Shown in pieces: positions 1-64,000 of a stretch of 64,000 nt of DNA; within the stretch, counting starts at the first letter, position 1, and each line of letters begins with the position of its first letter. The stretch comes from Candidatus Dormiibacterota bacterium (lineage in GTDB: Bacteria > Chloroflexota > Dormibacteria > Aeolococcales > Bog-877). The position numbers and the translations under genes are program-made. The stretch spans positions 229,134 through 293,133 of the forward strand of contig CAWDQV010000001.1 of NCBI GenBank assembly GCA_963804565.1. Reading direction: 5' to 3'. Under the pieces are notes generated by a model. That model had not been told where the DNA came from. It was given only the letters and a program-made list of their open reading frames with translations, and searched no databases.

Positions 1-1813
1 CGAGGCGTTGGTCGCCGCGCAGGAACTGGGCAGTCAGAGAGTCCCGGCTGGCCAGCAGCTCGGCCAGGGTCCCGGCGGCCACCACATAACCGCCGTGCTC
101 TCCGGCGCCGGGACCCATGTCGACCACAAAGTCGGCGCTTCGAATGGTCTCCTCGTCGTGCTCCACCACCAGCACGGTGTTGCCCAGGTCCCTCAGCCGG
201 AAGAGGGTTGCCAACAGCTTTCCGTTGTCCCTCTGGTGCAGTCCGATGCTGGGCTCGTCGAGGATGTAGAGGACACCGGTCAAACGGCTGCCGATCTGAG
301 TCGCAAGGCGGATTCGCTGGGCCTCGCCGCCTGATAAAGATCCCGCGGACCGATCCAGGGTGAGGTATTGGAGCCCGACGTCGTTGAGGAAGCCCACCCG
401 CTCCCGGATCTCCTTGATTATTCGCCGGGCTATCTCCTGCTCCCGGTCGGAGAGCTTCCAGCCGGTAACCGTCGCGAGGACCTCGTCTACCGGTTGGGCG
501 CAGAGATCCATGATCCCGAGGCCCATCACGGTGACCGCCAGGAACTCCGGGCGGAGCCGCTTCCCCTTGCATGTGGGACAGGGGCGCTGCATCATCAGCC
601 GCTCAATCCCCTCCTTGACCGCCGCCGACTCGGTCTCCCGGTAGCGCCGCTCCAGGTTGGGGATGACCCCCTCGAACTTGGCCTGATAGTTGTGCACCCG
701 CCCACTTCGGCTGCGAAAGCGCATCGGCACCGTCTCACCCTTGGGTAGCCCGTAGAGGATCACGTCGCGCTGGCCCGCGGTCAGCCGGCGCCAGGGGCGA
801 TCGAGCGGAACGCGGTTGGCGCTGGCGACTGCCTCAATCAACTCCGACATCCACTGCTGAGCCGGACCCCAACTCCACCCCGAGACGACTCCCTGGGAGA
901 TCGACTTCTCGGGATCGGTGACCACGGCGTCCGGATCGACCTCCATGCGAGCTCCCAACCCGGTGCAGTCGGGGCAGGCGCCATGTGGGTTGTTGAAGGA
1001 GAAGTTGCGCGGCTGGGGCTCCTCCATGGAGAGCCCGTCATAGACGCAGGCGAACTGCTCGGAGAAGAGCATGTCTTGCAGGCCCGAGTCGGCATCGGCG
1101 GGAGCAATCAGCACGGTCCCGCCCGAAAGCTGGGATGCCTGCTCGCAACTCTCCCGCAGTCTGGAGAGTGACTCTGGGTCCAGCACCAGTCGGTCAACCA
1201 CGATCTCGAGGTCGTGGTTCAACTTCTTGTCCAGCTGGGGAACGTCATCCAGGGTATGAACTCGGCCGTCGACCCGAACTCGAACGTAGCCCTGGCGACG
1301 GGCCAACTCGAAGATCGCCTGGTGCTCGCCTTTGCGCCCCTGGACCATCGGCGCGAGGACCATGATCCGCGTCCCCTCCGGCAGGCTGGCCACCTGGTCC
1401 GCGATCTGTTCGACGGTCTGGCGGGAGATTTCCCTGCCGCACTTAGGGCAGTGAGGATGACCCACCCGCGCGTAGAGCAGACGCAGGTAGTCGTAGACCT
1501 CGGTCACCGTGCCGACCGTGGACCGAGGGTTGCGCCCGGCACCCTTCTGGTCGATGGAGATGGCCGGTGAGAGCCCGTCGATGTGATCTACGTCGGGCTT
1601 CTCCATCTGGCCCAGGAATTGGCGTGCATAGGCGGAAAGGGACTCCACATACCGTCGCTGACCCTCCGCGTAAATCGTGTCGAAGGCCAGTGAGGACTTG
1701 CCCGACCCGCTCAGTCCAGTGATCACGGTCAGCTGGTCCCTGGGAATGTCCAGGTCGACGTCGCGAAGGTTGTGCTCCCGGGCGCCCCGGATCGAAATAA
1801 AGGCCTGTCCCAT
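1..1813 (-). CDS. uvrA: Excinuclease ABC subunit A (5' part; runs off the window start)
   Basis: Manual translation from ATG 1813 gives [107 protein letters not shown] occurs near 340-220. Absent from the ORF track because it has no stop in the window. Confidence 0.97.
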
Positions 1814-1926
1814 CCCTGTGTAGCCTACCGTTCTGAGGCCGAGGGCAAACGCCCGTACGCTGCCCGACCACACCGGTCAGTGCGGCACTTGGCCTTCGTG
1901 CTAGCTCCGTACTAGTACGCCCCACG

Positions 1927-1968
1927 GAAAAGGAGGGCTGGTTGACCGGTGGTCCGGCACAGCCCTTC
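1927..1968 (-). terminator. Putative intrinsic terminator after osmC
   Basis: Minus-strand stem AGGGCTG...CAGCCCT followed by CCTTTT, just downstream of the osmC stop. Confidence 0.45.
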
Positions 1969-1977
1969 GCGTCCGCG

Positions 1978-2403
1978 CTAGGCCAGCTTGGCTTCCAGGA
2001 AGATGTCGACGCCTGCGAGCGCCTTTGAGACCGGGCACGAGAGCTTGGTCAAGTGAGCATGTTCCTGGAACACCTCATCGCTGATCCCAGGGACCTCGCC
2101 GACGGTCTCGAGGTGGATGGTGGTGATCCGAAAACCCTCGCTGAGCTTCTCGATGGCAACCTCGGCGGCGGTTTCCAGGCGGTAGGGCGGGTGTCCCGCG
2201 GCGGTGAGTCCTGCAGCCAATGCCAAGTTGAAGCAGGCGGCGTGGGCAGCCCCCAGGAGTTCTTCTGGATTAGTGCCAGGATCGGAGCCAAACCTGGATC
2301 CAGCGGAGTACTCAACGGCCACAGTTCCGCTCTCGGTACGGATGTTGCCGCCCCCGCCGGCACCACTTGGAGCCCAGCTGGCGCGGGCCTTTCTAAGCGG
2401 CAT
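1978..2403 (-). CDS. osmC: OsmC family peroxiredoxin
   Basis: GTNPEELLGAAHAACF and CPVSKAL motifs; GGAGG RBS. Confidence 0.93.
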   Translation of the reverse strand: MPLRKARASWAPSGAGGGGNIRTESGTVAVEYSAGSRFGSDPGTNPEELLGAAHAACFNLALAAGLTAAGHPPYRLETAAEVAIEKLSEGFRITTIHLETVGEVPGISDEVFQEHAHLTKLSCPVSKALAGVDIFLEAKLA

Positions 2404-2502
2404 CGATAACCCTCCTCGATTTCACGACAACCCTCACCCCAGTTTCTTAGATTTGTCGCCGATTGAGGCCGCTTTTTGCGCCCCGTGCCATCGAGATCAG
2501 GG

Positions 2503-4554
2503 CTAGCGGCGGCGCCGCGGCCGGGCGCCGACTACTCTTGCTCGCTTCGGTGGGGCTGGAGGGTCCTCCGCGCCGGGACCCATGTCGGTGGCCATTCTGC
2601 GCAGCGAGACCAGGCGGTCGCGGAGCTGGGCAGCTCGCTCGAACTCCAGGTCGGAGGCCGCTTTGCGCATGGCCTTCTCCACGTCCTTGGTCAGCCGCAG
2701 CAGCTGGTCCGGAGGCAACCCCACCGCGTCCTGGAACTCCGCGGCCGCCTCCTGCAACTCGGCACGCACCATCTCCTGTTCACGCACCGCCTTCACGATG
2801 GTCGCCGGGGTGATCCCGTTCAGCTGGTTGTTCTCGGCCTGGATGGTCCGGCGCCGGGACGTCTCGTCCAGTGCCTCCTGCATCGCGGCAGAGGTTCGTT
2901 CGGCGTACATGACCACCCGCCCGTTGACGTTCCGGGCGGCCCGTCCAGCGGTCTGGATCAGGGAGCGGAAACTGCGCAGGTAGCCCTCCTTATCGGCATC
3001 GAGGATGGCGATGAAACTCACCTCAGGCAGGTCTAGCCCCTCGCGGAGCAGGTTGATCCCCACTATCACGTCGTAGACCCCGAGCCTGAGGTCCCGGATG
3101 ATCTCCACCCGCTCGAGGGTGTCGACGTCCGAGTGGAGGTACTGAACCTTTACGCCCGCCTCGCGCAGATAGTCGGTCAGATCCTCCGCCATCCGCTTGG
3201 TCAGGGTCGTCACCAGACACCTCTCGGAGCGACTCACGGTGCGGCGGATCTCGGCCAGCAGGTCGTCCACCTGGCCCTTCGACGGGCGCACCTCGATGGT
3301 CGGATCCAGCAGCCCGGTGGGTCGTATCAGCTGTTCGACCACCTGGGTAGCTCGTTCCAGCTCGTAGGGACCGGGCGTGGCTGAGACGTAGACCACCTGC
3401 CCGACCGAGTCCTCCCACTCGGCGAAGGTCAGCGGCCGGTTGTCCAGCGCCGACGGCAGCCGGAATCCGTATTCGACCAGAGGGATCTTCCGCGAGCGAT
3501 CGCCCCCGTACATGCCCCCGATCTGGGGCACGGCGACGTGGGACTCGTCGACCACTATCAGGGTGTCCTGGGGCAGGTAGTCCATCAGGGTGAAGGGGCG
3601 CTCGCCCTCCCGCCGACCGCTCAGGTGACGGGAGTAGTTCTCCACCCCGGCGCAAGTGCCCGTCTCTCTGAGCATCTCCAGGTCGAACATGGTCCGCTGG
3701 CGGAGCCGCTGGGCCTCGAGCAGCTTCCCCTGCCTGTCAAGTTCGGCGGACCGCCACTCCAGCTCCTCCTCGATCGCCGTAATCGCCAGGGCCAACTTGT
3801 CGCGGGGGGTGGCGTAGTGGGAGGCGGGGAAGATGGTTAGCTCCGAGCGGTCGCCCAGGATCTCCCCGGTCAGGGGATCGAAGTCGACGATCCGCTCGAC
3901 CACGTCACCGAAGAATTCGATCCGGCTGGCGACCTCTTCGTAGGCGGGCTGGACATCCACCACGTCCCCGCGCACCCGAAACCGGCTCCTGCCGAAGTCG
4001 AGGTCGTTGCGGGCGTACTGCAGGTCCACCAGCTTGCGCAGCAGGATGTCGCGCCGCCAGCTGCCGCCCTGGCGCACCTCGAGCGACTCGCCCAGGTAGT
4101 TCTCCGGCGATCCGATACCGTATATGCAGGAGATTGAGGCCACCACGATGACGTCCCGTCGGGTCAGCAGCGACCTGGTGGCGGCGTTCCGCAGGCGGTC
4201 GATCTCCTCGTTCCGCGAGGAATCCTTCTCGATATAGGTGTCGGTACGGGCAATGTAGGCTTCAGGTTGGTAGTAGTCGTAGTACGAGACGAAGTACTCG
4301 ACGGCGTTCTTTGGGAAGAACGCTCTGAACTCAGCCCAGAGCTGGGCCGCCAGGGTCTTGTTCGGACTCAGCACCAGAACCGGCCGCTGAACTCCCGCAA
4401 TCAGATTGGAGACAGTGAAAGTCTTGCCGCTGCCAGTGACCCCCAGGAGCACCTGGTGGAGGTCGCCCCTGTCGACTCCTGACCTCAACGTCGCGATGGC
4501 CGCCGGCTGGTCCCCGGTGGGAGTGAAGGGTGCCTCTAGGTCGAACTGGGCCAC
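2503..4554 (-). CDS. uvrB: Excinuclease ABC subunit B
   Basis: [40 protein letters not shown] and a C-terminal UVR motif. Confidence 0.98.
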
Positions 4555-4609
4555 TCAGCGAGTATCGCAGCGTCGGGCAGCTTGCCACGCGCGACTATCG
4601 GAGCAGTCA

Positions 4610-6451
4610 GTGGCCCTCCTGAGCTGCTCTGACGTCTCCATCGAGTACGCCGACCGCGTCGTGTTCTCCGGCCTCGACCTGAAGCTGGAGCCGGGCGACC
4701 GGCTGGGCGTCGTCGGGAGCAACGGTGAGGGGAAGTCGACGCTGCTCAACCTGCTGGCCGGGGTGGAGCAGCCCAGCTCTGGCCGTCTCGACCGCCCCGG
4801 GCGTCTTCTCGTGGCACACCTACCGCAGGAGTCGCCTGAGCCGGTTGCGGAAACCGTCTTGGGCGAGGCGATGGCCAGCCGAACCGACCTGGCCCGGCTA
4901 TGGGACGACTTGGCGCATCTCGAACATCGGCTCACCATCGCCGGCCCGGAGAGTGAGGCCGAGCTGGTCCGCTACGGAGAAGCGCAGTCCGCCTACGACG
5001 GGCTCGGCGGGTACGAGCTAGAGGCCAAGGCACGCGCCGTCCTTGGTGGTTTGGGTCTCAGCGAAGCAGAGCAGGCCCGTTCCCCACGTGAGCTCAGCGT
5101 GGGGCAGATAAGGCGTCTGGAACTGAGCAAGCTTCTCCTCCAGGACGTCGACCTCCTCCTTCTCGACGAGCCGACCAATCACCTCGACCTGGCCGCCATT
5201 GAGTGGTTGGAAGCTCATCTTCTCCAGAGCGCCCCCACCCTGTGTCTGGTCGCTCACGACCGCCGCCTTCTGGAGCGGGTCTGCAATCGCATTGTCGAGC
5301 TGGGATCCGGCCGCGCCGAGGTCTATGAGGGCGGATACACCAGCTACCTGCGCCAGCGCAAGGAACGCCGGCTCAGGTGGCGCCGTACCTGGGAGGCTCA
5401 GCAGGCGCACATCACCCATCAGGAGGAGTACATCCGCCGTTACAAGGCGGGCCAGCGGGCACGTCAGGCCAGAGGCCGGCAGACACTGCTCGACCGCCTG
5501 GAGCGGGTGCCCGAGCCGACGGAGTTGCAGCGAATGCGGCTCACCTTGCATGCGGCTCCGAGCGCCCACGTGGTGGTCCGGACCGAGGGGCTGTCCTGCG
5601 GCCGAGACCAGGTCCAGCTCTTCTCGGTGCCCGACCTGGGTATCGCGCGCGGTGACCGGATCGCTGTCCTGGGGCCGAACGGATCGGGGAAGACCACGCT
5701 GCTTCACACCCTCGCCGGTCAGCTGCCTCCCGTGCGTGGGCGGGTTCTGCCCGGAGCGCGCGCGCGGATCCGCGAGTACCACCAGGACTTCGCCGACCTC
5801 GATGTGGACCGCTCCGTGCTGGAGAACCTGCTCGATGACCACCCGGGCTCTCTACCGGAGCGCGCCCGGTCGGTGCTAGGCGCAATGCTCTTCTCCGGGG
5901 AGCGCGCGCTGAGCCGAGTCCGGGATCTGTCGGGCGGTGAGAAGGCCAGGGTGGCCCTCTCCCGGCTGGGCATGGACGATGCCAACTGCCTGCTGCTGGA
6001 CGAACCGACCAACCACCTGGACATCCCTTCGCAGGAGGTCCTCGAGGAGGCCCTCGCGCACTACCCAGGAGCGGTGCTCCTGGTCTCCCACGACCGCTAC
6101 TTCGTCGACGCCGTCGCGACGACCGTTTACGAGGTGGAGGGAGGTGAGCTGCGCGAGCGCCGCACCGCGCCGACCAAGCCTGTTCCCCAGACGCCGACAA
6201 GGCGGGCGCAGATCAAGGCCCCCAAGAAGCCTGCTGCCCCGGCGACCGATCCGCCCCGTCGCAAAGTTGAACTCTTGATCGAGAGATTGGAGCAGGAGCA
6301 GGCGGCTCTGGAGATCAAGCTAGCCGACCCCCAAACGTTCAAGTCTTCCGATCGGGGTCAGCAGGTTGTACGCCAATTCGAGGCGACTCGCCTGGAGCTT
6401 GAGGCGGCCTATGCCACCTGGCTCGCCCGCGAGCCTAGCACCGAGCGGTAA
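4610..6451 (+). CDS. ABC-F family ATP-binding protein (Uup/YdiF-like)
   Basis: Two ABC domains (GSNGEGKST; GPNGSGKTT, LSGGE, LLDEPTNHLD twice), a linker and a C-terminal coiled coil; no transmembrane segment. GTG 4610 is chosen as start because the longer ORF overlaps uvrB. Confidence 0.9.
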   Translation: MALLSCSDVSIEYADRVVFSGLDLKLEPGDRLGVVGSNGEGKSTLLNLLAGVEQPSSGRLDRPGRLLVAHLPQESPEPVAETVLGEAMASRTDLARLWDDLAHLEHRLTIAGPESEAELVRYGEAQSAYDGLGGYELEAKARAVLGGLGLSEAEQARSPRELSVGQIRRLELSKLLLQDVDLLLLDEPTNHLDLAAIEWLEAHLLQSAPTLCLVAHDRRLLERVCNRIVELGSGRAEVYEGGYTSYLRQRKERRLRWRRTWEAQQAHITHQEEYIRRYKAGQRARQARGRQTLLDRLERVPEPTELQRMRLTLHAAPSAHVVVRTEGLSCGRDQVQLFSVPDLGIARGDRIAVLGPNGSGKTTLLHTLAGQLPPVRGRVLPGARARIREYHQDFADLDVDRSVLENLLDDHPGSLPERARSVLGAMLFSGERALSRVRDLSGGEKARVALSRLGMDDANCLLLDEPTNHLDIPSQEVLEEALAHYPGAVLLVSHDRYFVDAVATTVYEVEGGELRERRTAPTKPVPQTPTRRAQIKAPKKPAAPATDPPRRKVELLIERLEQEQAALEIKLADPQTFKSSDRGQQVVRQFEATRLELEAAYATWLAREPSTER

Positions 6452-7512
6452 ACCTCAGCGACCTGCGGCCCAACCGCATCCCAGGAGAACCTTTCCACCA
6501 CGGTCTGTCGAGCTTCATGGGAGAGCGCCTCCCACCTCGCCTGATCGCCCAAGACCTCCTTTGTCGCGGCGGTCAAGGCTGCCTGGTCTCCGAGCGGCAC
6601 CAGCACCACCCCTCCCCCCTTGAGGTCGGTCAGTCCAGGGACATCGGTCGCCACAACCGGGGTGCCCGCCGCCATCGCCTCAAGTGCGACTACCCCCAAT
6701 CCCTCGTAACGAGAGGGCACCAGTAGGACCAACGAGCGCTGGTAGGACTTGGCCAACTCCGATTCCGAGACCCGGCCCCGCACGTGCAACCTTCCCTGGA
6801 ACTCCGCCGCGGCCTTCTGGGCGGCCGGCAGCATCGGGCCCTCTCCACAGATCTCAGCCCTCAACGTGGGGAACCTCTGGCTCAGCTCCCGGAAGGCGGC
6901 GATGAACTGCGGGACCCCCTTGATCGGCACCAACCGCCCAACGAAGAGCATGGTGTCGCGTTCTCCATAACCGCCTTTGGGGCTGAGCCACTCGGTGTCG
7001 ATCCCGACCGGGATGACGCTGATCTTCTCCGGCGGAACGTCGTAGTCCCTAGCCAGCGAAGTTGCGGTCGAGGGGGAAACCGCGATGACATGCTCCGAGA
7101 AGCGATACGCCCGTGCCTCTATCGATCCGAGCGGTCGGGTCGCCAGCCTTCTTCCGTGGGAGGTGCGGTAGGTGTGGTTGGCGGTGTACACCAGGGGCGC
7201 AGTCGGAGGGTGTCGGAATAGGAGGACCCCACCTGGCCCCCCCAGCGCATGCCAGACGTCCGGGCTGAGCGCCTTGGCTACCTCTGGGAGTCTGCGCCTC
7301 AGCCAGAGCGAGAAGTCCAGCGGCGCTCGGCGAGTCCTCTTGGGGATCCGCAGCCCCGGGCCCCACGGGGTTCTCCGGGCACTGACCATCTCGATGTCGA
7401 ACCCGAACTTCGGCATCTCCTCTTCGATGGCACCCGCATATCGCCCCTGGCCACCGATGGGTGGCACGTCGTCGTAGGAGAGCAGGGCCACGCGGGAGGT
7501 CAATGCTGGCAT
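6409..7512 (-). CDS. Glycosyltransferase family 4 (GT-B)
   Basis: PPIGGQG, FVGRLVPIKG, PSRYEGLGVVALEAMAAGTPVV. Confidence 0.9.
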   Translation of the reverse strand: MPALTSRVALLSYDDVPPIGGQGRYAGAIEEEMPKFGFDIEMVSARRTPWGPGLRIPKRTRRAPLDFSLWLRRRLPEVAKALSPDVWHALGGPGGVLLFRHPPTAPLVYTANHTYRTSHGRRLATRPLGSIEARAYRFSEHVIAVSPSTATSLARDYDVPPEKISVIPVGIDTEWLSPKGGYGERDTMLFVGRLVPIKGVPQFIAAFRELSQRFPTLRAEICGEGPMLPAAQKAAAEFQGRLHVRGRVSESELAKSYQRSLVLLVPSRYEGLGVVALEAMAAGTPVVATDVPGLTDLKGGGVVLVPLGDQAALTAATKEVLGDQARWEALSHEARQTVVERFSWDAVGPQVAEVYRSVLGSRASQVA

Positions 7513-8324
7513 CTTTGGCAGTAGACCGTGCTCCTACCCCCCACTCGCGTTTGTCGCAGGGTAGCGCCGCAGCGAACACAGGGCAAGCCGCCGCGCCCGT
7601 ATACGAAGAGAGCCTCGTAGGCTTCGCCTCGGGCTCCAAAACCATCCCGAAAATCGGAGAAAGACGAGCCCCGAAGAAGCACCGCGGCCCGCATTACGAC
7701 CGGCAGGGCCATTGCTAGTCGGCCTGCCTGGGCGCGAGTCAGGGCATAGGCCCGCTTGTCGGGGCGAACCCGGGCCAGGAAACAAGCTTCGTCGGCGTAG
7801 ATATTCCCGCAGCCCGCCACAATGGCCTGGTCCAAAAGGACCGCCTTCACTTGCCTCCCCGAGCTCCTTAGGGCTTGCACGAAACCACTCTGGGGAAAAT
7901 TCCCGGCCAACGGCTCTGGCCCTAGCCGGGGCAAGGCCCCGCTCAGTCGAAGCTCACTTGGGCGTCCGAGAAGGATTCGGCCGAAACGGCGAGGGTCGCG
8001 GAACCGCAGCTGGAGCTGGTCGTCCAGATCGAGGACCAGGTGCGTGTGGATCGCACGGGACTCCTCGGGGCGCATCAGGGTTAGCGATCCGGTCATCCCC
8101 AGGTGAACCACCAGGTGCTCACCTCCACTGAGGCCGAGATGGATGAACTTGCCCCGCCGGCGCACAGTCGCCAGACGTTGGCCCTCGGTCCGCTGTACGA
8201 AGGTGGCGGGATCGGCATGACGAAGTACTGAGCTTCGGATCAGCTCCGCCCTGGCAACGGTCCGGCCCACAAGATGGGGGCGGAGGTCGCGCACGATGGT
8301 CTCCACCTCCGGAAGTTCGGGCAC
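7500..8324 (-). CDS. mutM: Formamidopyrimidine-DNA glycosylase
   Basis: N-terminal (M)PELPEVET from GTG 8324, HLGMTG, DPRRFG, GNIYADE and a C-terminal CxxC..CxxC zinc finger. Confidence 0.96.
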   Translation of the reverse strand: MPELPEVETIVRDLRPHLVGRTVARAELIRSSVLRHADPATFVQRTEGQRLATVRRRGKFIHLGLSGGEHLVVHLGMTGSLTLMRPEESRAIHTHLVLDLDDQLQLRFRDPRRFGRILLGRPSELRLSGALPRLGPEPLAGNFPQSGFVQALRSSGRQVKAVLLDQAIVAGCGNIYADEACFLARVRPDKRAYALTRAQAGRLAMALPVVMRAAVLLRGSSFSDFRDGFGARGEAYEALFVYGRGGLPCVRCGATLRQTRVGGRSTVYCQRCQH

Positions 8325-8331
8325 GTGAGGG

Positions 8332-11065
8332 TCAGCTCGCGGCGCGACGCAGTGGACTGAGATCTCGCCAGTTCGGTCCGCTCTTGAGGTCCACGACCAG
8401 CGGCACTGACAGCTCGATCGCGCCCGCCATGCCCTCCGCGGCCAGCTCCGCCACAACCTCGACTTCGCTGATCGGCGCTTCGAAGACGAGCTCATCGTGA
8501 ACTTGTAGAAGCATTCGGGCTGCGCAGCCTGAGGCCCTGAGCGCCTGGGCGGTTCGGATCATCCCCAACTTCATGATGTCGGCAGCCGAGCCCTGGATCG
8601 GCATGTTGATCGCCATCCGCTCGCTCGCTTCGCGTACCTGTCGATTGCTGGAATTGATGTCGGTGAGGTAGCGCCGACGGCCCAGGATGGTGCTCACATA
8701 CCCCTGCCGTCGAGCTTCTTCGCGGACCGTCTCGAGGTACCCCTGCACTCCCGCGTAGGTGGCGAAGTAGCGCCGGATGAAGTCATCCGCGACGTCGGTG
8801 GCAATCCCCAAGTCGCGCGATAGCCCGTAGCTGGATAGGCCGTAGAGGATCCCGAAGTTCACCACCTTGGCCATCCGGCGCTGGTCCGAGCCGACCTGCT
8901 CCTGGGGCACCCCGAAGACCTGCGCTGCGGTGTCGGCGTGGATGTCGTCCCCTCGGGCAAATGACGCTCCCAGCCGTGGGTCCTGGCTGAGATGGGCGAG
9001 CACCCGCAACTCGATCTGTGAATAGTCGGCCGAGACCAGCACCCAGTCATCGGGCCCGGGGATGAACGCCGCCCGGATACGCCGACCCAATTCGGTACGG
9101 ATTGGGATGTTCTGCAGGTTGGGATCGCTAGACGAGAGCCGACCCGTCGCTGCCACCGCCTGGTTGAAGCTGGTGTGGACTCGACCGTCATCGGGGTCGA
9201 CAAGGTCCGGCAGCGCATCCACGTAGGTGCTCTTCAGCTTGGTCACCTGGCGCCACTCCAGCACCAGGCCCACGATGGCATGCTCCTCTCGCAGTAACTC
9301 CAAAGCCTGCGCATCGGTTGAGCGGCCCGTCTTGGTGCGCCTCGAACTCTTGAGCCCCAGTTCGTCGTAGAGCAGGGCGGCCAGCTGCGGCGTCGATCCC
9401 GGGCTGAAGGGCCGTCCTGCCAACCGGAACATCTCGGCCTCAAGCTCCGCGATCTGCACCGTCAATGCCGACGAGATGGCTCGAAGTTGGGCGGCATCGA
9501 GACGGACGCCCAACCCCTCCATGTCGGCCAGGATGCGGAGCACCGGCAGTTCGAGGTCTCTGAGCAGCTCTCCCGCTTCCAGCTCGCGGAGCCGAAGCTC
9601 CAGCTGCGGCCGGATGGCCGCGGCGCATGCGGCCTCTGCTCCGAACAGCTGGGCCGCCTCGGCCACACCCAAAGCCGATGGGGGTCGGGCGGCGGGCCCT
9701 TTCCCGAGCACCACGTCCCGGTCAGGCGCCCGCGGTCCACTCCACTCGCGACAGAGTGCGGCTAAGGTGGGCGTTCGGCTTCGGGAATCAGCCAGGTAGG
9801 CCGCGAGTACGCAGTCGAACGCCTCACCATCGAGGTCAGCCCCAGCCCCCCGAAGTGCCAGGACGGCCTCCTTCAACTGGTAGCTCGACTTGCCGATCCC
9901 GGGCTCCAAGAGAAGGTCCAGGAGCGGACGGAGCTGCTCCCAAGTCAGATGTCCCGGCTCCGCCGATAACACCGGGCAGTACCAGCTGCTATCGACGTCG
10001 GTGGCGACGGCAATGCCAACCACTCTCCCCTTTCGCGAGGGACCGTCGACGGCGACCTCGACGGTGAACGACCCCTTCTTGCGAAGTTGTTCTATCAACC
10101 GGGACAGATCGGCGTCGGTCACAACGACTTCGGTGGGCCGACCGGCAGCTGTGGTGGACTCGGCTTGGGCCGCTCCGCCTTCACTGATCGGGAGTCGAGC
10201 CACCAGGCTCGGCATCCCGAGCTCTTCGAGCAGAGCGGCCGCTGCCTGTCGGTCATACTCGAGAAGACGGCAGTTGGCGAGGTCCAGGGCCACTCCGGGA
10301 ACCTCCTGGACGATGGTCACCAGTTCTCGACCGAATCGGGCCAGTTCAGCATTGCCGGTTAGCGCGGTCCGCACCCTGCCCGGGGGCATCTCGTCGACGG
10401 CGGACAGCACCCCGTCCAGGGAGCCGTACTGTTGGATCAGGGCAGTGGCGCTCTTTTCACCAATCCCGGGAACTCCCGGAATGTTGTCGCTCGCGTCTCC
10501 TCGCAGTGCCTTGTAATCAATGATCCGGATCGGATCAAAGCCGAACCGCTCCCGGACCGCGGCCACGTCGTAGATCATCGGCTCGCTGGTTCCACGGCGG
10601 CTGCTCTGCACCACAGTGTGTTCGTCGACCAGCTGGACCAGGTCCATATCCCCCGAGAGGATCACCGTGTCACATCCGAAAGCTTTGGCTTGGCGGGCAA
10701 GCGTGCCCAGCACGTCGTCGGCTTCGAAGCCCGGCACCATTAGCACCGGGATGTTGAGCCGCTCGGTGATCTTCTGGCAGATCGGGACCTGGGCTATCAG
10801 CTCCTCCGGACGTCGGGTCCCGAGTGGACTTGTAGGTCGCCAGTTTCTCATCGCGAAAGGTGGGTCCCGGCGGATCGAAGGCGGCAACGGCGCAATCGAA
10901 TCCACGCGCCAGCGCCAGCAGAAGGATGGACGTGTAGCCGTAGGCGACCCGGATCGATTCGCCTCGGCGGTTGGTCATCTCGGGCAGAGCGTGGTAGGCG
11001 CGAAATGCCAAGCCGTGCGCATCGACAAGCAAGAGACGGGGTCGCCTATCCGGCTCGGCCAGCAT
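8332..11065 (-). CDS. polA: DNA polymerase I (one frameshift near 10810)
   Basis: 5'-exonuclease start LLLVDAHGLAFRAYHALP in ORF 10670-11125; FEADD, DYSQIELR, NFGILYG and QVHDEL in ORF 8332-10905. Confidence 0.95.
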
Positions 11066-11486
11066 GAGTCCAATTATCCCGGCCTGTTGCCGGAACGCCC
11101 GACCTCGGGCCACCAATGGGTTCACTTGGCGGTAGCCGGATCGGGCGACCTGCTGACCGGCCAGGAGTCTGCCGCCTGGATATCGCCTTACCTTGCGGAG
11201 TTCTGCGTCGGGCGTGCCAGTGGCGCGTAGTTCGGTGATGGCGAGGGCACCTTGTGCCCAGCGGTGCTGCGAGACGCCCCCCTGTGCAGGCTTCGGCGAC
11301 CCAGGCTGGCTACTATGGCCCCAATGGAGGCTGGTAGCCCCGTCGTCGGCTCGCCCGGAGCGCTCCTCGCCTGGGCTCGATGGGAGGCGGCCACCTGATA
11401 GGTCGGACAGTAGCTGTCGGAGATCGGCGTTCGATCGCCTTCGCTCGTGATCAAGGGCGGTGCCCGGGCGTCGTGGGCGACAACTG

Positions 11487-12689
11487 ATGCTCTTGGGCTA
11501 CGGCCGAGACGGGGCGATCCGAGGCCGCCGAGTAGCGATCACGGGAGTCGGTGCGGTGAGCTACTGCGGCGTCGGCGCCCTGGCCCTCTGGAACGGTCTG
11601 ATTGGGGCCGAACCGTGTAGTCGAGATGCGGTGCCCGACTTCGACCCGTCTCGATGGCTCAATTCCAAGGAGGCGCGTCGCCTCGACCGCTTCACCCACT
11701 TTGCCGTGGCGGCGGGTCAGGAGGCCCTCGACGACGCAGGCGCCTTGGACGCCGATCCTGAGCGTTCCGGAGTGATCTTTGGTAGTGGGGCAGGCGGATT
11801 CACGACCCTGATCGACCAAGTCCGAGTATTCGACGCGGTCGGAGCCGGGCGGGTCTCTCCCTTCCTGATTCCCGCCCTCATGGGCAATGCCGCGGCTGCC
11901 AGCCTCTCGATGCGATTTGGTTGGAAAGGTCCCTCGGAGTCGATCACCACCGCCTGCGCATCAGGAACCCACGCGGTCGGCGCAGCGGCCCGGCTCATCG
12001 CCAGTGGGCGCTGCGACGTCGTTCTCGGCGGCGCCGCCGAAGCCTCGGCGCACGAGGTTGCCGCAGCTGCCTTTCAAAATATGAAGGCTCTCTCCCCCAG
12101 TGGGAACTCGAGGCCATTTGACCGCCGACGCGACGGTTTTGTCATGAGCGAAGGCGCCGGAGCCCTGGTTCTCGAGGACCTCGATCGCGCATTGGCCCGA
12201 CGGGCCCACATCTACGCTGAGATCACAGGGGCTGCCAGTACGGCGGACGCCTACCACATCACCGCCCCGCAGCCGGATGGGGACGGCGCTCTCGGCTGCA
12301 TGCAATTGGCCCTTCTTGACGCGGAGTTAGCTCCCCAGGATGTTTCGCATGTGAACGCCCACGGGACCTCTACCCCCCTCAACGATCTGGTCGAGGCGAG
12401 GGCGCTTCACCGGCTCTTTGGCGAGGTGGTCCCTCCGGTCACGGGAAACAAGGGTGTCACCGGCCACAGCTTCGCGGCTGCTGGTGCGATCGAGGCAGTG
12501 GCGGTCGCCCTCACTTTCAAGTCCGGCGTCATTCCTCCCACTGCCGGCTTCTCCGAAGCGGACCCGGAGATTCGGCTGGACGTGGTCCATCGAAGCCCGC
12601 GGCAATGGACGCCCGGACCGGTGCTGTCAAACTCCTTCGGATTCGGCGGGCACAACGGTTGCCTGGTGCTGGTTCCACCCCCAGCCTGA
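11487..12689 (+). CDS. fabF: Beta-ketoacyl-ACP synthase II-like condensing enzyme
   Basis: Cys-His-His triad in TACASG, NAHGTST and GHS, plus NSFGFGGHN. Confidence 0.88.
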   Translation: MLLGYGRDGAIRGRRVAITGVGAVSYCGVGALALWNGLIGAEPCSRDAVPDFDPSRWLNSKEARRLDRFTHFAVAAGQEALDDAGALDADPERSGVIFGSGAGGFTTLIDQVRVFDAVGAGRVSPFLIPALMGNAAAASLSMRFGWKGPSESITTACASGTHAVGAAARLIASGRCDVVLGGAAEASAHEVAAAAFQNMKALSPSGNSRPFDRRRDGFVMSEGAGALVLEDLDRALARRAHIYAEITGAASTADAYHITAPQPDGDGALGCMQLALLDAELAPQDVSHVNAHGTSTPLNDLVEARALHRLFGEVVPPVTGNKGVTGHSFAAAGAIEAVAVALTFKSGVIPPTAGFSEADPEIRLDVVHRSPRQWTPGPVLSNSFGFGGHNGCLVLVPPPA

Positions 12690-12746
12690 CCAGTCGGCTT
12701 AGCTGCTGAGGGGGAAGTGGCACTCGCCCGCGGTCAAGCCGGTGAC

Positions 12747-13532
12747 CTAATCGCGACGGCGGGCCAGATACAGGAAGGCTGTGTAGCTCTGATCCACGTG
12801 GCCACCGTGTCCAGCCATCGCGGAGGCGATGCCTTCCAGAAGGCGCTCCAGAGCCTTTGGCTGGAGAAGCCGGTGATTTGATTGGGTCCTGAGCAGCCCC
12901 AAGAACTGGTCGGTCGAGTAGGTGGTCAACCAAGGGAACTCCTCCCGACACAGGTCGACGAAGAGACCACTCCCGACAATCTCTGGTCGGTGGTCGTCCT
13001 CCGACTCACCGGGCACGCCCGGAACCAGCTCCGGAGCCTCGCGACGGTAAACCGCCCGCACCGCCTCCTCCAGATCCCTTTCGGTCGCATCCCAAGACGG
13101 CCGATTCCAGATCAGCCCGAGGCACCCGTCCGAGCCAAGCGCTTGGTGCGCCTTCTGGAATCTCATCTCCGGGCGTAGCCAGTGCCAGGCCTGCGCTGCC
13201 GTCACCAATCGAAACGGTTCCGGCGGCAGCGGCCAATCCTCGAAGGACGATTCCACCACCTGTGTGCCTACTCTGCCGGCCGTGTTGCTGGCGGCTATCC
13301 GCGCCATCTCAGGGCTGGGTTCCAACGCAGTCACCGCCAGCCCGCGAACCGCAAGCGGCACGGTGGCGCGTCCGGTTCCGCAACCAATCTCCAGCGCGCG
13401 GTCCCCCCGCGATAGCGACGCGAACTCGACAATCCGATCGAAGAGTGCGTCCGGGTACCCGGGTCGGTATCGCTCATACAGGTCGGCCACCTCTCCGAAG
13501 ACCAGCCGCTGCTCCCGACTTTGACCGGACAC
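12747..13532 (-). CDS. Class I SAM-dependent methyltransferase
   Basis: YERYRPGYP, LEIGCGTG, AQAWHW; the start is uncertain (GTG 13532 or ATG 13625). Confidence 0.88.
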   Translation of the reverse strand: MSGQSREQRLVFGEVADLYERYRPGYPDALFDRIVEFASLSRGDRALEIGCGTGRATVPLAVRGLAVTALEPSPEMARIAASNTAGRVGTQVVESSFEDWPLPPEPFRLVTAAQAWHWLRPEMRFQKAHQALGSDGCLGLIWNRPSWDATERDLEEAVRAVYRREAPELVPGVPGESEDDHRPEIVGSGLFVDLCREEFPWLTTYSTDQFLGLLRTQSNHRLLQPKALERLLEGIASAMAGHGGHVDQSYTAFLYLARRRD

Positions 13533-13720
13533 TCGATCCTCCAAGTGGCGGACTGACCGCGATTGTCCCGCTCCGGACAGACCCACCCGCGGAGGGCCGA
13601 GATCACCCGCAACGGGGGCTATCATGGAGGAGAGATCGCGAATTCCCGGCGACTCGGTGGGCGGCCGGATCCCTCGGGGCCGCTCCCGGCGGATGCGGGA
13701 ACAGCCAAGGGTGAGGTGCA

Positions 13721-14215
13721 GTGGACGTGATCGAGATGTCGGTGGACAGCATCCGGGTCCATATGCCCAGCGGTCAGCACGTCGTGGTGCTGAAGCAAAA
13801 GGACGCGGAGCGCTTCCTGCCGATCTGGGTTGGGATGGCAGAAGCCAACGCCATCGCCCTCAAGATCACCGGCATCAACCCCGACCGGCCGCAGCCGCAC
13901 GACCTGATGGTGAATATGCTCACCATGCTCGACGTCACGGTGAAGCGGGTCGTGGTGTCGGAACTCCGGGACGACACCTTCCACGCGCGGATCATCGGCG
14001 CTCGGGACGGCAAGGAGGTCGTCTTCGACGCCCGTCCCAGCGATGCCATCGCGGTGGCGGTTAGAGTCGAGTCGCCGATCTACGTGGTTGAGGAGGTTCT
14101 AGATCAGGCGGGAGTGCTTCCCGACAGCCAGTCCGATGACGGTAGTCGCCTGGAGGTCTTCCAGCAGATGGTCAACGACATGAACCTGCCCGACCTCGAC
14201 ACCCCCGACGCCTGA
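13721..14215 (+). CDS. Bifunctional nuclease family protein (DUF151)
   Basis: LPIWVGMAEANAI, RPQPHDL, DARPSDAIAVA; GAGG RBS. Confidence 0.92.
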   Translation: MDVIEMSVDSIRVHMPSGQHVVVLKQKDAERFLPIWVGMAEANAIALKITGINPDRPQPHDLMVNMLTMLDVTVKRVVVSELRDDTFHARIIGARDGKEVVFDARPSDAIAVAVRVESPIYVVEEVLDQAGVLPDSQSDDGSRLEVFQQMVNDMNLPDLDTPDA

Positions 14216-14227
14216 CCAGCCTCGGAG

Positions 14228-14310
14228 GCCAGCATGGCGGAATGGCAGACGCGGCGGTCTCAAAAACCGTTGAGCGCAAGCTCGTGAGGGTTCGACTCCC
14301 TCTGCTGGCA
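14228..14310 (+). tRNA. tRNA-Leu (anticodon CAA)
   Basis: Acceptor stem GCCAGCA/TGCTGGC, D loop with TGG, anticodon arm GCGGT-CTCAAAA-ACCGT, long variable arm GAGC-GCAA-GCTC, T arm GAGGG-TTCGACT-CCCTC. Confidence 0.96.
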
Positions 14311-14522
14311 CCCAAGGATGCAGCGACGCCCGAGCTAGCCAGCAGACCTCGTCTCTGCGACTGACAACCGCGAGGGAGCATCCAGGTGTGCGGCTAGGTC
14401 AGCCGCGCGCCCGCGAGGCGGGCGGCGACTCTAGGCACAGGCCGCCAACCGAGCCTCCGAGCCGGACCGCTTCGCCAGCACAAACCCTCGTAACTCACGC
14501 AGAGACGCGGGCTTCTACCTCT

Positions 14523-15137
14523 ATGAGGCAGTCGGCACGCGCAGTTGCCCGGGCCATGAGTGCGGCGATCCTTTTGACGGGGGCGGTAGTGGTCCTTTCT
14601 AGCTGTGGCGTTGGCCGTCCGGCACGAGTTCATCCGCCGACCGGATCAAGCGTCACCCCCAGCCCGGTGGCCGTGTCAACTCCCTCGCCGGTAGCGAGTC
14701 CGACTCCTCCGATTCTCCCTTGCGGCGCTGTGTCGATGAGCGCGGCGATGGGCTACTCCGACTCCAGCGCAGGCCATCTCGTGTATGCGGTTGTTTTGAG
14801 CAATGCAGGGAGTCAAACTTGCACGCTGGAAGGCTACCCAACCCTGACGCTTGAGGGCGGCGACAGCCCCATCTCCACGACGCAGATCGACGGGAATGAT
14901 GGCGTCACCTCGGTAAGCACCACACCGACTCTCCTCACCATCCCGATCGGAGGATCGGTGTCCTTCGTGCTCCAGTACAGCGATGTGCCCACCGGCACCG
15001 AGTCCTGTCCGACTGCCTCCTACCTCGATGTGCAGCTGCCGGGCGGGAGCATAGCCTCCCTCGTCCCGTCAGAGATCCAGGCTTGCGGCGGTGTAATCTA
15101 CGCCTCTCCGTTCCGCGCCGGCACCTCGCCGCCGTGA
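14523..15137 (+). CDS. Putative lipoprotein with a DUF4232-like domain
   Basis: Signal peptide with lipobox LSSC, Pro/Ser/Thr linker, and a domain containing VLSNAGSQTCTLEGYPTLTL and paired Cys. Confidence 0.75.
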   Translation: MRQSARAVARAMSAAILLTGAVVVLSSCGVGRPARVHPPTGSSVTPSPVAVSTPSPVASPTPPILPCGAVSMSAAMGYSDSSAGHLVYAVVLSNAGSQTCTLEGYPTLTLEGGDSPISTTQIDGNDGVTSVSTTPTLLTIPIGGSVSFVLQYSDVPTGTESCPTASYLDVQLPGGSIASLVPSEIQACGGVIYASPFRAGTSPP

Positions 15138-15353
15138 GGTCGATCTGGCCAAACAGCAATCGAGCCCCGGCCATCGTTGAGACTCCTCAGGAGCACCAGA
15201 GCGCCGAAGAGAAGCCAACTGGGCTTCGGCTGTGAGATGCGTCGGCCGTAGCGCATTGCTCCTGGGCCTGCGCTCGGCCGATCAGCCGACAGGACCGCAT
15301 CGGCCGCGCTCTTCTCAGATCGAAGTCAGTTGCTGTCAGGGACCGCACTGCCA

Positions 15354-15416
15354 GCGGGCGAACTCAAGAACCCCGAGCGGATGCTCGCGTGGGTTCGAAG
15401 CCCTCTGCTGCCACCC
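15354..15416 (+). repeat. Degenerate direct repeat of the tRNA-Leu 3' half (att-like remnant)
   Basis: 15375-15416 matches 14272-14313 at 35 of 42 positions without gaps; upstream CTCAAGAACC resembles the anticodon loop CTCAAAAACC. Confidence 0.8.
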
Positions 15417-15486
15417 CCCATCCGACCTCAAATTCTCCAACTGGCAGCCGCAGACGCCGTCGATCGCCGCTCGCTAGGAGCCCGCT

Positions 15487-15660
15487 CTACGGATCGAGGC
15501 TCTTGCAATCCTCACAACGGGTATAGCCGCCGGTACCCGGGCGACGATCTCCCTTCGGGATATCACTTCCGGGACCGCAGTCGCTCTGGTCATGCCACCG
15601 GCGCTCGCCGGCTGGCTTTGACTCCTCGTTCGCCGAGTGGTACGGGTCCACGTAGGCCAT
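15487..15660 (-). CDS. Small hypothetical protein (57 aa) with H-x4-C...CxxC motif
   Basis: GGGAGGG RBS before ATG 15660; MAYVDPYHS...WHDQSDC...GTGGYTRCEDCKSLDP. Confidence 0.7.
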   Translation of the reverse strand: MAYVDPYHSANEESKPAGERRWHDQSDCGPGSDIPKGDRRPGTGGYTRCEDCKSLDP

Positions 15661-15920
15661 GGCAATCCCTCCCGATTCCATGAACAGTCGCGTGGCGCCA
15701 GACTACTCCCGCGCAGCACCGGGCTGAGAATTTCCTCTGCAAATCCCCAAAATGGGCCGCTGCCGCCCACTCCGTGCCCCCCAACCCGGCTGTGCGCTGA
15801 TAGCCCGGCCGAGAAGCGGCGACCCACCACGAGCCGGGCATTGAGGTGCACTCCCCAGCCGAGCTCATCAGGGCCGCCGCACTGCCGGAGCGTACCCGAA
15901 CAGCCCGCTCTACGAGATCC

Positions 15921-16028
15921 TCATCCAGCGGTGGTGCCTGAGGCTCGGGCCATGGCGACACGCGACCGATTACCGCAGCAATCGCAGTCGCACTCACACG
16001 CTCCGTCTGGGCAGTCGCATACGTCCAT
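15921..16028 (-). CDS. Cys-rich small peptide, metallothionein-like (35 aa)
   Basis: Manual translation MDVCDCPDGACECDCDCCGNRSRVAMARASGTTAG; AGGAG 6 nt upstream; sigma70-type promoter upstream; divergent from an ArsR/SmtB gene. Confidence 0.75.
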   Translation of the reverse strand: MDVCDCPDGACECDCDCCGNRSRVAMARASGTTAG

Positions 16029-16038
16029 CACTCTCTCC

Positions 16039-16104
16039 TATATCGATGAGGGTCGATGTATACTGGCGTGATGGTAACCAATACATCGACGATTGTCAAC
16101 CTAT
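16039..16104. promoter_or_regulatory. Overlapping divergent promoters with two ArsR-type operator palindromes
   Basis: Minus strand TTGACA (16099-16094)-N17-TACCAT (16076-16071); plus strand TATACT (16059-16064); palindrome TATATCGA-N6-TCGATGTA (16039-16060); perfect 10-bp inverted repeat GTCGATGTAT (16052-16061) / ATACATCGAC (16081-16090). Confidence 0.7.
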
Positions 16105-16116
16105 ACGGGGGCCGCC

Positions 16117-16479
16117 TTGACCAACTCCACTAGCACCTCCGCTAAAGCAGAGACCCCAGAGCGAACTAAAGGTTGCTGCCAGTCGGTCGCCGCGCCACTT
16201 TCAGGCGACGAGGCCGACGAGTTGGCGGGGCTCTGGAGGGCGCTCGGGGACGCGACGCGCGTGCAAATTGTTCACATCTTGGCGGCCGCCACCGCGCCGG
16301 TTTGCGTCTGCGACTTCACCGCCGCCTTCGAGCTGGGGCAACCGACCATCAGCCACCATCTCGCCAAGCTCCGCGAGGCGGGCATCGTGACCGTCACCAG
16401 GCGCGGCCTGTGGTCTTTCTACCAGCTCAATCCTGAAATGTCTGATCGCGTCAGGCTCGCAGTTCAGCTAATTCCCTGA
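16117..16479 (+). CDS. ArsR/SmtB family metalloregulator
   Basis: ALGDATRVQIV, VCVCDF helix-3 motif, QPTISHHLAKLREAGIV and an N-terminal vicinal CC; start uncertain (16093 or 16117, or 16071 if a G-run indel is corrected). Confidence 0.92.
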   Translation: MTNSTSTSAKAETPERTKGCCQSVAAPLSGDEADELAGLWRALGDATRVQIVHILAAATAPVCVCDFTAAFELGQPTISHHLAKLREAGIVTVTRRGLWSFYQLNPEMSDRVRLAVQLIP

Positions 16480-16707
16480 TCTAACGGCAGTCGCATCGGC
16501 GAGGTAGCGGCGCACGGCGACTCCGGCCCAGATGATCTCAACAACTCCAAATGGCCATGCCCCGGCTAAGAACCCGTACGCGCTGGAGAGCAGGCACCCG
16601 CCGGCGAACGCCAGGACGAACCGTGGGCGTCGGCGCTCCAAGGCGTACATGACGACCATGAAAGACACGGCTGCTGCTCCAAAGGCGGTCAAGAGCATGG
16701 ATTCCAT
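16468..16707 (-). CDS. Small membrane protein (about 3 TM), hypothetical
   Basis: MESMLLTAFGAAAVSFMVVMYALERR...SAYGFLAGAWPFGVVEIIWAGVAVRR; hydrophobic segments bounded by Arg. Confidence 0.72.
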   Translation of the reverse strand: MESMLLTAFGAAAVSFMVVMYALERRRPRFVLAFAGGCLLSSAYGFLAGAWPFGVVEIIWAGVAVRRYLADATAVRSGN

Positions 16708-17044
16708 TCTGGGCCGCCACGAGGCTGCGGGCCGGCGTCGGGCGACGTCGTGGCAGAGACTGAACCGCGAGCTCGGCGCTGCACGGGAAGTGGCAAGCAT
16801 CGGAGGCGGGATACCCACCCTCGGCTGCTGGCCCGGCAGCGCAGCGAGCACTGCTCTGACACCGTAGATGGTACCGATCATCGGTAGCGGAGTCGGCGCG
16901 ACGTTCAACTCTTGGGCGATCAGTGCGCCAGCGGACCGACAGCGCCTGCCTAGTGACGCACACTCTGCCTGACGTCTGGAGAGTTGACCGGGACGCCAGC
17001 GCATGGGCGTGCGTCACACGGGTCGACCTCTTGGAGGGAACGTC

Positions 17045-17200
17045 ATGATCGTGCTGGGCGTCATTCTGCTTATCGTCGGATTCGTGGTCGCTATCCCCCT
17101 GATCACGACGGTGGGCCTGATTCTGGTAATTCTTGGCCTGGCTCTTTGGGTCCTGGGACGGATGGGACACCAAGTGGGAAGCCGTTCCCACTACTACTGA
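17045..17200 (+). CDS. Small 2-TM membrane protein, DUF6131-like
   Basis: GGAGG RBS; MIVLGVILLIVGF...LGRMGHQVGSRSHYY resembles the actinobacterial DUF6131 pattern as recalled. Confidence 0.75.
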   Translation: MIVLGVILLIVGFVVAIPLITTVGLILVILGLALWVLGRMGHQVGSRSHYY

Positions 17201-17274
17201 CGATCCGCGGCCACGGAGTCGGTCGCAAGGGTACGCAGTGGCGTGAGTGACTGAAGCCTCCCCCGCACACAACA

Positions 17275-17868
17275 GTGCCAATTGGAGCGCGTGATGAGTT
17301 CGAGGAAGAGCCCGGGGTCTCGTCAGCATTGACCGGCAAACTCCCATCCACAGCTGGCATTGCAGTAGAACCGGAGGTCGAGAGAAAGCCGGTTGCGGGT
17401 GAGATCACCGACCGGGCGTCGAGCCACCTGGTCAGCCTCTGGATCGATCTGATCAACCAGGTGGGCAGTGCCCAACCGCTGCCGCCAGTGGTCGCCAGCA
17501 GCGGTCTGACCCGGCACCAGCTCAGAGCACTCGACTGTCTGCAGGACCACCCACTGACCATGAAAGGTCTGGCCCGATGCCTCGGCATAACCATGGCAGC
17601 GGCGATCTCGACTTCAGAGTCCCTCATCGACGCTGGCGCGGTCGAACTCTACCTAGACGCTCTCGACGAACCTGTGCTCCGGGTGATCGCGACCCGAGTT
17701 GGTGTCCGCATCTCCCGCGAGCACCGGGCAACCCAGGTCGCCGCTCTGGAGCTGCTGCTGAATCAAATAGAGCCTGCTCGAAGAGCAATCCTCGCGCTGG
17801 CGATGCAGGACCTGGCCGCCTCGACGGAGCCGACCTGGACGGATTCACCACCCGGACTGCTCGCCTAG
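17275..17868 (+). CDS. MarR-like winged-helix protein (degenerate wing)
   Basis: LTRHQLRALDCL..LTMKGLARCLGIT..LIDAGAV pattern; start uncertain. Confidence 0.65.
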   Translation: MPIGARDEFEEEPGVSSALTGKLPSTAGIAVEPEVERKPVAGEITDRASSHLVSLWIDLINQVGSAQPLPPVVASSGLTRHQLRALDCLQDHPLTMKGLARCLGITMAAAISTSESLIDAGAVELYLDALDEPVLRVIATRVGVRISREHRATQVAALELLLNQIEPARRAILALAMQDLAASTEPTWTDSPPGLLA

Positions 17869-18361
17869 CACCCGATCAGCGAGCTGGCCTCGGGTCGCCG
17901 CTCGGGGCCACACGTTAGGCTGCACGATCCTGCTGACGCACCGTAAACCTCACCGCGCATTTCTATTCCCTACACTGCTGCCGGCGTCCGGGACACCTAG
18001 CTATGGCGACGGGGGGACCAGGCCTTCCGCTCCCGGACGCCCACTTATCCTCTCCAAATCTTTCCGTAGTTCCTAGTCCCACTATTGTCCCGGAGCAGGT
18101 ACTATGTCCGCGGGCGCCCGGGGTTGGAGGAGCCAGTGGTGGAGAGACCGCAGTTAGAGCGCGCCCCGGGTGCCTTGTCTCACGCCGTGACCACCACGGC
18201 CGAATCGCCCCTAAGCAGCGGGGAGTGACGCGCCGTACCGCCTGCTTGAGGTTTCTGACGGCCGGCTGACTTGGACCAAAGGCGTGGGCGTTCCATTCAG
18301 CAGATCGGCCACCACTCGCACCATGCCGACGCGCGGCTCACCTCGTGGGGTGTCGGCCCGG

Positions 18362-19744
18362 CTACGAAAGCGGGAGCGTGGGGGCGATGGCAGAGACACT
18401 TCCACCCGGCCGGTAGGACCCGATCCTGACACCCTGAGCGCGAAGCCTCTCCAGCCGGGCCTTAGCCGCTGGGGCCCACCAGTCGGTCGCGTGGTAGCGA
18501 TGGCCATTAATGAAGGCCTCTCCCATACTTGCCAGCAAGACGTCCTCAAGCCGGCTTAGCTGACCCCGGCGAATTCCCCAGACGGCGCGGCTCACCTTGT
18601 CATCGTCGTACGGTGCCAGGCATTCGTCGAGTTCGGCGAGATTCTGGAAGCCGAGCCTCTTCAGGAGCCTGGTAGTCCAGGAGTAACTCCACTCCGACAT
18701 CCGTCCATCAGGACCAAAGCGGCCATCTAGGTACACCGCCAGGGCATCGGGGGTGATCTCGACCCGATCCAGGTGCCCGAGCTCTATCAGTCGGCGCGCA
18801 TCTGTCCTGACCTTCCGGTCGTCATCAGCGATCGCCTGAAACTCTCGGTCGGCAATCTCCAATAACCCCGCCAGCGAGGTGAGGCGACTCCGAATAGCGG
18901 CCGGGATCGCCTCCACCGCCTTGTACTGGATGTCGCGCTCGATCTCTCCCCAGGCGTGCTGCAGGATGGTGCGCACCTGTACCTCGGTGGTCATCCCGGC
19001 AAACCGGGCGTATTCCGGAAGTGCCGATCGCGGAGCAGAAAATCGCACCAAGTAGTAAATGCTCGGGTAGCCGAGGTTCGCCTCCGGCCGCGGTGCGAAG
19101 CTCGGATCGCTCTTTTCCAGGACAGTGAATTCCCGCTCCACCACCTCGCAGACCTGCCGCGACGCCTGGGGAAGGAATGTGATCACCCGGACGCCAGACA
19201 GGTCAGTGATCTCTTCAAGCGGGTCCGCGTATTTGGGGGCAGAGGGGTCATCCGCTGATGGTCTCGAGGCCTTGGCCGCGAAACTGCTGACCTTCTTCGC
19301 CCGGGATTCGATGGAGTGAACTGAAACTCCCCTAGCTTCCAGCGCGGTTCCAAGCACCGCGTAGACCGCTCGGGCGCAGTCTTGGTATTGCGACTGAACT
19401 CGCTGGTAGGCATCGATGGCACCCCGTCGATGGGACTCGAAGTCGAACTCTGGCTCGGCGTCTTCGGGCGAGCCAAGGTCGAGCACCACCGCGTCTTCCC
19501 CCGCAGCCGCAGGAGGGACCGAGGCCTCCCAATGACCGTTCGGCTCAACGGGACGTGCCTCCTCGGGACTTCCACCCTGCAATTCCGGGGGCGGCGCATC
19601 CGGCGAGCCAGCTGCCAAGTCACCCGGGGACCAAGGCCAGGTGGACTCCGGTGTCGCCGAAGATTCTTGGGGGTTCGGTGCCGCTGGCTCGAGCCGCGGA
19701 TCGTCTTCTTCGGTGGCTGGCTCTGGTACTACCTCATCCGTCAT
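18362..19744 (-). CDS. RelA/SpoT synthetase-domain protein (small alarmone synthetase-like) with N- and C-terminal extensions
   Basis: SRAKKVSS, ITDLSGVRVI, GY, EVQVRTILQHAW..YK; no HD hydrolase, TGS or ACT domain recognisable. Confidence 0.85.
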   Translation of the reverse strand: MTDEVVPEPATEEDDPRLEPAAPNPQESSATPESTWPWSPGDLAAGSPDAPPPELQGGSPEEARPVEPNGHWEASVPPAAAGEDAVVLDLGSPEDAEPEFDFESHRRGAIDAYQRVQSQYQDCARAVYAVLGTALEARGVSVHSIESRAKKVSSFAAKASRPSADDPSAPKYADPLEEITDLSGVRVITFLPQASRQVCEVVEREFTVLEKSDPSFAPRPEANLGYPSIYYLVRFSAPRSALPEYARFAGMTTEVQVRTILQHAWGEIERDIQYKAVEAIPAAIRSRLTSLAGLLEIADREFQAIADDDRKVRTDARRLIELGHLDRVEITPDALAVYLDGRFGPDGRMSEWSYSWTTRLLKRLGFQNLAELDECLAPYDDDKVSRAVWGIRRGQLSRLEDVLLASMGEAFINGHRYHATDWWAPAAKARLERLRAQGVRIGSYRPGGSVSAIAPTLPLS

Positions 19745-20087
19745 CTTGTGCCCTCAAATAGATGAGCTAATCGCCCCACCGCTGCAATCGAACCGGCCGG
19801 CGGCACTGTGTACTCAAAAGCGTACTCGCTAAGCGTCCCAGCGCATCCTCGGCCCCGGAGAGTCGATCGGTGTCCTCGCCGGACGCCAACTTGGGGCCCC
19901 GGAAGCGGTGCCGGGCATCTCGTGCAGCGGGTTCACACCCCGATGGCATAGGGGACCGATCGACCGCGCATGGGGAAGCCGGCGCCAGACCATCAAGCGG
20001 AGGCCCGGACTGGCCGGCGAACTTCCAGGACCAAGGAACTGCCGGGCTGCGCGTGATTAGATTGATGCCTGCGAGAATTGTGAGTGT

Positions 20088-21638
20088 GTGGAGGAGAACT
20101 CGTTGGGAATAACAACCCGTCATCCAGACGCAACAGCTGCCGAGATTGCCGACATCCCTCACTTTCTGGGCGGTGAGCGGCGCCTGGATCCGGAATCTCC
20201 GACCCTGCTCCCCGTCTACGACCCCGCCACCGGACGCCAGACTGGGGCCGTCCCGGTCGCTACCGAGGTAGAGGTAGACGAGGCGGTTGGGTTCGCCCAC
20301 ACCGCCCAGTCGAAGTGGGGAGCCACCTCGCTGGCCCAGCGCTCGGAGGTCTTCTTCCGGTTCCGGGATCTACTCGTCCGGAACACCGACAAGCTCGCGC
20401 TGGCCATCACGCGAGAGCACGGCAAGGTACTGTCCGACGCCAAGGGAGAGATCTCGCGAGGACTGGAGAATGTGGACTTTGCCTGCGGACTTTCCCACTT
20501 GCTGAAGGGCAGCAAATCGATGGAGGTCTCCTCGAATATCGACGTAGAGGAATACCGGATGCCGGTCGGGGTTGCGGTCGGCGTCTCGCCATTCAACTTC
20601 CCGGTGATGGTCCCGCTCTGGATGATCAGCAGCGCTCTCGCATGTGGGAATGCTTTCATCCTCAAGCCGAGCGAGAAGGACCCCAGCGCGTCGGTCATGA
20701 TTGCGGAGTTGCTCGCCGAGGCTGGACTGCCGGCAGGCGTGTTGACCGTCCTCCACGGCGACGCCAGCACCGTCAATTTGCTCCTCGACCACCCCGACGT
20801 GGACGCGGTCAGCTCGGTGGGATCGACCCCGGTCGCCCGCCAGATCTACCAACGGGCAGCTCGGCAGGGCAAGCGCGTGCAAGCGTTGGGCGGCGCCAAG
20901 AACCACATGGTGGTGCTTCCCGACGCCGACCTCGATGGCGCGGCGAGCGCGGCTGTGTCGGCCGGCTTTGGTTCAGCGGGCGAGCGCTGCATGGCGATCT
21001 CGGTGGTGGTCGCCGTCGGAGAGGTCGCCGAGCCACTGGTTGAGCAGATCAAAGGCAAGATGGCCCAGCTGCGGGTTGGGCCCGGCATCGATCCCGACTC
21101 AGAGATGGGCCCGCTGATCACTTCCGCCCACCGGGATCGGGTCGCCTCCTACATCGCCATCGGTCGGGATGAGGGCGCGACGGTCGCGGTCGATGGCCGC
21201 TCTCAAGCCTTTGAGGGCGACGGCTTCTTCCTCGGGCCATCGTTGCTGGACAACGTCACCCCGGAGATGCAGGTCTACCAGGATGAGATCTTTGGGCCGG
21301 TGCTCTGTGTTGTCCGCGCGGCCAGCTACCAGGAAGCCCTGGCGGTGGTGAACGGCAACCGCTACGGCAACGGAGGTGCCATCTTCACCCGCGATGGCGC
21401 GGCCGCACGCCGTTTCTGCCGCGAAGCAGAAGTAGGTATGGTCGGTGTCAACGTCCCGATCCCGGTTCCCGTGGGCACATTCTCCTTTGGTGGCTGGAAG
21501 GACTCCCTGTTCGGGGACACCCACATGTACGGTCCGGACGGGATTCACTTCTTCACCAGGACCAAGGTGGTCACCGGAAGATGGCAGGAGTCGGGAAAGT
21601 CGAGAGCGGCGGTCAACCTCTCCTTCCCCAGTAGCTGA
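20088..21638 (+). CDS. mmsA: CoA-acylating (methyl)malonate-semialdehyde dehydrogenase
   Basis: PFNFPVMVP, GGAKNHM, GERCMA, EIFGPV, GVNVPIPVP, FGGWKDSLFGD. Confidence 0.93.
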   Translation: MEENSLGITTRHPDATAAEIADIPHFLGGERRLDPESPTLLPVYDPATGRQTGAVPVATEVEVDEAVGFAHTAQSKWGATSLAQRSEVFFRFRDLLVRNTDKLALAITREHGKVLSDAKGEISRGLENVDFACGLSHLLKGSKSMEVSSNIDVEEYRMPVGVAVGVSPFNFPVMVPLWMISSALACGNAFILKPSEKDPSASVMIAELLAEAGLPAGVLTVLHGDASTVNLLLDHPDVDAVSSVGSTPVARQIYQRAARQGKRVQALGGAKNHMVVLPDADLDGAASAAVSAGFGSAGERCMAISVVVAVGEVAEPLVEQIKGKMAQLRVGPGIDPDSEMGPLITSAHRDRVASYIAIGRDEGATVAVDGRSQAFEGDGFFLGPSLLDNVTPEMQVYQDEIFGPVLCVVRAASYQEALAVVNGNRYGNGGAIFTRDGAAARRFCREAEVGMVGVNVPIPVPVGTFSFGGWKDSLFGDTHMYGPDGIHFFTRTKVVTGRWQESGKSRAAVNLSFPSS

Positions 21639-21653
21639 CCAATAGGAGTAACC

Positions 21654-22991
21654 GTGGCCACAGTAACCAAGCCGGCATTGGCGGTCGACCATGTGTTCCA
21701 CACTTGGTCGGCCCAGCGCTCGGTGAACCAAGTGAAACCGGTGAGGGCCTCAGGTAGCTGGTTCTGGGACGAGACCGGCAAGCAGTATCTGGACTTCGCC
21801 TCCCAGCTGGTTTTCGTCAATCTCGGCTACCAGCACCCCGCCTTGATCGCGGCGATCCAGGAACAGGCCAGCGTCATGTGCACTCTTGCCCCGGACTTCG
21901 CTAGCGATGCCCGCAGCGAGCTGGCGGAGATGCTTGCGGCCAGGGCTCCTGGCGACCTGAACTACGTCTTCTTCACCAATGGCGGCACCGAAGCCAATGA
22001 GCACGCCATTCGAATGGCGAGGCTGCACACCGGGCGGCAAAAGATCATGGGCGCCTACCGCAGCTACCACGGTGCCACCGGAGGCTCGATCACGGTCACG
22101 GGAGATCCGCGGCGGTGGGCCAACGAGCCCGGGATTCCGGGGGTCGTTCACTTCATGGGTCCGTACCTGTACCGATCGGCCTTCGGCGCCAAGACCGAGG
22201 CCGAGGAGTGCCAGGCCGCACTCACTCACCTGAGGGACGTGATCGAGCTGGAGGGTCCAGCGACGATCGCGGCGATCTTCATGGAGACGGTCGTGGGCAC
22301 CAACGGCGTGCTTGTCCCGCCGCCCGGTTATCTGGCCGGAGTTCGCGCCCTCTGCGATGAGTTCGGGATCCTCATGGTCTGCGACGAGGTCATGGTCGGC
22401 TTCGGTCGCATCGGAGAGTGGTTCGCGGTCGACGCCTGGGCGGTGACACCTGACCTCATCACCTTTGCCAAGGGCGTGAACTCCGGATACGTTCCCCTGG
22501 GTGGGGTCATAGTCTCCGAGGAGGTCCGGGAGTCCTTCGCAGACCGCACCTATCCCGGCGGGCTCACCTACTCCGGGCATCCACTGGCCTGCGCCGTGGG
22601 AGTCGCCAGCATTCGCGTGTTCGAGGAGACTCACCTGCTCGAACATGTACGCAGGGTGGGCCGGGATGTGGCGGAGCCCGCGCTCAGAGAGTTGGCCAAG
22701 CGCCACCCCTCGGTCGGCGAGGTTCGCGGCCGCGGACTCTTCTGGGCAGTCGAGTTGGTGAGGAACCGCCAGACGCGCGAGATGCTGGTGCCCTACAACG
22801 CCACCGGCACCGATAAAGAGCCGATGAACAAACTGGTGGCCGCCTGCCGTGATCTCGGTCTTTGGCCGTTCAGTCATTTCAACCGAATCCACGTCGCTCC
22901 GCCGCTGGTCATGACTGGGGAGGAACTCGAAGACGGAATCAGCCGGCTGGACAAGGCTCTTACCGTTGCCGATAGCTACGTCGAGGGCTGA
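21654..22991 (+). CDS. Class III PLP aminotransferase (omega-amino acid:pyruvate type)
   Basis: SYHGAT, DEVMVGFGRIG, FAKG (PLP lysine), GLTYSGHP; AGGAG RBS. Confidence 0.92.
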   Translation: MATVTKPALAVDHVFHTWSAQRSVNQVKPVRASGSWFWDETGKQYLDFASQLVFVNLGYQHPALIAAIQEQASVMCTLAPDFASDARSELAEMLAARAPGDLNYVFFTNGGTEANEHAIRMARLHTGRQKIMGAYRSYHGATGGSITVTGDPRRWANEPGIPGVVHFMGPYLYRSAFGAKTEAEECQAALTHLRDVIELEGPATIAAIFMETVVGTNGVLVPPPGYLAGVRALCDEFGILMVCDEVMVGFGRIGEWFAVDAWAVTPDLITFAKGVNSGYVPLGGVIVSEEVRESFADRTYPGGLTYSGHPLACAVGVASIRVFEETHLLEHVRRVGRDVAEPALRELAKRHPSVGEVRGRGLFWAVELVRNRQTREMLVPYNATGTDKEPMNKLVAACRDLGLWPFSHFNRIHVAPPLVMTGEELEDGISRLDKALTVADSYVEG

Positions 22992-23104
22992 TCCTCGAGG
23001 TACTAAAACCAACCCGCCGGCCTGGCTCTGATCACCGAGGACCCACCGCGCTCCCAGTTCTCCGCGCTCAGGCCCGCTCAGCATCTCGATCTATACTCCG
23101 GCCG

Positions 23105-23674
23105 ATGCACATAGCCGCGATCTTGGTCAACGACGTCGCGGTCCTCCTGGAGATCTACGCGCTCTGCATCCTGGTCTGGGCGTTCATGTCCTTCTTCCCG
23201 GAGGCCTACGCCAGCCCGGTGGGACACCTGCTGGAGGCGCTAGTGATGCCGGTGATCAGACCGCTCCGCGGTGTCCTGCCAACCATCGCGGGACTGGACT
23301 TTTCCCCCTTACTGGCACTGGTGCTGGTGTTCGCCCTAGCGGACTTACTGCAGCAGCTGGCGTCGAACCACTTCGCCAATCCGGTCGAGATCATTTTCAG
23401 CGTGATCTTCGAGTTCATCAGCGCGGTCGTCCTGGTGATAGTGGTCCTGCTGCTGATCCGGGTCCTGGTGAGCGCGCTCCACGTCGACCCCTGGCATCCC
23501 TTCGTCTACTCGATCAGGCGAATCACCGACCGCCTGATCGCGCCCGTCCAACGGGTCGCCCAAGTGCAGATGGAGATGGCGGCGGTGATTGGGCTGGTGA
23601 TCGCTGTGATCGTCTACATCGGTCTCTCCGAGCTCCTCTTTCCGACCCTGCTGAACAGCCTCTATCAGATCTAG
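23105..23674 (+). CDS. YggT family membrane protein (tandem domains)
   Basis: PVIRPLRGVLPTIAGLDFSPLLA and a second ITDRLIAPVQR repeat. Confidence 0.85.
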   Translation: MHIAAILVNDVAVLLEIYALCILVWAFMSFFPEAYASPVGHLLEALVMPVIRPLRGVLPTIAGLDFSPLLALVLVFALADLLQQLASNHFANPVEIIFSVIFEFISAVVLVIVVLLLIRVLVSALHVDPWHPFVYSIRRITDRLIAPVQRVAQVQMEMAAVIGLVIAVIVYIGLSELLFPTLLNSLYQI

Positions 23675-23686
23675 CCGTGCACCCGT

Positions 23687-26600
23687 TTACTGATTGCGGC
23701 CGCGGAACCGCGGCGGCGGGGCCACAACCCTGAGCGCCTCGGAACGATAGGCGCCCTGCCCGAACAGTTCGATGACCGCCGCCTCGAGCTGGGGAGATCC
23801 GGCGGCCTGGTATTCGGACCCCAACTCGAGCTCGTGGTCGCCCTCGGCGTCGTGCAGATGCAGCACCACGCGAGAATGCCCCGGGTGCGCTTGCAGAAGC
23901 TCAGCCAGCCGGCGCAACGCTTCCTCGGCCGCGTCACTGGCGAGCACGTGAATCACCGCCGAAGCGCGCCAGTTAGCAAGGGTCGGATCGTCCAGCGCGA
24001 GCAGATCCTCGGCGATCACACGGGCCTCCTCCGGCTCGTCTGTAACGCCGGCTTCCGAGGACTCCTCGCCCTCTAGGACGGGCGGCGCCGCACTGCTTCC
24101 GTTGGGCGTTCCCGGCCCCCGCCTCGCCCCGACCTCCACCCTCCCCCGCACCACCACCAGAGCGTCGGGGTGGAGCAAGGAAGCCCTCTGCTGGTACAGC
24201 GAGGGGAACACCACCACCTCGCAGACACCAGTCAGGTCCTCCAACTGGGCGAACGCCATCGGCTCCCCGCGCCGACTCTGGACCCTTCGACATTCCCGGA
24301 CAGCGCCGCCCACTTGAACCACCGTGCCCTCCAGCCGGGTCAGGTCGGAGACCACAGTGTCCGTGCGCTCGCGCAACTCCTGTCCGAGACGTTGCAGCGG
24401 GTGGTCGCTGAGATAGATCCCCAGCAGCTCCCTCTCCCAGGCGAGTCTCTCCCGTTGCATCTCCTCGGTTATTGCCAGGGCGGGAAGCGGCGCGCTCCTG
24501 CCCGTCAGTAGAAGGAGCCGGCGAATCCGCGGGATCGGACTCGAAGAGCGAAATCTGACCGGAGTCCCTCTCCCGCGCCGCCGCCTCGGCCCTGCGCATG
24601 GCCGTGTCCAGCTGGGCCAACAGCAGCCCCCGGTCGCCGAGGTTGTCGCACGCTCCGCTCTTGATGAGGGCCTCCAAGGCCCTCCGATTCAGCTCCCTCC
24701 CTCTTACCCTGGTGCAGAGGTCGACCAGGGATCGAAACGGGCCACCCTCCTCGCGGACCGCGACCAACGCCTGGGCAGCTGCCTCTCCGACGTTCTTGAT
24801 GTGCTGCAGCCCATACAGGATCTCGCTCGTGGTCGGTGCGATCCCGTTCTGACCTTGGTCACCGGCGGCCAGGACGCTGAAGGGGGCGCGCGACCGGTTG
24901 ACGTCGGGCGAGTGGACCACGATCCCTCGAGCCTGGGTGTCCTGAATCGCCCGCTTGAGCCGCTCGAAGTCGCTGGCTTTGCTGTTGAGCAGGGCCGCCA
25001 TGAACTCGAGCGGGTAGTTGGCCTTGAAATAGGCCGTTCGATAGCTGATCAACCCATACGCCACGGAGTGAGCTTTGTTGAAGCCGTAGCCCGCGAAGTG
25101 GTCGATGTAGTCGAAGAGGTCCACGGCGGTCTTCTCTGCCACCCCTCGGCCGACGGCTCCGGCGATGAAGCGCTCCCGCTGGGCCGCCATCTTCGCCTTG
25201 TCCTTCTTGCCCATGGCGGCCCTGAGCAGATCTGCCGCACCGAGGCTGAAACCGGCCGCCTGGGCCGCGATCTGCATGACCTGGTCCTGATAGACGATCA
25301 CCCCGTGGGTCTCCTTCAGGACTGACTCCAGTTCCGGCAGCATGTAGGTGATCGCCTCCTCACCGCGCCGGCGCTTCATGTAGAGATCGGTGGCGCCTCC
25401 TTCGATTACTCCAGGGCGGTTGATCGCGCCCGCGGCGGCCATGTCCTCAATGGAGCGTGGCCGCATGTCCATCACGATCCGGCGCCCGCCCGGCTGCTCG
25501 AGCTGAAAGACCCCGAGGGTGTCTCCCCGGGCCAACAGGTCGTAAGTGGGACCATCGTCCAGGGGAATCGCGTCGATGTCCGGGCGCGATCCGCGAAGCC
25601 GCTCGATGTTGTCGAGGGTCTCCTCCAGGATCGTCAGATTTTCCAGTCCCAGGAAGTCCATCTTGAGCAGTCCGATCTTCTGGACCCCATTCATGTCGAA
25701 CTGGGTCACGACCGCCTCTCGGTTGGTAGTGGCCCGCTGCAGGGGGACGTAGTCGGTTAGCGGACCTGGGGCGATCACGACCCCTCCGGCGTGGGTCCCC
25801 GCATTACGGGAGATGCCCTCCAGCCGCCTCGCGGTATCGATCAGACGTTGGGCCCAGGGCTGGCTCTCGTAAGCCGACTTGAGCTCCTTGGACTCCACCA
25901 GGGCGGCGTCCAGCGTCACCCCGGGTCGGGTCGGAATTAGCTTCGCCAGCTGATCAACCTCGGGCAGGGGAACGTTTAGAACTCGTCCCACGTCGCGCAC
26001 GGCCGCCCGTGCCGCCATGGTCCCGTAGGTGACTATCTGCGCCACCCGGTCAGCCCCATAGCGCCGGTTGACGTATTCGATCACCCGGGCCCGGCCCGCC
26101 ACGTCGAAGTCGATGTCGATGTCAGGCATCGAGACCCGTTCCGGGTTCAGAAACCGCTCAAAGATGAGGCCGTACTGGAGCGGGTCTATGTCGGTGATCC
26201 CGAGGCTATATGCGACCAGGCTCCCGGCCGAGGATCCCCGTCCCGGACCTATCTTCACCCCAACCTCCCGGCCAGCCCGGGTGAAGTCCCAGACGATCAG
26301 GAAGTAGGGGGCGAATCCGGTCTCGCGGATGACGCTCAGTTCGTATCGCAGCCGGTCCAGATATTCCGGGGCCGGGTCTTCGCCGTGGCGCCGCTGGCGC
26401 AGCCCCTGGTTGGCCACGTCCTCCAGGAGGCCATCGGCGTCTTGTCCGACCGGTACGTCGTAGAGGGGCAACAGGTGCTGGTCAAGGAGTGGCTCGAAGC
26501 GGCACCGAGACGCGATCTCCCAGCTGTTGTTGACGGCCTCCAGGCAGTAGTCGAATTTGACGGCCATCTCCTCAGCCGAGCTGACGTAGAAGTGGGGGCC

Positions 26601-27323
26601 GGAGAAACGCAGCCGCTTCGGGTCGTCCAGCCGGCTCCCGGTCTGGATGCAGAGCAATATGTCGTGAGCCTCGGAGTCGTCCCGATCGACGTAGTGACAA
26701 TCGTTGGTGGCGACCAGAGGAATGCCCGTCTCCCGGGCGATCTTCATCAGCCCCTCCCGGACCACCCGTTCCTCGACCATCCCGTGGTCCTGGATCTCCA
26801 GGAAGTAGCCGTCGGTTCCCAGGATCTGCGCGTACTCTTTGGCGATTCCCAAGGCCCCGTCGGCGTCCCCCACCAGCAACCGCTGCGCCACTTCTCCGCC
26901 GATGCAGCCGGACAGCCCGATCAAGCCCTTGGCGTGCTCCGCGAGCAGCTCGTGGTCAATTCGAGGCTTGTAGTAGAAACCGTCCAAGTGGGCCCGGCTC
27001 ACTAGCTTCACTAGGTTGGCGTAGCCTTCCCGGTCCCGGGCCAGTAGGACCAGGTGGAAGGGGTCCCGGTCCGCCCTCCCCTCCTTCTGCAGGTGGGAAC
27101 GGGCCGCAACATAGACTTCGCACCCGATGATCGGGGTGATCCCCACATCGGTGGCTGCCTCGTAGAACTCGATCGCCCCGGCCAGTACTCCGTGGTCGGT
27201 TATGGCAATCGCCCGCTGGCCCAGGTCGTGGGCCCGCTGAGCCAAGTCCCTGACCCGGGCGGCTCCGTCGAGCAGGGAGTACTCAGAGTGCGTGTGGAGG
27301 TGGGCGAACTGCACGGAAGGCAT
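23687..27323 (-). CDS. dnaE: DNA polymerase III alpha subunit (frameshift near 24480)
   Basis: PHP motif HLHTHSEYSLLDG, GRGSSAGS, MPDIDIDF, YGFNKAHS; the OB-fold C-terminus is in ORF 23687-24460. Confidence 0.96.
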
Positions 27324-27364
27324 AGCTGGGCACGGGTTCCCGAACTGGGGGAGTCGCCTCCCCC

Positions 27365-28723
27365 TCAGCTCTCAGTATCGGAGATTGGGCCAGCCCCAGG
27401 CGCCCATGTTCGACGGAGCAGGGCTATCGTCTCGAAGTGATAGGTCTGGGGGAACATGTCGATCAGTCGCAGACGCTCCAAGCGATAGGGACCGGGCCTG
27501 CAGAGCACCTTCAGATCCCTTGCCAGGGCGGACACCTCGCAACTCAGATAGACCACGGTTGGCGGGCCCTCCTGGGCCAGCCACTTTCGGACCGGTGGCC
27601 CGAGGCCGGCCCGCGGTGGGTCCAGCACGACAGCCTGAGCCGGATCGACCAATGGCAACTCGGTCTCGACCAGCCCGCAAACGGTGCTGACCAGTCCTGC
27701 GCCGTACATCTCGGCATGCAGCTCGCAGAGGCGGGCTGAAATGGGGTTCGATTCGATCACGGTCACCCGAGCGCCGCAGTCGGCCAAGCGCAGGCTGAGT
27801 ATTCCCATGCCGCCGTAGGCGTCGACCACGTGCGCCCCGGATATCTCTGCTGCGAGCAGGTCGATGACCGACTCGTAGAGGGCCCCGAGGGTGGACTCGT
27901 TGACCTGGATGAAGGAGTCGGGAAAGACCCGAAATTCCCGGTCTCGATATCGAAGACTGGTCGATTCGTCGGTCACCGTAACCGCCCCCGGCGGACCAGG
28001 GGCTACCTCGGTCGCTACCGCTGCGCTCTCGGACCGTCGAGGACGCGTCTCGACCAGGAGCTGGCTTCCACCATCGCCCGCGGTCAGCTGCACGGTCTGG
28101 ACCGACGGCCCCATCCGCCCAATCACGTCTCCTAGGGCGGCGAGTTCGCCGGTGATGGTCGGATGGTGAATCAGGCAGTCGGAGACGCCGAGCACGCGGT
28201 AGCTGGACCGGCTCTTGAAACCCAGCGGAGGACCGCCGTCGCTCCGGTGGAACTCACCGCGCCAGCGATAGCGCCATGGATCCTCTGATCCAACCGTGTC
28301 TATCTCGCCGGGCAGCTCGATGCCCTCTCTGATCAAGGCCTGCTCGAGGACCGCCCGCTTGGACGCCAGCTGGAAGGGGTAGGTCGAATGCTGCAGCTGG
28401 CAGCCTCCGCAGTGGCCGAAGTACGGACACGGGGGGGCCACTCGGTGGGGCGAGCCCCGATGAACCTCGGTGGTATCAGCGAAGGCGTGTCGCCGCCTCA
28501 CCTTGGTGACGTGTGCCGACACCTCTTCACCCGGGAGTGCACCGAACAAGAACACGACGAAACCGGCGATGCGGCCCACGCCGAGGCCGCGGTGCGCCAT
28601 GCCGGAGCAGTCCAGTCGAACCAGATCACCCGGCCGCAGCGGAGGCGGCTCTGACGCAGGTCTGTCTGGGCTGGGCTGATCCTCCCTCGGGCCACCCTGA
28701 TCGCCGGACGACAGGGCGCTCAG
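27365..28723 (-). CDS. rlmD: 23S rRNA (uracil-5)-methyltransferase, RlmD/TrmA family
   Basis: TRAM domain, [40 protein letters not shown]; the frame stays open upstream of ATG 28600 to a CTG overlapping the gatB stop. Confidence 0.85.
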
Positions 28724-30189
28724 CCCCCGGGGCGGGGTAGCCGCTCGCGCAGAAGCTCGTTGACGATTTCGGCCTTGGCCCGTCCTTTGGACATTCCCAT
28801 CACCGCTCCCACCAGCGCTTGAAGCGCTTGGTCCTTGCCGGCCTGGTAGTCGGTCGCCGCCTTGGCATTACGGGCAATCGCCTGGTCGACCAAGGCAGAG
28901 ATCTCGCCCACGTCCGAGAGTTGGCTCAGTCCCTGACTGCGGACCATGTCGGCCGGGCTCTCTCCGGTCTCGAAGACCTTGGCGAGTACGTCCTTTGCCA
29001 CTTTCCCAGTGGCCTCCTGGCTCGCCACCAGCTTCAGTAACTCGGCGAAGGCGGCGGGTGACACCAGGCATTTTTCGAGCGCCACGTTGGCCGCATTGCA
29101 CAGCCCCTGCAGCTCGCCGAGTTGCCAGTTCGCCGCCAACTGGGGTTCGACTCCAAGCGCCACCACCTCCTCGAAGTAGCGCGAGTCCGCAGGCCGGCCG
29201 GTGAGGAGGAGCACCTGGTCCTCCGGCAGGCCGTACTCAGTGTGGAACCGGACGCGCCGCGCACTGGGCAACTCTGGTAGCGCCGCCCGCACCTCCTCAA
29301 CCTGCGCCCTTGAGATCAGCAGTGGGGGCAAATCGGGCTCTGGGAAGTAGCGATACTCTTGGGCCTCCTCCTTGCTGCGCTGAGAGACCGTGCGCTGCTC
29401 CAGCTCACTCCAGCCCCTTGTCTCCTGGCTCAGCTTGCCGCCCTCGTCGAGGACAGTCTGCTGGCGCCCGAGCTCATACTCCAAAGCCCGCAGGACACTG
29501 CGGAACGAGTTCATGTTCTTGATCTCGACCTTGACGCCCAGGGCATCGGCACCCGTGGGGCGCAGCGAGATATTGGCATCACAACGCAGGCTGCCCTCGT
29601 CCATATTGCCGTCGTTCACCCCGATGTAGGTGAGCAGCTGCCGCAGGGCGGCGAGGTAGGCCCTCGCCTCGGCCGGCGACTTCAGGTCAGGTTCGCCGAC
29701 AATCTCCATCAGCGGGACCCCGGCTCGGTTCAGGTCGACAAGAGAGAAGGCCGAGTTCTGGATCTCACCCGCATGGTGGAGGGTTCCGGTGTCCTCTTCC
29801 AAGTGGACCCGTGTGATCCCAGCCCGCATCTGTCTTCCTTCCACAGCGAACTCCAGCCAGCCGTTGCGGGAGAGCGGCAGGTCGTACTGGGAGATCTGAT
29901 AGCCCTTGGGTAGGTCCGGATAGAAGTAGTTCTTACGGTCGAACTTGGTGAACTCCGGAATCTCGCAGTTGAGCGCCAATGCTGTTCTCAAGGTGAGCCG
30001 GATCCCCTCTTCGTTGATCACCGGCAGCGCTCCGGGGAGACCCAGGCAAACCGGGCAGGTGTTGCTGTTTGGCGGGAGACCGAGATAGTCCGCCCGACAG
30101 GAGCAGAACATCTTGCTCTTGGTCAGCAGCTGAGCGTGCACCTCGAGCCCAATCACCGCCTCCCAACGCGGCGCCAGCGCCGTGGTCAA
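28720..30189 (-). CDS. gatB: Asp/Glu-tRNA amidotransferase subunit B
   Basis: [37 protein letters not shown]. Confidence 0.98.
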
Positions 30190-31663
30190 TTCGAGGCCAC
30201 TGCCAGCGGCGGAAGCCTGGTCCAGACCTGGACCGCATCCTCCAGGCTCCGTGCAACTCGGAGGCAGGCCGCCTCGCCCAAGTACGGTCCCAGGACCTGC
30301 AGGCCCACCGGTAGCCCCTCGGCGAAGCCGGCCGGGACCGCGACTCCGGAAATGCCCGCCAGGTTTGCGGGCAGGGTGAAGATATCTGTCCCGTACATGG
30401 CCATCGGGTCGGCGGTCCGCTCGCCGATCTTGAACGCGGCAGTCGGTGCAGTGGGCGAAATGATGGCATCAACCTCTGCGAAGGCCCGATCAAAATCCTG
30501 GGCCACCAAGGTCCGCACCTTCTGCGCCCGCAGGTAGTAGGCGTCGTAGTACCCGCTGCTGAGAGCGTACGTTCCCAGAGTCACCCGGCGCCTAACTTCC
30601 GGCCCAAATCCGGCGTGGCGAGCCTTCTCGTATGCCTCGGTGATTGTGGCCGCGCCGGCAACCGGAGGCCCGAAACGGATGCCGTCCATGCGCGCCAGAT
30701 TGCTGCTGACCTCGGCCGGAGCGATCACGTAGTAGGCCGACAGGGCGTACTCCGTGGTGGGCAGGCTCACCTCCGTGGTCACAGCCCCCAGCCCCTCCAG
30801 GGTCTTCACCGCCTGCTGGAAGACCGCAGCAACCCCGGCATCAAGTCCGACTTCCAAGTACTCCCGGGGAATCCCGAGGCGCATACCCCTGACGCCGTCT
30901 CTGAGGCCTCCCACGAGGTCCCCTACCGGCGCCGTGAGACTGGTGCTGTCGCGCGGATCCAGTCCGGCGATGGCGGTCAGTACCAACGTCGCGTCCTCGA
31001 CCGTCTTTGCCAGTGGTCCGATCTGGTCCAGCGAACTGGCAAAGGCGATCAGGCCGTACCGGCTGACCCGCCCATATGTGGGTTTGACCCCAACCACCCC
31101 ACTGAAGGAGGCGGGAAGCCGGATCGAGCCTCCTGTGTCGCTGCCCAAAGTAGCGCACGCCAGGCGCGCCGCCACGGCTGCCGCCGACCCGCCACTACTG
31201 CCCCCGGCGACCCGATCCGGGTCCCAGGGATTGCGGGTCAATCTGGTACGACGAGTTCTCGTTGGAGCTGCCCATGGCGAACTCATCGCAGTTGAGCTTT
31301 CCCAAGCAGAACGACGCCGAGGTCGGCGAGGCGTTCCGCCACAGTTGCGCTGTACGGGGGTACGAATCCGCGAAGGATCTGGCTCCCAGCGGTGGTCTCG
31401 ATTCCCTTGGTGCAGATCACATCCTTGTAGGCGACGGGGATCCCACAGAGGACCGATGCGCCCTCCGGGTCAGCACGGAGCTGCCGGTCGGCGGCCGCCG
31501 CGGACTCCAGCGCCAGCTCAGGCGTCAGCCGAAGGTAGGCGCCCAGAGCAGGATCCAGCTCCTGGACCCGGTTGAGCGCTTCCTGGGTGAGTTCGACGGC
31601 CGAGAACTCCCGCTCGCGGAGGCGCCGGGCGAGTTCGCGAATTGGTTCTTCGAGCAGCGTCAC
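30186..31663 (-). CDS. gatA: Asp/Glu-tRNA amidotransferase subunit A (frameshifts near 31240-31300)
   Basis: Amidase signature [21 protein letters not shown]; N-terminus with KD motif in ORF 31283-31663. Confidence 0.94.
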
Positions 31664-31977
31664 TGGATGGCCGGCACACGCAGAAAGCCCGCCGTCTTGA
31701 TACCGGCGTTGGCCAGCGCCTCCTCCGCGCTCAGACCGGGGGCGACCTCGTCGGCGCGCGTCACGTTGCGCAGCTCGCCCACCTGAGCCGTCGCCGTCAC
31801 TGAGGAGGTGTCTACGGACGACAGCTTGCCGACAGCTGCGACGATCACCTCGAGCTGCTCCGCCAGCGTCTCCAGCTCAGCCGGTGATAGGCCGAGCCGG
31901 GCCAGCCGGCTGACGTGGGCGACCTCCGAGCGGGCTATCGAGGCCGTCGCCGGTGCACTTCCTCGCTCTTCCGCCAC
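31660..31977 (-). CDS. gatC: Asp/Glu-tRNA amidotransferase subunit C
   Basis: VAHVSRLARL...RADEV...LANA...FLRVPAI; GTG start at 31977. Confidence 0.9.
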   Translation of the reverse strand: MAEERGSAPATASIARSEVAHVSRLARLGLSPAELETLAEQLEVIVAAVGKLSSVDTSSVTATAQVGELRNVTRADEVAPGLSAEEALANAGIKTAGFLRVPAIQ

Positions 31978-32026
31978 AGAGCCTGGATTATATGAGCGCT
32001 GAGATCGGCACTCAGGAGTTCGAACT

Positions 32027-34564
<2,538 letters not shown>

Positions 34565-36871
34565 CTAGCCGTCCAGTCGGCGCAGGACCGCATCACTGAC
34601 GGCGAAACCGGCGTTGCCCCGAGGACTCGAATTGGATCACCACCTCCTCCCCAGCTCCGGTGATCTCGCTGGCGCGGATCACACCTCTGCCAAACCGAGC
34701 GTGTTCGACTCGATCTCCTGCCTGGAACCGGCTCTCCAGCTGGGGCTTCTGATTCCGGGAGCAGTCGCATAGTCAAGACGGCATCCCGGGCTCGCCGCAG
34801 GGGCAGCGGTTGCCCCGGACCGCCACCGGAGCCACGAAGCGGCGGCCCTGACCCACCGGTCGGTCCTCCTGGTCCCAGGTCGGGCTGGGCCCGGCGTTCC
34901 AGTTCTCCACCTCGGCCTGTCCGCCCAGCGCAGCCAGGAAGCGGGACGGGATTGCCGGGGCGGGCTTCCATACACGTGCCGACGGAAGCAGTGACTCAGG
35001 TACAGGCGCTCGCTTGGCCCGAGTCATTCCAACGTAAAGCAACCGACGTTCCTCCTCGATCTCGGCCAGGGTATCCAGCGATCGGCTGTGAGGCAGCAGC
35101 CCCTCCTCCACACCGGTGATGAAGACGACCGGGAACTCCAATCCCTTGACCTGGTGGAGGGTGATCAGGGTCAACGCCGAGGGCGACTCGTCCATCTGGT
35201 CGACCTCTCCCGCCAGCGCCACCTGCTCGAGGAATACCGGCAGCGACTCGGCTGATGGGAGGTCTCCTTGCTCCGCTGCCAGCCCGCGCAGTTCGACCAC
35301 ATTGGCCCAGCGCTCCTCGCCTTCGAAGCTGCCGTCGCGAACGAACTGCCGGTATCCGCTGCGCTCCAGCAGCTTGTCCAGAACCGTGACCAGGGGCCAG
35401 GGCAGCACCCCACTCCGCCACCTCTTCGATCATCTCGCGGAAGCGGCGGAGGCCGGTCGCGGCTGCACCTCGGACCCCGACCGCCTGGGGATCTGCCAGG
35501 AGCTCCCAGTGGGAAACCCCCCGCTCAGAGGCGTGCCGCATCAGCTCGCTGAGCGACTGGGCCCCGATGCCTCGCTTGGGCACGTTCACCACCCTCTCGA
35601 AGGCCAGCCGGTCTCGTGGCGAGGCGAGCAGCCGGAGATAGGCCAGGACATCCTTCACCTCACGTCGCTGGTAGAAGCGAACTCCGCCCACCAACCGGTA
35701 GGGCATTCCAGCCCGCAGCAGGGTCTCCTCCAGGGCCCTGGATTGAGCGTTGGTCCGATAGAGAACTGCGATGTCGCCTAAATCTGCGTCTCCTTGGTCG
35801 ACCAGTCGGCGCGCCTCGCGCGCAACCGCGGCCGCCTCCTCCCGCTCGTCGTAGAGCTGGGCCACCACCACCGCCGTCCCGTCGGGACCTTCTGTCCAGA
35901 GACTCTTCTCGACTCGCTCCGAATTCTCCTTGATGACCGCCTGGGCGGCTGCCAGGATCGCCTTGGTGCTCCGGTAGTTTTGCTCCAGCGGGAATCACCA
36001 GCGCGTCCGGGTAATCGCGCTGGAACTCAAGGATGTTGCGGATGTCAGCGCCCCGCCAGCTGTAGACCGACTGATCAGGGTCACCGACGGCGGTGATGTG
36101 GCGGGTTTCCTCGACCAACTCGCGCAGCAATAGGTACTGGGCCCTGTTGGTGTCCTGGTACTCATCGACCAGGACATGGTCGAAGCGTTGCCGGTACCGG
36201 GCTCGCGCTTCGTCGGATTGCTGGAACAGCTCCACTGTGCGAAACAGCAGATCGTCGAAGTCGAGGGCACCGGCCGCTTCCAACAGCCCCTGGTACCTCG
36301 GATATACCGCGGCGACTTGGGACTCCACGTATCCGACCGCCTCTCAGCAAAGGCTCGCGCGTCCTTAAGTTCGTTCTTGGCCCTCGAGATCTCGGCGCCG
36401 GCCGCTCCGGGCTGAGCCGCTTCTCGTCCAGCCCCGCCTGCCGAATTGCTTCTTTGAGCAGCGCCGAGCGATCGACCTCGTCGTAGATCACGAAGTTGCG
36501 CGGGACGCCGATCAGCTCTCCCCGATCTCGAAGGATGCGGGCGCTGCAGGCGTGGAAGGTACCGAGCCACATGCCATGTGGCTCCGAGCCCAAGAGTGTG
36601 GTGATCCGCCCCCGCATCTCTCTGGCCGCCTTGTTGGTGAATGTCACCGCCAGGACCCGGTCGGGAGTGCCCTCCGCTGCGCCAACAGGTATGCGATGCG
36701 GTGGGTCAGCACCCGCGTCTTGCCGGATCCAGCCCCCGCCAGAACCAGCACCGGCTGATCGGGCGCCGAAACCGCCTCTTGCTGAGCAGGGTTGAGGCCG
36801 CGAAGTAGCGCCTGGCCTGGTTCTTCGACCAGAGAGGCGTGCAGCCGGCCCACGACCGAGGGCTGAGTCAC
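34565..36871 (-). CDS. pcrA: ATP-dependent DNA helicase PcrA/UvrD (multiple frameshifts)
   Basis: [61 protein letters not shown] and C-terminal Tudor motif [12 protein letters not shown]. Confidence 0.93.
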
Positions 36872-37746
36872 TCGCGAACTGGGGATCGACCGGCGCTGAG
36901 CTCACCGTATAGATCAGGCCGACGGTCGCCGATGGCGTGATTGCGGGGGGTGCGCTGCTTGCGGGCTGCGGCGTCGGCCAGATTCAAGTCGGCCAGCAGA
37001 AGCGTCTCGTCCAGGATTGGTGCCGGCCCGGCCAGGAGCCAGCCCTCCGGACCGACGACGCAGCTCCCGCCGATGAACTCGACGTCTCGCTCGGTGCCGA
37101 TCCGATCTGCGGCGGCGACGAAGACCTGGTTTTGCGTGGCCACGGCAACGGAGGCGTAATTGCCCATGATCCAGCCGCGCTCATCGCTGATCCTGCGGCG
37201 AAAATTGCCCACCCAGTTGGTCGGGACGCAGATCAGATCGGCGCCCGCCAGGGCCAGCACCCGAGCCGCCTCGGGAAACCAGAGGTCATAGCAGACCAAG
37301 ATGCCCACCTTGCCGAACGGCAGTTCGAACACCGGGAATCCGCTGTCTCCGGGCAGGAAGTAGCTCTGCTCGTCGTAGAAAAGGTGGGCTTTGCGGTACA
37401 CCCCAATCAACCCGTCCGGGCCTAACATCGCGGCCGAGTTGAATCTTCCAGACTCCGTTCTCTCACAGAATCCAGCCACCACGAAGACTCCGAGCCTCCG
37501 GCAACTCTCCGCCCACCTACTCAGGGCCAAACCGCCAACTTCCTCGGACGCGGCACCCGCTTCTGCCTCGCTGGCAAACGCATAGCCGGAGGATGCCAGC
37601 TCGGGCAGGACGATCAACTTGGCGCCGCCATCGGCAGCTCGAGCGATCCATCGAGCCCCTCGGTCGGCGTTGCCTTGGGGATCCCCTAGCTGCGGCGCGT
37701 ACTGGCACACCGCAACCTTGAGGAGCGGGTTCTGAGGCATCTTCAC
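36868..37746 (-). CDS. Nitrilase / carbon-nitrogen hydrolase family protein
   Basis: Glu-Lys-Cys triad in LPEL, YRKAHL and VCYDLWFPE; C-terminal DRRPDLY. Confidence 0.92.
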
Positions 37747-37766
37747 ATTGTCCGCCCGCCAGGCGG

Positions 37767-39452
37767 TCAGAAGTCCATGTCCCCCATGCCGCCCATGCCA
37801 CCCATCCCGCCCATGCCACCCATCCCGCCCATGCCGCCCATGCCGTCGTCACCACCCCCGCCGGGGAGCGCGGCCTCAAGCTCGGGAACGTCCGCAACCA
37901 GTGCCTGAGTCGTAAGCAGAAGGGCTGCGACCGACGCTGCACTCTGCAGGCTGGTCTTGACCACCTTGGTCGGATCGATGATTCCCGCCGCCAGCAGGTC
38001 CCCGTACTTCATTGAGGAGAGGTCCAGACCCTCGGTCTGACCCATCGCCAGCACCTTCTCCAGCACCACCGACCCGTCCAATCCGGCGTTGGCCGCCAAC
38101 TGACGAGTGGGGACCTGGAGGGCACGGCGGACGATGTCAAAGCCGGTCTTTTCGTCATCCGTTCCGTCGAGCGCGGCTAGTCCGGCCGCCGCCACCAGCA
38201 GGCTCCGTCCCCCGCCCGGCAGGATCCCCTCGGCGACGGCCGCTCGAGTGGCGTCGAGGGCGTCTTCAACTCGCTCCTTGCGCTCTTTGAGAGCGGTCTC
38301 GGTGTGTGCCCCGACCTTGATCACCGCCACCCCCCCGACGAGGTGAGCTTTCCGCTCCTGATACTTCTCCCGGTCCCAGTCCGAATCGGTCAGCTCGATC
38401 TGCTGATCGATCTCCCTGACCCTGGCTCGGACCTGCTCCTCGCTGCCGCCGCCTTCAACGATTGTCGTGTCGTCTTTGGTGACGACTACGCGACGCGCCG
38501 ATCCGAGCTGGGAGAGCGTCAGGCCTTCAAGCGTGAGTCCGAGTTCCTCCGAGATCACCTGGGATCCCGTGAGCACTGCGATGTCCTCGAGCATGGCGGT
38601 ACGCCGGTCACCGAATCCGGGCGCCTTGACCGCGCAGGCGGAGATCGTTCCCCGCACCTTGTTGACCACCAACGTAGCCAAGGCCTCGCCCTCGATGTCC
38701 TCGGCGATCACGAGGAGCGGTCGTCCCGCCTTCACTGCCAACTCCATCGCCGGAACGATGTCGACGATGGCCGACAACTTCCTCGGAGTGATCAAGATCA
38801 GTGGCTGGTCGAGGACCGCCTCCATCCCCTTCTGGTCGGTGACCAGATAGGCGGAGACGAAGCCCCGGTCCAACTGCATCCCGTCAACCACCTTGACCTC
38901 AGTCTCGATCCCTGAGGACTCCTCGACGGTGATAACCCCTTCCGAGGTGACCCTCTCCATGGCGTCTGCGATCATGGTGCCGATCTCCTGGCTGCCACTG
39001 GCGATGGTCGCCACCTGGGCGATGTCCTCACGGCCCTTGAGCGGACGGCTCTGTCGGTCCAACTCAACCAGGGCCAGCTGTGTCGCCTTCTCAATGCCCC
39101 GCTTCAGGCCAACCGGAGACGCCCCGGACGCCAGGTTCCTCACGCCCTCCTCAACCATCGCCTCGGCTAGGAGGGCTGCCGTCGTTGTCCCATCCCCGGC
39201 CAGGTCGTTGGCACGGCGAGATGCCTCGACCAGCAGCTGCGCTCCCATGTTCTCGAAGTGGTCGGGTAGTTCAATGTCCCGGACGATGGTCGCGCCATCG
39301 GTGGTGATCTGGGGACTGCCATAACGGCGATCGATCACCACCGATCGGCCGCGCGGGCCCAGCGTGGGCCTCACCGCGGCCGCCACCTGGGCCGTGCCCC
39401 GGAGCAAAGCGTCGCGGGCTTGGTCGTCGAACTTCAGCTGCTTGGCTGGCAC
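37767..39452 (-). CDS. groEL: Chaperonin GroEL
   Basis: [31 protein letters not shown] and a GGM tail. Confidence 0.97.
37782..37844 (-). repeat. 9-bp coding tandem repeat (GGM tail of GroEL)
   Basis: About seven ATGGGCGGC-like units. Confidence 0.85.
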
Positions 39453-39531
39453 TTGATGATCACTCCTAGGCTTGCGGCGGGGCTCGCGGCGACCCTACAG
39501 GGCGGGTCCCGCGAGCCCTCGGCTCATCGGT

Positions 39532-39843
39532 TCAGGACTTGCCGTTGGACGCGACCACGGCCAGGATGTCTCGCTCGGAGAGGATCAGGTAGTCCTGCTC
39601 TTCGATCTTGATTTCAGATCCCGAATACTTGGCATAGATCACCCGGTCGCCGACCGCCACGTCGAGGGCGACGCGCTGCCCGGTCTGCTCGTTGTACTTA
39701 CCATTGCCGACCGCCTCGATCAGGCCCTCTTGCGGCTTCTCCTTGGCGGTGTCGGGGAGGACGATTCCACTCTTGGTGGTCTCTTCCCGCTCCAGCGGCT
39801 TGACGACGACACGGTCGGCCAGTGGCCGTAGCTTTAGGGCCAT
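39532..39843 (-). CDS. groES: Co-chaperonin GroES
   Basis: [35 protein letters not shown]; AGGAGG RBS. Confidence 0.98.
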
Positions 39844-39861
39844 TCCCTACCTCCTGCACTA

Positions 39862-39888
39862 TTAGCACTCAACCCTCGTGAGTGCTAA
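39862..39888. promoter_or_regulatory. CIRCE element (HrcA operator)
   Basis: Perfect TTAGCACTC-N9-GAGTGCTAA, immediately downstream of a TAGACT -10 box (39895-39890) upstream of groES. Confidence 0.97.
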
Positions 39889-39984
39889 TAGTCTATCCCG
39901 ACGAGACTCCCATCTGCAAGTCCGCTCCGGGAACCCAGCGCATCTCCGCTCAGGGCGCACCCAGCGGCTACTATCCCGGAGTTC

Positions 39985-40977
39985 ATGCCGCCCCCAGTAG
40001 AGCCCCGGTCGCCGACCAGCCAGCGGATCGTCGACTACGACAGTGGCTTCGACTATTGCGCCTTCTGGGGCAACCGCGACTACGAGCAGTGGGTCGAGGC
40101 ACGCACCCTGCGCCGGCTGCTACCCCGATTGGGCCGAGTGGACTGGTTCGCCGACTTCGGTGGGGGTTACGGGCGAAACGCCATCCACTACCGCGCCGTC
40201 GCCGAACACGTGATCTTGGTCGACTACTCAGTGGCCCAGCTCACCAGCGCTGCCGAGCGGCTGACTTCGGAGATTCTCGCCGGCAGGGTACACCTGATCC
40301 GTGCCGACCTGGGCCGGCTCCCGCTGATCGACTCGGCGGTGGACGCCGCCATGGTGGTCCGAGTCCTCCACCACATGAGCGACGCCGAGCAATGCCTCAC
40401 CGAAATGGCTCGTGTGGTGGCCGGCCGGTGGCTGGTCGACGTCCCGATCAAGCACCACATTCTCGGCCGTTTTCGAGCACTCCTTAAAGGACGCCCCGGT
40501 CAGATCTCGAACGCTGAGCCGGTCGTCACCGGCTCCACCGACTATCCGTTCTGGACATTCCAGTTGGCCGCGATTCGCTCCTGCCTCGATCGAGCTGGCT
40601 TTCGCAGTCAACTCCTGGCCAGCGTCAACAACCTACGGCGATGGGATCAGGTTCTCCCCGGCGCGGCGGTCAAGCCACTCAGACCCCTCGCCTACGCGGT
40701 TGAGCGGGCGGCCCAACCTCTGGGTCGAGGATGGTGGGGGCCCAGCCAATTCCTCCTCGCTAGCCGGAACTCCCCACAGGCGCGCGTCCTGCGAGAGCAA
40801 CCGAGCGGGCTTTCACCGGACCTCGCGGATTTCGCACGGCGAATCTGCTGTCCCGTTTGCCGGGACAGACTCTCCTGGAGTGATGTCGAAGCCCGCTGCG
40901 GCGGATGTGAGCGAAGCTATCGGCGAGAGGGTGCGGTCTGGGACTTCACCGTGGCCTCGGGGAGGACCGCCGCCTGA
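39985..40977 (+). CDS. Class I SAM methyltransferase with C-terminal zinc ribbon
   Basis: ADFGGGYGR, LVDYS, VRVLHH; C-terminal CPVC-x12-CGGC..Y...VWDF. Confidence 0.82.
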   Translation: MPPPVEPRSPTSQRIVDYDSGFDYCAFWGNRDYEQWVEARTLRRLLPRLGRVDWFADFGGGYGRNAIHYRAVAEHVILVDYSVAQLTSAAERLTSEILAGRVHLIRADLGRLPLIDSAVDAAMVVRVLHHMSDAEQCLTEMARVVAGRWLVDVPIKHHILGRFRALLKGRPGQISNAEPVVTGSTDYPFWTFQLAAIRSCLDRAGFRSQLLASVNNLRRWDQVLPGAAVKPLRPLAYAVERAAQPLGRGWWGPSQFLLASRNSPQARVLREQPSGLSPDLADFARRICCPVCRDRLSWSDVEARCGGCERSYRREGAVWDFTVASGRTAA

Positions 40978-41113
40978 CCCTCCGGGGTCGGGTCAATCGT
41001 TGCCGACTTGGTCGATCCCGCAGCCAGCCCTGGCGGCGCCGGCTGGCCGCACGTCGAAGGACCAGCGTGGCGACCGGGTGAGATCAGGGGCGGTTAGTTT
41101 TCCGGATTGCCGC

Positions 41114-42109
41114 TCAGACGTAGGCGCGGAGTCCGGGCTCAACGTCAAACGGCTCCACGTCGAAGCCTGCGCGGGCCACCTTGGTCCAGGCCGCCGCTCC
41201 GATCATGGCGGCGTTGTCAGTGCACAATTCCGGTGCCGGGATAGTGACCGTCGCGATGCCCTCGAGACGCTCCCGGGCAAGCCTCCTAAGCAGCTGGTTG
41301 CTCGCCACTCCGCCGGCCAGGACAACCTGTGTGCTACCGGTGTGCTCGACCGCTGCTTCCAGCTGGATACAGAGAGTCTCGACCGCCGCAAGCTGGAAGC
41401 TCGCGGCGACGTCGGCGACCTGTTGGGCGCCCAGTTCGCCCAGTTCGCGCACCAGGTAGAGGACCGCCGTCTTCAATCCACTGAACGAGAAGGCGAAGTC
41501 AGGAAGCACCGGTCGCGGTAGGCGATACCGCTTCGGGTCGCCACCGGCTGCGACTCGATCGATCGCGGGCCCGCCCGGGTAGGGCAGACCGAGCATGCGA
41601 GCCACCTTGTCGAACGCCTCGCCGACCGCGTCGTCCCGGGTAGCTCCCAGCAGCAGCACCCGGTCGTGGGCCTGGTAATGGATCAAGTCGGTGTGGCCGC
41701 CACTCACCACCAGCGCTACGAAGGGCGGCTCCAGAGCCGGGTCTTCGATCCGAGCTGCCAAGACGTGGCCGCTCATGTGATTGACCCCCACGACCGGCAG
41801 CTCCAGCCCGGCGGCGAGGGTCTGGGCGTAGGTCACGCCCACCGCCAGACAACCCACCAGCCCGGGTCCTTTGGCGACAGCCACCCCGTCGAGCGAGTTT
41901 CGGAGCCCGCCGGTGCCCAGGACCGCCTCCCCGACGACCGAGGCGATCCGCTCCAGGTGCATCCGTGCCGCCAGCTCGGGGACTACTCCGCCGAACTCGG
42001 CGTGGGTGGCCGCTTGGGAGGCGACCACCGAACTCTCCACGGTGAAATCGTCTCTGACCACTGCGGCGGCGGTCTCGTCGCAGGAGGTCTCGAGCGCGAG
42101 AAGCCTCAA
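41114..42109 (-). CDS. tsaD: tRNA N6-adenosine threonylcarbamoyltransferase
   Basis: LETSCDET, HMSGH, SGGHT, GEAFDK, TDNAAMI. Confidence 0.97.
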   Translation of the reverse strand: MRLLALETSCDETAAAVVRDDFTVESSVVASQAATHAEFGGVVPELAARMHLERIASVVGEAVLGTGGLRNSLDGVAVAKGPGLVGCLAVGVTYAQTLAAGLELPVVGVNHMSGHVLAARIEDPALEPPFVALVVSGGHTDLIHYQAHDRVLLLGATRDDAVGEAFDKVARMLGLPYPGGPAIDRVAAGGDPKRYRLPRPVLPDFAFSFSGLKTAVLYLVRELGELGAQQVADVAASFQLAAVETLCIQLEAAVEHTGSTQVVLAGGVASNQLLRRLARERLEGIATVTIPAPELCTDNAAMIGAAAWTKVARAGFDVEPFDVEPGLRAYV

Positions 42110-42664
42110 CGGGGAGGGAAGTCCTCTTCGGGTGGCGCGCCTAGGCCCTCGATCTCCAGGTGGTCAAGGATCTCCAGGAAACGCCGCTTGAACTCCGGGG
42201 CGTGGATGAGATCTGACCACATGACCAGGGCGTCTTCGCCGTTGTCTGTGTAGTATCCCCGTCGCCGACCGATCACCTTGAAGCCGAAGGTCTCGTAAAG
42301 ATGGATCGCGGGTTCGTTGTTGGGTCGCACCTCCAGGCTGATGAAGTTGGCCCTCAGCGCGTAGGACCGGTTGACCAGAGCCGCAAAGATGGCTCTGCCA
42401 TAACCCATGCCCCTGGCACGCTGCGGCGACCCCGATGGTGGTTACGTGAGACTCCTCGCCAACCGCCCACAGGCCTCCGTAGCCGACCACCTTGCGGTTG
42501 CGACGTAGGCAGAGGTAATGGGCGGCCCGATTGTTATTGAGTTCGCGCTGATATGCGCTTCCCGGCCACGGGGTGGGGAAAACCGCCAACTCGATCGCCC
42601 TTACGTCGCTGATGTCCTCGTCGCGCATCGGGCTGACTTGCAGCTGTTCGCCGATCAGGACCAC
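42106..42664 (-). CDS. rimI: Ribosomal-protein N-acetyltransferase RimI-like (frameshift near 42410)
   Basis: FPTPW, HVTTIGV..QG and LEVRPNN..LYETFGF..RRGYY in two frames. Confidence 0.88.
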
Positions 42665-43320
42665 TACCGCGCTCCTACTGTGTCCGGGTAGTCCGCTGTG
42701 ATGCGATCGTACCCCGAGATCGGGGTCAGCCCGTCGGCCACCAACCAGGCTAGCGCCATTCTCCGGTCCCGGACCGGGGAGATCGAGGTAGTCGTCCCGG
42801 GCAGCTTGCGGCCCTCACCCATGGTGCCCACTGCCAGTGACGGTGCCGCCCACAACCCTGGCCAGGCGACTCCCCTGGGTAGCAACCCAGCACGGCCTCC
42901 CGCACGCCACCTGGTTGAGCGCCCGTCCCGTGGTTCCGGCACAAACAGCTGCCCGAACGTCCCGCCCCGCCCCGCGTCGGCCAGCGCCAGCACGGACTCG
43001 GTCCCCGGATCGCAGTGGGCTGCGACCACCTCCAGACTCCCGACCAACGTGACAGGGATGGCGAGAGACTGGGCCGCCCCCAGCGCCGCCGCCAGAGCGG
43101 AGCGGACACCCATGAAGGACCCGGGGCCTCGAACTGCGACCACGGATTGGATGACACCCCGATAGGCTCGCAACGCCTCGCGCACGGCCGAGGTCAGGAC
43201 CGGATGGGGCAATCCCCCGGGAGCGCTCCATGCGATCTCACCTCCGCGGGCAACCACGAGTGCCAGGGGGTCATCCCTCTGGGACCCGTCCACCGCTAAA
43301 GCCCAATCGACGGCGCCCAC
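42664..43320 (-). CDS. tsaB: t6A biosynthesis protein TsaB (divergent)
   Basis: RGPGSFMGVR, SLE and DAGRG motifs; position between tsaE and rimI. Confidence 0.82.
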   Translation of the reverse strand: MGAVDWALAVDGSQRDDPLALVVARGGEIAWSAPGGLPHPVLTSAVREALRAYRGVIQSVVAVRGPGSFMGVRSALAAALGAAQSLAIPVTLVGSLEVVAAHCDPGTESVLALADAGRGGTFGQLFVPEPRDGRSTRWRAGGRAGLLPRGVAWPGLWAAPSLAVGTMGEGRKLPGTTTSISPVRDRRMALAWLVADGLTPISGYDRITADYPDTVGAR

Positions 43321-43321
43321 G

Positions 43322-43748
43322 TCAGGGGCCGCCCGTGAGACCCGGGCGAAGCCGCAGGCGGATCGACCGCTCCGATGCCGACTCGATCTCGAGGGAGATC
43401 TGCCCGCTGAACCAGTCTGCCGCGGTTCGCTCCGGCCACTCCACGATTACCGCCCCGTCCAAGAGCGCTTCGTCGATGCCGAGCGAGCGCAGGTCAAACC
43501 CGCTTTCCAGTCGGTACAGGTCGAGATGGTGTACGGGCAGCCGCCCTTGGTAGATCGCGTGGAGCAGGAAGGTCGGGCTACGGACGTCGCCGCCCCCCCT
43601 GCACCCTCCACAATGCCTTGAGCGATCACAGTCTTCCCGGCGCCTAGTCCCCCAGAGAGCGCCAGGCAGTCCCCGGCCCCAACCGAGCCCCGATCGCTCT
43701 CCCGAGCGCCCTAGTGTCCTCAGCGGATTTGCTGCGCACCTCCGTCAT
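43322..43748 (-). CDS. tsaE: t6A biosynthesis ATPase TsaE (two frameshifts in G-runs)
   Basis: Manual reading across frames gives LSGGLGAGKT, VRSPTFLL, HLDLYRL and IVEWPE. Confidence 0.88.
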
Positions 43749-43758
43749 CGCTCGTGAG

Positions 43759-44784
43759 TTAGAAGTGCCGGAATCCACCCGCGGTGGGAGCCTCAACCTG
43801 CTCCCCCCCCCTGGTCCGAAAAAGACGGATTCCCGCTTGGTCGGTGACCAACCCGATCAAGGTGACCGCAGGCAGCGCTCGCTCCCAGCTTCCAACCACC
43901 GCGGTCGCCTGGTGCTCGGGGATCGCTGCCAGCAACTCGAAGTCCTCTCCCCCGGTCAGGACGCGTTCCAGATCCGCGAGGGTATTGCCAACTCCACTGC
44001 CCCTCGGGACCTGGTCAAGCCAGAGGTCCGCGCCCACCCCGCTCGCCTGGCAGAGTCGCTCTAGGTCGAGCAGTAGGCCGTCGCTGATATCGGTCATGGC
44101 CGTCGCCCCAGCCCGCCGGAGGGCAAGCCCCGCCTCGACCCGAGATTGGGGGGTAACCAGGCGCTCGAGCCAGGCCTGCGGCACCGGCTTGGTGCCGGCC
44201 TCCACAAGTTGAAGTGCGGACGCCGCCAGACCAAGGGAACCGGTGACGACCAACTGGTCTCTTGGGGACGCTCCGCCTAGGGTCACCGGGTCGCCGTCGG
44301 GCACCTCCCCAATCACCGTCACGGTAACCACGAGTGGACCGGGGGAACGGCTCAGATCCCCACCAGCGACGGCCGCGCAATCGACGGCCGCGGCCTCGAC
44401 CAGCCCCAGTTGGATCGCCTGCAGCGCACTCGCCGTTGTGTCATCGGGCAAGGCGAGCGCAACCAGACCACCTTTGGGGGTCGCTCCCATGGCTGAAAGG
44501 TCGGAGACCGCCGCCATCCAGGCTTTCCAGCCGACCTGATATGGGGTCTGGTACTGACGGCGGAAGTCGACGTCTTCGCAGAGTGTGTCGATCGAGCTGA
44601 CCACCAGTCCATGTGCTGGCGCGCGCCAGGCTGCGGCATCATCGCCCGGTCCGACCTCACTCTCTGTCAGGGGATTTCCGGCGATGTGCATCAGCAGTCG
44701 CAGCAGGGCGGTCTCACCTACCGAGGAGATCGGATCTCCATCACCCCACCCTGCTTGGCGAAGCGAGTTCGTCGAGGACGCCAA
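43759..44784 (-). CDS. thiL: Thiamine-monophosphate kinase
   Basis: GPGDDAA, SDLSAMGA, GGD, DISDGL, GGEDFEL. Confidence 0.95.
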   Translation of the reverse strand: MASSTNSLRQAGWGDGDPISSVGETALLRLLMHIAGNPLTESEVGPGDDAAAWRAPAHGLVVSSIDTLCEDVDFRRQYQTPYQVGWKAWMAAVSDLSAMGATPKGGLVALALPDDTTASALQAIQLGLVEAAAVDCAAVAGGDLSRSPGPLVVTVTVIGEVPDGDPVTLGGASPRDQLVVTGSLGLAASALQLVEAGTKPVPQAWLERLVTPQSRVEAGLALRRAGATAMTDISDGLLLDLERLCQASGVGADLWLDQVPRGSGVGNTLADLERVLTGGEDFELLAAIPEHQATAVVGSWERALPAVTLIGLVTDQAGIRLFRTRGGEQVEAPTAGGFRHF

Positions 44785-44795
44785 CCGAGGCGGAC

Positions 44796-45597
44796 TCAGC
44801 GGACGACCGAGGGCGCGGTCTGGGGCAGCCCCTCCGTGGGGCTGCTGGCGCCGTAGCCGGCAGCCGGTCGTTTCTCAGCCAGCCCGGCACAGTAGGCAGA
44901 TCGACCGGCGCGCACTCCGGCCGCGAATGCCCCCGCCATGGCGACCGGATCCCTGGCGTGGGCTATGCCGGTGTTGACCAGGACCCCGGCGGCTCCCCAT
45001 TCCATGACCCTGGTGGCGTCGGAGGGCGAGCCCAGTCCGGCATCCACGATAACCGGCACCGGGCACCTGTCGATGATTGCCCGGATGTTGTGCGGGTTGA
45101 GCACGCCGAGGGTGGACCCGATTGGTGCTGCTCCGGGCATCACCGCGGCCGCCCCGGCCTCCGCCAGACGCAGTGCCAGGCCAACGTCGTCGCTGGCGTA
45201 CGGGCAGCACGATGAACCCGTCCGCGACCAGCTCGGTAGTTGCCTCGAGAGTCGCGATCGGATCGGGTAAGAGCGTCTCTTCATCCCCAACGACCTCGAT
45301 CTTTATGAACTCGGAGAGTCCGGCCGCTCGCGCCAACCGGGCCAGCCTTACCGACTCCGCCGCCGTCTTCGCCCCAGCCGTATTAGGCAGGACGGTATAG
45401 CACCCAAGGTCGAGTTCGGACAGTTCCGATCGGTGGTCGCCATCAAGGTGCAGTCTGCGTACCGCGACGGTTATCATCTGCGCTCCCGACGCGCGGATCG
45501 CCTCGGCCAGTACCGCGGCGGAGGGAAATTTTCCCGTGCCATGGATGAGCCGCGAGGTCAGTTCCACCTCGCCGATTCGAAGCGGGCTGTCAGCCAC
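44796..45597 (-). CDS. thiG: Thiazole synthase (frameshift near 45207)
   Basis: GTGKF, LPNTAG, IKIEV, VMP..APIGS, VDAGLGSPSDA, ASSP. Confidence 0.93.
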
Positions 45598-46486
45598 GGG
45601 CCATGCCTCCTCCCACCAGGTGAACCACCTCGAGATCGTCTCCCGCGTTGAGGGCCGCACCATCCAGTTGGGAGGCTCGGAAGATCTCCCCGTTCCGCTC
45701 AACCACAACACCATCCAGCCCGACTTGGAGAAGCAGCAGAAAGTCCCTGATCGAACTGCCCGGAGGACACTTCCGCAGGTCTCCATTCACTCGGAGCTGG
45801 ATCCACGGCGTCGCCGCGGCGATCTCCGCCTTGATCGCTGCCGCCGCCTCCCGGGGGTCATCGGCCCGACAGATGGCGCGGACCACCCCCACCATGTCCG
45901 CTCCAGCCACGACCGCCCGCCCCGCGGTCCCCGGCCCCAGGCCCCCGATCGCCACCACCGGCACCGTTGAACGCGCTGCCGCCAGGGTGACATGCTCGAA
46001 GCCGACCGCGGGACGGCCCGGCTTAGTGGGAGTCGCGTGAACTGGACCGGCTGAAAGGTAATCCACCGGCTGGCTGGCAGCCCGAAGCACCTGGCCATTT
46101 GAGTGGGTCGAGAGCCCAATCAGAGGATCCGGGCCTAGTTGGGTTCGGGCGGCCTCCGGATCGAGGTCGGACTGGCCGATATGGACGCCATCGGCCCCGA
46201 TTTCGGCCGCTAGAGGTACGTGGTCGTCGATCAGAAACAGCGCGCCTCCTGCGTGTGCCGCCTCCAAGCAGTCGACGGCGCAGGACCTGAGGGTCTTCTC
46301 ATCCGCCTCTTTGCGGCGAAGCTGCACCACCTCTACTCCGCCCTCGACCGCTCGCGAAATCAGCCGGGGCAGCTCAGGCGCGGGCGTTTCGTCATCGGTC
46401 ACCAGATACAGCCTGGCCGCGCGCAGCTGGGCTCTGCGGGCCAGACCGGCCGTAGACCGGGACGGCCCCACCCAGGCCTGGGACAT
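45590..46486 (-). CDS. thiE: Thiamine-phosphate synthase ThiE fused to C-terminal ThiS sulfur carrier
   Basis: LYLVTD, VQLRRK, DGVHIGQSD, GLSTH, TPTK, AIGG; then LRVNG...VVERNGE...GDDLEVVHLVGGG-MARG. Confidence 0.9.
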   Translation of the reverse strand: MSQAWVGPSRSTAGLARRAQLRAARLYLVTDDETPAPELPRLISRAVEGGVEVVQLRRKEADEKTLRSCAVDCLEAAHAGGALFLIDDHVPLAAEIGADGVHIGQSDLDPEAARTQLGPDPLIGLSTHSNGQVLRAASQPVDYLSAGPVHATPTKPGRPAVGFEHVTLAAARSTVPVVAIGGLGPGTAGRAVVAGADMVGVVRAICRADDPREAAAAIKAEIAAATPWIQLRVNGDLRKCPPGSSIRDFLLLLQVGLDGVVVERNGEIFRASQLDGAALNAGDDLEVVHLVGGGMARG

Positions 46487-46489
46487 GGG

Positions 46490-47654
46490 TCAATTGTATT
46501 CAGCCTCGCCCGACGAAACGCCAGGCCAGGACTCGCGTGGGACGCGCCCTAGCAGAGCCGTGGTGACTTCGTAGTTGATCGTGCCCAGCCGCTCGGCTAC
46601 GGTCTCGGCGCTCAGCCTGGCATGGCCGTCTTCACCGATCAGGGTCGCAATGTCTCCCACGTGAACCTCAGGGGGCTCGGAGACATCCACCATGCTCAGA
46701 TCCATGGAAACGTGCCCGACCAGTGGCCGCTCGCGGCCCCCGATTAGCACAGCACCCCAGTTCTTGGGGCCTCGACGAAATCCGTCCCCGTATCCGACGG
46801 GCAGGGTGGCGATCAGCATCGCGCGCTCGGAGCGGAAGCCGTCCTCGTACCCCACGTAGGTGCCGGATCTGATTCTGTGCGATCTGGGCCACGGTGGTTC
46901 GGAAGCTCAGGACCGGCTCGCGTTGCCGGCCGTCCGGCGTACGGAGGCCCAGCATCTCGATCCCCGACCGGACCAGGTCAAGTCGGGAGCTGGGAACCGT
47001 CTGCCACGCGGCGCTGTTGGCAGCGTGGCGCAGGCGGAAGTGGTGGCCCGTTGCCTCAGTCGACTTGAGCGCCTTCATGAATCGCCCCAGCTGCTCCTCG
47101 GTGGCATCCCGGTCGGCACCTTTCCGAAAGTGGGTGTAGCAGCCCTCTAGCTCGACGTGACGGAGTCCCTTTGCGCGCTCCACGAACTCCGCCAGGTCAC
47201 CCCATGCGACCCCAAGTCGGGTCATGCCAGTGTCGACCTTGAGATGAGCCGTGGCGGGACGTCCCTGCTCGGCCCCCGCCATGTCGAGGGCCCCTAGGAC
47301 GTCCCGGTCGAAGACGGTTACCGCCAACCGTCCGGCGACGGCCGCGGAGACCTGCTCGGGCGGGGTGTACCCCAGCACCAGGATCGGAGCAGCAATTCCG
47401 TCGTGGCGCAGCTCCATTGCCTCAGAGACCGTGGCGGTTGCCACCCAGCTGGCACCGTGGCGAAGAGCGGTCCGGGCCACCGCGACCGAACCGTGCCCGT
47501 AGGCTGCGGCCTTCACCACAGCCATCAAGGGCACGCCGGCGAGCTCGCCGACCATAGCGGCCACATTCCGTCCCAGCGCATCCTGGTCGAGCTCGATCCA
47601 GGTGGGACGTCTCCTCGACCGGAAAGGCGCGGCTCGCACGTTCGGGTCGGTCAC
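46490..47654 (-). CDS. alr: Alanine racemase (frameshift near 46875)
   Basis: AVVKAAAYGHG, HLKVDTGMTRLG, HAANSAA, PVGYGDG, VSMD, TINYE. Confidence 0.93.
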
Positions 47655-48934
47655 CCGCTCGCATCCCGAGCCGATCCCACAGCCTCCTGCTGCCGGCGAA
47701 CAGCCTCCTGCACCTCGACCAGCGCATCCGCAATCTCACTGGCGAGAATCCCCGCTCGGCCGCGCAGGAGGGAGAGGCGAGTGCCAGCCTCACCGTGGAG
47801 AAAGACGGCGGTCCGTGCGCCCTGGTAAGGATCCAGCCCCTGCGCCAGCAGAGCGCCGGTCAGGCCGGCCAGGACATCGCCGGTGCCGCCGGTGGCAAGT
47901 GCGGACGTCGCATGGTCATCGACCCAGCTGTCCCCGCCGGGTTCCGCAACAACGGTTCCAGCGCCCTTCAACACCAGCACCACCTGCAGCTCCCGGGCCA
48001 TCCGCCTGGCAAAGCCAACCCGGTCACTTTCGATCGCCGCGACCCCGATCCGGGCCAACCGGGCGGCCTCTAGAGGGTGCGGGGTGAGCACACTTCCATG
48101 GGGGATTCGCCGGAGCAGCCCCTCCTCGCCGGCGCAAACGTTGAGGGCGTCGGCGTCAAGGACCAGGCGCCAGCTTGCCTGGCCCGCCATCTCGAAGAGT
48201 TCCTCGAGAAGCTCCTTGGTCGACTCCGTCTGGCCCAGGCCGGGGCCGCAGACGACCGACTGGGCATCCTTGAGGGCAGGACCCGCCTGCCGCAGGGCTT
48301 CGGCGCCCAAGGTAGGTCCGACCGGCACCAGGATCAACTCGGGAGGAGCGCCGGCCGGCCCGGCCCCCGCCGCTAGTGCCTTGACCTTGCCCGCGCCTCC
48401 GCGAAGGGCTCCCCGAGCGCAGAGCAAAGCGGCCCCCGGGAACTCCGGGCTTCCCGCGACGACGACCGTGGTGCCGAAGGTGCCCTTGTGGCTCACGTCC
48501 GGGCGCTCTGGCATCCGTAGGTCTGGTGGCAGCTTCCCCCAGAGCCATCGGCTTCTCCGGCCCAGGGGACTCAGGGCGGCCACCGCGATCCCCAGGCCCG
48601 CATCGTGTGTGAGGCTGATGGTTAGGCCCTCGACCGGTACACCCTCCACCAGCGCAGCCGGAGCGCCGCCAGGTCGCCTGACAACGGCAACGTGGCTGTA
48701 CAGAGGGATCGCCCACCCCAACCCACCAAACACCTTGCGAACCGCCTCCTTGGCCGCCCAGCGGGCTGCCAGGCGCTCGGGGCGCCCCTCGCAGTAGTCG
48801 GCCTCCGACTTCGTGAAGTACTTGGTCAGGAATTCGGGCCTGCGCTCAGCCAGCCCTCGAATGCGATCGACCGAACTCACGTCCACCCCCACCACCACCG
48901 GGGGGTTCACACCCTCTGGGGACGGCAGGCTCAC
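47651..48934 (-). CDS. acpS: Fusion of holo-ACP synthase (AcpS) and NAD(P)HX dehydratase (NnrD)
   Basis: N-terminal VGVD, ARWAAKEA, ISLTHD; C-terminal HKGTFG, GPGLG, VLDADAL, TPHPLEAARL, LKGAGT, LATGGTGDVLAG; one continuous ORF. Confidence 0.88.
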   Translation of the reverse strand: MSLPSPEGVNPPVVVGVDVSSVDRIRGLAERRPEFLTKYFTKSEADYCEGRPERLAARWAAKEAVRKVFGGLGWAIPLYSHVAVVRRPGGAPAALVEGVPVEGLTISLTHDAGLGIAVAALSPLGRRSRWLWGKLPPDLRMPERPDVSHKGTFGTTVVVAGSPEFPGAALLCARGALRGGAGKVKALAAGAGPAGAPPELILVPVGPTLGAEALRQAGPALKDAQSVVCGPGLGQTESTKELLEELFEMAGQASWRLVLDADALNVCAGEEGLLRRIPHGSVLTPHPLEAARLARIGVAAIESDRVGFARRMARELQVVLVLKGAGTVVAEPGGDSWVDDHATSALATGGTGDVLAGLTGALLAQGLDPYQGARTAVFLHGEAGTRLSLLRGRAGILASEIADALVEVQEAVRRQQEAVGSARDASG

Positions 48935-50763
48935 TCGACGGTGACGGACTTGGCCAGGTTCCTGGGCCGGTCCACGTCTAGTTCCTTGCTCATGGCGGCG
49001 TGGTAGGCCAGCAGCTGCCCCACCAGTGCGGTGGTCATCGGAGCGACCATCTCAGGGAGCCGCGGCACCTGAATTAGGTAGTCCGCGACCCCATCTAGTG
49101 TCGAATCACCGTCGTTGATGATCGCCAGGATGGGGCTCTGGCGGGCCTTGGACTCCTGGACGTTGCTGCGAATCTTCTCCCGAGTTGCAGACTCGGTGGC
49201 GAAGGCCACCACCGGCATACCCGGCTCCAAGAGCGCGATCGGACCGTGCTTCAGCTCTCCCGCCGGATGAGCCTCCGCATGGACATAGGAGACCTCCTTC
49301 AGCTTGAGAGCCGCCTCCATCGCCGCCGGATAGTTGTAGCCCCGTCCCACGTAGAGCGCGGACTGGAAGCCGGCCAGCCATTTGCCCATCGGAGCGATCA
49401 GATCCTCACGATCCAGGATCTGGCGCTGCACTGCCGGGACTGCCCGAAGGGCGGCCGCCAGCTCCCGCCGGTCAGCCTCGGCGATCGTCCCCCGCGCCTG
49501 AGCGAGCCTCATGGCCAACAGAAGGCCGCAGGCGACCTGGTTGACGAAGGTCTTGGTCGCGACCACACAGACCTCCGGGCCGGCGTGAGTGTTGACCACC
49601 GCATCCGCGTCCAGGGACAGGGTGCTGCCGACGACGTTGGTCAGGGCCAGCAGATGGCTGCCCTGGGATTGGGCGAGCCGGGCCGCGGCCAGGGTGTCCG
49701 CCGTCTCCCCGGACTGGGAGATGGCAACCATCATGGTTCGCCCGTCCGGAGGCTGAGGGCGATAGCGCCACTCTGACGCCACATCCACCGCCACCGGCAG
49801 CCCGGTGAGATCTTCGATCGCGTACTTGGTCAGGAGTCCGGCGATGTAGGCGGTCCCGGTACCGACAATCTGGATCCGCTCGAATGAGCGAAGTTCGTCG
49901 TCCCCTAGTGCCCAGTCGACGAACTCAACCCGACCATCACCCAGCAGACGGCCGCGGAGAGCGTTCTCCAGCGCCGCCGGCTGCTCGTTGATCTCCTTGG
50001 CCATGAAGCTGGGGAAACCGCCCCGCTCCGCCGCTATCACGTCCCAGTCCACTCGGACCACCCGGGGCACCGACTCGCTGCCGTCAGCGATCGAGCTGAT
50101 CACCGGTCCGACCGGGCTCAAGACGACCATGTCCCCTTCGCCCAGGACCAGGGCCTGCTTGGTGTAAGGGATGATCGCGGTCAGGTCAGAGCTGAGAAAC
50201 CACTCGTCTTGGCCAACGCCGACCACCAGCGGGGCATTGAGGCGAGCGCCAATCAGGGTGTCCGGATCGGTTGAACTGAGGACCACCACGGCATAGGCGC
50301 CAGACAGCCGTCCGAGGGCACGCCGAGTGGCGGCCACCAGGTCGCCCGCGTAGTACTCCTCGATCAGATGCGGCACGACTTCGCTGTCAGTCTCAGAGGT
50401 GAACTCGTGGCCGGCCAGCTGCAGTTCCTGCTTGAGCACCGCGAAGTTCTCGATGATCCCGTTGTGAATCACGAAGAAACGGCCGGTGCAGTCACTGTGC
50501 GGATGCGCATTGGCATAGGACGGACGACCGTGAGTGGCCCACCTGGTGTGGCCCATACCCACCCGGCCGATGATCTCGACCTTTTCACTGGCCGCCAAGA
50601 GTGCTGCGACCTTGCCTGGCGACTTGATCGCCTTGGCGGTCCCGTCACCCTCGAGGACCACCACTCCTGCTGAGTCGTACCCTCGATACTCCAGGCGCTG
50701 GAGGCTGTCCAGCAGCACCGGGGCGGCAGCCCTGGTCCCCAGGTATCCGATGATCCCACACAC
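48931..50763 (-). CDS. glmS: Glutamine-fructose-6-phosphate aminotransferase
   Basis: MCGIIG, LEYRGYDSAG, HTRWATHG, SQSGETADT, PRNLAKSVTVE. Confidence 0.98.
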   Translation of the reverse strand: MCGIIGYLGTRAAAPVLLDSLQRLEYRGYDSAGVVVLEGDGTAKAIKSPGKVAALLAASEKVEIIGRVGMGHTRWATHGRPSYANAHPHSDCTGRFFVIHNGIIENFAVLKQELQLAGHEFTSETDSEVVPHLIEEYYAGDLVAATRRALGRLSGAYAVVVLSSTDPDTLIGARLNAPLVVGVGQDEWFLSSDLTAIIPYTKQALVLGEGDMVVLSPVGPVISSIADGSESVPRVVRVDWDVIAAERGGFPSFMAKEINEQPAALENALRGRLLGDGRVEFVDWALGDDELRSFERIQIVGTGTAYIAGLLTKYAIEDLTGLPVAVDVASEWRYRPQPPDGRTMMVAISQSGETADTLAAARLAQSQGSHLLALTNVVGSTLSLDADAVVNTHAGPEVCVVATKTFVNQVACGLLLAMRLAQARGTIAEADRRELAAALRAVPAVQRQILDREDLIAPMGKWLAGFQSALYVGRGYNYPAAMEAALKLKEVSYVHAEAHPAGELKHGPIALLEPGMPVVAFATESATREKIRSNVQESKARQSPILAIINDGDSTLDGVADYLIQVPRLPEMVAPMTTALVGQLLAYHAAMSKELDVDRPRNLAKSVTVE

Positions 50764-50847
50764 GATCTGGCTACCTACCTCCCTCTTCGGTCGGCAACAT
50801 CCCCACCTTGAACGCCACCCCTCGAGGCCAGGTTACTCCGGTCTGAC

Positions 50848-51838
50848 TCACGAACTGGGTGTAGGAGTTGGCGTTGGCGTCGGTGTCGGCGTCGGTACCG
50901 GCACGATAGTGATCACCACTGTGACGTAGCTACTGGATAGGGTGGTGCCATTCGGAGTGACCAGCTGCCCAGTGGCGGTTGTGCTCGACGTGTCGTGGCT
51001 CAGGTCTATCGGCTCAGTGCTCACCGAGGTCAGCGCGGTGAGTATCGAGCTTGGTCCACTGACGGTGACCGTGGCCGGAGTCACCACGATTCCCGTGATC
51101 ACGTAGCCAGAGGCCGGCTCACCGTTGCCCGAGAAGGTGGGGATGACGGGCAGCGGCGTCTCGCTGTTGACCGAGGTGATCGCCGCCTCGACGGTCACAA
51201 ACGTTGGGGTCCACGTCAACTCGTCCCCCAGACCGTTGGCGTTGGTGATCTGGACGGTCTCCTGGAACGGCAGGGAGATGCGCGCTGTCGACAGATTGAC
51301 CACGGCCTCCGCCTGAAGGTTGCCCAGCACGCCCTCCGGACCTCGAACGCTGATGTCCGATGGGGTGATCGTTGTCTTGGCAACGTTGAGGGTGTACCCG
51401 GCCGGTGGCGCAGCGATCACCTTGAGATGTACCGGGATCGACATGGTGGCCAAACTGTCGATCACGACGGGAACCGTCCTGGGAGCAGACCAGATCCAGA
51501 CGCTGTCGTCGGTCTGCTGCACGCTCAATTTGACGTTGTACTTGCCTGGCTTGGTGATCTGGCTCAGATCGGCGGTAGCTGACAACTCTTCCGCCACCTC
51601 GCGGCTCTTGACGTTGCTCGTCACGCCGGCCACCTTGATCGCAACCGAGCCGATGGGATGCAGCAGCACCAGCCCTGAATGCAGGATTCCCCCCGGTTGG
51701 ACCCGGACGTTGTAGGTGTTGATCGCCGGCGGATCGCTGGCGTACACGACTCCAACCCACATTCCGCAGGCGACCACGACCGCGATCAGCTTGAGCCGGA
51801 AGTTGCGAGTGACCAAGCGGGCAGAGTTGTCCGATCAT
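50848..51838 (-). CDS. cdaR: YbbR-domain CdaA regulator
   Basis: N-terminal TM (NFRLKLIAVVVACGMW), YbbR-like repeats (P..I.VRGP) and a PT tail; ATG 51838 is out of frame with the ORF starting 51816, so the start is uncertain. Confidence 0.85.
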
Positions 51839-52752
51839 GGCCGCCTCAACCCCGGAGCGACCGCCGGTTCTCTCGACCCACGGCCCAATAGTCGCAGGCT
51901 GCGCCGGTGACGCTCATAGAGGGGAAGTCGGTAGAAGGCCCCCAGCCGGTTGGTCAGAGCGTCCACATCGAGTTCGCCTTGCAGCTCTCCGCCCAGCGCG
52001 AGGCTTACCCGTCCGGATTCTTCGGACACCACCACCACCGCCGCGTCAGTGGCCTGGCTGAGCCCGATGGCCGCCCGGTGTCGCGTTCCCACTCGGCCGG
52101 GGCGGCCAGTCTGTTCCGCTAAAGGCAACACACATCCGGCGGCCACCACTCGACCAGCCCGAATCAGGGCGGCGCCATCGTGCAGCGGAGAACGGTAGGT
52201 GAAGATCGTCACCAGGGTCTCGGCGCTAAGGATGGCATCCATCCTGACCCCGGTCGCCGCGATCTCCTCCAGCCCGATGTCGCCCTGAAGAACGATCAGC
52301 GCTCCGGTCGACGCCTCGGCCAACCTCATCGTGCCGCGCACCATTTCGTCCACGTCCCGCTTCAGTTCCGCCGTGTCTGGTGCCAGTAGGCCGGGAGGAA
52401 TCCGCCCCAGCCGGCCCATCTGGTCTAGCGCTCGACGCAGTTCGGGCTGAAACAGAATGACTACCGCGATCAGGATCACCTCGCCGCCATTGCTGAAGAT
52501 GAACTTCAGGACCGGCAGGTTGAGGATGTTGGCAATCGCACCGAGCGCGCCCAGGAGCAAGAGACCGAGAAGCAACTGGACCGCCTGTGTCCCTCGGATC
52601 AAGAGCAGGAGTCGGTACGCCAGGAAGGCGATGATCAGGACATCGAGAATGTCCCTCCAGCCCACGGTGTGGAGCAGAACCCGCGCCGCGTCTCCGACGT
52701 TCAGGCTGGCCACCGTGGAATGCCATTCCGCTAACCAGGACAGCTCGGTCAT
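51835..52752 (-). CDS. cdaA: Diadenylate cyclase (c-di-AMP synthase)
   Basis: Three TM segments, FQPELRRAL, PLHDGA, GTRHRAA, VSEESG. Confidence 0.95.
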   Translation of the reverse strand: MTELSWLAEWHSTVASLNVGDAARVLLHTVGWRDILDVLIIAFLAYRLLLLIRGTQAVQLLLGLLLLGALGAIANILNLPVLKFIFSNGGEVILIAVVILFQPELRRALDQMGRLGRIPPGLLAPDTAELKRDVDEMVRGTMRLAEASTGALIVLQGDIGLEEIAATGVRMDAILSAETLVTIFTYRSPLHDGAALIRAGRVVAAGCVLPLAEQTGRPGRVGTRHRAAIGLSQATDAAVVVVSEESGRVSLALGGELQGELDVDALTNRLGAFYRLPLYERHRRSLRLLGRGSREPAVAPGLRRP

Positions 52753-53643
52753 GACTCCCCAGGCCCTGGGGCGAAGACCTCGGTCAAGAGCGCCAACTGC
52801 ACCCAGTAGCGATTTTCGGCCTGGGTGAACACCACCGACTGAGGCCCATCCAAGACCTCATCGGTTATCTCCTCGCCCCGGTGGGCGGGTAGGCAGTGCA
52901 TCACCTTGGCACCCTTGGGAGCCTTGCCGAGGAGCGCCCGGTTCACTTGATACGGTCCGAAGTCCTGGCGCCGGTCCTCATGCTGCTCCTCCTGGCCCAT
53001 GGAAGTCCAGACATCGGTGTAGATGATCTCCGTATCGGCCAGCGCGGCCTCCAGGGTCGACGAGGGATAAGCGGGCTCGTAACCCGGTGGGCTGACTACC
53101 CGCAGATCCATGCCGACAACCTCGGCCGCTTCCATGAGCGAGCTGCAGACGTTGTTCTGCCCGTCGCCGACAAAGGTGATCCTGGCACCCTCCAGATGCC
53201 CCAATTCCTCCTCTATGGTCAGGCAGTCCGCCAGGATCTGGCAGGGATGTCCCCGGTCCGTCATAGCATTGATCACCGGCCCCTGCATGGCTTGGGCCAG
53301 TCCTCGAAGATCACGGTCGGAGGGAATCCTGGCCACCAGCCCGGCGACGTAGCGGTCCAGGATTCGACCGACGTCGGAGACGGACTCCCGCCGACCCATT
53401 TCGATCTCCCGTTCGAAGAGGGCGATGGGGTGCCCACCCAACCGGTGGATGGCAGCCTCGAAGGACACCCTGGTGCGGTTGCTTGGTCGCAGAAAGACCA
53501 TCGCGACTGACCTCCGGGCCAGCAGTGTCCCCGGATCCTGTCCGCCCTTCAAGGCGGCGGCGGTTTCCAGCAGTCCTCGAAGTTCGCTCGCGGCTCAGAT
53601 CGGATACCGCTAGAAGGTCGCGCCCTCGAAGGTCTTCGCTCAC
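52749..53643 (-). CDS. argF: Ornithine carbamoyltransferase (frameshift near 53580)
   Basis: SNRT, HPCQ, DVWTSMG, HCLPAHRG, QAENR. Confidence 0.9.
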
Positions 53644-53716
53644 GTCACCCCATGGCTATATTGCGACCCGCCCGACCGGCGGACCTGGAATGGAACGGGT
53701 GTGTGTAAGGGTAGTT

Positions 53717-54121
53717 TCAGCGCTTGGTGTACTGCGGCGCTTTGCGGGCTCGCTTAAGGCCCGGCTTCTTGCGCTCCTTCATGCGTGGATCCCGGGTCAT
53801 CAACCCAGCAGCCTTGAGCGGCCCGCGCAACTCAGGGTCCCAGGCGCAGAGCGCTCTCGCCAGGCCGTGCGCCACCGCACCGGCCTGCCCAGACACCCCA
53901 CCTCCGACCACTTTGACCGAGATTCGGAATCGGTTGGTCAGCCCGGAGACCTCCAGAGGGCGGAGCGCCGCCTGTTCGAGTTCGCGCCGTCCGAAGTGTC
54001 TCAGCGGTTCGCGGTCATTGATGACCGTCGTGCCATCACCGGGATAGATCCGGACCCGTGCCACCGCTGTCTTGCGCCGGCCCGTCCCGTACGAGTACCT
54101 GGTCTGGTCCTGCTCGGTCAA
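53717..54121 (-). CDS. rpsI: 30S ribosomal protein S9
   Basis: [29 protein letters not shown]. Confidence 0.98.
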
Positions 54122-54589
54122 AGCCTGATTACCTCTGCGTGATCGCCGAACTTGATAGCTACCGGACGCTGGGCTGTGTGCGGGTGGTCGCTGCCCGGAT
54201 AGATCTTCAGCCGGCGCAATTGGCGGTCGCCTAGGTTATTGTGCTGCAGCATGCCCGCGCACCGCCTCTCGCAACGGGGCCGTGGCGTCGCGGTCCACCA
54301 CCTCCTGGTAGGTCCGCTCCCGACGACCTCCGGGATACCCGCTGTAACGGTCATAGATCTTGTCGCTGCGCTTGGCTCCGGTGACCACTATCTCCGCAGC
54401 ATTGATCACTATCACCTGGTCGCCGCAGAGGGCGTGTGGGGTGTAGCTGGGTCGATGCTTGCCGCGCAAGACTCGAGCCAAGTTCACCGCCAGTCGCCCA
54501 AGAGTCTCACCCCGGGCATCAACCAGCACCCACTCTTCCTGGCCTGGCTTCTCCACTGCGACGAAGCTCTTCTGGGCGACGGTGCTCAC
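54118..54589 (-). CDS. rplM: 50S ribosomal protein L13 (frameshift near 54260)
   Basis: [24 protein letters not shown] and, in the next frame, GML..LKIY..HPHTAQ. Confidence 0.95.
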
Positions 54590-55371
54590 CGGCTGACCTC
54601 CGCCCTCGGAGTCGCGCGGTACTCGACCCTCCACTGGTGCAGGCCATGGGCTGGCGCAGTCTCCCAACGCGCGTGTCGCCGCTGTCCCGGGTCACCCAGT
54701 GCCATGGACACGTCGCCTGGTTCGGCTCGCCCTGTCCCGACCGCAACCAGGGCCCCGGCGAAGTTGCGCATCATGCCTCTGAGGAAGGCGTCGGCACGCA
54801 CCTCGATCGTCGCGACTCCGCAGTGCGCCGTGACGTCCGCCCGGTCCACGGTCCGGGTAGTCGACCCGGATGGGAATGGACTGCTGCCGAAGCTGGAAAA
54901 GTCGTGGGTGCCCAAGAGGTGGCGGGCCGCCTCGCGCATCGGGGTCAACTCCAATGGGGATTGGACGCGCCACTCGTACTGTCGCCCCACCGGGTCCTGG
55001 GCCTCGCGATGGCGGACCAGGTAGCGATAAGTCCGGCGCCATGCCTGCCACCTTGGATGAAAGTCGGAGTTCACGCGATCGGCCGCGAGCACGCCGATGT
55101 CATCGGGTAGGTAGGCGTTGCAGCCGCCCCTCAGAGCTTGCGGGGACCACGCCCCTTGGAGGCTGAAGGAGATCACCTGACCGTGGGCATGGGCACCGGC
55201 GTCGGTGCGACCAGCGGCCTTGATTACCGGGTCTTCGTTGGTCAGCCTACAGAGCGCCCGGCGCAGCTCACCCTGGACGGTTGCAACCTTGGCCTGAGCC
55301 TGCCATCCGTGGTAGCGGGTGCCGTCGTAGGCGACGACCATACGGTACGAGGCGGCGGACGAGCCAGCCAC
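54586..55371 (-). CDS. truA: tRNA pseudouridine(38-40) synthase
   Basis: YDGTRYHGWQ, AGRTDAGAHA, GTHDFSSF, FLRGMMR. Confidence 0.96.
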   Translation of the reverse strand: MAGSSAASYRMVVAYDGTRYHGWQAQAKVATVQGELRRALCRLTNEDPVIKAAGRTDAGAHAHGQVISFSLQGAWSPQALRGGCNAYLPDDIGVLAADRVNSDFHPRWQAWRRTYRYLVRHREAQDPVGRQYEWRVQSPLELTPMREAARHLLGTHDFSSFGSSPFPSGSTTRTVDRADVTAHCGVATIEVRADAFLRGMMRNFAGALVAVGTGRAEPGDVSMALGDPGQRRHARWETAPAHGLHQWRVEYRATPRAEVSR

Positions 55372-55724
55372 TATTCGACCATCTCCATGATCACCACTGG
55401 CGCCCCGTCGCCCTGACGCGGACCGCGCTTGATGATCCGGGTGTAGCCGCCGGGACGCTCTCGATAGCGGTCGGCGTATTGGGTGAACAGCTTCACCGCG
55501 ACATCCTCCCGCGAGATCACCCGTGCCACGCGCCGTCTCGAAGCCAGGTCATCGGTCTTGGCCACCGTCACCACGCGCTCCACCCAGCGGCGAATCTCCT
55601 TGGCCTTGGCCTCGGTCGTCTCGATCCGCCCATGCTCGAAGAGGGCGGTCGCCAGGTTGCGGGTCAGGGCAATCCGGTGCGCAGAGGTGCGGCCCAGCCG
55701 GCGGCCAGTCTTGAGATGGCGCAT
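55371..55724 (-). CDS. rplQ: 50S ribosomal protein L17
   Basis: MRH..GRRLGR, TTEAKAKE, RPGGYTRI. Confidence 0.98.
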   Translation of the reverse strand: MRHLKTGRRLGRTSAHRIALTRNLATALFEHGRIETTEAKAKEIRRWVERVVTVAKTDDLASRRRVARVISREDVAVKLFTQYADRYRERPGGYTRIIKRGPRQGDGAPVVIMEMVE

Positions 55725-55729
55725 TGGGC

Positions 55730-56710
55730 CTAGCGATCTCCCTTCACGAAAAGCTCCTCGACCTCTTCCTCGGTCACGAAGCCTCGAGACACCAGCTTCT
55801 GCTTGATCTCGTCCAGGGACTTGGCCCCGAAGTTACGCAGCGCCAGCAGCTCTTCGATCCGCATCGCGAGCAGCTCGCCGAGCTTGGTGATGTCGTTGGC
55901 CTTGAGACAGTTGAGGGCCCGCACGCTCAGCTCCAGCTCGTCAACCGGCACGTCGGCCAGCCGGCTCTTGAGGTCGGTCCCCACGACTGCTCCCGCCGCC
56001 GACTCAGTGATGCTCTCGCCGAAGCTGGCGAACAGACTGAGGTGCCGGGTGTAGTACTCCGCCGCCCGGCTGACCGCCTCGACCGGGGGAATGGTGCCGT
56101 TGGTCCAGATCTCGAGGATCAGCTTCTCCCAGTCGGTGTCCTGACCTACCCGGGTCTTCTCGACCAGGAAATTGGCCTTGACGACCGGGGTGAAGATGGC
56201 GTCGACCGGGATCACCCCAATCGGCTGGCCTTCCTTCTTGTTCCGATCCGATGGCGCGTAGCCCTTCCCCAGCTCCACGGTGAGGTCCATGCGCAGCTTG
56301 GCGTGGGCCCCATCTAGGGTGCAGAGGTAGAGGTCGGGATTGGCGATCTCGACGTCGGCGTTTGGAGCGATGTCGGCCGCAGTCACTCTCCGACCACCCT
56401 GGACGTCCAGCGACAGGCGGGCGCCCTCGGGGTTGTGGCAGGTGAGACTCAGCTGCTTGATGTTGAGCAGGATCTCCCCCACGTCCTCCTTGACGTATTT
56501 GATGCTGGAGAACTCGTGGGCGACTCCTTCGATCGAGACGGCGGTGACCGCCGCTCCGGTGAGCGACGACAGCAGGACCCGCCGCAGGGAGTTGCCCAGT
56601 GTGGTTCCGTATCCGGCCTCTAGCGGCTCGATCTCAAATCGCCCGTGGTCCCTGGAGGCTTCCACCTCGTGGACCGCCGGCTGAATCGCAGTCTCTGGCA
56701 TAAGTAGCAA
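55730..56710 (-). CDS. rpoA: RNA polymerase alpha subunit
   Basis: EPLEAGYGTTLGNSLRRVLLSS, LSVRALNCL, RNFGAKSLDEI. Confidence 0.98.
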   Translation of the reverse strand: MLLMPETAIQPAVHEVEASRDHGRFEIEPLEAGYGTTLGNSLRRVLLSSLTGAAVTAVSIEGVAHEFSSIKYVKEDVGEILLNIKQLSLTCHNPEGARLSLDVQGGRRVTAADIAPNADVEIANPDLYLCTLDGAHAKLRMDLTVELGKGYAPSDRNKKEGQPIGVIPVDAIFTPVVKANFLVEKTRVGQDTDWEKLILEIWTNGTIPPVEAVSRAAEYYTRHLSLFASFGESITESAAGAVVGTDLKSRLADVPVDELELSVRALNCLKANDITKLGELLAMRIEELLALRNFGAKSLDEIKQKLVSRGFVTEEEVEELFVKGDR

Positions 56711-56744
56711 TGTCCTCGTTACTGGCTGGCCGAAGGGTCTCTAG

Positions 56745-57378
56745 TTATCGGGAGTAGTACTCGACGATTAGTTGCTCGTCGATGCTGGAATCCATCTCCT
56801 GGCGTTCCGGCAAGCGGACCACGTCCACACGCCGCTCATCCGGGTACAGCGTCATCCATCCGGGCAGGCCCTGGCCGCCCCGCGACTCCAGAGACCTGCG
56901 AATCGGCTCGAGATCGCGGCTGCGTTCACGAACCGTCACCACCTGGCCGGACTTCACCTGGAAGGCAGGGATGTTGACCGTCCGACCGTCGACCTTGAAG
57001 TGCCGGTGCGAGACGAGCTGCCGTGCCTCTCTGCGGGACGAGGCGAAACCGGCCCGGTAGACGACGTTGTCGAGGCGCTGCTCCAGCATCTGCAGGAGGA
57101 CGGTTCCGGTGACTCCCTTGCGAGCGGCGGCATCGTCGAAGTAGTTCTGGAATTGGGTCTCCAATACGCCGAACACCCTTCGGCCCCGCTGCTTGGCGCG
57201 CAACTGGATGCCGTAGTCACTGATCCGCCGCCGCCTCGACAGTCCGTGCTGGCCCGGGGGGGTGGCATTGCGCTTGGTGAAGGTGCATCGCTCCCCCAGG
57301 CACTTGTCGCCCTTGAGAAAGAGCTTTACCCCCTCGCGCCGGCAAAGCCGGCATACGGGTCGCATGTGGATTGGCCAT
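56745..57378 (-). CDS. rpsD: 30S ribosomal protein S4, Zn-binding type (probable indel in the first codons)
   Basis: [35 protein letters not shown]. Confidence 0.96.
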
Positions 57379-57390
57379 CTGGGCTAGCCC

Positions 57391-57787
57391 TCAGACCCGG
57401 CGCCGCTTGGGAGGGCGGCATCCGTTGTGGGGAATCGGGGTGACATCGGTGATCGAGGTCACCTCGAGGCCGGCAGCCTGCAGTGATCGGATAGCGGCCT
57501 CGCGGCCTGCTCCCGGACCCTTGACCAGGACCTCGATCGCCTTGAGTCCGTGTTCCATCGCCCGCTTGGCAGCCTGCCTCGGCGGTCACCTGCGCGGCGA
57601 AGGGAGTGCTCTTGCGCGAGCCCTTGAAACCCGAGGAACCCGCACTGCCCCAGGCGATCACGTTACCGGTCGGGTCGGTGAGGGTCACGATCGTGTTGTT
57701 GAACGTGCTGAACACATGAGCGCGTCCGACCGCAATGTTCTTGCGCTCACGACGGCGAGTCCTGACAACCTTCTTCTTCTTCGCCAA
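57391..57787 (-). CDS. rpsK: 30S ribosomal protein S11 (frameshift near 57575)
   Basis: [23 protein letters not shown], then GPGAGRE and [12 protein letters not shown] in the shifted frame. Confidence 0.95.
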
Positions 57788-57835
57788 GTCAGCTCCTCGA
57801 GCTCGATAGCGGCAACCGCACGGCCCGGACCTCGG

Positions 57836-58219
57836 TCACTTGCCCTTCTTCCGGCGCACGCCCACGGTCTTGCGCGGGCCACGGCGCGACCTGGCGTTGG
57901 TCCGGGTCCGCTGCCCCCGGACCGGAAGTCCCCGTCGGTGGCGCAGCCCCCGGTAGGTACCGATCTCCATCAGCCGCTTGATGTTGAGCGCCACCTGGCG
58001 CCGAAGATCACCCTCGACCCGCCCGGGCAGCTCCTTGGCGATCACGTCCCGCAGCCGCACCACCTGAGGCTCACTCAAGTCGTCGGTCTTGGTGTTCTGA
58101 TCGATCTGAGCGATGCGGAGCAGCCTGTGGCTCGTCGTGCGCCCGATACCGTACACGTAGGTGAGGCCGATCTCAATCCGCTTGCCGCGCGGGAGGTCGA
58201 CGCCAGCGATTCGGGCCAT
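57836..58219 (-). CDS. rpsM: 30S ribosomal protein S13
   Basis: [32 protein letters not shown]. Confidence 0.98.
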
Positions 58220-58232
58220 CAGTTCTTCAGCC

Positions 58233-58346
58233 TCATCCTTGTCGCTGCTTGTGCTTGGGGTTCTCGCAGATCACGCGCACAGTGCCAGAGCGACGAATGA
58301 CCTTGCACTTGTCGCAGATCCTCTTCACCGAGGCCCGCACCTTCAT
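58233..58346 (-). CDS. rpmJ: 50S ribosomal protein L36 (Zn-binding type)
   Basis: Manual translation [37 protein letters not shown]. Confidence 0.97.
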
Positions 58347-58369
58347 CTCACACTCCGCTGCACTGCTTG

Positions 58370-58594
58370 TCAGACCAACCGAGCCAGGATCCTGCCCCTC
58401 CCCGGATCCGTGGTCGACAGTTCGACCAGAACCCGATCTCCGGGTAGGAGCCGCACGCTCGCCAAGCGCGCCCGTCCCGCCGCGTGAGCCACCACCTTGC
58501 CCCCACTCTCCAACTCCACCCGGAAGAGCGAGTTCGGCAAAGGCTCAAGGACTCTGCCCCGGAGGCCGCCGAGGTCATTCATGGTGATGGGCAC
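58370..58594 (-). CDS. infA: Translation initiation factor IF-1 (divergent)
   Basis: [23 protein letters not shown]; canonical position between map and rpmJ. Confidence 0.88.
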
Positions 58595-58658
58595 ACTAAA
58601 GCTGAGCGAGCTTCGCCCGGCGGAAAGTATAGCTGATCTGGGAAGTCGACGGAATCGA

Positions 58659-59417
58659 TCAATGCACAGCGGGACGGGCGGTCAGGACCTCAGCGCCGTC
58701 GACCCCGATCGCGATGGTGTGCTCGAAGTAGCATGAGCGCCTTTGGTCGGCGGTGATCACCGTCCAGCCGTCCGGCTCGATCATGGTTCCCGGCTTGCCT
58801 TCGTTGACGATGGGCTCGATCGCCAGGCAGAGCCCCGGCCGAATCTCGATGCCCCGGCCTGGGGTCCCGAAATTGGGCACGTCGGGGTCCTCGTGCATAT
58901 CCCTGCCAATGCCATGGCCGGTGTAGCCCCGGACCACCGAGTAGCCGTTCTTCTCCACGTGGGTCTGGACGGCATGCCCTATATCGCCCAAGTGGTTGCC
59001 GGGAACGGCGGCAGCGATTCCCAGGTCGAGCGCCTCCTTGGTGACTTGGATCAGGCGGGCGGATGCAGGGTCTACCTGCCCGCAGGCGACAGTCAGCCCG
59101 GCGTCCGCCCACCACCCGCGGTAGATCAGGCCGCAGTCGAGGCTGACGATGTCCCCCTCGTTGATCCGACGGCCGTCGGGGATGCCGTGCACCACCTGGT
59201 CGTTCACCGAGATGCAAAGATGCTTGGGGAATCCGTCGTACCCGAGGAACCCGGGAAAGCTGTCCCTCTTCCGTATCTCCCGATTGGCGACGCGATCGAT
59301 CTCCGTCGTGGTCACCCCGGGCGTGACCATCTCTGCCAGTACCTCGAGTACCTCGCCGAGCCTCCCGCCGGCCTGCCTCATCAGGTCGACTTCATCGCCA
59401 CGCTTGAGAGTGATCAC
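58659..59417 (-). CDS. map: Methionine aminopeptidase type I
   Basis: VVHGIP, GDIVSLD, GHGIG..MHEDP, AIEP, FEHT. Confidence 0.97.
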
Positions 59418-59992
59418 TCGATCGCCTGGAGGACCGCCTCAGTGACTTCCTCGACCGGGCGGGCTCCGTCGATACGTACTACCGTGAGCGTTTGGGACAA
59501 GTACTCGAGAACCGGCTCGGTCTCGTCGTGGTAGATCCTGAGCCGCTCCGCGATCACCTCTGGCGTGTCGTCGCTCCGGTCCTCCTGGCGCGCCCTTCGG
59601 GCCAGGCGAGCGACCAACTGGTCATCTGGCACCTCCAGCACCACCGCGATATCGAGAGGTCTCTCTACCTGAGCTAGCAATTCCATTAGCGCCTTGGCCT
59701 GGGCGACGGTCCTCGGGAAGCCGTCGAGAACGAATCCGGCGTCCGCCTGGGGGCCGGCGAGCCGGTGTCGGATCATCGCCACGATCACCTCGTCCGGGAC
59801 CAGCTTGCCGGCATCCAGGTAGGCCGCCAGCGTCTGGCCGAGCTCCGATCCGAGGGCCCGCTCTTGACGGAGCATCTCCCCGGTTGCGATGTGTTCCACC
59901 CCGAGCTCGCGCTCCAGATAGACCGCCTGGGTTCCCTTGCCCGACCCAGCCGGCCCGAACAGCGCCAGATTGTGTCTGGCCACATCAGTCAC
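59414..59992 (-). CDS. adk: Adenylate kinase (short-LID type)
   Basis: GPAGSGKGTQ, LVPD, LDGFPRT, RSDD. Confidence 0.96.
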   Translation of the reverse strand: MTDVARHNLALFGPAGSGKGTQAVYLERELGVEHIATGEMLRQERALGSELGQTLAAYLDAGKLVPDEVIVAMIRHRLAGPQADAGFVLDGFPRTVAQAKALMELLAQVERPLDIAVVLEVPDDQLVARLARRARQEDRSDDTPEVIAERLRIYHDETEPVLEYLSQTLTVVRIDGARPVEEVTEAVLQAIE

Positions 59993-60006
59993 TCTGTCTT
60001 GCCCGG

Positions 60007-61359
60007 TCAGTGGATGAAACCTCGGTACTGGCGCATCAGAAGTTGGGTTTCAAGCTGCTTCATGGTGTCCAGGGATACTCCCACCACGATCAGCACCGCA
60101 GTCCCCCCCAGATAGAGTCCCTGGTTCGGCTGTTGCCCGGTGGCGAGGGCCGCCACGATGGGTAACACCACAGTGATCAGGCCCAAGAATATGGCTCCAG
60201 CCAAGGTAATTCTGCTCATCACCCGGGCCAGGTACTGCGCCGTCGCCCGTCCCGGGCGAATCCCCGGGATGAAGGTGGCGCTCTTCTTCAAGTTGTCGGC
60301 TGCATCCTCGGGGTCGAAGGTGACCGCGGTGTAGAAGAAGGTGAAGCCCATGATCAGCGCGAAATAGATGACCTCGTAGCCGATGTCGACCCAGACGATA
60401 GGCCCGAAGGGATCCCAGTTGGTGTGCACCCAGATGGCCGCTGCCCCGATCACGCCACCTCCGGTACCGCTGGCCGGAGAGAAGAAATTGCCGAAAATGG
60501 TGGGGAAAAACATGATCGAGATGGCGAAGATGATGGGGATCACCCCGGCTTGATTGACCCGCAGCGGCAAGAAGCTACTACGGCCCTGGTATACCTGCCG
60601 GCCCACCACTCGCTGGGCTGACTGGATCGGGATCTTCCGCGTTGCCTGCTGGACGAAGATGATCCCTCCGGCAACCAGGATGCCAATCACGGCGAGCATG
60701 AAGACGGTGAAGATCTCGGCCGTCCCACCGTTGGTGAACGACAGCACTGCCCCGGGAACCTGGCCCAGGATGCCGGCCATGATGATGATCGACACGCCGT
60801 TGCCGATTCCGTACTCGGTGATCAACTCGCCGAACCACATGATCACGATCGTGCCCCCGGCCAGGATGACGACGATCTCCAGGATGGTTGGCCAGGAGGT
60901 GGACGGCGACAGGATCGTCTGACCGTTATAGCTGTAGCTCTCGAACAGGCGGGTGTAGCCGAATCCCTGTATCAGGGCCAGACCAACAGTCAGATAGCGC
61001 GCGTACTGGGTGAGCCGCCGCCGCCCAAGGTCACCTTCCTTCGACATCTCCTTGACCCGCGTGGAGATGACGGTCATCAACTGCATGATGATGGTGGCGT
61101 TGATGTATGGGTTCAGCCCCAACGCTACGATCGAGATTCCGGCGTTAGACCCGGTTGCGAAGCCGCTGCCAGAGAACAGGTTGACCAACCCCAGCAATCC
61201 GTTGGTGCTGAAGAGCTCCCGGAGAGCGGCGCCGTTGACTCCCGGGATCGTGATCGTGGCCAGGGCTCGGAAGACGACGATGAGCCCGATGGTGATGAGC
61301 AGCTTGCGCCTAAGCTCGGGAACCCCCATGGCGGCGCGGAGCGCCGCGAACAGGCTCAT
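60007..61359 (-). CDS. secY: Preprotein translocase subunit SecY
   Basis: ALGLNPYINATII, GIGNGVS, AGVIPIIFA, FIPGIRPG. Confidence 0.98.
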   Translation of the reverse strand: MSLFAALRAAMGVPELRRKLLITIGLIVVFRALATITIPGVNGAALRELFSTNGLLGLVNLFSGSGFATGSNAGISIVALGLNPYINATIIMQLMTVISTRVKEMSKEGDLGRRRLTQYARYLTVGLALIQGFGYTRLFESYSYNGQTILSPSTSWPTILEIVVILAGGTIVIMWFGELITEYGIGNGVSIIIMAGILGQVPGAVLSFTNGGTAEIFTVFMLAVIGILVAGGIIFVQQATRKIPIQSAQRVVGRQVYQGRSSFLPLRVNQAGVIPIIFAISIMFFPTIFGNFFSPASGTGGGVIGAAAIWVHTNWDPFGPIVWVDIGYEVIYFALIMGFTFFYTAVTFDPEDAADNLKKSATFIPGIRPGRATAQYLARVMSRITLAGAIFLGLITVVLPIVAALATGQQPNQGLYLGGTAVLIVVGVSLDTMKQLETQLLMRQYRGFIH

Positions 61360-61389
61360 GTCGAGCTGTCCTGCCCTCCGCCCTGCGGC

Positions 61390-61947
61390 TCAGCGGCCTC
61401 GGGCTCCGGTTCCAGCTCTTCCGCAGCCTGAGCTTTGGCTCGCGTCTCGGATCGCTTCTTTTGAGCCGCCGTGGGTTGAGCCTCCTCGACAGCTCTCGCG
61501 GGCGTCCAACAGCTCTACGCTTCCACCCGCCTCGGCGATAGCCCCCAGGGCCGCCTTGCTCGCCCGATTGACCCGGATGGTCACAGCGGGCGGAGCGCCG
61601 CCGCCGGCAAGCAACTTGGTCGGTTGGTTCAGGTGACGGATCAGCCCGGCCTTGCGCAGCCCTTCGGCGTCGACGACCGCACCCGCCTCGAAACGAGCCA
61701 ACTTGCCACAGTTGACCACCTGGTACTCGACGCGGAAGCGGTTGTAAAAGCCGCGGAGTTTGGGAACCCGCTGGGTGAGGGGCATCTGCCCGCCCTCGAA
61801 GCCCCGGGGGAGACTCCAGGAGCTCCTGGACCCCTGACCCTTCTGGCCGCGGCCAGCGGTCTTGCCGCCCCCGGCGGAGATCCCGCGACCCACGCGCTTG
61901 CGGGTGCGCCTACTTCCGACCGCCGGCTTTAGGTCGTCCAGCCTCAC
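61390..61947 (-). CDS. rplO: 50S ribosomal protein L15 (C-terminal extension possibly frameshifted)
   Basis: [25 protein letters not shown]. Confidence 0.94.
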
Positions 61948-62186
61948 TTCGGCCGTCCCCGACCCGGGCCTACCTTGGCCGCGGCGGGAGCCGCCGCGAC
62001 CGGTTCCACCACGACCAGGTGGCGCACCGCTGCGACCATGCCGCGGACCGAGGGGGAGTTCTGGTGGTCCACTGATTGATGCAGGCGGCGGAGCCCCAAG
62101 GCCCGGATTGTCCGCTTCTGGTCATCGCCATAGCCGATCGCGCTCTTCACCCAGGTGACCCGCAACCCCTGCGGTTCGTCAGTCAC
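61944..62186 (-). CDS. rpmD: 50S ribosomal protein L30
   Basis: [23 protein letters not shown]. Confidence 0.95.
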
Positions 62187-62739
62187 CGACCGCCTCCTCG
62201 GAGCCGACGGCCGCCTGAGAGGGCCGGAGTCCGATCTCGGCCAGTGTCTTTCCTCTGAGCCGCGCCACGGTCTCCGCCGTGCGCAGTTCCCGCAAGGCCG
62301 ACATGGTCGCTCTCACGGTGTTTATCGGATTGTCGGTACCCAGCGACTTGGTGAGGATGTCCTTGATCCCGGCCAGCTCCACGACGTGACGCATGGCCCC
62401 CCCGGAGATCACCCCGGTCCCCGGCGAGGCTGGCCGCAGTAGAACCTTGGCCGCTCCCTGCTTTCGCAGGACCTCGTGGGGGATGGTCCGCCCGACCATC
62501 GGCACCCGGATCATGTGCTTCTTGGCGTCGTCGACCCCCTTGCGGATCGCCTCAGGGACTTCGCCCGCTTTGCCCAGGCCAGCTCCCACCCGGCCCGCGC
62601 CGTCTCCGACCACCACCAGTGCGCTGAAGGAGAACCGGCGCCCCCCTTTGACCACCTTGGCGACCCGGTTGAGGCTGACCACCCGCTCGGTCAGGTCTCC
62701 TCTCGCGTCCCGGTCGGGACGCGCCATGTTCATGCTCAT
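62179..62739 (-). CDS. rpsE: 30S ribosomal protein S5
   Basis: [29 protein letters not shown]. Confidence 0.98.
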
Positions 62740-62749
62740 CAAATAGCCT

Positions 62750-63106
62750 TCAGAATTCCAGACCGGCCTCGCGGGCCGCGTCGGCTAGGGCTTGGACCCG
62801 CCCATGGTACAGGTAGCCTCCGCGATCGAAGACCACCTGCTTGATCCCCGCCGCGATCGCCCGCTCGCCGACCGTCTTGCCGACCACGGCGGCGCTAGCC
62901 CGATTGGCACCCTTGGTGGTCAGCGCCCGCTCCGCTGTGCTGGCCGACGCCAGGGTGCGACCGCTGCCGTCATCGACCACCTGGGCATAGACGTGCCGAA
63001 GGCTGTGATAGACGCAGAGGCGCGGTCTCGAGCTGGACCCGACTACTCGGGAGCGCACCCGCCGGTGTCGGCGTTGGCGGGCTCCCTCTCTTTCAACTTG
63101 AGGCAT
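62750..63106 (-). CDS. rplR: 50S ribosomal protein L18
   Basis: [28 protein letters not shown]. Confidence 0.97.
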
Positions 63107-63108
63107 GC

Positions 63109-63657
63109 CTAGGTCTTGGCCCCCTTGCCGCTCTTGCCTGCCTTGCGCCGCACGACCTCACCCCGGTACCGCACCCCCTTGCCCTTGTACGGCTCGGGCT
63201 TGCGCGCCGCCCGGATCCGGGCCGCGGTCTGTCCCACCATCTGCTTGTCGTTTCCCAGCACGGCGACCCGCGTCGGCTCGGGGACCTCGATCTTGATCCC
63301 CTCCGGTGGAGTCATCCGGATGGGGTGGGAGTAGCCCAAGGCCAACTGGAGGTCTCCACCCTGCAGCGAGGCCCGATATCCGACCCCTTGCAACTCGAGT
63401 TCCTTACGGTAGCCGACAGTGACCCCTTGGACCATGTTGGCCACCAGGGTTCTGGTGAGTCCATGCAGCGAGCGGTGGGGCGCTGAGTCGGTCGGGCGTT
63501 CCACCAGAACCTGGCCACCCTCCTGGCGGACTGTGATCACCGGTGGAAGGTCGCGACTCAGCTCACCCCGCGGCCCCACCACCGAAACCGAGTTTCCGAC
63601 CACGGTTACGGTCACCCCCTCGGGCACGGTAATGGGCGCGCGTCCGATCCTTGACAT
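63109..63657 (-). CDS. rplF: 50S ribosomal protein L6
   Basis: [26 protein letters not shown]. Confidence 0.98.
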
Positions 63658-63664
63658 CAGCTGG

Positions 63665-64000
63665 CTACCAGACCTCGGCTAGGACTTCACCGCCCAGGCG
63701 CTGCTGCCTCGCCTCTCGGCCGGTCATGATCCCCTTGGAGGTCGAGACCACCGAAACCCCGAGCCCCCCGAAGACCCGGGGGATCGACTGACTGCCCCGA
63801 TAGACGCGCAGACCGGGTCGACTGACCCGGCGCAACCCGGTCAATGGCCGTCCCTGCGGAGTGATCCGCTTGAACTCCAGCCAAAGCCTGGGGTGGCCTT
63901 CCGAGTCAGTCAGCCCGAAGGCCTGGATGTAGCCCTCGTCCTGGAGGACACGGGCTATCTCCGCCTTCACCTTGCTGGCCGGCATCTCAACCCGGTCGTG
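63665..64000 (-). CDS. rpsH: 30S ribosomal protein S8 (5' end outside the window)
   Basis: LQDEGYI, SRPGLRVY, STSKGIMT, GGEVLAEVW. Confidence 0.97.
   Translation of the reverse strand, partial: HDRVEMPASKVKAEIARVLQDEGYIQAFGLTDSEGHPRLWLEFKRITPQGRPLTGLRRVSRPGLRVYRGSQSIPRVFGGLGVSVVSTSKGIMTGREARQQRLGGEVLAEVW

Follow-up and report, generated by a model that had tools for sequence, protein, structure and literature searches.

A cysteine-rich short open reading frame (sORF) lies divergent from an ArsR/SmtB-family repressor in the window, the whole stretch of 64,000 nucleotides analysed here, and it belongs to a previously unannotated family. With middling confidence, and from sequence comparison, we propose that it is a member of a new family of metallothionein-like micropeptides and a putative metal(loid) chelator. 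This is the leading reading because the sORF is conserved beside ArsR and matches no known family. The metallothionein-like role gains support, as judged from gene neighborhoods, from the presence of this peptide type in merR/Hg/Cu loci of other Chloroflexota. More tentatively, the peptides of Chloroflexota, uncultured Dormibacteria among them, may be the smallest known natural metallothionein-type chelators and counterparts in nature of the engineered phytochelatins: 14-37 residues with 5-12 Cys, wired into arsenic (ArsR) or mercury/copper (MerR) resistance units and produced stoichiometrically with ArsI/ArsM through stop-start coupling. In a bolder variant, the nascent Cys-rich chain itself may sense As(III) or thiol status on the ribosome and gate ars translation, which would make it a new class of metalloid-responsive leader.

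The short ORF, its regulatory region and its surroundings

The features of the locus are listed in Table 1. The first-pass annotation had described the sORF, its AGGAG ribosome-binding site, a TTGACA-N17-TACCAT promoter and the divergent ArsR, all of which are confirmed in the sequence, as is, by translation, its count of seven Cys in the first 18 residues (positions 4, 6, 11, 13, 15, 17 and 18). The minus-strand frame runs from the ATG at 16028 to the TGA at 15921-15923 and yields a product of 35 aa; an in-frame GTG at 16031 is an alternative start that would give 36 aa. Across the whole 2.43-Mb genome, it is the sole ORF of up to 40 aa with a Shine-Dalgarno sequence (SD) and at least seven Cys.

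Table 1. Coordinates of the sORF, its subregions, the neighboring repressor and the elements between them.
Feature	Position	Strand	Details
ArsR/SmtB-family repressor	16093..16479	+	start TTG 16093 or TTG 16117; N-terminal Cys-Cys and CVC motif
Cys-rich sORF	15921..16028	-	35 codons + TGA; MDVCDCPDGACECDCDCCGNRSRVAMARASGTTAG
Conserved sORF core, codons 1-19	15972..16028	-	MDVCDCPDGACECDCDCCG; aligns with family consensus MxCDCPCGxCPCxC
Non-conserved sORF tail, 16 codons	15924..15971	-	NRSRVAMARASGTTAG; specific to the window's genome
Shine-Dalgarno AGGAG	16035..16039	-	6 nt 5' of sORF ATG
Predicted sigma-70-like sORF promoter	16071..16099	-	TTGACA (16099-16094), 17-nt spacer, TACCAT (16076-16071); consensus match
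Palindromic operator-like site	16042..16057		ATCGATGAGGGTCGAT, ATCGAY-N4-RTCGAT; abuts SD
Perfect 10-nt inverted repeat	16052..16090		arms 16052-16061 and 16081-16090; brackets sORF -10 hexamer

The 35-aa length of the window copy is atypical, and conservation is confined to the first 19 residues, which hold the seven Cys. DNA homology with the closest complete relative stops at TGCTGC (sORF codons 17-18); the 16-codon tail is found in no relative, and the relatives' sORFs end after 14-26 codons. Relaxed alignment of the 275 nt of DNA 3' of the core with seven relatives is not significant (z -0.48 to 2.11), so that a remnant of the MIP 5'-end behind the core is at most a hint. The first-pass annotation had also raised the possibility that a stop after ...CCG is masked by one missing base, which would shorten the peptide to 19 aa. 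This is unsupported, and we reject it. Contigs of all four public soil runs, which come from one study and possibly include the source sample, span 15948-16007 with 0 gaps, and over 15400-16600 they contain no inserted or deleted letters and SNPs only at 15741 and 15957, the latter a synonymous change within the tail. Because contigs from four sequencing runs carry no indel, we consider the 35-aa frame real.

The neighboring repressor matches the winged-helix domain HTH_5 of Pfam (E 1.8e-15; 57 bits against a cut-off of 22) and HTH_metalloreg of NCBIfam (NF033788; 84.8 bits against a cut-off of 55), and its closest solved structure is the arsenic-responsive ArsR 6j0e_A (CgArsR-type; E 4.8e-17). 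Both Cys motifs ascribed to it at first pass are there: the N-terminal GCC aligns with the ECC of 6j0e_A, and the CVC motif is also there. As far as the alignment indicates, three Cys thiolates would be available for As(III) in ArsR, from the N-terminal CC and/or the alpha-3 CVC. Orthologues of this ArsR occur in 40/41 related genomes, a tally that takes in unpublished genomes.

Between the two genes, the predicted sORF promoter matches 10/12 consensus positions, and the promoter scan returned this one site versus a mean of 0.1 in 50 shuffles. The operator-like pattern matches once in the window (0.04 expected) and at two sites genome-wide. The second of these falls within a coding ORF, so we dropped the idea of another ArsR target, and in this genome the palindrome marks the sORF promoter only. 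An equivalent palindrome is conserved in relatives. We read the 10-nt inverted repeat as a putative second operator element, and a pairwise alignment shows the same repeat in L003. The SD is likewise conserved, 5-8 nt upstream of the sORF start, with GGAG, GAGG or AGGAGG at the equivalent place in every family locus whose upstream sequence was inspected. A scan of 15400-16300 revealed no intrinsic terminator-like site. No RNA run was found to cover the locus, a result that counts neither for nor against expression.

The absence of ars genes nearby, as claimed at first pass, holds: tblastn with ArsM, ArsI, MIP and ArsC queries from relatives detected no ars structural gene in the window. Nor did these four queries match near 15100-16000, and we therefore also reject an ars gene behind the sORF that is degraded or frameshifted. 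If an ars operon is defined as ArsR and at least one arsenic-handling gene in one unit, the window locus is not one. Orthologues of ACR3, ArsI and ArsM were not found in the window's genome, which is 80% complete; an ArsC-like LMWP (C1:2340470) and an ArsB-family gene (C1:946866) both lie far from the locus. The closest complete relative is collinear with the window over 9727-14335 and 16034-16738 but has about 6.6 kb (sORF-MIP-ArsC-DinB-MarR and more) where the window has 1.7 kb. In the window's genome, the ars genes after the sORF were probably lost or rearranged beside tRNA-Leu. The ars-less two-gene arrangement is a peculiarity of the window's genome.

A family in Dormibacteria and other Chloroflexota

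The decisive check of the first-pass proposal, a conserved divergent Cys-rich sORF beside orthologous ArsR genes, is positive. Such an SD-preceded sORF is present at 14/28 ArsR-orthologue loci of relatives (Dormibacteria), a count that, like that of two truncated loci, takes in the unpublished-genome loci L023, L024, L026-L029 and L031. Elsewhere in the same loci, a comparable sORF occurs once per 134,644 nt. The distance to the arsR start is 63-68 nt in twelve of the 14, 53 nt in L015 and 616 nt in L024. The L024 peptide, from an unpublished genome, is identical to that of public locus L061. Unpublished genomes in the tallies are G004, G007, G014, G016, G021, G032 and G035.

Peptides of the Dormibacteria loci are 14-26 aa long and share the consensus MxCDCPCGxCPCxC. 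The wider family, from Dormibacteria and other Chloroflexota, extends to 14-37 aa and 5-12 Cys with the N-terminal motif M-x-C-[DNE]-C-P-[CDE]-G-x-C. Scanning 185,579 species genomes with a degenerate pattern gave 28 matches, 21 of them family-like, and 18/21 have ArsR or an ars context. A looser pattern across the phylum is only about half specific, given that it hits 33 places in 31/401 genomes (unpublished ones included) and its reversed control gives 15 matches. Twenty of these places were fetched (5 family-like), 5 were already known and 8 were left out (G354, G133, G236, G029, G069, G414, G320 and G350).

Synonymous third-position variation points to coding constraint on the sORF, as read from the aligned codons. 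Cys, Pro, Gly and Asp are retained through synonymous codons (TGC 146 and TGT 38 times; four Pro and four Gly codons), and all length differences in alignment A2 are in frame. Codon entropy in the family peaks at third positions, a figure that is partly circular because 14/26 sequences came from a codon-level pattern. The 203 inter-Cys residues of 26 members comprise P 63, G 47, D 46, T 13, S 12, E 7, N 5, A 4, R 2 and one each of H, Q, V and I, with no L, F, W, Y, K or M among them. This inter-Cys composition is metallothionein-like, and the peptides have the composition by which metallothioneins are operationally recognized: low mass, a very high share of Cys arranged as C-x-C or CC, and a lack of aromatic and bulky hydrophobic residues. 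L012 and L062 feature repeat expansions of the C-x-C unit. Composition and expansions alike speak for a role of the peptide itself over a purely regulatory one.

The relatives' ars operons run in the order sORF, arsI or arsM, aquaglyceroporin, arsC, and the sORF is the first cistron of the operon in 24/25 ArsR-type loci. The first gene after it encodes ArsI/CadI in 15 of these 25 loci, ArsM in 7 and MIP in 2; one locus has none. By script, at most 8 nt separate the sORF stop from the next start, or the two overlap, in 21/25; with L008 and L009 added by eye, this holds for 23/25. The first-pass proposal of a two-gene sequestration module needs correction on this point, as 24/25 ArsR-type loci have the sORF at the head of an ars operon.

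In five loci of other Chloroflexota, the sORF is associated with a MerR-type regulator instead, its start overlapping the merR 3' end by 1-23 nt. Neighbors include a MerA-like reductase with a YHS protein (L038 has the order merR, sORF, MerA-like), a cupredoxin, CopC with CtaG, and DUF302. The next co-directional gene is 41-161 nt away or lacking; L043 and L075, like the window, have no co-directional gene after the sORF. These loci support a metal(loid) context of the peptide type under two unrelated sensor families, ArsR and MerR. Because the shared motif is of low complexity, convergence rather than homology could account for the likeness of the ArsR-type and MerR-type groups.

Proposed mechanism and competing readings

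For the chelator reading we propose the following sequence of events. The -10 region and 5'UTR of the sORF promoter overlap palindromes to which ArsR would bind; binding of As(III), or of a different thiophilic ion, to the ArsR cysteines would then, as family knowledge suggests, release the repressor. The sORF would be transcribed and translated from its strong SD, and its thiolate-rich product may chelate soft metals or As(III), the latter through three thiolates per ion. The free toxic species would thus be buffered by what amounts to a minimal metallothionein or a gene-encoded analogue of phytochelatin. In relatives, one ArsR-controlled operon would yield the peptide along with an aquaglyceroporin, ArsC and either ArsI or ArsM; in the window's genome, ArsR and a peptide with an acquired, non-conserved tail of 16 residues would be the remainder.

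Several points count against a chelator. The abutment of stop and start is the hallmark of translational coupling and suits a leader or coupling ORF just as well; orthologous loci can do without the sORF, 14/28 of them lacking one; and as free alpha-peptides, products of 14-20 residues may not persist long in the cell.

The first two bear on an appreciably less probable reading, in which translation of the Cys-dense sORF matters and its product does not. Ribosomes loaded at the strong SD would terminate 1-8 nt before arsI/arsM and re-initiate there. Translation of the downstream gene would hinge on that of the sORF, and the supply of Cys-tRNA or thiols, or As(III) acting on the nascent chain, could tune it. 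Such a leader or coupling function has to be taken seriously since the sORF heads the ars operon and abuts the next gene (24/25 loci); the stop-to-start spacing in 21/25 ArsR-type loci, plus L008 and L009 by eye, supports it. Most downstream starts also lack an obvious SD of their own, and in 7 of the 14 sORF-less loci arsM or arsI comes immediately after the same operator and SD, as though the sORF were a translational relay inserted between them. The mycobacterial polycysteine attenuators offer a precedent (bioRxiv 10.1101/834739). Against it, the sORF is preceded by an SD and so not leaderless, consecutive Cys codons are few in it, the downstream genes deal with arsenic rather than cysteine metabolism, and sensing at the codon level would leave the restricted P/G/D/T/S composition between the Cys unexplained. 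An attenuator hairpin has no room: the sORF stop abuts the next start and so leaves no spacer for a duplex that hides a ribosome-binding site, and 14 folded stretches, each comprising leader, sORF and next start, show no excess RNA structure around the sORF (z -1.93 to +1.94, mean 0.20 versus shuffles). The five MerR-type sORFs follow their regulator and stand 41-161 nt from the next gene or have none, and in L043, L075 and the window the sORF cannot be a leader, as no downstream partner gene exists there.

Alternatively, and improbably in our view, the window copy could be a decaying remnant that, whatever it did ancestrally, is now functionless, a deletion or rearrangement beside tRNA-Leu having taken the ars genes and the original stop. 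The shrinkage of about 6.6 kb to 1.7 kb between collinear flanks fits this, as do the break in homology inside the sORF, the unique tail and the failure to find ACR3, ArsI and ArsM orthologues in the 80%-complete genome. Decay is at odds with the intact start codon, SD, promoter, both operator elements, seven Cys codons and full-length ArsR; the population contigs of the four soil runs contain no frameshift or nonsense change of the sORF either, and its stop is still reached after 35 codons.

It is very unlikely that the product is another kind of peptide, such as a RiPP precursor, a small Fe-S/redox peptide or a sulfur carrier. Some RiPP precursors are short and Cys-rich, and no family assignment constrains the function; but the inspected loci adjoin ars, mer or cop genes and regulators, with no maturase, radical-SAM, cyclodehydratase or exporter gene beside them. 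C-x-C spacing is typical of metal-thiolate clusters and not of CxxC redox or Fe-S motifs, and we count it against a redox or Fe-S reading.

A chance ORF in GC-rich intergenic DNA, or operator constraint on the DNA alone, is barely credible: the frame is very short, of low complexity, unannotated and without database relatives, but chance is excluded by its standing as the sole such ORF genome-wide and its recurrence at 14/28 orthologous loci against 1 per 134,644 nt, synonymous changes keep the amino acids and length differences stay in frame, and the operator lies upstream of the SD, outside the sORF.

Relation to known metal-binding and leader systems

The Cys pattern, which the first-pass annotation did not recognize as SmtA or MymT, matches no described metallothionein family or other family in the libraries searched. 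The window peptide hits no Pfam family at E<=0.1, the 12/26 family members long enough to scan hit none at E<=1, and five family peptides hit no NCBIfam family; these libraries include a prokaryotic metallothionein model, which the sORF peptides did not match. Profile searches of 1.84 billion protein representatives and of the PDB gave 0 matches to the family. Such short ORFs are rarely called, so the lack of a database match does not mean absence from nature. A literature search, whose coverage stops short of supplements and subscription journals, turned up no account of a peptide like this.

Provided that they bind As(III) or soft metals, the peptides would constitute a new, very small class of bacterial metallothioneins and the first within ars operons, from a phylum known only from metagenomes. 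Should the sORF turn out to be a translational leader, a Cys-rich leader would for the first time be tied to a metalloid operon; the biology is new in both cases. The potential of soil Chloroflexota for arsenic and metal resistance is under-annotated, as gene callers miss these sORFs (0 among 1.84 billion predicted representatives). Cores of 14-20 residues are short enough for synthesis, which makes binding directly testable, and they may serve as compact natural chelator tags.

The closest parallel in gene arrangement is the smtA-smtB locus, where a small Cys-rich gene is divergent from an ArsR/SmtB repressor and the operator-promoter occupies the short intergenic region (PMC7387436). The window sORF shares with this cyanobacterial locus its divergence from an ArsR/SmtB repressor and a putative intergenic operator-promoter. 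SmtA itself is about 55 aa long, whereas the sORF peptides have 14-37 aa, lack His ligands and show no sequence relationship to SmtA by Pfam or NCBIfam. Whereas smtA stands alone, the sORF of relatives opens an ars operon, and the likely effector is As(III), not Zn.

MymT, the Cu(I) metallothionein of M. tuberculosis, is counted as one of only two bacterial metallothioneins with a studied function by 2020 (PMC7387436). Like MymT, the sORF product is a small bacterial Cys-rich peptide with C-x-C motifs that long went unannotated. The mycobacterial protein has about 53 aa, and library searches found no similarity. Fungal copper metallothioneins of the Neurospora type, with about 25 residues, C-x-C spacing and small or acidic inter-Cys residues, are comparable in all three respects. 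They differ in being eukaryotic and non-operonic, in having no known ArsR or MerR control and in showing no detectable homology (Pfam metallothionein families).

ArsD, MerP and MerT bind soft metal(loid)s through Cys but are folded, 70-120 aa long and equipped with CxxC or CC sites that are well defined. The sORF resembles them as a Cys-rich product within a resistance operon and, in L038, in the slot between regulator and enzyme; no homology was found.

Mycobacterial polycysteine short ORFs are described as Cys-responsive attenuators that are leaderless, carry consecutive Cys codons, head cysteine-metabolism operons and act through an RNA duplex that hides the next ribosome-binding site (bioRxiv 10.1101/834739). 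Both they and the sORFs here are unannotated, Cys-rich first cistrons of operons. Unlike the mycobacterial ORFs, ours have an SD and a predicted 5'UTR with an operator, mostly alternating C-x-C, ars, mer or cop contexts, and no excess structure in the 14 folds. With regard to consecutive Cys, the window copy has one CC pair (17-18), several members, among them L016, L035 and L061, have none, and others end in CC or CCC.

Finally, the phytochelatin-like pattern (acidic-Cys)n-Gly recognized at first pass is borne out for the window copy and a few others, but not for the family consensus, where P, G and D prevail between the Cys. Phytochelatin is an enzyme-made (gamma-Glu-Cys)n-Gly, in contrast to a ribosomal ORF with an SD and start codon. 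A gene-encoded counterpart, EC20 or (Glu-Cys)20-Gly, is reported from an ArsR-controlled arsenic operon in E. coli used for arsenic handling (PMC4611968). The ...CECDCDCCG of the window is similarly a ribosomal run of alternating acidic residues and Cys that ends in Gly; EC20 differs as an engineered, longer, surface-displayed fusion, and the natural consensus is richer in Pro/Gly than in Glu/Asp.

A divergent cysteine-rich cistron beside arsR

The short minus-strand ORF encodes MDVCDCPDGACECDCDCCGNRSRVAMARASGTTAG, with cysteines at positions 4, 6, 11, 13, 15, 17 and 18; an alternative in-frame GTG at 16031 would lengthen the product by one residue. The ORF, its AGGAG ribosome-binding site and its TTGACA-N17-TACCAT promoter, all described in the first-pass annotation, are present, as is the ArsR gene that it placed divergently, for which we recover matches to Pfam HTH_5 and, above cut-off, NCBIfam NF033788, together with the reported N-terminal Cys-Cys and a CVC motif. 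The solved structure nearest to this ArsR is the arsenic-responsive ArsR 6j0e_A (E 4.8e-17), whose Cys-Cys aligns with that of the window protein.

Features of the window around the Cys-rich ORF (sORF)
Feature	Position	Strand	Remarks
sORF	ATG 16028 to TGA 15921-15923	minus	product MDVCDCPDGACECDCDCCGNRSRVAMARASGTTAG
Shine-Dalgarno AGGAG	16039-16035	minus	6 bases 5' of sORF ATG
Sigma-70-like promoter TTGACA-17-TACCAT	16099..16071	minus	10/12 matches
16-nt operator-like palindrome ATCGATGAGGGTCGAT	16042-16057		between promoter and Shine-Dalgarno
Perfect 10-nt inverted repeat, operator-like	16052-16061 and 16081-16090		flanks -10 hexamer of sORF promoter
ArsR/SmtB repressor	16093-16479	plus	divergent from sORF
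Membrane-like small ORF	16468-16740	minus	convergent with arsR, slightly overlapping its 3' end
Conserved hypothetical protein	15487-15681	minus	57 aa (64 from upstream ATG); probable start 15660; 240 nt downstream of sORF, same strand
tRNA-Leu(CAA)	14228-14312	plus	borders synteny break 14335-16034

A promoter scan of 15400-16300 returned a single sigma-70-like site against 0.1 expected from shuffles, and the palindrome pattern ATCGAY-N4-RTCGAT occurs once in the window (0.04 expected) and twice genome-wide, the second site lying inside a coding ORF. In the genome examined (2.43 Mb in 4 contigs, 80% complete), the window sORF is alone among Shine-Dalgarno-preceded ORFs of 40 aa or fewer in having at least 7 Cys, and just one other has 6. 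The sORF is more than a chance occurrence.

At its annotated length arsR would begin with TTG 16093, within the stretch occupied by the -35 hexamer of the sORF promoter, and the intergenic gap spans only some 65 nt in every relative; translation of arsR may instead begin at the second TTG (16117), or the gene may be leaderless. The membrane-like ORF at its 3' end is kept beside arsR in one related genome (G012; tblastx 16482-16738); Pfam returned a single weak match for it (DUF3681, E 0.012), and NCBIfam returned nothing.

Conservation and ars operon context

The window ArsR protein was matched in 40 of 41 related genomes. To follow the first-pass proposal that Cys-rich sORFs might be conserved opposite ArsR homologues, we surveyed the best orthologous locus in each of 30 related genomes, unpublished ones included (L023, L024, L027-L029, L031), searching the divergent strand for Shine-Dalgarno-preceded ORFs that have a maximum of 40 aa and a minimum of 4 Cys. 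Upstream DNA was present at 28 loci, L011 and L026 being cut by contig ends, and 14 of the 28 carry such an sORF, against a background of one ORF per 134,644 nt elsewhere in the surveyed loci. In twelve of these the distance to the estimated start of arsR is 63-68 nt; it is 53 nt at L015 and 616 nt at L024. One of the 14, L014 (G039:C3), is doubtful: here ArsM is better read as having a Cys-rich extension, in frame, at its N-terminus, since its frame starts about 45 codons early (MCSCCCS...) at the usual place of the sORF. The extension is possibly a fused or degenerate sORF. A 19-codon GTG frame overlapping this extension is also Cys-rich.

The ArsR-type peptides span 14-26 aa with the consensus MxCDCPCGxCPCxC(xC) (alignments A1 and A2). 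Scanning one genome per species across 185,579 species with ATG-NNN-TGY-RAN-TGY-CCN-TGY-GRN-NNN-TGY yielded 28 loci, of which 21 are family-like and 7 chance-like, the latter being long or Cys-poor frames from Bacteroidota, Firmicutes, Pseudomonadota and others. ArsR and/or ars genes adjoin 18 of the 21, including 7 already known from the ArsR survey. Nearly all family-like loci come from Candidatus Dormibacterota or "Chloroflexi/Chloroflexota" MAGs, relatives that the genome collection places in the same phylum as other Chloroflexota. The only family-like match beyond Chloroflexota/Dormibacteria, in an Acidobacteria MAG record (L052), is a 23-aa member, MNCNCPCGPCPCPEPCPCDQPAD, which has a Shine-Dalgarno sequence and ends 4 nt upstream of a gene for an ECF sigma factor.

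Within the family, Cys is encoded by TGC (146) and TGT (38), and Pro and Gly each use all four codons. Mean entropy at codon positions 1/2/3 is 0.49/0.25/0.95 over 20 unique 12-codon cores, a measure with some circularity, since the codon-pattern search supplied 14 of the 26 sequences; members found via ArsR alone display the same synonymous variation. Every length difference is in frame (alignment A2). Read from these alignments, conservation acts at the protein or codon level.

The sORF is followed by ArsI/CadI at 15 of 25 distinct ArsR-type loci, by ArsM at 7 and by an aquaglyceroporin (MIP) channel at 2, identified for example by NF041414 at L005 (178.9 bits, cut-off 116) and NF008823 at L004 (301.7, cut-off 263); the window alone has none. 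A MIP channel and LMW-phosphatase-type ArsC usually come further downstream. By script, the next start codon lies -10 to +8 nt from the sORF stop in 21 of the 25. At L008 and L009, on draft contigs, the ArsI N-terminus begins 2 nt past the sORF stop and the frame is broken further on; the interrupted frames (G005 and G008, with masked letters in L009) could be assembly errors or real pseudogenes. The exceptions are the window and L040, where the gap is 36 nt or more. Seven orthologous operons without the sORF (L013, L017, L018, L020, L028, L029, L030) have the same palindrome and Shine-Dalgarno directly before arsM or arsI, from which we conclude that the sORF is an optional leading cistron which has appropriated the Shine-Dalgarno of the operon. 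ArsI/CadI proteins following it at L005 and L012 have C-terminal tails with two Cys-Cys pairs (e.g., ...CCG...CC), and thus extra thiol clusters occur on the neighbouring enzyme too.

A second sensor family and candidate functions

Other Chloroflexota have peptides of 25-37 aa, containing as many as 12 Cys, that begin with the same N-terminal motif. At five loci (L038, L043, L064, L066, L075), the sORF begins within the 3' end of a MerR-family gene (Pfam MerR), the overlap measuring 1-23 nt. L038 continues after 79 nt with a MerA-like reductase (TIGR02053, 414 bits, under the 454 cut-off) and a YHS protein; L064 with DUF302 after 161 nt; and L066 with a DF-family protein after 41 nt, then CopC and a CtaG-family protein. 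Neither L043, where a convergent cupredoxin and then ArsR follow, nor L075 has a co-directional gene after the sORF. Genome G160 contains two nearly identical copies (L065 and L066). A conserved Cys-rich cistron carrying a Shine-Dalgarno sits at a promoter with a predicted operator, and is associated with genes for thiophilic metal(loid)s in the setting of two sensor families that are unrelated to each other.

We favour, with roughly even confidence, a metallothionein-like micropeptide: As(III) would derepress the ArsR-controlled promoter, the sORF would then be translated, and the peptide thiolates would chelate. Residues between the cysteines are mainly P, G, D, T, S, E and N, lacking aromatics and almost lacking aliphatics, a composition that looks selected at the peptide level and argues for this reading. 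The main rival, a leader or coupling ORF, fits the tight stop-start junctions well, but the sORFs of L043, L075 and the window cannot be leaders and no attenuator-type RNA structure appeared in 14 folds (z -1.93 to +1.94); we consider it rather unlikely, and the two readings are compatible.

Pfam, including all metallothionein models, gave no match for the window peptide or for the 12 of 26 members scanned; nor did NCBIfam, PDB sequences or 1.84 billion protein representatives match the peptides, the ESM Atlas returned no usable match, and we found no description of such a peptide in the literature. The smtA-smtB pair (PMC7387436) has the same architecture, although the window peptide is not of that family. 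The sORF differs from mycobacterial polycysteine attenuators in four of their defining features (bioRxiv 10.1101/834739). It is alike in design to (Glu-Cys)20-Gly, an engineered, gene-encoded peptide that was put under the control of ArsR in E. coli (PMC4611968). Whether the sORF encodes the smallest class of bacterial metallothionein or serves as a Cys-rich leader to a metalloid operon, the result would be undescribed, and both possibilities are directly testable with synthetic peptides and reporter constructs.

The atypical window copy

Synteny with the closest complete relative covers 9727-14335 and 16034-16738. Between these blocks the relative has about 6.6 kb (sORF, MIP, ArsC, DinB-like, MarR and others) versus 1.7 kb in the window, comprising the tRNA-Leu, a DUF4232 protein and the 57/64-aa ORF; loss or exchange of the ars genes at this variable site next to the tRNA is probable. 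DNA homology stops at TGCTGC, codons 17-18 of the sORF, and the 16-residue tail beyond the conserved core had no counterpart in any relative. The first-pass annotation had raised the possibility of a missing base that would end the peptide at 19 aa, after ...CCG. This is not supported: contigs from four public soil runs span the sORF without gaps, which shows that this population really has the frame. That the window copy is a decaying remnant is improbable, as every functional signal is intact. Neither ACR3 nor an above-cut-off ArsI was found in this 80% complete genome, which has an ArsC-like and an ArsB-family gene, both distant from the window.

Finally, the 7 homologues of the 57-aa protein are without exception unnamed and of Dormibacterota-type origin; H23, C28, C49 and C52 are invariant, a pattern suggestive of a small metal site of the His-Cys3 type. 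In G015 (L004/L033), its gene directly follows arsR on the same strand, while here it lies near the sORF, so it accompanies this ArsR in two arrangements.
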